Part shown: positions 1-4,418 of the stretch, piece by piece
How the letters are laid out: every line of letters begins with the position of its first letter
Position numbering within the stretch: position 1 is the first letter of the stretch
From: a virus
Taxonomy: Duplodnaviria; Heunggongvirae; Uroviricota; Caudoviricetes
IMG/VR virus record: IMGVR_UViG_3300010279_000132
Coordinates: 1-4,418 of that record
Length of the DNA stretch: 4,418 nucleotides
Reading direction: 5' to 3' (one strand)
Translations under genes and position numbers: made by a program
Notes under the pieces: model-generated
What the model was told of the DNA's origin: nothing
The model's database searches: none
The model's input: only the letters and a program-made list of their open reading frames with translations

Positions 1-341
1 GTCAGCCAGTCAGCGCCAGTCATGCGCTTTTCTGCATCGCCATTAGTCCACTTAACCGGTACACCAATAGCCTTCATCGCGATTTCTATTTCCCCGGCAA
101 TGGCGCTTTTTCCGCAACCAGTAAAACCAGAAACAACGACAAGAACTTCGCCTTTGGCTGGTTTTATTTCCCGTGCTTCCAGTTCTGCAATACGCTTTTT
201 GTCTGCTTCCCGTTCATCCAGTAGTGCCAGCACAATCGATGGTGTTACCAGCTCATGGAAAAGGTCCGCGTCAAATCCCCAGTCGTCATGCATTGCCTGA
301 TCTGCCGCTTCACGCAGTGCCTGGTAATTAATTTCGCTCAC
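1..341 (-). CDS. P-loop NTPase, N-terminal 113 codons only; gene continues beyond the window start
   Basis: Minus-strand frame opens with GTG at 341-339, preceded by AGGAGG (348-353) with a 6-nt spacer, and stays open to position 1. Translation VSEINYQALREAADQAMHDDWGFDADLFHELVTPSIVLALLDEREADKKRIAELEAREIKPAKGEVLVVVSGFTGCGKSAIAGEIEIAMKAIGVPVKWTNGDAEKRMTGADWL. A hydrophobic strand (LVVV) followed by GFTGCGKS fits the Walker A pattern GxxxxGK[ST]. Absent from the ORF track, presumably because it is truncated by the window edge. Family not identified. Confidence 0.55.
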   Translation of the reverse strand, partial: MSEINYQALREAADQAMHDDWGFDADLFHELVTPSIVLALLDEREADKKRIAELEAREIKPAKGEVLVVVSGFTGCGKSAIAGEIEIAMKAIGVPVKWTNGDAEKRMTGADWL

Positions 342-582
342 TGGTTGCCTCCTGTTTTTCTGCCTTCAACACCATGCGAGAACCATCATCCAGCTCCCAC
401 GCGATCTCACCACCTTCAGCCATGACCAGTCGCCACACCAATTGAGCAGCCTCATTGGTAACATCACGACCTGGATCATTGCCAACGCGCATACGTCCAC
501 CTTCAACATCGCGCATTTTTGCCAGCATGATAGTTTTTGATAGCGGTGAAAAACCAAGCTGTAGTCGTGCTGAATTACTCAC
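328..582 (-). CDS. hypothetical protein, 84 aa, GTG start
   Basis: ORF-track frame 328..582. GTG start at 582-580 overlaps the TGA stop of the upstream gene (GTGA) and is preceded by AGGAGG with a 6-nt spacer. Its last 14 nt overlap the start of the next gene. No recognisable motif. Confidence 0.55.
   Translation of the reverse strand: MSNSARLQLGFSPLSKTIMLAKMRDVEGGRMRVGNDPGRDVTNEAAQLVWRLVMAEGGEIAWELDDGSRMVLKAEKQEATSERN
337..353. repeat. 17-nt direct repeat, copy 1 (translation-initiation region of the P-loop NTPase gene)
   Basis: Plus-strand CTCACTGGTTGCCTCCT at 337-353 is identical to 578-594. On the minus strand it reads AGGAGGCAACCAGTGAG, i.e. SD + spacer + GTG start + AG. Confidence 0.9.
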
Positions 583-594
583 TGGTTGCCTCCT
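578..594. repeat. 17-nt direct repeat, copy 2 (translation-initiation region of the 84-aa gene)
   Basis: Identical 17-mer CTCACTGGTTGCCTCCT, 241 nt from copy 1. Flanking bases differ on both sides. Confidence 0.9.
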
Positions 595-1052
595 TTGCGA
601 AGCTGGGCGGCGAACTCGTTAAGTGATATGTAGCAATCTCCAAATGTTAACGAACCGCTCGACTGCATATGCTCCATAGCCATCTCCACGCCCTGCGCAC
701 GTACTTCAGCCAGGAAAGCATCGGTGGCTGGGGTTTTGATTTCGTTAAGCGCATCACTGAATCCACCACGCTCCATACCTAGCTCTGCTTCGTAATCGGC
801 ATCGAATGCAGCGTCTTTGCAGAACTTCTTCATCCCCGAACTCTCCGCTGCCAGCGCCGCGCACTTGGCCTCAAGGTTATCAATCGTGATTCCAGCAGAA
901 CGACACTCCCGCAACGCAGCTTCTAGTTTTGATTCAAGTTCACCGAACTTACGGACAAGATATTCAGCGTTTGTTTCGTTAACCTTTAAATCTCGTGGGA
1001 TGCATTTACCTTTCAGAAATCCATCCATCTCAATTAGTGTCATTTGTTTCAT
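579..1052 (-). CDS. hypothetical protein, 157 aa
   Basis: ORF-track frame 579..1052 ([16 protein letters not shown]...). ATG at 1052-1050 overlaps the TGA stop of the upstream small gene (ATGA). Protein-like composition, no stops, no recognised domain. Confidence 0.7.
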
Positions 1053-1213
1053 TTTTTCCCACTCTGCAACATCGCATTCAGATATTTGTTTTGATTTACT
1101 GACGGAAAAGAATTTCTCTTAAGCAATTCCTCTCTCGATGGCATTGGCTTTACGCGTTGGCGAATAATCATTTCTGCCGGAAGAATGCCGGGATTGTATG
1201 CAAGTCCTCTCAT
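1049..1213 (-). CDS. small hypothetical protein, 54 aa
   Basis: ATG at 1213-1211 preceded by TGAGGA with a 7-nt spacer, directly after the stop of the 98-aa gene. Translation [54 protein letters not shown]. It is the 3' part of the 105-aa ORF-track entry 1049..1366, whose 5' part overlaps the 98-aa gene out of frame. Confidence 0.45.
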
Positions 1214-1223
1214 GATAAATTCC

Positions 1224-1520
1224 TCAGTCATTACTGATAGCGCCATAACGAGAGCGATAATTACGCAGGCGCGGGTCGATATATTCAGGGAAGTGGGTAT
1301 ATGTGGCTTTGCGGAATGGTCGGATTGATGTCTGGTAAATTCTCTCTCGTTCTTCTTTCTCTGCAAGCCATATACAGTGGCGAAATTCCTTTTCCTCTTT
1401 CGTTTCCTGCGGTAGAGACATTATCCGGTCGTAGTTTCTTCTGAATTTATCCAGCACCTCCGATACGGAATTGCCGGAACAGCGGCGCGCGTCATCCGCA
1501 CCATACAGAGGCGCTGGCAT
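1224..1520 (-). CDS. hypothetical protein, 98 aa
   Basis: ORF-track frame 1224..1520. ATG at 1520-1518 preceded by AGGAG with a 6-nt spacer, 13 nt after the ssb stop. No recognised domain. Confidence 0.6.
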
Positions 1521-1533
1521 GATTTTCTCCTGA

Positions 1534-2040
1534 TTAAATTGCGTGAATAGCGTGACGAGGGAAGGGGAGAGTTACTGGTGCAAAGGGTATATCGTCGTCA
1601 AAATCCATCGGAGGTTCGTTGTGTTGTGCTGGTGATGATTGCTGCTGTGGCTTCTGTGATTGCCTGCTGGCTGCTTGTTGTTTGCTGTCGCCAATGCCGC
1701 CAAGCATTTGCATCACGCCATTAATTCCGACATGAACCTCGGTTGTGTAACGGTCTTGCCCTGACTGGTCTTTCCACTTTCTGGTTCTCAGCATTCCCTC
1801 GAAATAAATCTGATCACCTTTTTTCACATACTGCCCAACGACCTCAGCCAGTTTCCCGGATACAGCAACACGATGCCATTCAGTCAATTCCTTTTGCTCG
1901 CCAGTATTTTTATCTCGCCATTGTTCTGACGTGGCTATTGTCAGGTTAGCGAACGCTGTTCCTGATGGTGAGTATCGAACTTCCGGGTCTTGTCCTACCC
2001 GACCAAGGATAATCACCTTATTTACGCCTCTGCTTGCCAT
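1534..2040 (-). CDS. ssb: single-stranded DNA-binding protein (SSB), phage-encoded
   Basis: 168-aa product [23 protein letters not shown]...TEWHRV...[19 protein letters not shown]...[13 protein letters not shown] closely parallels E. coli SSB as I recall it: OB-fold N-terminal domain, Gly/Gln-rich linker and acidic DDDIPF motif. ATG abuts the TAA of the upstream recombinase gene (TAAATG). The frame continues 15 codons past DDDIPF (see findings). Confidence 0.93.
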
Positions 2041-2748
2041 TTATGCCACCTGTTTTAGTTCGTTAACTCTGATGTTCACTATCTGAACGCATTTAGCCTG
2101 CTCCTCCTCGTTGCCAGCCATTAATTGCCAGTCACGCTGATAACGCTCGATGAGTTTTTTCTTGTCAGTTTCTGTTGACGCATAATCGCTGAAGTCTTTC
2201 AGGATTTGTTCGCAGTCAACCGATGGAGATTTCTGGTTGGTATCTTCTGGTGATGGTTTGTTATCTGATGCTGGGATTGCCCATCCCGGAAGCGATGGAG
2301 GGAGCCAGTAAAATCCTGTTCCATCCTTCAGTTTTGCCCTGTGCCACCCCTGCTTTTTATCGAGAGATGTTTGTGCGAAACCTTCCTCAAGGTTATACAG
2401 ATACCGACCGATTCCCCACTGAACGGCAGCGCGCTTCATTGCACCGGAACGACCACCTTTGACGGCTTCTACCTGTGTGTTTTCAGCAGCATCCCATTTG
2501 GTTACCCATTCGGAATCAATCTTTATTGATATGCCGCATTCAACGCCGCCGTTGTTGGGAATATCGCGGTATTCATTGCGCCATCCTGCTTTGCCGCAAA
2601 CATCGTCCAGGCGTTTCATGATTGCCCGGTTCGTGACATAAGCCAGCACCATAGCCCACACCTTGCCATCGCGTGTTTTACCGCTTTGCTGTATTCGCCA
2701 TTCGATATCTTCAGGGCTGAATGGCTCATCGAATTTGTTCAAATCCAT
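2041..2748 (-). CDS. Rad52/Rad22-family single-strand annealing protein (Sak-like phage recombinase)
   Basis: 235-aa product. Segments YVTNRAIMKRLDDVCGKAGWRNE and AMKRAAVQWGIGRYLYN resemble conserved blocks of the Rad52 N-terminal DNA-annealing domain as I recall them (Y..R.I..L...FG..GW and KRAL..FGN). RBS GAGGTG with a 4-nt spacer before ATG at 2748. Sits directly upstream of ssb, a typical phage recombination module. Confidence 0.8.
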   Translation of the reverse strand: MDLNKFDEPFSPEDIEWRIQQSGKTRDGKVWAMVLAYVTNRAIMKRLDDVCGKAGWRNEYRDIPNNGGVECGISIKIDSEWVTKWDAAENTQVEAVKGGRSGAMKRAAVQWGIGRYLYNLEEGFAQTSLDKKQGWHRAKLKDGTGFYWLPPSLPGWAIPASDNKPSPEDTNQKSPSVDCEQILKDFSDYASTETDKKKLIERYQRDWQLMAGNEEEQAKCVQIVNIRVNELKQVA

Positions 2749-2756
2749 AATTCACC

Positions 2757-2927
2757 TCAGAATGGACATGGCCCAAGGAAATAACGCTGGTTTAATACTT
2801 CGACTCGGGACAAATTAAGGCATACCCGCATTCCTTCGCGGTCGCCATTATGGCGATACCAGAGAGCTTTCTGCGTGTACATGCGTCTCTGTAACTTGCT
2901 CTCCTTCACTGTGGTTGCAAGTGACAT
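2757..2927 (-). CDS. small hypothetical basic protein, 56 aa (candidate)
   Basis: ATG at 2927-2925 preceded by AAGGAG with a 6-nt spacer; stop TGA at 2759-2757, 8 nt before the recombinase ATG. Translation MSLATTVKESKLQRRMYTQKALWYRHNGDREGMRVCLNLSRVEVLNQRYFLGPCPF. Overlaps the 52-aa candidate by 80 nt in another frame; too short for the ORF track. Confidence 0.4.
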   Translation of the reverse strand: MSLATTVKESKLQRRMYTQKALWYRHNGDREGMRVCLNLSRVEVLNQRYFLGPCPF

Positions 2928-3006
2928 GAATATCTCCTTCGTTATCGATTAAATCTTTCATCTGACGAATGAATTCTTCGTCTGACCAGTTATCTGTAAA
3001 ACTCAT
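2848..3006 (-). CDS. small hypothetical acidic protein, 52 aa (candidate)
   Basis: ATG at 3006-3004 overlaps the TGA stop of the kil-like gene (ATGA). Translation MSFTDNWSDEEFIRQMKDLIDNEGDIHVTCNHSEGEQVTETHVHAESSLVSP; stop TAA at 2850-2848. No properly spaced SD, so it would depend on translational coupling. Confidence 0.35.
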   Translation of the reverse strand: MSFTDNWSDEEFIRQMKDLIDNEGDIHVTCNHSEGEQVTETHVHAESSLVSP

Positions 3007-3155
3007 TTCCTGCGATACCACGGAAGGTTGATAGCTGATTTCATCGCTTTATTTGCTTCAAGCCACATTTTTGAATCACCAATAAATCTGGCTATTACTG
3101 CTTTGTTCTGTGCAGCTCGAAGCATCTTGTGATTGATGGCTATTTCATTGCGCAT
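3003..3155 (-). CDS. kil: Kil-like small protein (putative host cell-division inhibitor), 50 aa
   Basis: ATG at 3155-3153 preceded by GAGGT with a 6-nt spacer. Translation MRNEIAINHKMLRAAQNKAVIARFIGDSKMWLEANKAMKSAINLPWYRRK. Sits immediately 3' of cIII, as kil does in lambda, and is of similar size. The FIGD-containing segment matches my uncertain recollection of lambda Kil; the call rests mainly on synteny. Confidence 0.5.
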   Translation of the reverse strand: MRNEIAINHKMLRAAQNKAVIARFIGDSKMWLEANKAMKSAINLPWYRRK

Positions 3156-3271
3156 AATAAGACCTCAACTCTTTTCCATCCGTCACGTAATTTACGGGTG
3201 ATTCGTTCAAGTAAAGATTCATTTAATTGGAAGGCACCCATGCGAGCGCCTCCCGCGATTGCGTAAATCAT
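3140..3271 (-). CDS. cIII: CIII-family protein (inhibitor of host FtsH/HflB protease), 43 aa
   Basis: ATG at 3271-3269 preceded by AGGAA with a 6-nt spacer. Translation MIYAIAGGARMGAFQLNESLLERITRKLRDGWKRVEVLLCAMK. The stretch ESLLERITRKLRDGWKR matches the conserved central helix of lambda CIII as I recall it, and the N-terminus MIYAIAG parallels lambda MQYAIAG. Too short for the ORF track. Confidence 0.8.
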   Translation of the reverse strand: MIYAIAGGARMGAFQLNESLLERITRKLRDGWKRVEVLLCAMK

Positions 3272-3295
3272 GGGTGGTTCCTTATGTTGGTTTTA

Positions 3296-4264
3296 TTAGT
3301 AGGTTATTTTTGTTGCGAATACTTCGCCTTTTACGATGGCTGTTATGATATTTTTAGCAACATCTTCTGATGCGCCAACCTTGATAAGGTCAGCAAGTAT
3401 TTTGTTATTTACTTCTTTCCGGTGAGCTTTATCCTTTGCTCTACGCTCTTCTTCGTCCTTGATTCTTTTTTCTTCTGCTATTCTGGCTTGCTCTTTTGCT
3501 TCAGCCTCGCGCCGGATTCGTTCAGCCTCCTCCTGTGCTTTTCGGCGTTCTGCTTCAATTGCCGCATGCTTTTCTCTTTCAGCTCGTTCTGCTGCCTCTT
3601 TTGCTTCGCGCTGTGCTCGTTGCTCGGCTTCAATGCGTTCACGCTCTGCACGTTCCGCTGCGGCCTTAGCTTCTGCTTCTCGCCTTGCTGCTGCTTCAAT
3701 TTCGGCTTTTGCCTTTGCTTCGGCTTCTGCTCTGGCTTTCTCTTCAGCTTCTCTTTTTAAGCGTTCTTCATGCTCTCGCTTTTCCTGCTCCGCTTTGAGT
3801 CTTGCCTCTTCTCTTTGGCGGTCAAATTCGCGATCCATCAAAATCGCTATTTCATGGTCAGACTCAATTTGCTTTGCGAGAGCTTCAGCTGCTGCCTTAG
3901 CTTCTTCTTCGGCTTTAATCCGCGCCTGTTCTTCCTCATAATCAGTAAGAGGCTGGCGTGCCTTGGCTTTCAGCTCATCAAGGCGATCACGCACTGTCTT
4001 GCGGTTGGCATCAATTAGCTTTGGAATTTCCTTCAGTTCAGCAACAAGGTCTTTGCCAACACCATCGAGATATGTTTTCGTCTGCGCAACTTTATACGCC
4101 AGAGAAGCGATCTCCTTTCTGCCCTTTGCCGTTGTGATATCAGGCACAAAGGACATAACTTCACGTTCAACCTTTTGAAGGATTTCTTCAATCTGGTCGG
4201 CAGACTGAAATACAGTCATTGCATTTGCTTTTTCAATAACAACTAATTCTGTTACTTCACTCAT
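3296..4264 (-). CDS. hypothetical protein, 322 aa, with a long E/R/K/A-rich charged helical (coiled-coil or single-alpha-helix-like) central segment
   Basis: ORF-track frame 3296..4318. I place the start at the ATG at 4264-4262 (MSEVTELVVIEK...), which has GGAGG (4273-4269) 4 nt upstream; the track's upstream ATG at 4318 has no RBS and would span the terminator hairpin. N-terminal about 130 aa look globular, the middle about 140 aa are E/A/K/R-rich, and the last about 35 aa (NKILADLIKVGASEDVAKNIITAIVKGEVFATKITY) are hydrophobic/amphipathic. No transmembrane segment apparent. Confidence 0.85.
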   Translation of the reverse strand: MSEVTELVVIEKANAMTVFQSADQIEEILQKVEREVMSFVPDITTAKGRKEIASLAYKVAQTKTYLDGVGKDLVAELKEIPKLIDANRKTVRDRLDELKAKARQPLTDYEEEQARIKAEEEAKAAAEALAKQIESDHEIAILMDREFDRQREEARLKAEQEKREHEERLKREAEEKARAEAEAKAKAEIEAAARREAEAKAAAERAERERIEAEQRAQREAKEAAERAEREKHAAIEAERRKAQEEAERIRREAEAKEQARIAEEKRIKDEEERRAKDKAHRKEVNNKILADLIKVGASEDVAKNIITAIVKGEVFATKITY

Positions 4265-4276
4265 ATATCCTCCATC

Positions 4277-4303
4277 AAAAAAATTGCCCTCACATTGGAG
4301 GGC
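4277..4303 (-). terminator. candidate rho-independent terminator (tL1-like) on the minus strand
   Basis: On the minus strand: GCCCUC-CAAUGU-GAGGGC (6-bp stem with 5 G:C pairs, 6-nt loop; plus 4286-4303) followed by AA and seven U (plus 4277-4285). The RBS of the next gene begins 3 nt after the U-run. Confidence 0.55.
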
Positions 4304-4342
4304 AAAGAAGATTTCCAATAATCAGAACAAGTCGGCTCCTGT

Positions 4343-4418
4343 TTAGTTACGAGCGACATTGCTCCGTGTATTCACTCGTTGGAATGAATACACAGTGCAG
4401 TGTTTATTCTGTTGTTTA
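4343..4418 (-). other. possible 3' end of a minus-strand ORF entering from beyond the window (24 codons then TAA at 4345-4343)
   Basis: One minus frame is open from the window edge: KQQNKHCTVYSFQRVNTRSNVARN*. Too short to distinguish from chance. If real, it would be the gene preceding the terminator, the position the N gene occupies in lambda. Confidence 0.2.
4366..4393. repeat. perfect 9-bp inverted repeat with a 10-nt spacer
   Basis: GTGTATTCA (4366-4374) ... TGAATACAC (4385-4393), spacer CTCGTTGGAA. Lies upstream, in transcription sense, of the terminator and the first gene. Function unknown. Confidence 0.6.

Follow-up and report, generated by a model that had tools for sequence, protein, structure and literature searches.

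A probable mid-pL operon segment of a lambdoid Escherichia coli phage with an Abc2, SSB and Rad52-type annealase module and no recognisable exonuclease gene

Analysis of a 4,418-nt stretch of viral DNA from a metagenome assembly (positions 1 to 4,418 of the IMG/VR record IMGVR_UViG_3300010279_000132, hereafter the window) indicates that it very probably comes from the central part of the pL operon in a temperate lambdoid Escherichia coli phage or prophage, with an Abc2-SSB-annealase recombination module acting in the way proposed below. All genes are encoded on the minus strand and transcribed from position 4418 to position 1, in the order intrinsic terminator, 322-aa coiled-coil protein, CIII, Kil, two small overlapping ORFs, Rad52-family annealase, SSB, Abc2, DUF2737, EaE-like ORF, DUF7446 and Ea22-like gene (Table 1). 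This reproduces the early-left order recognised in a first-pass annotation of the DNA: terminator, variable gene (here the 322-aa ORF), cIII, kil, small ORFs, recombinase and accessory genes. The start and stop codons are tightly packed or overlapping, as expected for one operon.

Table 1. Features of the window in the direction of transcription (coordinates are window positions).
Feature	Position	Strand	Match or structure
Intrinsic terminator	4284..4305	-	hairpin with 8 bp stem, 5 GC pairs, then T7; inside block 4265-4418
322-aa protein, function not assigned	3296..4264	-	Sf6 gp33 / PHROG 1376; lambda ea10 slot
CIII, FtsH-inhibitory lysogeny factor, 43 aa	3140..3271	-	PF02061, E = 4e-15, 56 bits (cut-off 25.7)
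Kil, cell-division inhibitor, 50 aa	3003..3155	-	PF06301, E = 1.4e-20, 72.9 bits (cut-off 27.6); PHROG 2055
orf52	2848..3006	-	Sf6 gp30 / HK97 gp42.1, PHROG 2123; start overlaps kil stop (ATGA)
orf56	2757..2927	-	Sf6 gp29 / HK97 gp42, PHROG 1723; 80-nt overlap with orf52 in another frame
Single-strand annealing protein, 235 aa	2041..2748	-	PF04098 (Rad52_Rad22), E = 5e-26, 91.9 bits (cut-off 20.3)
SSB, 168 aa	1534..2040	-	PF00436, E = 1.6e-36, 125 bits
Abc2, anti-RecBCD, 98 aa	1224..1520	-	PF11043, E = 1.4e-60, 201.9 bits
DUF2737 protein, 54 aa, P22 orf56 homologue	1049..1213	-	PF10930, E = 2e-31; 75% identical to P22 orf56
157-aa ea-region protein, partly EaE-like	579..1052	-	PHROG 614; 47% identical to P22 EaE over 62 aa
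DUF7446 protein, 84 aa	328..582	-	PF24233, E = 1.3e-18
Ead/Ea22-like gene, 5' part, 113 of 141 codons	1..341	-	PF13935, E = 4.8e-13; truncated by window end

The scores of CIII, Kil, Rad52_Rad22, SSB and Abc2 all exceed the Pfam gathering thresholds. Homologues of CIII and Kil are adjacent on the same strand, with a 16-nt overlap of the kil start and the cIII stop, which marks a pL operon; both were found by profile (PF02061, PF06301) and by BLASTP to lambda and P22, CIII being 69% identical to lambda CIII and 72% to P22 C3, and Kil 53% identical to lambda Kil. The two findings that could have overturned the lambdoid early-left assignment, failure of the cIII and kil calls in alignment and a non-phage context, were both looked for, and neither was observed.

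The flanking genes were inferred from the near-identical contigs L095 and L094 and from related phages. Contig L095 (ENA ERZ27241763 k141_20921) differs from the window by two mismatches over positions 6-4418 (4413 nt) and contains, 1.2 kb upstream on the same strand, the N-like gene expected there, a homologue 91% identical to lambda N (PF11438); N and an Nmad5 gene immediately precede the terminator. Contig L094, 99.8% identical over window positions 1-1098, continues to Exc/xis and a lambda-type integrase, followed by ybhC/ybhJ/ybhI/ybhH, the att-lambda neighbourhood. The cI/cro/OL region is found further upstream in the relatives L001, Sf6 and mEpX2. The source contig itself stops short of xis/int/att and cI/cro/OL, which were observed only in these relatives. 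Within the window, positions 4265-4418 share 95.5% identity with the ral/ea10 intergenic region of lambda, and positions 207-342 share 93% with the beginning of its ea22 gene.

The terminator reported earlier is present, but it is not tL1; it is the counterpart of the lambda ral/ea10 intergenic site, designated tL2A in the Sf6 record. The 322-aa protein encoded after it has three parts, namely an N-terminal domain (about 115 aa), a long helix rich in E, R, K and A, and a C-terminal domain (about 45 aa). It had no match in Pfam, NCBIfam or PADLOC or by PDB sequence, and in prophages of Yersinia, Hafnia and Pantoea the corresponding position is taken by homologues with 37-47% identity. The protein is mislabelled 'TolA' because of its low-complexity helix.

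In the recombination slot, the Rad52-like annealase and the SSB were identified as in the first-pass annotation (PF04098 and PF00436), but the presence of Abc2 places the module as a whole with those of P22 and Sf6, not with that of lambda. The annealase has a Rad52_Rad22 core (residues 4-136), a disordered linker (approximately residues 160-175) and a three-helix C-terminal domain (residues 179-234). Its AF2 model (pLDDT 82) was compared with the PDB using Foldseek, and the best 16 matches were all Mgm101 or human RAD52 (probability 0.89-1.0, E from 4e-4 to 1e-2), with low TM-scores of 0.2-0.46. PF04098 was also found in 120 of 120 annealase homologues among the matches listed. Judged from the above-threshold profile match and the predicted Rad52 N-terminal fold, the protein belongs to the Rad52/Sak family.

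Membership in the Erf family (PF04404), the label used in many phage records and for PHROG 1097, was considered and rejected: the core of P22 Erf is Pfam ERF (E = 4.6e-46), whereas the annealase of the window has no ERF match, and the two proteins align only in the C-terminal 79 residues, with 63% identity. The alignments identify the protein as a fusion of a Rad52-type core with the C-terminal domain of P22 Erf, and this swapped domain is the reason why it is often mislabelled 'Erf-like'. Comparison of the domain with lambda Beta by hhalign gave a probability of 0.3%. The three-helix domain common to Erf-type and Rad52-type annealases may serve as an adaptor to the phage SSB or to Abc2-RecBCD.

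Abc2, which the earlier reading of the window did not mention, shares 91% identity with its P22 counterpart, and the structure solved in the RecBCD-bound state (PDB 8B1T) was hit with E = 4.5e-55. Its gene is contiguous with those of the SSB and the Rad52-type annealase (2748..1224), the gap of 13 nt between ssb and abc2 containing no nuclease gene. Homologues of the P22 auxiliary genes abc1 and arf were not detectable in the window. In agreement with the earlier annotation, domain searches of every ORF in the window (Pfam, PHROGs, NCBIfam) yielded no exonuclease domain. Abc2 binds RecC (summarised in PMC12315714), and an exonuclease gene is likely not needed because Abc2 would re-program host RecBCD for resection.

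The steps proposed for the operon are all extrapolated from the studied homologues in lambda and P22. With a lambda-type N conferring resistance to termination, leftward transcription from pL would pass the tL2a-like terminator; CIII would inhibit FtsH and so protect CII, and Kil would block cell division. Abc2 would bind RecC of host RecBCD and re-program the enzyme, so that the host supplies end resection, the phage SSB would coat the exposed single strand, and the ring-forming Rad52-fold annealase would pair complementary strands, by which phage DNA is circularised, repaired and recombined. That a Rad52-type annealase would receive single-stranded DNA from Abc2-modified RecBCD is projected from genetic work on P22 Erf and lambda Beta. 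The downstream ea-type genes, with no function assigned, would be accessory cargo.

The order annealase, SSB, zero to two nuclease genes and abc2 is kept in all 80 nearest IMG/VR relatives. In 42 of them the interval between ssb and abc2 contains a 3'-5' exonuclease (Rv2179c-like) or HNH gene, which shows that the module can accommodate nucleases and frequently gains them. Together with the seven window ORFs of no known function, this leaves some room for resection by an unrecognised phage nuclease (orf52, orf56, the DUF2737 protein, the 157-aa protein, the DUF7446 protein or the 322-aa protein), with Abc2 merely inhibiting RecBCD and protecting the phage DNA ends. However, searches of Pfam, PHROGs, NCBIfam and PADLOC revealed neither a nuclease fold nor a nuclease motif among the window ORFs, and the module has no nuclease gene in the remaining 38 of the 80 relatives and in viable phages such as HK75 (PMC12315714, Table 1). 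We consider such a hidden nuclease highly improbable and favour resection by host RecBCD modified by Abc2.

The SSB closely resembles enterobacterial SSB chains in the PDB (7f2n, E = 2e-59; 1eqq, E = 6.6e-58), most positions of the OB domain being identical to 7f2n. The OB domain is followed by a short linker, the acidic tip DFDDDIPF and an extension of 15 aa (encoded by 1581..1537). The tip motif (residues 145-153) is not at the extreme C-terminus, and the protein does not end with the canonical free Phe carboxylate. Since the free carboxyl group at the end of the SSB tip is held in place by partner proteins (PMC3152348, PMC5872125), canonical partner binding could be impaired. The extension corresponds to the last 14 aa of the Sf6 gp26 HNH ORF, occurs in 62 of 62 HNH-less loci and is absent from all 18 HNH-bearing ones; from this comparison, we identify it as the apparent remnant of a neighbouring HNH gene.

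This distribution resembles a deletion-fusion junction, and in Hafnia, Pantoea and Yersinia the related SSBs have the canonical DDDIPF end. Both observations, as well as the role of the terminal carboxyl, would be in line with a partly decayed module of a defective prophage, in which the SSB tail is a deletion scar and normal interactions of SSB with its partners have been lost. On the other hand, the fused SSB is also found in the plaque-forming phages HK75, mEp235, mEpX2, epsilon34, g341c and ECP1, the window ORFs are all intact and tightly coupled, and across four diverged lineages the extension differs by no more than two substitutions, each of them synonymous, and is attached to SSBs with two different linker types. 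Decay is quite improbable in our view, and a working module remains the preferred reading. That the extension burying the DDDIPF tip has been selected, and is not just the neutral scar of a deletion, is also doubtful, though worth considering. If this were true, the phage SSB, having no free carboxylate for ExoI, RecO, DnaG, RecQ and others, would coat single-stranded DNA without recruiting host nucleases and helicases, and the DNA would be kept for the phage annealase. SSBs with such a masked tip are encoded in about 5% of complete E. coli genomes. Together with the shared C-terminal domain of the annealases, they offer cheap, testable leads on the matching of phage annealases and their partners, a question that bears on which recombineering tools to choose.

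The gene layout is already known. Early-left genes 25-33 of Sf6 (AF547987; annotation of Casjens et al. 2004) have the same order from tL2A to Abc2, with gp33 (322-aa homologue), gp32 (cIII), gp31 (kil), gp30 and gp29 (small ORFs), gp28 (annealase), gp27 (SSB) and gp25 (Abc2), and identity is 94.8-98.7% over window positions 1066-1216, 1210-1579 and 1695-4418. Sf6 differs in that an HNH endonuclease gene (gp26) separates ssb from abc2 and that its SSB has the canonical DIPF end, whereas in the window the HNH body is absent and its last 14 codons are fused to ssb; in addition, Sf6 contains one further gene (24), and its leftward ea genes are different. The window, with Abc2, SSB and annealase present and a nuclease gene absent, also corresponds to the HK75 functional type (anti-RecBCD, SSB and annealase without nuclease; PMC12315714, Genome Res 2025), which occurs in 27 of 314 Enterobacterales lambdoid phages (PMC12315714, Table 1). 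HK75 itself matches at 96% over 59% of the window length and has the identical fused SSB tail, but differs in the flanking slots (the ea10-slot gene and ea genes). Being equal to Sf6 genes 25-33 and to the HK75 type, the arrangement is not unusual.

In P22, the arf-erf-abc1-abc2 module likewise lies between kil and the ea genes, with similarity extending to Abc2, the DUF2737 protein and the annealase/Erf C-terminal domain, but its annealing core is Pfam ERF rather than Rad52_Rad22, and the window has SSB in the abc1 slot. Lambda Red (gam-bet-exo) shares the operon, the position after cIII-kil and the overall role (RecA-independent strand-annealing recombination with RecBCD control). Lambda N, the ral/ea10 intergenic terminator and the ea22 start are 91-95% identical to their counterparts in the window or the near-identical contig, whereas no window ORF matched lambda Exo, Beta or Gam by BLASTP or Pfam. 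RecBCD is blocked by Gam in lambda and is predicted to be modified by Abc2 here, and lambda has no phage SSB.

Colinear matches with 95-98% identity were found in the viable phages Sf6, N7, IME10, HK75 and mEpX2 and in prophages of 2911 of the 5426 complete E. coli genomes; neither the phage collection nor that of complete E. coli genomes contained the exact combination at >85% coverage, and only this mosaic combination is new. With a module type annotated in 2004 (Sf6) and classified in 2025 (HK75 type), the region is textbook lambdoid mosaicism of small value as a discovery. Its practical value lies in annotation, namely in correcting the 'Erf-like' and 'TolA' labels.

Of the two small overlapping ORFs, orf52 has the position of arf in P22, but homology to Arf was undetectable and P22 Arf belongs to a separate PHROG (2445). 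The second, orf56, is preceded by a strong Shine-Dalgarno sequence (AAGGAGatattcATG) and is intact in 44 of 44 ungapped relatives (31 distinct sequences). SNPs at its codon positions 1/2/3 number 9/6/17 outside the overlap and 4/2/7 inside, where they fall mainly at codon positions 1 and 2 of orf52. In the ea region, the 157-aa protein has an identical copy in many E. coli prophages at att-lambda. The Ea22-like protein, 141 aa at full length in L094, is 82% identical to lambda Ea22 residues 1-51, and this N-terminal segment is followed by a Walker-A-like GCGKS motif.

All credible genes of the 4,418-base window lie on the minus strand, the operon running from position 4418 to position 1 (see the table). 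Gaps between genes are 0–24 nt, or else stop and start codons overlap, a packing expected for a single transcription unit. A scan for internal promoters yielded fewer sites in the window than in shuffled sequence, and we therefore claim none. A search of the whole window against Rfam (E ≤ 1) gave no match, and an exact 38-mer of the DUF7446 gene found none in genome contigs. The window has no Chi sites, but as only 0.12 are expected by chance, this is uninformative. The cIII and kil calls made from the sequence alone hold: CIII scores 56 bits with PF02061 (Pfam cut-off 25.7) and has 69% identity with its lambda counterpart and 72% with P22 C3, and Kil scores 72.9 bits with PF06301 (cut-off 27.6) and is 53% identical to lambda Kil.

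Features of the window in the order of transcription, with inserts in related loci (L002, L003)
Feature	Position	Strand	Remark
Intrinsic terminator	stem 4305..4284	-	8 pairs, then T7
322-aa ORF	4264..3296	-	ea10 slot
cIII	3271..3140	-	PF02061
kil	3155..3003	-	PF06301
orf52, small ORF	3006..2848	-	overlaps orf56 in different frame
orf56, small ORF	2927..2757	-	overlaps orf52 in different frame
Annealase, 235 aa	2748..2041	-	PF04098 Rad52_Rad22
Annealase C-terminal domain	2044-2280, residues ~157-235	-	63% identical to P22 Erf counterpart
ssb	2040..1534	-	PF00436
SSB extension	1537-1581, residues 154-168	-	15 residues beyond DDDIPF tip
ssb-abc2 gap, 13 nt	1532-1534; inserts L002 4853-5413, L003 4756-5235		insertion hotspot in relatives
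abc2	1520..1224	-	PF11043
DUF2737 gene	1213..1049	-	
157-aa ORF (orf157)	1052..579	-	
DUF7446 gene	582..328	-	
Ead/Ea22-like gene	341..1	-	first 113 codons

The flanks of the window were taken from near-identical contigs, not from its own contig. The 322-aa product, looked up by exact protein match, led to the ENA contig ERZ27241763 k141_20921 (L095), which has two mismatches over window positions 6-4418 and 1074 bp more upstream, with the order lambda-type N, Nmad5-domain protein, terminator; its N protein (PF11438) is 91% identical to lambda N. Downstream, a relative 99.8% identical over positions 1-1098 (L094) continues with the full Ea22-like gene, a Lar-like gene, Exc/xis and a lambda-type integrase, before entering the att-lambda neighbourhood of E. 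coli with ybhC, ybhJ, ybhI and ybhH. Aligned to lambda, positions 4265-4418 match the ral/ea10 intergenic region at 95.5% identity, and positions 207-342 match the start of ea22 at 93%. Since the homologous terminator bears the label tL2A in the Sf6 record, the window terminator is the counterpart of tL2a, and the 322-aa gene occupies the ea10 slot. The lambda pL-like gene order and the phage context proposed in the first-pass annotation thus stand, while the parallel it draws between the terminator and tL1 does not.

The Nmad5 gene (PF18757, E = 7e-70; L095 432-1055) is placed after N and before the terminator, a region that in lambda contains sieB and ral; several E. coli att-lambda prophages (L089-L093) also have it upstream of their recombination module. 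The Ea22-like protein, 141 aa at full length (L094 758-1183), has a lambda Ea22-like N-terminus (82% identity over 51 aa), to which is joined a segment containing a Walker-A-like motif, GCGKS; its matches to kinase-type P-loop families are weak (E about 0.006-0.02).

The recombination slot does hold a Rad52-family annealase (PF04098, residues 4-136, 91.9 bits against a cut-off of 20.3) and an SSB (125 bits against 26), and, as first noticed, no ORF of the window contains an exonuclease domain recognisable by Pfam, PHROGs or NCBIfam. The gene after ssb, overlooked at first reading, encodes Abc2 (E = 1.4e-60). It shares 91% identity with its P22 counterpart and hits 8B1T, the structure of Abc2 bound to RecBCD, at E = 4.5e-55. 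In P22-type systems, RecBCD altered by Abc2 stands in for a phage-encoded exonuclease, so the absence of such a gene from the window is expected. The module thus follows the logic of P22 and Sf6 and is not a lambda Red system with the recombinase exchanged. Abc2 binds RecC and alters RecBCD (PMC12315714). In the same 2025 survey, where Rec modules of 325 lambdoid phages are classed by function, the HK75 type consists of an anti-RecBCD protein, SSB and annealase with no nuclease and accounts for 27 of 314 Enterobacterales phages (PMC12315714, Table 1); the window module is of this type.

All 80 IMG/VR contigs whose annealase is closest retain the order annealase-SSB-...-abc2. The ssb-abc2 interval is empty in 38 of them and is occupied by a Rv2179c-like 3'-5' exonuclease in 24, by an HNH gene in 15 and by both in three. 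Relatives may thus carry a nuclease at this site, and the window does contain uncharacterised ORFs; that one of these hides a nuclease is nevertheless highly improbable, given the domain searches. More distant relatives, from Yersinia, Hafnia and Pantoea, keep the annealase-SSB pair and have no Pfam-recognisable Abc2. In a Pantoea relative (L100, 5203-5517) a 104-aa protein encoded after ssb ends in ...WRDYTTERRGRFGAVIQE, resembling the Abc2 C-terminus, and may be a diverged Abc2 missed by both Pfam and BLAST.

We assign the identity and the role of the P22/Sf6-like module with high confidence, and its biochemical steps by homology. N-antiterminated pL transcription would pass the tL2a-like terminator; CIII would inhibit FtsH and Kil would block division; Abc2 would re-program host RecBCD, leading to resection; phage SSB would coat the single strand, and the Rad52-fold annealase would pair complementary strands.

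The relationship of the annealase to RAD52 is seen only by profile and fold methods, phmmer against PDB sequences not finding RAD52. Compared with PDB folds, the AlphaFold2 model (27 homologues, mean pLDDT 82) has either yeast Mgm101 or the N-terminal domain of human RAD52 as each of its top 16 matches (probability 0.89-1.0, E 4e-4 to 1e-2), with modest TM-scores. The core of P22 Erf belongs to Pfam ERF (E = 4.6e-46), whereas that of the annealase is Rad52_Rad22; the last 79 residues of the annealase, however, share 63% identity with Erf residues 134-205. The annealase is a chimera, a domain swap that joins a Rad52-type core to an Erf-type C-terminal domain, and the latter explains the frequent mis-annotation as "Erf-like" in PHROG 1097 and many records. 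Alone, this domain is confidently predicted to form a three-helix bundle (pLDDT 91), for which PDB folds gave only generic three-helix bundles, none significant (all E > 2). No relation to the C-terminal domain of lambda Beta was detected (hhalign probability 0.3%).

The SSB of Sf6 ends in DIPF and is followed by an HNH ORF (gp26), whereas in the window the SSB is extended, and the last 14 residues of the extension, with their DNA, equal the end of that ORF. Of the 80 relatives, all 62 without an HNH gene have the extension, and none of the 18 with one does. This origin could point to a partly decayed module with the SSB as a non-functional scar, a reading that we consider improbable: in four diverged lineages the 45 nt show only two substitutions, both synonymous, the extension occurs on two different SSB linker types, and the viable phages HK75, mEp235, mEpX2, epsilon34, g341c and ECP1 carry the fused junction. 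Of 5426 complete E. coli genomes, 297 have this junction at full length. In the Hafnia, Pantoea and Yersinia relatives, by contrast, the SSB ends canonically in DDDIPF. Partner proteins anchor the SSB tip by its free carboxyl end, RecO through R132 and DnaG through R452 (PMC3152348, PMC5872125). The extension would bury this docking carboxylate and should therefore alter partner interactions, a change that may be either selected or merely tolerated. In the same three genera, where Abc2 is not recognisable, the annealase C-terminal domain diverges to 20-30% identity. That the masked tip and the shared domain are functional partner-selection devices seems rather doubtful.

The viable phages Sf6, N7, IME10, HK75, mEpX2 and Huey align colinearly with the window at 95-98% identity, and 2911 of 5426 complete E. 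coli genomes contain prophages that match it. Sf6 genes 25-33 have the identical gene set and order, save for one extra HNH gene. Each module on its own is known. No record from the phage or complete E. coli collections spans over 85% of the window; the permutation is new, which is common among lambdoid phages. The reading of the window as a mosaic lambdoid early-left region is supported, with the corrections to terminator and recombination logic.

The 322-aa protein has terminal domains linked by a long E/R/K/A-rich helix, and no family, defence-system or structure match to it was found; its N-terminal domain retrieved only unannotated or "TolA"-named fragments. The names "TolA" and "colicin import" stem from the charged low-complexity helix, and the former are artefacts. 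The gene is not random cargo: in prophages of Yersinia, Hafnia and Pantoea, homologues 37-47% identical are found next to cIII on its upstream side, a position conserved across genera. PADLOC assigned no defence system to this protein, orf157, DUF7446, the Ea22-like protein, the small ORFs or Nmad5.

The small ORFs orf52 and orf56 overlap by 80 nt. Both carry the PHROGs label "recombinase", for which no basis is evident, and a relation to P22 Arf was detected for neither: the identification of orf52 as Arf was rejected, the match being seven residues (SDEEFI; E = 0.76) and P22 Arf belonging to a different PHROG. PGAP annotates orf52 only. A strong Shine-Dalgarno sequence precedes orf56, and its polymorphism is biased towards third positions: SNPs at codon positions 1/2/3 number 9/6/17 beyond the overlap and 4/2/7 within it, where the orf52 frame has 7/4/2.

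Follow-up and report, generated by a model that had tools for sequence, protein, structure and literature searches.

Organization of the locus

The window, that is, the whole stretch of phage DNA analyzed here (4,418 nucleotides), covers the PL (early-left) operon of a temperate phage of the P22/lambda type. All of its genes are on the minus strand and, read in that direction, the order is a hairpin, a 340-aa ORF, cIII, Kil, a Rad52/Erf-type annealase, SSB, Abc2, a 157-aa ORF, a gene for a DUF7446 protein, and an Ea22-like gene. The terminator-like hairpin (4284-4305, minus strand) consists of TTGCCCTC-CAATGT-GAGGGCAA followed by TTTTTTT on the coding strand, and it is just upstream of the 340-aa ORF (3296-4318, minus strand). 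Its position fits that of a tL1-type terminator, a site past which N-type antitermination lets transcription of lambdoid PL operons continue. The product of the 340-aa ORF has a long coiled-coil region rich in E, K, A, and R; it has no Pfam match and matches only PHROGs 1376, 21365, and 17211, to which no function is assigned. The start of this ORF is probably an internal ATG near 4264, and it is the first gene after the hairpin.

The 157-aa ORF (579-1052, minus strand) likewise has no Pfam match and is matched by PHROGs 614, 14548, and 368. The latter two PHROGs also match the N-terminal part of P0019, the best homologue of the Ea22-like protein (see below); this likeness suggests that the 157-aa ORF may be another mosaic relative from the same accessory-gene pool. 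It is followed by the gene of the 84-aa DUF7446 protein (328..582, minus strand; Pfam PF24233, E=1.3e-18).

The last gene, on which this study is focused, has a reading frame (341..1, minus strand) that comprises 113 codons and is still open at the left edge of the window. Its start codon is GTG (341..339), preceded by AGGAGG (353..348) with a spacer of 6 nt, and the DUF7446 gene upstream ends within this frame, in an overlap of 14 nt. The translation within the window is (M)SEINYQALREAADQAMHDDWGFDADLFHELVTPSIVLALLDEREADKKRIAELEAREIKPAKGEVLVVVSGFTGCGKSAIAGEIEIAMKAIGVPVKWTNGDAEKRMTGADWL. From this translation, gapless DNA alignments to the homologous loci L023 and L002, and the homologues including P0019, the frame (1..341, minus strand) would represent codons 1-113 of an Ead/Ea22-like protein of 141 aa.

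An Ead/Ea22-family protein with an acidic leader

The N-terminal region of the protein (residues 2-57; 171..338, minus strand) matches Pfam PF13935 (Ead_Ea22) with E=4.8e-13 and 50.3 bits, against a gathering cut-off of 27, and homologous genes of E. coli are named ead/Ea22-like family protein by PGAP/RefSeq. Thus, although the first-pass annotation of this DNA held that the family could not be judged from 113 residues, these were enough for an assignment: by its sequence, the gene almost certainly encodes an Ead/Ea22-family accessory protein, about 141 aa long, of a P22/lambda-like temperate phage.

The same annotation had described an acidic, helix-like N-terminal segment, and this description was borne out. 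Residues 1-64 contain 15 D+E versus 8 K+R (pI 4.6), and in the AlphaFold model of the 141-aa homologue P0019, which has the same numbering, this leader forms helices at residues 6-18, 27-31, and 34-56. The last of these is short and ends in a KRIAELEAREI hinge. We also agree with the annotation that such a leader is unlike the arrangement in small nucleotide kinases; the leader is the Ead/Ea22 N-terminal region.

In studied Ea22 proteins, a coiled coil links a short N-terminal region to a C-terminal domain that is variable (PMC10834534; PMC7093339), and the proteins are tetramers with dimeric C-terminal domains (PMC10834534). They favour lysogeny, and both the tetramer and the pro-lysogenic effect are known only for the Ea22 proteins of lambda and of some Stx phages (PMC10834534; PMC7093339). 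A terminal K/RGE tripeptide is typical of the family (PMC7093339).

In the N-terminal region and in the helical stalk with a KRIAELEARE-type hinge, the window protein resembles lambda Ea22, P22 Ead, and the Stx-phage Ea22 variants V1-V3. It also shares with Ead/Ea22-like proteins the interchangeable C-terminal domain, the early-left or exo-xis position, and the heavy mosaicism, and the terminal K/RGE is matched by its homologues: all close full-length homologues end in ...IRIKGE, with the end of the window gene itself lying beyond the window. The homologues keep the N-terminus and the hinge, whereas stalk lengths and C-terminal domains differ. The differences from the studied proteins are in these variable parts. 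The stalk is much shorter in the window protein (probably 141 aa) than in studied Ea22 proteins; lambda Ea22 is 182 aa long. The C-terminal domain of lambda Ea22 is a beta-beta-alpha-beta-beta-alpha dimer, and the C-terminal head of the window protein is unlike that. Other carriers of the same head are 170-280 aa long, compared with the probable 141 aa of the window gene.

The end of the gene

When positions 1-341 were compared with complete E. coli genomes by megablast, the alignment was always split in two because in the E. coli genes the N-terminus and the C-terminal part, both the same as in the window gene, are separated by a longer stalk. When the C-terminal part served as the query of a protein search, 205 proteins were retrieved; all of the 120 listed are no longer than 144 aa, and lengths of exactly 140-143 aa are frequent among them. 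P0019, a protein of 141 aa with the same short architecture, matches the window fragment best. Its gene, in locus L023, aligns with the window gene at the DNA level without gaps, with differences at 14 of the 341 coding positions (about 96% identity), and is flanked by exo/bet/gam-side genes and by int, as is classical for ea22 (the exo-xis position). The P0019 frame continues for 28 codons past the position of the window edge (TAIEMYKPTVRIVEVNVPRAAGIRIKGE) and then reaches a stop codon, so that the protein ends with ...RIVEVNVPRAAGIRIKGE. The same ending was found in L002 and L003, and in the homologues the C-terminal part beyond the window reads TAIEMYKPTVRIVEVNVPR...KGE. By comparison with these genes, the last 28 codons and the stop of the window gene probably lie past position 1, giving a total of 141 aa.

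This comparison bears directly on the earlier reading of the gene as a partial, larger NTPase cut by the edge of the window. The closing of the frame just beyond the window had been named in advance as an outcome that would speak against that reading, and by homology this is what was found because the gapless, about 96% identical P0019 gene stops after 28 codons. As a possible split-gene source of missing strands, we also considered an ORF of 63-65 aa downstream; this candidate was rejected, as the 63-aa ORF also follows an Ea22-like gene whose C-terminal domain is not P-loop-like (L005).

A conserved 72-residue module with a Walker A motif

A Walker A-like motif had been noted about 68 residues from the start, and it is indeed present: LVVVSGFTGCGKS begins at residue 67, and residues 72-79 (105..128, minus strand) are GFTGCGKS, as read from the translation and conserved in the homologues. 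The motif is flanked by a hydrophobic strand and a helix (VLVVVS-GFTGCGKS-AIAGEIEIAMKA; helix 78-91 in the AlphaFold model). By itself, the bare pattern [AG]xxxxGK[ST] is weak evidence, with three matches in the six-frame translation of the window versus 0.41 expected per shuffled window. We regard this occurrence as above chance because it is kept in 177 of 180 distinct sequences of the domain, is invariant at about 35% identity, and belongs to a profile that matches APS kinase.

The motif is part of a module of about 72 residues with three hydrophobic stretches, after which the protein ends within 10-15 residues. The first 50 residues of the module (residues 64-113; 1..152, minus strand) are in the window: GEVLVVVSGFTGCGKSAIAGEIEIAMKAIGVPVKWTNGDAEKRMTGADWL. 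Its boundaries were taken from 256 full-length domain matches, from alignments A1, A2, and A3, and from an hhalign comparison with CysC. A profile of the last ~79 residues (A1) was searched against 1.84 billion cluster representatives and matched 480 clusters at E<=1e-3, 390 of them at E<=1e-10. The carriers are enterobacterial, Burkholderia, Ralstonia, and Stenotrophomonas phages and prophages. In 234 of the 256 full matches (263 proteins), at most 20 residues follow the module, which is thus usually at the extreme C-terminus, and the extension preceding it varies from 3 to 432 residues. There are other arrangements as well: in P0117 (89 aa) the module stands almost alone; in gp37 of Burkholderia phage BcepC6B (199 aa) it occupies residues ~30-100 and is followed by about 100 unrelated residues; in jumbo Ralstonia and Burkholderia phages it is internal in proteins of 350-420 aa; and in Stenotrophomonas prophage proteins it is N-terminal and followed by Pro/Gly/Gln-rich linkers and unrelated sequence. 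One of the latter is a 453-aa protein of Stenotrophomonas maltophilia (L028, CP031058.1, region 3622-7362), the gene of which directly follows a diversity-generating-retroelement-like set (Lcl_C target-type protein, bAvd, and reverse transcriptase) and precedes genes for a DNA methylase and an integrase. In phiv142-3, a 100% identical module is part of a 204-aa gene in a context unlike that of the window; phage phiV10 also carries the module.

Among the 256 matches, the rest of an NTPase core was never seen after the module, and the sequence behind it consists of linkers or unrelated regions. Pfam scans of the longest carriers revealed no catalytic partner, the only domains being one Lar restriction-alleviation domain and Ead_Ea22. 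The module is not covered above threshold by any model of Pfam, NCBIfam, or PADLOC, and the three PHROGs that match it are all without known function. A search for remote relatives with the module version of jumbo phage RSL2 found nothing.

Alignment A3 comprises 51 sequences, among them the jumbo-phage versions with 35-40% identity, and its invariant residues are V68, G72, G75, G77, K78, S79, A80, G83, G93, W98, E104, and E127 (P0019 numbering). W98 closes the second hydrophobic stretch, E104 is in the loop after it, and E127 closes the third stretch, VRIVE. This stretch, which in the homologues lies beyond the window edge, is a candidate Walker-B-like element with E127 located 48 residues past S79. 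The search for a Walker B motif proposed in the first-pass annotation gave a divided answer, with a candidate RIVE and its invariant Glu on one side and no canonical full core on the other. Taken together, the distribution and the alignments show the module to be autonomous and mobile, with its Walker A motif and RIVE Glu under strong purifying selection.

Relation to P-loop kinases

Profile comparison by hhalign of alignment A2 with E. coli proteins gave the best agreement for the APS kinase CysC (probability 96%, P=3.8e-9, 35% identity over 40 columns), in which residues 7-46 of the module correspond to residues 29-68 of CysC; after these 40 columns the match stops. The values were P=1e-5 for GntK, P=4e-3 for MinD, P=2e-2 for Adk, and P=0.05-0.8 for eleven non-P-loop controls. 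The best sub-threshold matches in Pfam, NCBIfam, and PDB, which cover the strand-loop-helix region only, are APS kinase, gluconokinase, MinD/ParA/Mrp, ArsA, and UvrA; almost all are P-loop kinases or SIMIBI ATPases. The APS kinase model scores 15-16 bits in Pfam (PF01583, cut-off 21.1) and 15 bits in NCBIfam (cut-off 244). Because of the CysC profile match and these sub-threshold kinase and SIMIBI matches, we take the first half of the module to be a genuine P-loop strand-loop-helix-strand, most similar to that of APS kinase. For the second half, kinases offer no counterpart.

In CysC, the P-loop kinases, and the SIMIBI ATPases, strand 1, GxxGxGKS, helix 1, strand 2, and an acidic turn align with the module. 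However, the lid, the APS/substrate site, and strands 4-5 of CysC are missing from it, and the position equivalent to the DGD of APS kinase (NGD or DGD) varies across the module family. Of the full APS kinase domain (PF01583), which has about 150 residues, the alignment covers only CysC residues 29-68. As a canonical P-loop NTPase, the C-terminal head fails by its size, its core, and its scores against the thresholds: such a core has five or more strands and about 150 or more residues, the module has about 72 residues, no curated family was matched above threshold, and fold searches gave no significant match. Therefore, of the earlier claim of a P-loop NTPase, the Walker A motif stands as real, conserved, and set in a kinase-like strand-loop-helix, but no canonical full core follows it.

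Two AlphaFold2 monomer models were obtained, one of the module alone from a 37-sequence alignment (pLDDT 79) and one of the full 141-aa P0019 (pLDDT 68). In both, residues 78-91, 102-109, and 112-119 are helices, and DSSP detected no beta-sheet or strand pairing in either of them. Neither model thus confirms a P-loop fold; the sheet-less monomer might reflect an obligate oligomer, but also a shallow alignment.

A marginal likeness to another fold was observed in the second half of the module. The stretch VPVKWTNGDAEKRMTGADWLTAIEMYKPTVRI (residues 35-66 of the 82-residue first row of A2, of which the window part is at about nt 1-47, minus strand, and the remainder lies beyond) resembles the metal-binding NTDAEGRL...P strand-loop-helix-strand of M17 leucyl aminopeptidases (PDB profile 3pei_A, E=0.004; NCBIfam, E~0.03). 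With E. coli PepA, hhalign gave P=2.7e-4, 38% identity over 32 columns, and a probability of 41%. The NxDAExR of this stretch is not kept in the jumbo-phage modules, in which the Glu alone is invariant.

Discussion

In lambda and Shiga-toxin phages, the choice between lysis and lysogeny is influenced by Ea22 proteins, and to our knowledge, no biochemical activity has been reported for any of them. None of the Ea22 papers searched mentions a P-loop or Walker A motif in these proteins, and the word searches found the terms together only in unrelated contexts. The gene described here is best filed under the known Ead/Ea22-like family, and what is new is an Ea22 scaffold that carries a minimal P-loop module outside the curated families searched.

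We consider, with a probability of roughly 0.6, that the product is an Ea22-type oligomeric scaffold with a minimal phosphate- or nucleotide-binding head, and not the enzyme of a multi-gene system. The protein would be expressed from the early-left operon of the temperate phage and consists of three parts, namely, the acidic, helical Ead/Ea22 N-terminal region, a very short helical stalk that ends in the KRIAELEARE hinge and may mediate oligomerization by analogy with the studied Ea22 proteins, and an autonomous C-terminal head of about 72 residues. The predicted order in the head is a hydrophobic strand, the GxxGxGKS loop, a helix, a short strand with the invariant Trp, a loop with an invariant Glu, helices, and the RIVE strand. 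The head may bind a phosphate-bearing ligand, most likely a nucleotide, via the Lys and Ser of Walker A, with an invariant Glu possibly coordinating Mg2+. Since 72 residues and three strands are too few for the usual five-strand NTPase core, the head would probably work as a dimer or tetramer that the Ea22 stalk brings together. In an Ea22-type modulator of host or lysogeny functions, such a head could be the effector part, serving as a binder or slow hydrolase and not as a classical kinase or motor. We put ligand binding via the P-loop at about even odds or slightly better, and we find genuine catalytic turnover by the predicted head doubtful.

A size comparable to that of the module is known from the laboratory. 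Designed beta-(P-loop)-alpha polypeptides reportedly bind phospho-ligands (bioRxiv 10.1101/2020.07.30.228619; PMC10119929). As described there, these P-loop prototypes of the Tawfik laboratory are tiny phosphate-ligand binders with Walker A between a strand and a helix, and are like the module in size and in the place of the motif. However, they are laboratory constructs, whereas the phage module is natural and conserved and has the additional W98, E104, YKP, and RIVE. A comparison of the module profile with such a prototype (PDB 6c2u) was not significant (E=3.2). A further-reaching proposal, which is speculative and in our opinion unlikely, is that the module is a natural, autonomous minimal P-loop domain, able to bind or hydrolyse nucleotides only as two to four copies gathered by the Ea22 stalk, and used as an exchangeable effector head by temperate phages from several lineages of proteobacteria. 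It would then, for example, sequester a nucleotide or a nucleotide-derived signal, thereby biasing lysis-lysogeny or host responses, and could be the present-day equivalent of the beta-(P-loop)-alpha polypeptides from which NTPases have been proposed to descend.

Several other explanations have to be weighed against the Ea22-type scaffold with a binding head. A conventional, full-size P-loop NTPase or kinase, with Walker B and the remaining core beyond the window edge, would account for the perfect Walker A after a hydrophobic strand, for the sub-threshold HMM matches to APS kinase, gluconokinase, and MinD/ParA, and for a few database entries (P0029 and P0069) that are named 'ATP-binding protein'. 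It is nevertheless very improbable in view of the end of the L023 gene, the length of the homologues (none above 144 aa among the 120 listed of 205), the 234 of 256 matches that end within 20 residues of the module with no NTPase core in the others, and the end of the CysC match after 40 columns. That the Walker A match arose by chance in an unrelated small domain is just as hard to accept: the bare pattern is common, as the six-frame count indicates, but the motif is kept across hundreds of homologues, and the match of its flanking strand and helix to kinases has P=4e-9, versus 0.05-0.8 for the controls.

Two other alternatives deserve more attention. The head may be a structural or protein-interaction domain that does not bind nucleotides, its P-loop-like sequence being either a relic of an N-terminus captured from a kinase or a mimic used for docking on a P-loop protein of the host, for example CysC. 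In favour of this are a specific match to APS kinase that exceeds those to other P-loop proteins, the size of the domain, which would not accommodate a canonical active site, the lack of a sheet in the AlphaFold models, and the proposed role of Ea22 C-terminal domains as ligands for host proteins (PMC10834534). However, relic P-loops normally decay, and here G72, G75, G77, K78, S79, and the RIVE Glu are the most conserved residues, even in the jumbo phages at about 35% identity. An invariant Walker A together with the RIVE Glu is the pattern expected of a working phosphate-binding site; we therefore judge the relic or mimic to be unlikely, while still a serious candidate. Alternatively, the module might bind nucleic acid through the backbone phosphates of ssDNA or RNA, and not free nucleotides, alongside the neighboring recombination functions. 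Recombination and replication genes usually adjoin it (the annealase, SSB, and Abc2 here; an exonuclease and DUF2815 in BcepC6B), the module is mildly basic (pI 8.2), and designed P-loop beta-alpha polypeptides reportedly have helicase-like functions on nucleic acids (bioRxiv 10.1101/2020.07.30.228619). This linkage is, however, positional only and within a mosaic early region, the module is also found in a nin-like region before the terminase genes, and it has no known DNA-binding motif. We regard this alternative as improbable.

The last gene had also been proposed as the enzymatic component of a system encoded together with the upstream small genes. This proposal finds little room, as those neighbors are the usual, independently mosaic early-left genes of P22/lambda phages, and elsewhere the module is located behind quite different neighbors. 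With the full-length homologue, the module, and the two upstream genes as queries, PADLOC (E<=1) gave no defence-system match. Thus, the reading as a partial NTPase and enzymatic component is largely deflated, and a conserved, undersized P-loop module remains.

The invariant Walker A head gives this Ea22 subfamily a concrete and testable handle, namely, nucleotide or phosphate binding. If the Ea22-type scaffold with a binding head is correct, a conserved three-strand, 72-residue P-loop module exists well below the size of the kinases compared (E. coli CysC, Adk, and GntK, 175-214 residues), and such a P-loop fragment can be maintained by selection. For annotation, a Walker A motif at a contig edge does not necessarily indicate a truncated ATPase.

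Exchange of genes behind DUF7446

The same DUF7446 protein elsewhere precedes Ea22-like genes with other C-terminal domains. In loci L004-L011 (genes from 5242), which represent different prophages, an identical DUF7446 precedes Ea22-like genes whose stalks and C-terminal domains occur in at least four variants. Disruption is seen in several of the Ea22-like genes, with truncated N-terminal fragments of 60 aa followed by separate ORFs and a second Ea22-like gene. Judged from these sequences, the comparison shows the spot behind DUF7446 to be one of very active recombination.

A 17-mer comprising the RBS, the spacer, and GTG (AGGAGGCAACCAGTGAG; AGGAGG-CAACCA-GTG-AG) is identical at the starts of the Ea22-like gene (337..353, minus strand) and the DUF7446 gene (578..594, minus strand). 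These are its two exact matches in the window, with none expected from 200 shuffles, and both of the starts that bear it overlap the preceding stop codon. As a possible module-boundary sequence common to both genes, the repeated 17-mer may promote translational coupling and the recombinational shuffling of accessory genes.

Follow-up and report, generated by a model that had tools for sequence, protein, structure and literature searches.

A conserved 17-nt junction sequence in the early-left region of lambdoid phages as a probable translation-initiation linker and homology patch for gene cassettes

A 17-nt sequence that is found twice in a 4,418-nt stretch of Caudoviricetes DNA (IMG/VR record IMGVR_UViG_3300010279_000132, positions 1-4,418; the whole stretch is called the window here) probably represents a linker that is conserved at gene junctions in the early-left accessory ("ea") region of lambdoid/P22-like phages. 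The linker, which extends to about 22 nt when a preceding CGCAA is included, would act as a translation-initiation linker and double as a homology patch for the shuffling of gene cassettes. It is located at gene junctions, is read in two frames by the genes upstream of it, and is flanked by a variety of genes. Its spacer is conserved, homology breakpoints are concentrated at its position, and it bounds the cassette in a pair of empty and filled sites.

Gene content of the window

The window corresponds to the early-left region of an enterobacterial phage or prophage of the lambdoid/P22-like type. All genes of the window are encoded on the minus strand, and Pfam and PHROG assignments give a 322-aa charged protein, Kil, a small recombinase-associated protein, a Rad52-like annealing protein, SSB, Abc2 (anti-RecBCD), DUF2737, a 157-aa gene, DUF7446, and an Ea22-like gene. 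The features around the junctions are the following:

3-341, minus strand: 5' part of the Ead/Ea22-like gene, which runs past the window edge (PF13935, E 4.8e-13; begins VSEINYQALREA)
328-582, minus strand: DUF7446 gene of 84 aa, the cargo of the cassette (PF24233, E 1.3e-18; phrog_1578)
337-353, minus strand: linker copy 2, with Shine-Dalgarno (SD) sequence, spacer, and the GTG (341-339) that opens the Ea22-like gene
337-577, minus strand: cassette unit of 241 bp, consisting of the DUF7446 gene body and the 3' linker copy, which is exactly what an empty site is missing
578-594, minus strand: linker copy 1, with SD, CAACCA, and the GTG (582-580) of the DUF7446 gene; overlaps the TGA (581-579) of the 157-aa gene
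579-1052, minus strand: 157-aa gene with an Ea22-family C-terminal segment whose tail is common to 63 members of upstream cluster 0
595-599, minus strand: CGCAA extension of the linker, covering Arg and Lys codons of the ..RKGGNQ-stop tail (conservation profile of 37 non-redundant contexts)
1049-1213, minus strand: DUF2737 gene (Pfam); the window allele ends ..MLQSGKK-stop and has no linker

The protein downstream of copy 2 had been described as an NTPase in the preliminary description. This assignment is not upheld, as the protein carries an Ead/Ea22-like N-terminal domain; a GCGKS motif follows this domain, and kinase-like matches stay far below threshold. The family that combines an Ea22 N-terminus with a C-terminus of the type seen in the 157-aa gene is phrog_368. 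DUF2737 alleles in at least 20 other loci end ..MWRKGGNQ-stop inside a linker copy. Positions 1-1300 of the window have partial matches in 247 phage records and in 2258 of 5426 complete E. coli genomes, and since no record covers 80% of this segment, the region is highly mosaic.

The two linker copies

Exact copies of AGGAGGCAACCAGTGAG (minus-strand sense) are located at 578-594, the junction of the 157-aa and 84-aa genes, and at 337-353, the junction of the 84-aa gene and the gene that follows it, which agrees with what had been read from the letters of the window beforehand. A third copy is absent from both strands of the window when up to three mismatches are allowed. The copies are 241 nt apart in direct orientation, and the repeat is exactly 17 nt long, with differing adjoining bases on the 5' side (A/C) and on the 3' side (T/C). 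The expected count is 0.01, and none of 200 dinucleotide-preserving shuffles reached two copies.

Both copies take on the same layout of an AGGAGG SD, the 6-nt spacer CAACCA, and a GTG start. At copy 1, the ORF of the 157-aa gene reads GGA GGC AAC CAG TGA and terminates as ..GGNQ-stop, so that stop and start overlap in a GTGA. Copy 2 is located inside the 84-aa ORF and is read in the other frame (..QEATSERN-stop); here the overlap with the next ORF amounts to 14 nt. The preliminary description had given the same two readings of the upstream genes. In both cases, the SD lies within the upstream ORF and is separated from the start by 6 nt, in keeping with the 5-9 nt that are characteristic of a coupled overlapping junction. 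The two downstream proteins both start with V-S and are otherwise unrelated, as had been proposed together with the roles of SD, spacer, and GTG: a mutual BLASTP alignment is not obtained at E<=100.

The GTG starts are backed by independent annotation. In the DUF7446 protein, positions 2-70 of the Pfam profile align from residue 7, and in the Ea22-like protein, position 1 of the Ead_Ea22 profile aligns at residue 2. PGAP (NCBI) picks identical GTG starts in independent E. coli genomes.

A structured RNA element at the linker was also considered and was rejected, as folding around the two copies gave z scores of 0.65 and 0.22 and thus no structure beyond the shuffled controls. Inverted repeats at or near the copies, including terminal inverted repeats, were not found in the repeat analysis of the window.

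Occurrence in viral contigs

In a scan of viral contigs, the exact 17-mer was found in at least 120 contigs; these were chosen for carrying the 17-mer, which biases the counts derived from them. In all 131 occurrences (the contigs listed plus the window), the linker is on the coding strand and its GTG opens an ORF beginning with V-S. The preliminary description had suggested a search for the 17-mer at gene boundaries in related phages. Such a search returns junctions on the coding strand and no random placement.

The upstream ORF stops inside the linker in 95 of the 131 listed occurrences, giving the tail ..RKGGNQ-stop, and 4-34 nt past the linker in the other 36. In 32 of these 36 the stop is 9 nt past the linker, and the tail is ..EATSE(Q/R)(D/N)-stop. 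Since one and the same DNA is translated in two frames, the peptide tail is not what is conserved. A sharp block of conservation from about -5 (CGCAA) to GTGAG (+17) is seen across 37 non-redundant contexts, and the CGCAA extension is kept in all cases in which the linker is read in frame 1 by the gene upstream. Sequence changes in the linker are seen in the spacer or at the first base.

Among the matches listed, the linker joins about 19 upstream and 21 downstream protein clusters (about 15 and 12 gene families, respectively) in 38 combinations, so that the flanked genes vary between phages as had been predicted. The commonest downstream partner is the Ea22-like gene (VSEINYQALRE.. or VSKIDYQALRE..; cluster 0), which accounts for 93 of the 131 listed occurrences. 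A further 14 combinations have a non-Ea22 downstream gene, and in these the similarity ends directly after GTGAG. The non-Ea22 genes comprise DUF7446 and genes whose products start VSGKRMTN.., VSVTVEKI.., VSNRFYMM.., VSESKCQI.., VSQQTRIS.., VSIVQRCR.., and VSVYLIDK... The DUF7446 cassette itself was found behind three different upstream genes. Two to three linkers in tandem are present in 27 of 121 sequences (the 120 listed loci plus the window), where they surround different cassettes, including genes of 87 aa, 124 aa, 214 aa, and 335 aa as well as several Ea22 variants.

The dominance of Ea22-like partners raises the question of plain paralogy, in which the copies would be the conserved 5' ends of tandem-duplicated Ea22-family genes without a role in exchange. 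The shared N-termini VS(E/K)I(N/D)YQALRE of the 93 listed Ea22-like ORFs fit this explanation, as do the upstream tail ..QLRKGGNQ-stop, which corresponds to Ea22-family C-termini (phrog_368), and lambda ea22, which itself begins GTGAGCGAAATTAAC. Paralogy is nevertheless improbable. The gene behind copy 1 of the window, DUF7446, is by BLASTP no relative of Ea22, and the 14 combinations with other downstream genes are matched on the upstream side by DUF2737 and other unrelated genes that bear the tail. Duplicated 5' ends also do not account for a linker that is read in two upstream frames, and lambda ea22 shares the GTGAGC start but has a different RBS segment.

Distribution among phages and bacteria

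Copies of the linker are found in well-known relatives of the window. The exact 17-mer forms the end of HK97 gp37, and the hkaH/hkaG junction of HK620 carries a copy with one mismatch. Lambda and P22 have no junction copy at up to four mismatches; the P22 eaD gene has an ATGA junction. When the junction was extended to 61 nt, 432 phage records matched, and in 262 of these the match spanned 80% or more of the extended junction. These matches are mostly Escherichia and Stx-converting phages, with some Salmonella phages. Linker copies together with ea-type genes are also present in one P1-like phage and one Vequintavirinae myovirus.

A scan of one genome per species across bacteria returned 65 matches of the 17-mer in unrelated phyla, compared to an estimated 70 or so expected by chance in 596 Gb, and only two Escherichia matches among the 65 are real junctions, so that the scan is informative on host range for Escherichia alone. 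The chance sites were used as a control. Under strict ORF criteria, 4 of 55 chance sites passed compared to 68 of 120 viral sites, and under loose criteria 26 of 56 passed compared to 113 of 122; this control is only weakly informative because genomes of high GC content carry long ORFs in every frame. The junction status of the sites is instead based on PGAP annotation, Pfam support of the starts, and strand bias.

A chance repeat or an assembly artefact, for which the shortness of the repeat is the sole argument, has a negligible probability in view of the shuffles, the at least 120 independent viral contigs, and the 432 matching phage records. The two-copy arrangement was moreover recovered, with the identical 241-nt spacing, in loci L055, L058, L094, and L098 and in the complete genome of E. 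coli EcE.CRE.COL, which settles the concern about an artefact that had been voiced at the outset. Absence from independent assemblies and random placement away from junctions, which the preliminary description had named as observations that would speak against its proposal, are both contradicted by the data.

Linker sites downstream of abc2

A second sample was assembled from 80 loci that were picked by Abc2 alone, and the analysis covered the 62 of them in which the sequence continues for 2.5 kb or more beyond abc2. The linker is present downstream of abc2 in 57 of the 62, with one or two sites each (up to two mismatches). All sites are on the abc2 strand, and none was found on the opposite strand in the 62 loci. 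Their distance from abc2 ranges between +162 nt, where the site immediately follows DUF2737, and +1851 nt, and they are located ahead of varied genes. Copy numbers are 0-2 per locus in this sample and reach up to 3 in the set selected for the 17-mer.

In the 62 sites of the form GGAGG-N6-GTGA downstream of abc2, only the spacer is informative, as GGAGG and GTGA are fixed by the search pattern. The spacer is CAACCA in 45 of them and a single-substitution variant in the rest, and most of the sites are directly preceded by CGCAA or AGCAA. The sole other sequence of this form in the abc2 loci is GGAGGATTTATGTGA, whose spacer ATTTAT is unrelated. Convergence on a strong SD and a GTG would leave the spacer free; the shared spacer sequence thus argues for common descent of the linker sites rather than for convergence on SD and start.

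Homology breaks at the linker

Homology between phages breaks at the linker. In an ungapped comparison of 78 sites from the abc2 sample, pairs with at least 90% identity over 100 nt on one side of the linker were selected, and a break was defined as less than 60% identity on the other side; the pairs are phylogenetically non-independent and include closely related prophages. The homology breaks to the right of the linker in 266 of 314 left-matched pairs (85%) and to the left in 169 of 211 right-matched pairs (80%). Control anchors at -300, -200, and +140 show break rates of 0-3%, and those at -120, +220, and +300 reveal further joints inside flanking genes. Part of the joints therefore lies within genes.

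The same positions are marked by database alignments. Many matches of phages, including HK97, HK446, HK544, and ECP1, stop at window positions 574-578, which is the downstream edge of copy 1. The BLAST endpoints on the window, drawn from the biased set selected for the 17-mer, peak at 351-360 and 571-580, and intragenic peaks in the same biased set are located at about 611-620, 681-690, 731-740, and 871-880.

Empty and filled cassette sites

Two E. coli genomes harbor the empty and the filled form of the site. In the empty strain B7A, abc2, DUF2737, and the 157-aa gene are followed by one linker (GGGAGGCAACCAGTGAG) and the Ea22-like gene, with a 4-nt GTGA overlap in the PGAP annotation. The filled strain EcE.CRE.COL has the same neighbors, and its DUF7446 gene is placed between two exact linkers that are 241 nt apart, as in the window; PGAP again annotates a GTGA overlap. 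The two sites were compared by explicit deletion of one unit followed by realignment, as MAFFT alone misplaced the empty site onto the beginning of the cassette. Once one 241-bp unit is taken out, EcE.CRE.COL matches B7A at 88-100% identity in each 50-nt stretch between about -100 and +350 relative to the linker. Since the two strains differ by exactly one unit, window positions 337-577 constitute the cassette. When a synthetic empty site was built from the flanks of the window, no complete E. coli genome covered at least 80% of it, which is explained by flanking genes that are themselves mosaic.

Two points are additions to the preliminary description, namely that the 84-aa gene and one linker copy form a 241-bp cassette, and that the downstream partners elsewhere are mostly Ea22-like.

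Direct repeats around a small single-gene insert could also be the footprint of a mobile element or a site-specific system, such as the target-site duplication of a transposon-like insert, an integron-like cassette site, or the target of a homing endonuclease, and HNH endonuclease genes do occur in the region in some relatives. The cassette, however, encodes no transposase, integrase, or endonuclease, and the copies lack terminal inverted repeats, a site able to form a hairpin, and any significant structure at the RNA or DNA level. The same repeat flanks quite different cassettes in every genome, unlike target-site duplications, and the repeat itself appears to be a functional RBS with a start. 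A mobile-element footprint is thus very improbable.

A further alternative is based on selection only: the sequence would be kept as a translation signal, either for optimal coupled restart or as a factor-bound site, and the joints would result from illegitimate recombination that is filtered for intact genes. We consider this to be unlikely, although it deserves more weight than paralogy or a mobile element. The AGGAGG is perfect, the spacing near-optimal, and the GTGA overlap present, and the changes observed are confined to the spacer or the first base (the constancy of GGAGG and GTGA at the 62 sites is fixed by the search pattern and is no evidence). Additionally, 17 nt is short for homologous recombination. 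Illegitimate joining would, on the other hand, not remake an identical spacer at more than 60 junctions, and about 10 unrelated genes begin at exactly the same nucleotide after GTGA(G). The empty and filled sites differ by exactly one repeat unit with one copy kept, which is the signature of exchange between repeats. A function under selection is compatible with the linker explanation and does not exclude it.

Of the two options in the preliminary description, one was that gene exchange at a shared linker had left a scar, and the other that a specific signal for coupled initiation is under selection. The former gains support from the homology breaks, the varied flanking genes, and the empty/filled pair that is bounded exactly by the linker. 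The initiation signal, with CAACCA or a one-base variant at 62 of 62 sites, stands as a compatible function and not as the alternative to exchange that it had been presented as.

Proposed mechanism

In the preferred explanation, the linker acts at two levels. On the mRNA, AGGAGG, the 6-nt spacer, and GTG would together make up a complete and strong initiation region at which translation resumes once the upstream gene has ended, and the sequence of the linker suggests that it drives coupled translation. An upstream gene in frame 1 would terminate at the TGA inside GTGA, and one in frame 2 would terminate 9 nt later, at a TAA or TGA that both Ea22 N-terminal variants can supply. In the window, the stop of the DUF7446 gene is a TAA (330-328) that comes from codons 3-4 of the Ea22-like gene. 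Because the linker both ends the upstream gene and starts the next one, any cassette that ends in a linker would leave the next gene translatable.

At the DNA level, otherwise unrelated cassettes would have the linker as their only common patch of identity. An exchange between non-allelic copies in co-infecting or resident phages would insert, swap, or delete whole genes at their boundaries, and an exchange between two direct copies within one genome would likewise delete a cassette. The joints were presumably made by homology-dependent recombination at the linker, to judge from the sequences that were compared. Candidate agents are a phage annealing protein (Rad52-like here; Erf, Sak4, or Red-beta in relatives) or the host machinery. 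Genes for a Rad52-like annealing protein, SSB, and Abc2 are neighbors of the linker in the window, where the Rad52-like recombinase gene is 1.5 kb away from it. According to De Paepe et al. 2014 (PMC3945230), Rad52-like recombinases promote mosaicism as well as homologous recombination of the relaxed kind.

The main weakness of this explanation is the length of the linker, as 17-22 nt is less than the approximately 30 bp that is quoted as the minimum for Red-beta recombination (PMC3945230). Efficient exchange below this length would need extra partial homology, which could be contributed by the ..QLRK tail and the Ea22 N-terminus; non-Ea22 cassettes are without that partial homology on one side. 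Alternatively, the exchange may be rare and subsequently fixed by selection.

Comparison with known systems

Overlapping ATGA/GTGA stop/start junctions with translational coupling are common in phage nin and ea regions. The linker resembles such junctions, as the SD is located in the 3' end of the upstream ORF and the genes overlap by GTGA at copy 1 and by 14 nt at copy 2. To our knowledge, the sequence of ordinary coupled junctions is not identical between unrelated gene pairs, whereas 17-22 nt are conserved here, including a spacer that does not pair.

One of the closest known systems is described by the boundary-sequence model for lambdoid modules, which PMC3233612 and PMC3029335 credit to Susskind & Botstein 1978 and Clark et al. 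2001 (HK620). Like the boundary sequences, the linker is short, conserved, located at gene boundaries, flanked by alternative non-homologous genes, and associated with mosaic joints. It is also found in the same phage group and in the same early-left region, as illustrated by the copies in HK97 gp37 and at HK620 hkaH/hkaG. The differences are that the 17-mer is a complete RBS with start and stop, that it is used in two upstream frames, and that it forms direct repeats around single-gene cassettes. The exact 17-mer was not found in the searchable full-text literature, a body of text that excludes the boundary list of Clark et al. 2001, and the ea22 papers found there do not discuss the junction.

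A functional parallel is provided by the start-associated sequences (SAS) of Cluster K mycobacteriophages, for which the original report (PMC3203893) gives the consensus 5'-GGGATAGGAGCCC and 93 sites across the phages analyzed. According to that report, the SAS is an asymmetric conserved sequence with an SD core that is located a few nucleotides before unrelated non-structural genes in one orientation and that sometimes contains the upstream stop. The resemblance is functional only, and it extends to the absence of opposite-strand sites in the 62 abc2 loci. The linker differs from GGGATAGGAGCCC in sequence, belongs to another host and phage group, and is present in 1-3 copies per genome. The SAS excludes the start codon, whereas the linker includes the GTG, and SAS-bounded cassette indels are not described in the available text of PMC3203893.

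The SAS bears on the selection-only alternative in two ways. It is an earlier example of a sequence conserved in the RBS region ahead of unrelated non-structural genes in one orientation, and the conserved bases include some that are unable to pair with 16S rRNA. The low number of 1-3 linker copies per genome, compared to the many SAS sites per genome (93 across the Cluster K phages analyzed there), speaks against the selection-only alternative. A more speculative reading, in which the linker is a recognized element, is quite doubtful. It could be a site that is bound by a phage or host RNA or protein and co-regulates translation of the accessory genes behind it, as suspected for the mycobacteriophage SAS, or a preferred substrate of the annealing protein that would render the ea region a plug-and-play cassette array exporting cassettes to unrelated phages (P1-like, Vequintavirinae).

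Relaxed recombination by Red-beta, Erf, and Rad52-like proteins has been put forward as a source of lambdoid mosaicism (Martinsohn 2008, as cited; De Paepe 2014, PMC3945230). These studies concern the same phages and mosaic segments that are edged by short patches of residual homology. They scored 50-nt windows, however, and quote about 30 bp as the minimum, and the linker is shorter. Integron attC cassettes, which rely on an inverted-repeat hairpin and IntI, are dissimilar to the linker, as it has no inverted repeat, the folding scores are low, and no integron integrase is present in the window. Transposon or MITE insertions with target-site duplication are set apart in the same way by the lack of terminal inverted repeats and by the occurrence of the same 17-mer around different cassettes.

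Significance

This kind of element is already known in exactly this phage group, and the 17-mer is a new or newly documented member of it. The linker is a clean test case for the linker model that holds little surprise for the specialist and does not constitute a new kind of system.

Its value lies in the debate on phage mosaicism, in which homologous exchange at short conserved linkers is set against illegitimate joins that arise at random and are then sorted by selection. Linkers are usually objected to on the grounds that most boundaries lack a recognizable one (PMC3029335). The locus supplies a linker that is sharply defined and very common, is associated with several cassettes, is read in two frames, and occurs naturally in both empty and filled sites. 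The linker question can thereby be put to a direct test in well-behaved E. coli phages, among them HK97 and its relatives. The linker also allows the GTG starts and short V-S.. genes of the region to be called with confidence in annotation, and for engineering it would offer a natural junction that keeps downstream genes translated.

Gene junctions and the linker

Genes that read the 17-nt linker in the second frame have their stop codon supplied by codons 3 and 4 of the following gene (window 328-336). The stop falls at the identical place with both common Ea22 N-termini, as AGCGAAATTAAT yields TAA and AGCAAGATTGAC yields TGA. The DUF2737 tail in the window (1049-1075) reads ..NAMLQSGKK* with ATGA as the junction, and at least 20 other loci carry ..NAMWRKGGNQ* followed by the linker. 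The last few DUF2737 codons are exchangeable together with the junction.

In HK97, the linker is located at the end of gp37 (2772-2788 of linker-bearing locus L121, corresponding to 22771-22787 of the HK97 record; also locus L172, 6224). It is followed by a remnant of about 34 aa of the Ea22 N-terminus (VSKIDYQALREIAKH..) that stands alone and precedes the annotated terminator and xis. This remnant looks like a truncated cassette, left over from a deletion.

The 157-aa gene also contains mosaic joints, as does the 3′ end of DUF2737 (window 600-1070), and the BLAST endpoints peak at about 611-620, 681-690, 731-740, 871-880, 931-940, and 1061-1070. Additionally, the 157-aa protein matches several PHROGs, each over a different segment, as does the Ea22-like protein. 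Taken together, these joints and segmental matches indicate that exchange is not confined to the linker.

Other genes of the window

The Ea22-like gene runs off the edge of the window. The later segment of its protein (window 3-170) harbors a P-loop-like GFTGCGKS motif, for which only far-sub-threshold matches to adenylyl-sulfate and phosphoglycerate kinases were obtained (E about 0.006-0.009, scores far below the cut-off). The remaining features are as follows:

2757-2927, gene of a 56-aa protein (phrog_1723, a PHROG annotated "recombinase"), just upstream of the Rad52-like gene
3003-3155, Kil gene (phrog_2055)
3296-4264, minus strand, gene whose 322-aa product has a very high content of E, A, K, and R
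4356-4403, 22-nt inverted repeat, 82% complementary with a 4-nt loop, just upstream of the 322-aa gene

The first two are small early genes within 2757-3155. The 322-aa gene contains internal imperfect repeats of 27-37 nt (repeat families D1 and D2); its protein has no Pfam family and matches phrog_1376, phrog_21365, and phrog_17211, all three of which lack a functional annotation. The inverted repeat may act as a terminator or as an operator-like site.

Linker cassettes in other phage groups

The P1-like phage MH422554.1 has two linker sites, one of them exact (locus L193, 790-806 and 2012-2028), which precede a VSNRFYMM.. gene and an Ea22-like gene. In its record, the region around both sites is mostly unannotated. 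The matches of the DUF7446 region to Escherichia coli plasmids (H106-H110) may represent phage-plasmids of the same type as MH422554.1.

Escherichia phage vB_EcoM_TH18 (ON075799.1), a 133.9-kb myovirus of the Vequintavirinae, carries a block of ea-type genes that comprises EaA and ea22 together with a 214-aa gene whose product begins VNNRFYMM... A linker with one mismatch lies at a 4-nt gene overlap (locus L192, 2011-2027, corresponding to about 29198-29214 of ON075799.1). This block and its linker show that the cassettes are also found outside the lambdoid phages.

Follow-up and report, generated by a model that had tools for sequence, protein, structure and literature searches.

Bacterial-type single-stranded DNA-binding proteins (SSBs) are homotetramers that bind ssDNA and recruit Exo I, chi, RecQ, PriA and other partners. 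Solved complexes of the SSB C-terminal peptide with each of these four named partners show its final Phe in a hydrophobic pocket, with the alpha-carboxylate paired to a basic residue, and this C-terminal docking motif (SSB-Ct) is disabled by C-terminal fusions to SSB. E. coli-type SSB (PF00436/TIGR00621) is built from an OB fold, a disordered Gln/Pro-rich linker and an 11-residue acidic tip ending in MDFDDDIPF, which is terminal. The SSB described here has the same OB fold, the same kind of linker and an identical tip, but differs in that 15 residues follow the Phe of the tip.

Among described proteins, the nearest relatives are the lambdoid SSB-1 proteins of phages Sf6 and ES18, which are of the same lineage and occupy the same slot between an Erf/Rad52-like annealing gene and abc2. 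Both end at ...IPF because an HNH gene directly follows. In the accessible part of an account of lambdoid Rec modules, these SSB-1 proteins are recognised by homology, without experimental study, and an extended tail is not mentioned (PMC12315714). The SSB of phage HK620 (SSB-2) is likewise a recombination-module SSB with a C-terminal linear motif as partner handle, and stimulation of Sak4 annealing depends on its six terminal residues, NDYPPF (PMC5928155); it differs in that it belongs to another SSB family, its motif is terminal and no extension is described past the aromatic end (PMC5928155). Full-text literature searches with the tail peptide strings returned no match, the tail is not described in the papers on HK620 SSB, the epsilon34 genome or DARNA, and a literature search on plasmid SSBs listed no paper that appeared to bear on it. 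What we describe is a known SSB family with a widespread C-terminal module that has no description in the searchable literature.

Results

Location of the ssb gene

The window, that is, the whole stretch of 4,418 nucleotides that was analysed, carries on its minus strand a lambdoid early-left recombination module with an annealing gene, an SSB gene, abc2 and a DUF2737 gene. The features next to and including ssb are:

2041..2748, minus strand: Rad52/Erf-like single-strand annealing protein (PF04098, E=5e-26)
1534..2040, minus strand: SSB gene, 168 amino acids plus stop (PF00436, E=1.6e-36; phrog_44, E=1.6e-66)
1224..1520, minus strand: abc2 (anti-RecBCD; PF11043, E=1.4e-60), directly 3' of ssb

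The stop of the annealing gene abuts the SSB start (TAAATG), and the Shine-Dalgarno sequence of abc2 (AGGAG, 1527-1531) lies 2 nt past the SSB stop. The counterpart of the annealing protein is annotated as an Erf-like ssDNA annealing protein in the HK75 and Sf6 records. Positions 1400-2200 of the window are ~99% identical to phage HK75; the SSBs of HK75 and mEp235 are 100% identical to the window SSB protein, and epsilon34 has a diverged version of it with the same tail.

Domains of the SSB protein

The protein can be divided into the following segments:

1705..2040, minus strand: OB-fold ssDNA-binding domain, residues 1-112 (AlphaFold2 and Pfam match)
1615..1704, minus strand: Gln/Ser/Pro-rich disordered linker, residues 113-142 (pLDDT ~30)
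1582..1614, minus strand: acidic tip, residues 143-153, identical to the E. coli SSB C-terminus and internal here
1537..1581, minus strand: 15-residue extension, residues 154-168, the conserved tail of mobile-element SSBs
1534..1536, minus strand: TAA stop of the extended SSB; in HNH-carrying relatives, stop of the HNH ORF

PF00436 matches residues 6-104, and TIGR00621 scores the protein at 166.9 bits against a cut-off of 53.95. An AlphaFold2 model of the monomer, made with a 108-sequence alignment, has pLDDT values of ~72-88 over residues 11-110, beta strands between residues 8 and 115, and one helix at residues 63-71, and the N-terminal domain is predicted on this basis to be beta-rich and OB-like. 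Residues 115-168 have a pLDDT of ~30, and the model predicts that the extension is disordered, as expected of a linear motif; structure induced by a partner is not visible in a monomer model. We considered intramolecular docking of the tail on the OB fold, for which the AlphaFold2 model has no confident contact; the occurrence of the tail on carriers of different families likewise speaks against a core-specific contact.

The 11 residues of the tip recur unchanged at the end of an E. coli SSB chain of known structure, 1eqq_A, and a PDB sequence search matched the canonical tip only. The SSB profiles TIGR00621 and NF004972 both end at residue 153, so that the extension lies outside the family models. 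The preliminary description had placed the end of the frame 15 codons past DDDIPF, with the stop at 1536-1534, and the ORF and its coordinates agree with this exactly. It had also argued that the extension does not stem from a single-base change in a stop codon, which holds: the Phe153 codon TTT (1584-1582) is followed by GCA (1581-1579). The free-carboxylate terminal Phe that characterises bacterial-type SSBs is lacking, in that 15 residues stand after Phe153. By domain, linker and tip, the window SSB is a bacterial-type SSB; it departs from that type in that its tip is not terminal.

Access to a canonical product by frameshifting was also considered. The +1 frame after CCC TTT reads, by eye, ...P-L-H-Q-stop, not IPF-stop. 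The junction of tip and extension also makes a P-F-A-P (PxxP) motif; PxxP is a lead from the SSB-linker literature, nothing more.

Conservation and selection

Fifteen random codons contain no stop with a chance of ~(61/64)^15 = 0.49. As a stop-free stretch of this size thus arises about half the time by chance, its length alone is uninformative and the case is made by comparison with other sequences. Among the 120 nearest protein clusters, taken from a collection of 5.8 billion proteins, 111 have an extension of 15 amino acids, one more has an extension cut to 12 and seven end at IPF. Over the 111 clusters, mean column entropy is 0.36 bits in the OB fold, 1.49 in the linker, 0.16 in the acidic tip and 0.47 in the extension; P155 and L158 are invariant, and F160, R162, H163 and I168 are each conserved in >94%. 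Calculated from codon alignments of extended classic SSBs (71 unique coding sequences), pN/pS is 0.22 in the OB fold, 0.57 in the linker, 0.02 in the acidic tip and 0.24 in the extension. For extensions of the PVTLPF (T-type) subtype, pN/pS is 0.085, and an independent scan anchored on FDDDIPF-x-P-x-x-L only gave 0.13 for the PVTLPF subtype. Altogether, these comparisons of sequences indicate that the 15-residue extension is conserved beyond chance and that the peptide is under purifying selection. At the same time, pS of the extension is 0.20-0.30 vs 0.56-0.68 in the rest of the gene, or about a third to a half, and this low value suggests that the uniformity of the 45 nt comes in part from recent DNA exchange at a module joint.

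Distribution of the tail

The source organisms of the clusters include E. coli, Salmonella, Klebsiella, Citrobacter, Enterobacter, Kluyvera, Pluralibacter and Phytobacter. Among the lambdoid relatives, extended forms are present in the window, HK75, mEp235, epsilon34, CP-1639 and ECP1. At the DNA level, the 45-nt tail was found in 26 phage records and in 129 instances among the loci from a scan of IMG/VR. A search of 5,426 complete E. coli genomes found the window-type allele in 269 at a coverage of at least 80% of the query and in 408 when any match was counted; in these genomes it is annotated as plain ssb. A profile search with the 44-amino-acid C-terminal module returned almost exclusively gene fragments.

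As a control, SSBs were collected by an OB-domain scan of genome contigs that yielded chromosomal SSBs only and no prophages. Of these gammaproteobacterial proteins, 73 of 74 end exactly at IPF and one ends at IPW, and in this control the tail is missing from chromosomal SSBs. As for the comparison with phage and host SSBs that had been proposed at the outset, many homologs have a conserved extension. The suggestion made there of a lineage-specific tail is borne out by the 111 of 120 nearest clusters, and the spread of the tail is much broader than a single lineage.

Related tails of 14-15 residues were recovered from IMG/VR by the anchor scan, among them APIGLQYPALLLCI, APIGLMYPRHLINVI, APIGLPFPSHSIYAL and APIGLQEGRLFLHMI, and always stand directly after DFDDDIPF. 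Their consensus is [AS]-P-[IV]-[GT]-L-[PQM]-[FYH]-x3-4, followed by a C-terminus of the form hydrophobic-x-x-hydrophobic; the C-terminal ends of the variants are HAI, YAL, NVI, LCI, HMI and CMG. The window SSB has both marks that we propose for a mobile-element tail, namely an extension after D-[IV]-P-F and a coding locus on a lambdoid module.

The carriers of these tails comprise classic SSBs, including short divergent ones that match PF00436 (phrog_44), DUF669-like SSBs (phrog_743), gp2.5-like proteins (phrog_112), and phrog_2544 and phrog_4477 proteins. By tblastn against cultured phages, the module was found in Vibrio and Aeromonas phages and in lytic coliphages, Salmonella phages and Klebsiella phages of ~140-150 kb, where it was seen in full for Mt1B1_P17; the SSBs with the module include one of a Phapecoctavirus. 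Single Cronobacter, Serratia and Pseudomonas phage records match as well, in most cases over no more than the tip and the initial seven residues of the tail. The tail is not confined to phages. In IncN conjugative plasmids such as p271A and pC349_3, a tailed SSB is encoded beside ardK, anti-restriction genes and a gene for an SprT-like metalloprotease, and Vibrio plasmids have related tail forms. The elements that have the tail, among them temperate as well as lytic phages and the IncN and Vibrio plasmids, belong to Enterobacterales and Vibrionales, and Aeromonadales and Pseudomonas phages each contribute single records. Plain FDD[DE]IPF ends are also common on phage proteins, making the tail a frequent option rather than a universal feature of mobile-element SSBs. 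The comparison shows a tail of fixed length that always follows an intact acidic tip, DFDDDIPF, and is portable across SSB carrier families; its presence on several kinds of carrier gives it the look of a portable linear motif of mobile-element SSBs.

An HNH cassette at the boundary of tip and extension

A secondary finding is the pattern of insertion of an HNH gene at the boundary between Phe153 and the extension:

1579..1584, minus strand: Phe153 codon plus GCA, the empty HNH-insertion site (DNA alignment and junction sequences)

The boundary is occupied in Sf6, IME10, N7, Huey and Bas106 and empty in the window, HK75 and CP-1639. At occupied loci, the SSB ends canonically with ...DDSDIPF or ...DDEIPF followed by a stop, and an HNH-type gene starts 3-15 nt downstream. 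The HNH proteins of Sf6, IME10, N7, Huey and Bas106 end with PDE[EA] followed by the 14 residues of the tail, encoded by the same 45 nt. In the Sf6 record, gp26 is said to share 14 contiguous residues with 'E. coli SSB', and no more is said. At 27 loci the tail was found off an SSB; 25 of these have an SSB ending in IPF-stop 3-15 nt upstream of an HNH start, and two are incomplete. The cassette consists of a stop, a ribosome-binding site and an HNH ORF without a stop of its own, which takes its final 14-15 codons and its stop from ssb. A cassette that has no stop and ends in ssb codons argues for an insertion between the Phe codon and the extension.

The motif HHCDYSKP...WLC..CH..WH is common to 77 HNH homologs; 'endonuclease' appears in the records, and the precomputed Pfam field is empty for nearly all of them. 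Two N-terminal variants of this one family occur at the IPF boundary. Most of the 77 homologs end a few to ~25 residues past a WHKHNKPIY motif, in unrelated sequences, and the tail is found only on those adjacent to an SSB. In addition, the HNH tails copy local variants of the SSB tail, for instance ...HAIYAI and PITL...HAL. Because the HNH tails are limited to neighbours of ssb and mirror the SSB variants, we conclude that the tail belongs to the ssb locus.

The cassette is present in some members of both SSB lineages and absent from others. At the tip codons, occupied alleles (NFDDSDIPF or NFDDEIPF) depart from empty ones (DFDDDIPF-A), and the Huey SSB equals the window SSB up to ...NEPPM, where it switches. 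Altered tip codons fit a protection of occupied alleles from putative cleavage, and the features of the HNH gene fit a free-standing putative homing endonuclease. As with free-standing HNH homing endonucleases, related genomes either have or lack it at a single precise position; it differs from them in that the cassette supplies a stop to ssb and borrows the end of ssb. Two further loci fit a putative homing endonuclease as well. In ES18, an unrelated AT-rich HNH gene starts 38 nt past the canonical SSB stop and the tail is lost, and the lytic phage Mt1B1_P17 has an HNH gene of the family found at the boundary just after a complete extended SSB.

Insertion of the HNH gene yields a canonical-ended SSB together with an HNH-tail fusion, so that capped and uncapped forms of the SSB both exist in nature. 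Sf6, Huey and ES18 live with an uncapped SSB and many phage SSBs are plain-ended, which indicates that the tail is not essential.

Discussion

Altogether, our results establish that the tail is a genuine, selected C-terminal module of mobile-element SSBs and neither an error nor a scar. As to its function, we propose that the free Phe carboxylate bound by the canonical partners is lost through the tail, which would in addition provide a host factor with a second docking motif, a reading to which we assign a probability of roughly one half. In this model, the 15 extra residues bury the carboxylate of Phe153 and docking of canonical partners would be weakened or re-specified, as should follow from the way these partners clamp the terminal Phe by its carboxylate and side chain alike. 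The second docking surface would be formed by the hydrophobic C-terminus together with the invariant P-x-x-L-x-[FY] core, which with the junction reads F-[AS]-P-hydrophobic-x-L-x-aromatic, and the extended SSB, while coating the ssDNA intermediates of the element, would engage a different subset of host factors than the host SSB does. The suggestion of the preliminary description, that host partners may be recruited differently or not at all once the tip is internal, is plausible in the light of established SSB-Ct recognition. Lambdoid phages and IncN plasmids, which have no other genes in common, use the same tail in the same hosts; any partner is therefore most likely host-encoded, and we favour a second docking surface for a host factor over a passive cap or a phage-encoded partner.

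More tentatively, and as a possibility we hold to be less likely than not, tip and tail together may be an unrecognised composite docking motif that gammaproteobacterial mobile elements add to any ssDNA-binding protein. Such a motif might redirect a conserved host hub to the element's own ssDNA or withhold host nucleases and helicases from it; the hub could be a component of the replisome, of replication restart, of repair or of proteolysis, and the HNH insertion might act as a natural switch between capped and uncapped forms.

One candidate motif was rejected. Beta-clamp-binding motifs take the form QL[SD]LF or QLxLxL, as in Hda (QLSLPL) and epsilon (QTSMAF), and have a hydrophobic-x-L-x-aromatic spacing and a C-terminal location in common with the P-V-T-L-P-F and P-I-G-L-Q-Y of the tails. 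The spacing fits, but the Gln that defines position 1 is replaced by the invariant Pro155 in all 111 clusters, and in the scanned variants too, though this codon was fixed by the anchor of that scan; we regard the likeness as a resemblance only.

The main point that a simple disabling of the tip by a cap leaves unexplained is that the internal tip is almost invariant. This near-perfect conservation keeps alive an explanation that we otherwise consider unlikely, in which the tail is a propeptide or a degron: its removal by a protease would unmask DDDIPF at the right time or place, or its hydrophobic C-terminus would drive turnover of the SSB. On this view the tail would serve as a timer and the tip would do the work. 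The internal tip is as strictly kept as in the host SSB (entropy 0.16; pN/pS 0.02), the F-[AS]-P junction is nearly invariant and the C-terminus is always hydrophobic (HAI, NVI, LCI, HMI), loosely like C-terminal ClpX-type tags. In IncN plasmids, moreover, ssb adjoins the gene for the SprT-like metalloprotease, and the HNH endonuclease that takes over the tail could likewise bear one that lowers protein levels. Known ClpX-type degrons include the ssrA-like LAA and MuA-like RRKKAI consensus sequences, and the tail ends, while hydrophobic, reproduce neither; nor is there a match to a protease site or to another known degron consensus. A simple leaving group would also not need the conserved L158 and F/Y160 in the middle of the tail, and no protease is linked to the phage loci.

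Turning to the cap itself, any 15 residues that bury the Phe carboxylate, with no partner of their own, might suffice to keep host nucleases and helicases off the element's ssDNA. The SSB-Ct pockets need a free carboxylate, and the tail is found on mobile elements and never on chromosomal SSBs, as would be expected of such a mask. However, a pure mask does not account for a fixed length of 14-15 residues and for the fixation of P155, L158 and an aromatic residue at 160 across very different carriers, and the tip is retained although its outright loss would be simpler. We consider it improbable.

It is distinctly improbable that the peptide is incidental and that the 45 nt are conserved as a DNA or RNA element, be it a recombination joint between modules, the target of a homing endonuclease or a region of translational coupling. 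The HNH cassette ends at the tail sequence, and right after the stop the downstream module alternates between abc2 and a DnaQ-like exonuclease gene. The 45 nt are 100% identical between phages in which the SSB bodies are ~11-20% different, and the tail has the reduced pS noted above. Against this, the peptide is kept despite up to 6 synonymous changes in 42 positions, the anchor scan, which left the tail free, gave pN/pS of 0.13-0.48, and the protein variants keep a pattern of residues and not of nucleotides. IncN plasmids retain the peptide even though the DNA around its coding stretch is entirely different.

The identity of the 14 final residues and 45 nt in the HNH proteins of Sf6 (gp26), Huey and Bas106 might alternatively suggest that the tail is the natural C-terminus of the HNH protein, fused to SSB by an in-frame deletion and carried along as neutral baggage. 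This is very improbable given that most of the 77 HNH homologs end in unrelated short sequences and have the tail only beside ssb, that SSBs far outside the range of the HNH gene have it, including those of IncN plasmids and gp2.5-like proteins, that the tail is under purifying selection, and that a simple deletion of the Sf6 type would be two bases out of frame. Finally, a sequencing or assembly error that removed a true stop after the Phe, as had been considered initially, has nothing in its favour beyond the prior expectation from E. coli SSB. Hundreds of independent genomes with identical or related tails refute it, and the same frame and tail occur in independent phage isolates, prophages, plasmids and metagenomes.

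Bacterial genome maintenance has its central docking hub in the C-terminal tip of SSB, and a free Phe at the very end is regarded as a defining trait of this tip. Here, a large class of phage and plasmid SSBs keeps a perfect tip that is buried under a conserved 15-residue peptide. About 5-7% of complete E. coli genomes have genes of this extended class, as do IncN resistance plasmids, and current annotation labels such genes plain 'ssb'. The finding points to an unstudied way in which mobile elements may tune the access of host enzymes to their own ssDNA, with a possible bearing on recombineering with phage SSB/annealase pairs, on plasmid establishment and on defences that tell phage SSB from host SSB.

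A putative HNH cassette at the SSB Phe codon

In relatives of the window, a putative HNH endonuclease cassette sits exactly 3' of the codon for Phe153 of the SSB (a protein that binds single-stranded DNA), at the equivalent of window positions 1579–1584, and thus at the point where the acidic tip DDDIPF gives way to the conserved 15-residue tail. The following loci carry it:

L003 (phage Sf6), 1635–2123, HNH cassette
L005 (phage Huey), 1635–2117, HNH cassette
L006 (phage Bas106), 2195–2683, HNH cassette

The cassette comprises a stop, an RBS and an ORF without a stop of its own; in these relatives the HNH ORF reads the SSB tail in frame and ends at the SSB stop. The occupied alleles have variant tip codons, encoding NFDDSDIPF or NFDDEIPF. 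The cassette looks like a homing endonuclease and the window like its empty site.

Mosaic structure and other ORFs of the window

The window (1–4418) is a mosaic of three parts:

2700–4418, about 98% identical to Sf6 and IME10
1400–2200, about 99% identical to HK75, a phage with an identical SSB
574–1530, about 95% identical to ECP1 and mEpX2

The SSB tail coincides with one of the joints of this mosaic, and directly past the SSB stop the relatives have either the anti-RecBCD gene abc2 or a gene for a DnaQ-like 3'-5' exonuclease. Two further ORFs lie in the window:

3296–4318, minus strand, 340-aa ORF
1049–1366, minus strand, 105-aa ORF overlapping abc2

The 340-aa ORF encodes a product with an extreme abundance of Glu, Ala, Lys and Arg, including long runs such as EAEAKAKAEIEAAARREAEAKAAAERAERE, and had no match in Pfam or NCBIfam; at the DNA level it shares about 98% identity with the region containing gene 33 of Sf6, recorded as "similar to phage D3 Orf53". 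The DUF2737 match in the 105-aa ORF is limited to the last 51 residues. The annotated HK75 counterpart measures just 165 nt, so that translation here probably begins at an ATG inside the ORF, near 1216.

Probable homogenisation, and distribution, of the tail

Synonymous divergence (pS) is 0.20–0.30 in the tail codons (1537–1581) compared with 0.56–0.68 in the remainder of ssb (1582–2040), i.e., a third to a half of the value for the rest of the gene. We therefore infer that the 45-nt tail DNA is homogenised between phages, in addition to the selection that acts on the peptide, perhaps via module exchange or endonuclease-driven co-conversion.

Tail-bearing ssb genes are also present on IncN plasmids, where they form part of the ArdK-type region for establishment and anti-restriction:

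L392 (p271A), 3039–4387, tail-bearing ssb region
L393 (pC349_3), 1560–4798, tail-bearing ssb region

On both plasmids, a gene for a SprT-like zinc metalloprotease is convergent with ssb.

Several ORFs contain only parts of these genes. Among the homologs recovered in the HNH search, P0131 and P0134 contain the SSB Pfam domain together with the C-terminal half of the HNH protein, including the tail, while P0144, P0173, P0180 and P0183 combine a partial-length match to the HNH query with a DnaQ-like exonuclease domain (PF16473). All of these proteins are composites of parts of neighbouring genes, probably created by deletions that fused genes lying side by side in decaying prophages. At another comparison locus (L102, minus strand, around 1326), a 38-aa ORF upstream of an exonuclease gene ends in the tail and lacks an SSB body that can be recognised; a deletion or a frameshift seems to have left the tail alone.

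Endonuclease genes at the 3' end of ssb

In ES18 (L129, 1167–1726), the SSB has a canonical end and the tail is missing; an AT-rich HNH endonuclease gene, unrelated to the Sf6 type and T7 gp7.7-like according to the record annotation, begins 38 nt after the ssb stop. The final ~28 nt of ssb are identical between ES18 and Huey despite the different inserted genes. For endonuclease genes of different kinds, the 3' end of ssb seems to act as a hotspot. The 151-kb lytic coliphage Mt1B1_P17 (L394, 1652–3050) encodes a 310-aa SSB-like protein with the tip-plus-tail type of end and, 59 nt past its gene, a 135-aa HNH protein of the family of Sf6 gp26, the annotated endonuclease next to Sf6 ssb. The Sf6 gp26-type HNH family appears to accompany ssb genes across very different phages.

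Follow-up and report, generated by a model that had tools for sequence, protein, structure and literature searches.

The question raised by this locus is whether the short interval between kil and the recombinase gene of a lambdoid phage holds one gene or two, and what its products might do. Two small open reading frames share this interval, an acidic one (ORF52) and a basic one (ORF56), and they run into one another in different frames. The preliminary description of this DNA offered three readings, namely that both are real genes, that only one is or that they are the halves of a single gene broken by a frameshift, and it assigned them to the slot held by gam in phage lambda and by arf in P22. 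The window, by which we mean the whole stretch of 4,418 nt that was analysed, is part of the early-left (PL) operon of a lambdoid phage or prophage. Every gene lies on the minus strand, where the order is kil, ORF52, ORF56, recombinase, ssb and abc2, with several further small ORFs beyond abc2. The features to which we refer are as follows.

4264-3296, minus strand: gene for a 322-aa coiled-coil protein
3140..3271, minus strand: cIII, upstream of kil (Pfam Lambda_CIII, E 4e-15)
3003..3155, minus strand: kil, host division inhibitor, ending AAATGA (Pfam Lambda_Kil, E 1.4e-20)
2848..3006, minus strand: ORF52, acidic, 52 aa, of the Sf6 gene 30 / HK97 gp42.1 family (phrog_2123)
2932..3006, minus strand: Arf-like N-terminal part of ORF52, codons 1-25, with the motif WSDEEFIRQM
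2848..2931, minus strand: tail of ORF52, codons 26-52 and stop, read in another frame over the 5' part of ORF56
2934..2940, minus strand: putative ribosome-binding site of ORF56, GAAGGAG, within the ORF52 codons N-E-G-D
2757..2927, minus strand: ORF56, basic, 56 aa, of the Sf6 gene 29 / HK97 gp42 family (phrog_1723)
2848..2927, minus strand: out-of-frame overlap of ORF52 and ORF56, 80 nt
2749..2759, minus strand: junction of ORF56 and the recombinase gene, with the ORF56 stop TGA in the putative ribosome-binding site of the latter
2041..2748, minus strand: single-strand-annealing recombinase (SSAP) of the Rad52/Rad22 family (Pfam PF04098, E 5e-26)
1534..2040, minus strand: phage ssb, in the recombination module
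1224..1520, minus strand: abc2, anti-RecBCD gene, 98 aa (Pfam Anti-RecBCD_p2, E 1.4e-60)

The layout first reported for the pair is borne out by the sequence in each respect: the coordinates, the ATGA at the kil stop, the ribosome-binding site, the 8-nt gap and the 80-nt overlap are all present. ORF52 has its ATG at 3006-3004, inside the ATGA, and its TAA at 2850-2848, giving 52 codons and a product of pI 4.3 with a net charge of about -10. ORF56 runs in the +1 frame relative to ORF52 from an ATG at 2927-2925 to a TGA at 2759-2757 (56 codons; pI 10.0, net charge about +6). The GAAGGAG at 2940-2934 lies 6 nt upstream of its ATG, and the Rad52-like gene starts at 2748, 8 nt past its stop. ORFs of this size are common by chance, 54 of at least 30 aa being listed in the window, and the reality of the pair was therefore judged by comparison with relatives.

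These relatives are close and numerous. Over 701 nt around the pair, Shigella phage Sf6 and phage IME10 both match the window at 98.3% identity, and E. coli prophages in complete genomes reach up to 99.1%; at least part of this 701-nt query is matched by 2185 of 5426 E. coli genomes and nearly all of it by 149. ORF52 and ORF56 correspond to the annotated genes 30 and 29 of Sf6, 42.1 and 42 of HK022 and gp42.1 and gp42 of HK97, which occupy the same position, and in Sf6 and HK022 they show the same 80-nt out-of-frame overlap. Sf6 gene 29 is 100% identical to ORF56 and Sf6 gene 30 is 96% identical to ORF52, the pair differing from that of Sf6 in essentially nothing but two ORF52 substitutions, Asp18 and Asp21; this exact ORF52 allele was found on only two contigs. 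Profile matches agree with these assignments: ORF52 aligns with phrog_2123 over residues 1-52 of 52 (E 1.1e-40) and shows the family's arrangement, with its start codon in the kil stop and its 3' end running out of frame into gp42, while ORF56 aligns with phrog_1723 with residues 1-56 on profile positions 3-58 of 58 (E 9.4e-36). The pair thus consists of already known, annotated genes of lambdoid phages; among the papers searched in full text, none dealt with either peptide, with gp42.1 or with Sf6 genes 29 and 30. We note that PHROG labels both ORFs 'recombinase', probably wrongly, and that RefSeq E. coli genomes often leave ORF56 unannotated because it overlaps ORF52.

Comparison with relatives also bears on whether the two ORFs are halves of one gene of 82-83 aa, either split by a frameshift mutation or sequencing error or joined by a programmed +1 frameshift. 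Unlike the window, the HK97 record has the pair fused through two extra bases, so that a single uninterrupted 83-aa ORF (gp42.1) comprises residues 1-43 of ORF52 and 18-56 of ORF56, and among the collected proteins there are about eight such fusions of 82 aa (one of them 81 aa). DNA alignment traces the HK97 fusion to two single-nucleotide insertions 6 nt apart (CATGT[C]ACACGC[G]AGAAAG), which are absent from all 1007 copies of the segment found in the 5426 complete E. coli genomes (best identity 97.9%, 139 of 141 nt). In the rare fusion proteins the junction is different each time and scattered over the overlap, as expected of sporadic 1-nt deletions or assembly errors, since any such deletion within the overlap fuses the frames. 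By eye, no shift-prone or known +1 motif was found in 2927-2848, and the ORF52 stop has the context CCA TAA TGG. The longer single ORF that the preliminary description proposed to look for in relatives is thus confined to the HK97 record and to rare variants with differing junctions. The two-ORF layout is standard in hundreds of IMG/VR loci and persists in diverged lineages in which ORF52 is only 44% identical, such as the Enterobacter-type relatives (44% over the first 36 residues), and ORF56 keeps a start and a ribosome-binding site of its own and is found by itself in other phages. On these comparisons the split is refuted and the pair should be read as two separate genes, not one broken gene; the single-gene reading, in whichever form, seems to us scarcely credible.

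If the ORFs are separate, the next question is which of them is maintained as a protein. The first two sets of loci were the best matches to ORF56, a choice which forces ORF56 to look invariant, and the polymorphism test was therefore redone on a kil-anchored sample that is neutral with respect to both ORFs. In this sample the part of ORF56 outside the overlap has 8 nonsynonymous and 21 synonymous polymorphisms, against about 19 and 8.5 expected. Inside the overlap the omega of the ORF56 frame is about 0.32 (p 0.013), and against the diverged Enterobacter-type relatives that of the C-terminal half is 0.06-0.16. The exact ORF56 sequence was found on at least 1000 contigs. Where the upstream sequence of a lineage was read, the ribosome-binding site is kept in E. 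coli-type alleles and appears in L096 as a shifted GAGGA. ORF56 is also found without ORF52, in Salmonella phage S9-5, Erwinia phage vB_EhrS_59, a Kluyvera genome and other loci, several of which have early stops in the ORF52 frame. By these substitution patterns ORF56 is clearly a selected gene, under purifying selection, and is the better-conserved member of the pair.

The AlphaFold2 (AF2) model of ORF56 is a two-helix hairpin (helices 7-26 and 30-49, mean pLDDT 92) followed by a C-terminal tail of lower confidence. The tail carries the family motif LNQ[RK]YFLGxxPF, which in the window reads EVLNQRYFLGPCPF directly before the stop. All members of the family end in Pro-Phe, the Pro being encoded by CCA, CCG or CCC, and the conservation of this ending is therefore at the level of the protein. 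The family is small: a profile search of 1.84 billion representative proteins (representatives at 50% identity) returned 21 relatives, short phage-type proteins and a few spurious long ones, none giving a functional lead. A 90% cluster that appeared to join ORF56 with Erf fragments was set aside as a clustering artefact, its representative containing no ORF56 sequence. The ORF56 profile gave nothing below E 0.2 against PDB sequences, and a Foldseek search of the model against the PDB and BFVD gave only generic helical hairpins, all with E above 0.1. Neither ORF52 nor ORF56 has a meaningful match in Pfam, NCBIfam or PADLOC, where a single sub-threshold match of ORF52 was to a tail terminator.

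Because the hairpin has no informative match in fold or sequence, it is gene order that points to a role for ORF56 in recombination. In all of the roughly 190 complete ORF56 loci (L004-L200) the next gene, 1-10 nt downstream, is an annealing recombinase, drawn from the ERF (two subtypes), Rad52_Rad22 or AAA_24/Sak4-like families; over every complete locus examined, distant members included, the gap is 1-13 nt. The sole apparent exception is S9-5, where an HNH homing endonuclease gene separates ORF56 from ERF. An ERF gene also follows, 8 nt downstream, two distant members (59 aa, about 35-40% identity by eye), one of which has no adjoining kil. In the window the ORF56 stop TGA falls within the recombinase ribosome-binding site (TGAGGTGAATT, then ATG), and in all lineages examined the stop is in or just before this site, either as TGAGGTG or as TAA followed by AAGGTG. 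A stop in this position makes translational coupling of ORF56 and the recombinase probable; like the translation of either ORF and any role in recombination, such coupling is something we infer, and what the analysis shows is the coordinates of the ORFs, conservation in both frames, the patterns of selection, the synteny and the predicted fold. Since the family directly precedes three unrelated recombinase families, ORF56 is probably a recombinase-associated accessory protein that takes part in phage single-strand annealing, as its gene order and the presumed coupling suggest. We had also considered a tie between ORF56 and a C-terminal domain that the Rad52-like recombinase has in common with lambdoid SSAPs, P22 Erf included. 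This was dropped, as P22 Erf has the domain and no accompanying ORF56, and the L087-type ATPase, by eye, is devoid of the domain.

The synteny with three recombinase families and the retention of Pro-Phe over synonymous Pro codons allow a bolder proposal, namely that ORF56 is an unrecognised general partner of phage single-strand-annealing recombinases, a helical hairpin whose flexible and invariant x-Pro-Phe end mimics the tip of the SSB tail (...D-I-P-F). That end could then dock on the SSB-tail-binding pockets of the recombinase or of host factors such as ExoI, RecJ, RecQ or PriA and so protect or hand over recombination intermediates, and the acidic Arf-like helix of ORF52 could be a partner or regulator of ORF56. 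We regard this proposal as a long shot.

The same slot after kil was the ground on which the pair had been suggested to be the equivalent of gam. In lambda, gam follows kil. If one or both ORFs were the counterpart of lambda Gam, they would inhibit RecBCD or another host nuclease, and the position is what speaks for this, together with a loose and speculative likeness of the invariant C-terminal Pro-Phe of ORF56 to the end of the SSB tail, through which host nucleases are recruited. In sequence the pair has no similarity to lambda Gam or P22 Abc2, the map position of gam being the only likeness, and searches of Pfam, NCBIfam and PADLOC matched neither ORF to Gam, GamL, MuGam, Abc2 or any other family. 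Both ORFs are far shorter than Abc2, which is itself already encoded in the module, at 1520-1224; HK97 and HK022 likewise carry the same ORF pair alongside abc2. The ORF56 family, moreover, tracks the recombinase gene and not the anti-RecBCD gene. The suggestion of a gam equivalent or nuclease inhibitor has accordingly found no support, and we consider it very unlikely. The actual functional counterpart of lambda gam in this module is abc2.

The comparison with P22 arf, made at the same time, proved the better lead. P22 Arf (47 aa) and ORF52 are both small and acidic, and the gene for each comes directly after kil as the first of a recombination module. Their N-terminal segments of about 25 residues share the motif [WF]-S/N-D-E/D-E-F-I, and an N-terminal helix is predicted or likely in both. 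In an hhalign comparison the ORF52 family matched the Arf family with a probability of 92.4% (E 5.2e-7, 26 columns), and a Klebsiella Arf (MSAAEKWNDDEFIQLMSDAIGE...) is an intermediate which bridges the two families. The match of ORF52 to the Arf profile phrog_2445 is weak (E 0.004), and a tblastn search with P22 Arf did not retrieve the ORF52-carrying phages at E values up to 1. In Enterobacter-type, Pseudocitrobacter and other relatives the N-terminal part of ORF52 has been conserved (omega 0.15-0.48). The differences favour the third codon position, with counts of 4, 6 and 10 at positions 1, 2 and 3 in the comparison with diverged relatives and of 6, 8 and 16 in that with the Klebsiella arf. 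In one lineage an indel of 3 nt, which keeps the frame, brings the distance from the ORF52 start to the ORF56 start to 76 nt rather than 79. Where the context was read, ORF52 starts at the stop of the upstream gene, with ATGA after kil and with GTG in Pseudocitrobacter. On the strength of these alignments the first 22-25 or so residues of ORF52 are homologous to the N-terminal part of P22 Arf.

The likeness ends there. ORF52 lacks the conserved C-terminal Arf motif ERQNPxIxWDEFAG, its C-terminal half being unrelated and variable, and for this reason we do not file it as an Arf orthologue. The two loci also differ in that P22 arf abuts erf with a 4-nt overlap, whereas in the window ORF56 lies between ORF52 and the recombinase gene. 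The AF2 model of ORF52 has one helix, residues 9-22, of moderate confidence, and a disordered tail with pLDDT below 50. According to PMC12315714, where it cites Poteete, Fenton and Semerjian (1991), Arf aids homologous recombination in P22 and is not essential, and its molecular function is unknown; at that point the paper describes it as an accessory recombination function of P22 only.

The tail of ORF52 behaves quite differently from its N-terminal part. Across the overlap the omega of the ORF52 frame is above 1, and in the kil-anchored sample 11 of the 15 polymorphisms in the overlap change ORF52 and are silent in ORF56. When the ORF56 codons were randomised synonymously, the ORF52 frame stayed open for at least 24 codons with a probability of 0.4-0.8 (median mostly 23-27 codons), so a tail of 27 residues is of the length that chance predicts and needs no selection. 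Selection for keeping the tail open was rejected on this basis. The 27-residue tail is, by these measures, an unconstrained read-through into ORF56 and not under selection. As to which frame is conserved, a comparison that the preliminary description had called for, the answer is the ORF56 frame and the N-terminal part of the ORF52 frame, with the ORF52 frame inside the overlap excepted. In the Rz/Rz1 pair of lambda both products are functional. The present pair resembles Rz/Rz1 in that one strand of DNA encodes two proteins in different frames; unlike Rz/Rz1, only the ORF56 frame is constrained inside the overlap and the other is a neutral extension.

A tail whose amino acids are unconstrained while its frame is nevertheless usually open could also mean that ORF52 acts in cis. 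Ribosomes reinitiating at the kil stop would then cross the ORF56 start, the ribosome-binding site and start of ORF56 lying inside ORF52, and would set the output of ORF56 and, through coupling, of the recombinase, the peptide itself being irrelevant. We find this quite improbable. The open tail, as described above, needs no selection. No stable RNA structure was found that would hide the ORF56 start (z-score -0.87), and a search of the region with Rfam, RNA folding and a terminator and promoter scan gave no Rfam family, significant RNA structure, terminator or other RNA element. Furthermore, ORF56 has a stand-alone context in the phages which lack ORF52, and a cis-acting role leaves the protein-level conservation of the N-terminal part unexplained.

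It is harder to decide whether ORF52 is still functional at all. Only ORF56 might be, with ORF52 a decaying arf-like scar at the joint between kil and the module, perhaps translated and without a function of its own. Over codons 2-26 the E. coli-type alleles have 11 nonsynonymous and 4 synonymous polymorphisms, an omega of about 0.88 that is not significant, against a population omega of about 0.21 for kil at the same loci (p 2e-6). This test of the non-overlapping part may lack power because the polymorphisms may be young, alleles A and B being nearly identical over about the first 133 nt. Some of the alleles in circulation have a premature stop or a replaced N-terminus (L017, L145, L054 and L122); in L017, codon 8 reads TAA in place of TCA, at a site outside both kil and ORF56. 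Shortened forms of 39 aa and 35 aa occur on 27 and 18 contigs, respectively, and mosaic joints account for the replaced N-terminus of L054 and L122 and of the proteins P0020, P0032 and P0038. The chance length of the tail is also as a scar would have it. In addition, the second common allele after kil has a 35-aa acidic ORF, then a 103-aa acidic ORF that overlaps it, and then the gene for a recombinase of the RecT family. The first 16 codons of ORF52 specify the same amino acids in this different 35-aa ORF, which suggests a recombination linker rather than a selected protein. As kil joins the 35-aa ORF and RecT module in this allele, and arf and erf in P22 (order kil-arf-erf), the arf-like 5' segment is a joint that different modules share.

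Against decay, lineages whose synonymous sites differ by 40-85% (pS 0.4-0.85) still have the frame, its start at the end of kil and the N-terminal sequence, and it is in those lineages that the low omega, the third-position bias and the in-frame indel described above are seen. The N-terminal part is, furthermore, conserved with bona fide Arf proteins at the protein level where the DNA is only 55-64% identical. In our view, a scar without function is therefore unlikely, though it deserves to be taken seriously.

The interpretation that we consider probable is that the pair represents two separate small genes of the PL operon, ORF56 encoding an accessory protein of the recombinase and ORF52 a protein with an Arf-like N-terminus and an accidental tail. 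The view that both ORFs are real is in this sense the best of the three first offered, ORF56 being strongly selected; it does not hold for the whole of ORF52, in which conservation at the protein level is confined to the N-terminal third. ORF52 would most likely start by termination-reinitiation at the ATGA of the kil stop, and its first 22-25 or so residues would form an acidic Arf-like helix. In place of the C-terminal Arf motif, its frame would then cross the ribosome-binding site and start of ORF56 and continue to the first stop, the tail being a by-product of the mosaic joint between an arf-like gene and an ORF56-recombinase module. ORF56, presumably translated from its own strong ribosome-binding site, would fold as a hairpin of two helices, followed by a flexible tail with Pro-Phe as its constant ending. 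The ORF56 stop in the recombinase ribosome-binding site would couple the translation of the two genes, and the protein may act as an accessory factor of phage single-strand-annealing recombination.

If this is correct, ORF52 and ORF56 illustrate cleanly how two genes on one strand can overlap at length while only one frame within the overlap is under selection; the other frame owes its existence to a mosaic joint at which an arf-like gene ran on into the gene next to it. What is most useful here is a point of annotation and a candidate recombination cofactor. The ORF56 family would stand at the head of recombination modules whose recombinases come from three unrelated families, and recombineering systems that use phage proteins of the Erf, Rad52 or Sak4 type may be missing a cofactor.

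The two small overlapping ORFs between kil and the recombinase gene are ORF52 (Sf6 gene 30/HK97 gp42.1 family) and ORF56 (Sf6 gene 29/HK97 gp42 family).

HK97 record (locus L084, AF069529.1), ~1630–1650: two 1 nt insertions, spaced 6 nt apart, which fuse gp42.1 and gp42.
Window, 3007–3021 region, minus strand: candidate GTG start in the ORF52 frame, 15 nt upstream of the ATG.

The HK97 record also carries a change of Ile26 to Met, which creates an in-frame start beside the ORF56 ribosome-binding site. As the two insertions were carried by none of 1007 E. coli genome copies, they must have arisen through faulty sequencing or else be confined to the stock kept in the laboratory. The GTG lengthens the ORF52 frame in the window to 57 codons, and in HK022 and some IMG/VR loci this codon has become ATG through a change that is silent in kil, yielding MVSQEMSFTDNW....

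An alternative allele was found in L279 and 27 other loci from the sample anchored on the kil sequence, in which a 35-residue ORF (MSFTDNWSDEEFIRQMNKMLNQHKEQEKDDDSDSE) lies directly 3′ of kil and has its first 16 codons in common with ORF52. Next come an overlapping acidic ORF of 103 residues, which had no Pfam match, and a RecT-family recombinase. The arrangement is a mosaic junction within coding sequence.

In RefSeq E. coli records PGAP often annotates, in the region equivalent to 2757–3006, ORF52 alone or neither ORF, yet at least 1000 contigs contain the exact ORF56 protein. Both small ORFs are labelled 'recombinase' in PHROG and in RefSeq phage records, a label which looks to have spread from the neighbouring gene. 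The 90%-identity cluster that includes ORF56 is represented by an Erf fragment of 165 residues (P0136), and many of its members are named 'ERF family protein, partial'. This grouping is probably a clustering artefact, because the ORF56 sequence is absent from P0136.

Three further features of the window all lie on the minus strand.

3296–4264: 322-residue protein upstream of cIII, the counterpart of Sf6 gene 33.
2041–2190: C-terminal ~50 codons of the recombinase, with a homologous domain in loci L005, L096, L195 and L089.
1534–2040: ssb, with its last 15 codons at ~1537–1581.

The 322-residue protein, which PGAP names 'TolA', has a high content of Glu, Ala, Lys and Arg and looks like a coiled coil; a Pfam search with it returned no match. 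In locus L327 a relative of 331 residues is located directly upstream of ORF56.

The C-terminal domain of the recombinase (~45–56 residues, ...ERYQRDWQLMAGNEEEQAKCVQIVNIRVNELKQVA) is common to recombinases with different cores, namely Rad52-like, ERF and AAA_24/Sak4-like, and is also present in P22 Erf. It is the already known 'domain swap' described for Erf (PMC2629481).

The phage SSB of the window continues for 15 residues past the canonical SSB tail. These residues match the C-terminus of an HNH-like gene of 159 residues, found after ssb both in Sf6 (where it is gene 26) and in L327, and the window ssb seems to have been joined to the end of that gene by a deletion. The same ssb of 507 nt is also found in E. 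coli LR-28. The SSB tip normally requires a free C-terminus, and the 15-residue extension buries this tip.

Follow-up and report, generated by a model that had tools for sequence, protein, structure and literature searches.

Gene content of the locus

The window, meaning the whole 4,418-nt stretch of DNA that was analysed, carries every one of its genes on the minus strand, as judged from the list of open reading frames. Reading along that strand, the first gene past the intrinsic terminator described below encodes a coiled-coil protein of 322 amino acids (4264..3296, minus strand), a homologue of Sf6 gene 33 assigned to PHROG 1376. The open reading frame extends over 340 aa from a TTG at 4318, and the in-frame ATG at 4264, 18 codons further on, gives the 322-aa product. 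No Pfam match was obtained for this gene; its product bears the label 'TolA' or, in HF4s, 'phi80 Agt-like antitoxin'.

Further downstream, and also on the minus strand, are cIII (3271..3140; Pfam Lambda_CIII, E = 4e-15), kil (3155..3003; Pfam Lambda_Kil, E = 1.4e-20), a Rad52/Rad22-type (Erf-like) recombinase gene (2748..2041; PF04098, E = 5e-26), a gene for a single-strand DNA-binding protein, SSB (2040..1534; Pfam SSB, E = 1.6e-36), and the gene for the anti-RecBCD protein Abc2 (1520..1224; PF11043, E = 1.4e-60). The remaining downstream genes are two small open reading frames, listed between kil and the recombinase gene, a 157-aa open reading frame and a gene for a DUF7446 protein. Together these genes identify the early-left (pL) operon of a phage or prophage of lambdoid or P22-like type. 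The window's last 519 bases find matches in 329 phage records, at 95-99% identity in most cases. No exact source of the window was found among phages and complete E. coli genomes, where the best full-length relatives are ~98% identical across 84-85% of it.

A strong intrinsic terminator precedes the 322-aa gene

The elements between the conserved upstream sequence and the start codon were read on the minus strand as 5'-TTGCCCTC CAATGT GAGGGCAA TTTTTTT GAT GGAGG ATAT ATG. The transcript of this sequence contains a terminator stem-loop, UUGCCCUC-CAAUGU-GAGGGCAA (4305..4284, minus strand), with a stem of 8 bp, 5 of them G-C, and a loop of 6 nt. It is followed by a U7 tract (4283..4277, minus strand), which is the termination point predicted from the sequence and the terminator scan and also forms the 3′ poly-U tail of the small RNA discussed below. 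The Shine-Dalgarno sequence GGAGG of the 322-aa gene (4273..4269, minus strand) lies 3 nt past the U-run, and the distance from the T-run to the ATG (4264..4262) is 13 nt. A consensus scan of the minus strand detected no promoter-like site between the terminator and about position 3000. Because the gap is 13 nt and no such site is present as far as about 3000, the downstream genes must be transcribed through the hairpin.

Folding of the hairpin alone gave -12.5 kcal/mol, and -13.0 kcal/mol was obtained with the U tail included; the folding energy of the 59-nt context around the hairpin had z = -2.67 relative to shuffles. The site was picked up by the consensus terminator scan (8 pairs, 5 G-C, 6-nt loop), a permissive scan that returned 3 sites in the window against 5.1 expected. 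Because of this permissiveness a stricter definition was applied, namely an 8-bp stem with at least 5 G-C pairs and at least 7 T in 8. Exactly one site in the window satisfied it, compared with a mean of 0.003 per sequence in 300 dinucleotide shuffles, and an equally strong motif occurred in 0.3% of the shuffles. The hairpin and U-run are thus no chance match and constitute a real, strong intrinsic terminator.

An earlier sequence-only reading of this DNA had proposed an intrinsic terminator ending 3 nt before the ribosome-binding site, and had named folding energy and terminator prediction as ways to check it, with a weak hairpin as the objection. The sequence, both scans, the fold and the shuffles all confirmed the proposal, and at -12.5 kcal/mol the hairpin is not weak. 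The extent given in that reading, 4262-4303, places the site correctly and stops short only of the last two T-A pairs at the base of the stem (4304-4305). A bidirectional terminator was considered and rejected: on the plus strand no T-run comes after the hairpin, the next bases being AGAAGATTTCC, and the window has no convergent gene.

The terminator is homologous to lambda tL2a

Alignment of the window with phage lambda revealed near-identity between 4277..4418 and the lambda ral-ea10 intergenic region (lambda 33905-34086). The homology ends at the T-run, beyond which lambda continues with ea10 and the window with the 322-aa gene. In the GenBank record of Sf6 (AF547987) the same hairpin bears the label 'terminator; homology to phage lambda; tL2A', and in that of mEp234 it is called a 'rho-independent terminator'. 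We conclude that the hairpin, together with its U-run, is homologous to tL2a, a terminator of the lambda pL (early-left) operon. Taken together with the identification, made below, of the same element as the 3′ end of a small RNA, this explanation of the site is given a probability of about 85%.

The two terminators share the hairpin core GCCCUC/GAGGGC, which is identical and is followed by a U-run, and both are situated in a pL-type operon, right before the ribosome-binding site of the next gene; the lambda site lies downstream of N, as the window site, judging from relatives, probably does too. They differ in a stem-base pair, U-A in the window (4285) where lambda has U-G, in a loop base (4295, A in the window and G in lambda), and in the U-run, which has seven residues in the window and six in lambda. 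They differ as well in what follows: the next gene is the 322-aa Sf6-gp33-like gene in the window and ea10 in lambda, and its Shine-Dalgarno sequence begins 3 nt past the U-run in the window and 6 nt past it in lambda.

The sequence-only reading had likened the arrangement to lambda N acting at tL1. The window site does resemble tL1 in being an intrinsic terminator inside a pL operon that N-modified polymerase would be expected to override. However, both the alignment and the Sf6 annotation assign it to tL2a; it has no homology to tL1, nor is it the first terminator downstream of N, and in relatives further terminator-like hairpins occur between N and the tL2a-type site.

N genes and nutL sites lie upstream in relatives

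The window ends (4418) 113 nt upstream of the hairpin, and the N/nutL context was drawn from relatives that carry the same block. An N gene was found 0.5-1.5 kb upstream in four of them (Sf6, mEp234, HF4s and the E. coli STEFF_1 prophage), and a nutL or boxA/boxB-like site in three (Sf6, HF4s and the STEFF_1 prophage). In Sf6 an N homologue (Pfam N36, E = 1.6e-26), together with pL and nutL, is located 1.1-1.8 kb upstream, and mEp234 likewise has pL and N upstream. HF4s, the closest match at the terminator, has N ~650 nt upstream, preceded by GGCTCTTTAAC, which is boxA-like, and by a boxB-like hairpin. The STEFF_1 prophage shares 97.9% identity with most of the window and encodes a protein of 101 aa that hits PHROG 271, 'anti-termination protein N-like' (E = 5.6e-30); the arginine-rich N-terminus of this protein resembles phage 21 N. 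The gene is preceded by GGCTCTTTAACA and a hairpin, CTCAAC-CTAACC-GTTGAG.

In lambda, the terminators of the pL operon, including the tL2 cluster, are overridden by N-modified polymerase. The earlier suggestion that expression of the downstream genes depends on antitermination is therefore right in outline, since a strong terminator stands in the sole route of transcription and N and nutL are present in relatives. The extension upstream that it had recommended, carried out here in relatives, led to pL, to nutL-like boxA/boxB sites and to an N-type antiterminator 0.5-1.5 kb away. It erred in the analogy with tL1 and in regarding the 322-aa gene as the first of the operon, since in relatives that gene follows N and one to three further genes; it also overlooked a small RNA. 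That 3′ ends do form at such a site is indicated by lambda Northern blots, in which RNAs ending at the homologous tL2a site were detected, as described in a preprint (bioRxiv 10.1101/2024.10.31.621285).

The terminator forms the 3′ end of a PreS homologue

That preprint describes LPR1, renamed PreS, an Hfq-bound small RNA encoded between ral and ea10 and discovered by RIL-seq during lambda infection (bioRxiv 10.1101/2024.10.31.621285). According to the same text, the 3′ end of lambda PreS is tL2a, Northern blots give bands of ~88 and 68 nt in the lytic cycle only, and the proximal face of Hfq binds the poly-U tail. PreS is reported there to activate dnaN translation and to repress alaS by direct pairing, as supported by compensatory mutations; seed-deletion mutants showed less replication of phage DNA and a lower plaque yield, effects that depended on Hfq. 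The RNA was further reported to be conserved, with at least 92% identity, in 2,537 genomes. PreS is also listed in a 2025 review (PMC12197685). Both the terminator, from the GenBank records of Sf6 and mEp234, and the small RNA with its wide conservation, reported in 2024, were therefore already known.

The supplementary primer table of Silverman et al. (bioRxiv 10.1101/2024.10.31.621285) sets the +1 of PreS, through primer P810, and the mutated triplets. The 3′ part of this cloning primer, which marks the +1 and starts GAGCAATGTCGCTCGTAACT, is present in the window at 4364..4345. Together with the alignment it defines a PreS (LPR1) homologue of 88 nt (4364..4277, minus strand), with +1 at the G of GAGCAAUGUCGC at 4364. 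In comparison with lambda PreS, 86 of the 88 positions are identical, and the window copy has one extra U. Both substitutions are in the terminator, one in the loop (4295, A for G) and one at the base of the stem (4285, A for G), the latter converting U-G to U-A.

The nucleotides validated in lambda for pairing with host targets are retained. Comparison with primers P838, P839 and P888 located the single-stranded seed region, CUUGUUCUGAUUAUUGGAAAUCUUCU, at 4331..4306 (minus strand). Within it the M1 triplet CUG, which pairs with dnaN, is intact at 4325..4323, and the M2 triplet GAA, which pairs with alaS, is intact at 4315..4313. The 3′ portion of the RNA has the anatomy of an Hfq-type module, namely AAAUCUUCUU, then the hairpin, then U7; a U/C-rich stretch ahead of a terminator hairpin is typical of Hfq-binding modules.

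Pairing of the window copy with dnaN was evaluated by duplex prediction. The seed segment and the E. coli dnaN leader (-45 to -16) formed a predicted duplex of -24.1 kcal/mol, a value reached by 0 of 2000 shuffles (mean -12.0, sd 2.4). The comparison was restricted to the seed segment in place of the full-length RNA, for which RNAduplex predictions against the dnaA-dnaN region were over-extended and no better than shuffles.

A search of the whole window against Rfam 15 (E <= 1) matched no family; because Rfam 15 has no PreS family, this result is uninformative on membership. No sigma-70 promoter for the small RNA was found near the block on the minus strand by consensus scan. Only poor -10/-35 matches were seen on manual inspection of the 34 conserved nucleotides upstream of +1 and of the sequence just past the window end in relatives.

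By sequence, then, the window carries an 88-nt copy of PreS (LPR1), a small RNA that depends on Hfq, and the terminator makes up the 3′ end of this copy: the 86/88 match to lambda PreS extends to an intact +1 and seed. The sequence-only reading, in treating the hairpin as a plain terminator, had missed the small RNA. The window and lambda copies share the +1 sequence, the 88-nt length, the seed with its M1 and M2 nucleotides and the Hfq-type 3′ module. They differ in genetic background, since the window has a P22-like or Sf6-like left arm (Rad52/Erf, SSB, Abc2) whereas lambda has Gam/Bet/Exo; expression, Hfq binding and targets were demonstrated for the lambda copy. A feature that resembles a plain terminator in front of a gene would accordingly be the 3′ end of a phage small RNA that alters host DNA replication.

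The small RNA and terminator form a conserved block at a mosaic junction

Conservation was assessed in 124 loci, which comprised 120 viral contigs with an exact 27-mer of the small RNA body and the loci from earlier comparisons. Per-column identity was at least 93% between position 4398 and the terminator's 3′ arm, and ~60% or lower outside. The hairpin and T-run were retained in ~122 of the 124 loci, with a median folding energy of -12.3 kcal/mol and a T-run of 5-8. Variation was mostly confined to the loop or the base of the stem, or preserved pairing. The window version (8 bp, U7) was among the strongest terminators of the set.

Past the T-run, at least six unrelated continuations were observed among these loci. 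They include lambda ea10, the window's gene, two other genes with a common TTTTTTTGAYGGAGGAWWTATG junction, a GGAGTAAACGATG gene and a GGAGGTTGCATG gene, and the commonest class has a second hairpin (AACGCTTCACTCGAGGCGTT) ahead of the next gene. The upstream flanks of the block were equally diverse. Beyond the viral contigs, the 122-nt block was detected in 2237 of the 5426 complete E. coli genomes (41%), with up to 6 copies per genome, and none of the eight RefSeq E. coli records listed annotates it. The element is an ordinary and very widespread one.

The ribosome-binding site stands 3 nt past the U-run because the conserved small RNA block ends there. That terminator and ribosome-binding site are so near each other thus reflects where a conserved cassette ends, at a mosaic junction that recurs among these loci in line with the boundary-sequence model of lambdoid mosaicism (PMC3233612), and is no peculiarity of the 322-aa gene. 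PreS function probably accounts for the extreme conservation of the terminator and the block. If the terminator served solely as a gate that makes the downstream operon N-dependent, with no functional small RNA, the strong intrinsic terminator directly in the transcription path, the N and nutL upstream in relatives and the historical annotation of the site as a terminator only (Sf6, mEp234) would all be accounted for. A bare terminator, however, needs neither conservation of at least 93% across a block whose flanks have both been swapped nor an 86/88 match to lambda PreS that includes the +1 and both validated pairing sites. PreS, moreover, exists and acts in lambda, as seen by Northern blot and RIL-seq in the preprint (bioRxiv 10.1101/2024.10.31.621285). 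An N-dependent gate with no small RNA is accordingly considered improbable.

The block coincides with a feature already named in the Sf6 annotation, where the 113 bp before the tL2A hairpin are labelled 'bsq4; boundary sequence'. Mapped from the Sf6 misc_feature to the window, this boundary sequence occupies 4398..4286 (minus strand). As in the lambdoid boundary sequences, the coordinates coincide and both edges join alternative modules. The linker in the window differs in being explained by a functional small RNA and terminator, and not as a linker devoid of any other role.

The Sf6 label, the mosaic junctions with many different flanks at both ends of the block and the boundary-sequence model of lambdoid phage mosaicism summarised in PMC3233612 would also fit a block that does nothing except promote module exchange between lambdoid phages, its hairpins being incidental. 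Such a linker has no need of a functional terminator or of a seed under conservation, most natural variants are confined to the loop or preserve pairing, and lambda mutants lacking the seed replicate less well, as the preprint states (bioRxiv 10.1101/2024.10.31.621285). A purely recombinational role is thus very improbable. The linker and small RNA ideas are nonetheless compatible, in that selection on the small RNA would maintain homology that is later used by recombination. A conserved PreS copy would then supply a concrete reason for one classic lambdoid boundary sequence, the linker being conserved as it encodes a functional RNA.

The variable T-run also bears on possible translation of the block. 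A 32-aa open reading frame is present on the minus strand (4359..4261), and its TGA stop codon shares bases with the start codon of the 322-aa gene (ATGA), a stop/start overlap that might point to a small protein. The GGAG ahead of it is, however, just 2 nt from its ATG, the frame crosses the terminator hairpin, T-runs of 5-8 among relatives shift the frame and alter the C-terminus, and lambda has no such annotated gene. That this frame encodes a protein is scarcely credible.

Proposed route of transcription through the element

By analogy with lambda, the PreS-tL2a element would be expected to terminate transcription, to release an Hfq-bound RNA that regulates host mRNAs, and to permit N-dependent read-through. 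Polymerase arriving without effective N modification would halt in the U-run. The released RNA would bind Hfq through its U-rich stretch, GC hairpin and poly-U tail, and its 5′ end would be trimmed to yield species of ~88 and 68 nt. Through pairing of the seed with its host mRNAs, the ribosome-binding site of dnaN would then be opened and alaS repressed, and phage DNA replication would thereby be helped. Polymerase modified by N at nutL would instead pass the hairpin and transcribe the 322-aa gene, cIII, kil, the Rad52/Erf-like recombinase gene, ssb and abc2, all of which would lack a promoter of their own past the terminator. The end of the block is a junction at which recombination has repeatedly attached different downstream genes, each with its own or a shared ribosome-binding site.

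Predicted pairing of the Shine-Dalgarno sequence and an upstream hairpin

In read-through RNA, the GGAGG was predicted to pair with AUCUUCU (4312..4306), the 3′ end of the seed. The predicted probability that the Shine-Dalgarno sequence is unpaired was 0.01-0.23 wherever the junction was of the GGAGG type seen in the window and 0.5-0.65 in the lambda/ea10-type junction, where it is mostly free. According to these fold predictions, the pairing could damp translation of the first downstream gene, and it might just as well be a fortuitous match between a Shine-Dalgarno sequence and a CU-rich Hfq/seed stretch.

An additional cis role, in which an AUCUUCU-GGAGGAU helix extends the terminator stem and masks either the ribosome-binding site of the 322-aa gene or the seed within the mRNA, would be in keeping with the low accessibility in window-type junctions and with the minimum free energy structure of the 59-nt context, which includes the extended helix at an ensemble frequency of 0.63. 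Any Shine-Dalgarno sequence will, however, complement a CU-rich stretch, and AUCUUCU is accounted for as part of the Hfq module and the seed. To close, the helix has to span a 10-nt one-sided bulge, the Shine-Dalgarno sequence is mostly free in lambda, and the three genes with a common junction also have the same Shine-Dalgarno sequence and are thus not independent evidence. We regard such a cis role as rather doubtful.

Immediately upstream of the PreS sequence, a 12-bp hairpin, GUGUAUUCAUUC-CAAC-GAGUGAAUACAC (4393..4366, minus strand; -15.7 kcal/mol), ends 1 nt before the +1 of the small RNA. Six loci have an alternative hairpin at the same place. Of the 11 pairs that the two types share, 8 have both partners replaced and still pair, and the three next to the loop do not differ. 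These pairs were counted directly, as MAFFT left the two types out of structural register. Changes on both sides of a pair that preserve pairing argue for selection on the structure of the upstream hairpin. No mention of this hairpin was found in the accessible portion of the PreS preprint (bioRxiv 10.1101/2024.10.31.621285). It is possibly a determinant of 5′ processing or a 3′ stabiliser of the upstream mRNA.

Unlikely, but consistent with the parts described, is an organization of the whole block as an RNA cassette, in which the structurally conserved hairpin abutting +1 would set the 5′ end through processing of the pL transcript, the terminator would split transcription between small RNA and operon mRNA depending on the effectiveness of N, and the seed would pair, in read-through mRNA, with the Shine-Dalgarno sequence of any gene that recombination has placed downstream. 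Were the block such a cassette, output of the small RNA would be coupled to translation of the first downstream gene.

Structured elements at the 5′ side of PreS

Immediately upstream of the copy of the Hfq-dependent sRNA PreS in the window, the minus strand carries a 12-bp hairpin, GUGUAUUCAUUC-CAAC-GAGUGAAUACAC (4366..4393, -15.7 kcal mol-1), the 3′ edge of which lies 1 nt short of PreS +1. An alternative hairpin occupies the same position in six related loci (L012, L028, L055, L072, L076 and L120). Comparison of the two versions showed that 8 of the 11 shared pairs differ on both sides with pairing preserved. The hairpin may be a 5′-processing determinant of PreS or a 3′ stabilizer of the upstream mRNA; mention of it was not found in the examined portions of the PreS preprint (bioRxiv 10.1101/2024.10.31.621285).

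Further upstream, beyond the end of the window, lies another terminator-like hairpin that is partly conserved, with the sequence AAGGCTGCCTGATGGYGGCCTT TATTTTT (4474..4495 in L001, 4970..4996 in L002, and just after ral in lambda). Its distance from the conserved block (bsq4 of Sf6) is approximately 25 nt in lambda and mEp234 and approximately 525 nt in Sf6, and a degenerate copy is present near the block in HF4s. Wherever this hairpin sits close, the sRNA cassette is flanked by two terminators.

The junction between the terminator and the downstream gene

In the read-through RNA, the Shine-Dalgarno (SD) sequence of the 322-aa gene (GGAGGAU, 4267..4273, minus strand) was predicted to pair with AUCUUCU (4306..4312), the end of the PreS seed, an interaction that would lengthen the terminator stem. 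The modeled probability that the SD sequence is unpaired was 0.01-0.23 in the junction type of the window, whereas it was 0.5-0.65 in the lambda ea10 type.

Other junctions were found among the related loci. The commonest class (e.g., L086, L106 and L120) has a shorter terminator stem, with GAGGGCC/T and T5-6, and a second hairpin, AACGCTTCACTCGAGGCGTT-TTCGTT, approximately 20 nt beyond the first terminator and ahead of the next gene, which looks like a tandem terminator arrangement. In two loci, one of which is L099, unrelated sequence with a hairpin and T-run of its own (GCCGCTCTATATGGGCGGC ATTCTTTT) takes the place of the 3′ third of PreS, terminator included. Since the replacement hairpin and T-run again lie directly ahead of an SD sequence and ATG, this is a module swap within the PreS sRNA.

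Open reading frames at and beyond the terminator

A 32-aa ORF (4261..4359, minus strand) begins 5 nt into PreS and crosses the terminator; its TGA stop codon and the ATG start codon of the 322-aa gene overlap as ATGA. The ORF is probably non-coding, because 2 nt separate its SD sequence from its start codon and because the length of the T-run varies among relatives, shifting the frame.

The product of the 322-aa gene (3296..4264, minus strand) has a highly charged central repeat region rich in alanine, glutamate, lysine and arginine. A Pfam match was not found for this protein, and its labels conflict across public records ('TolA', 'coiled-coil protein', 'phi80 Agt-like Gam antitoxin' and 'similar to D3 orf53').

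Distribution of the PreS block in E. coli

No annotated feature covers the 122-nt PreS block in the eight E. coli records listed. The block was present in 2237 of 5426 complete E. coli genomes, with a maximum of 6 copies per genome, and 20 of its places in these genomes were on plasmids.
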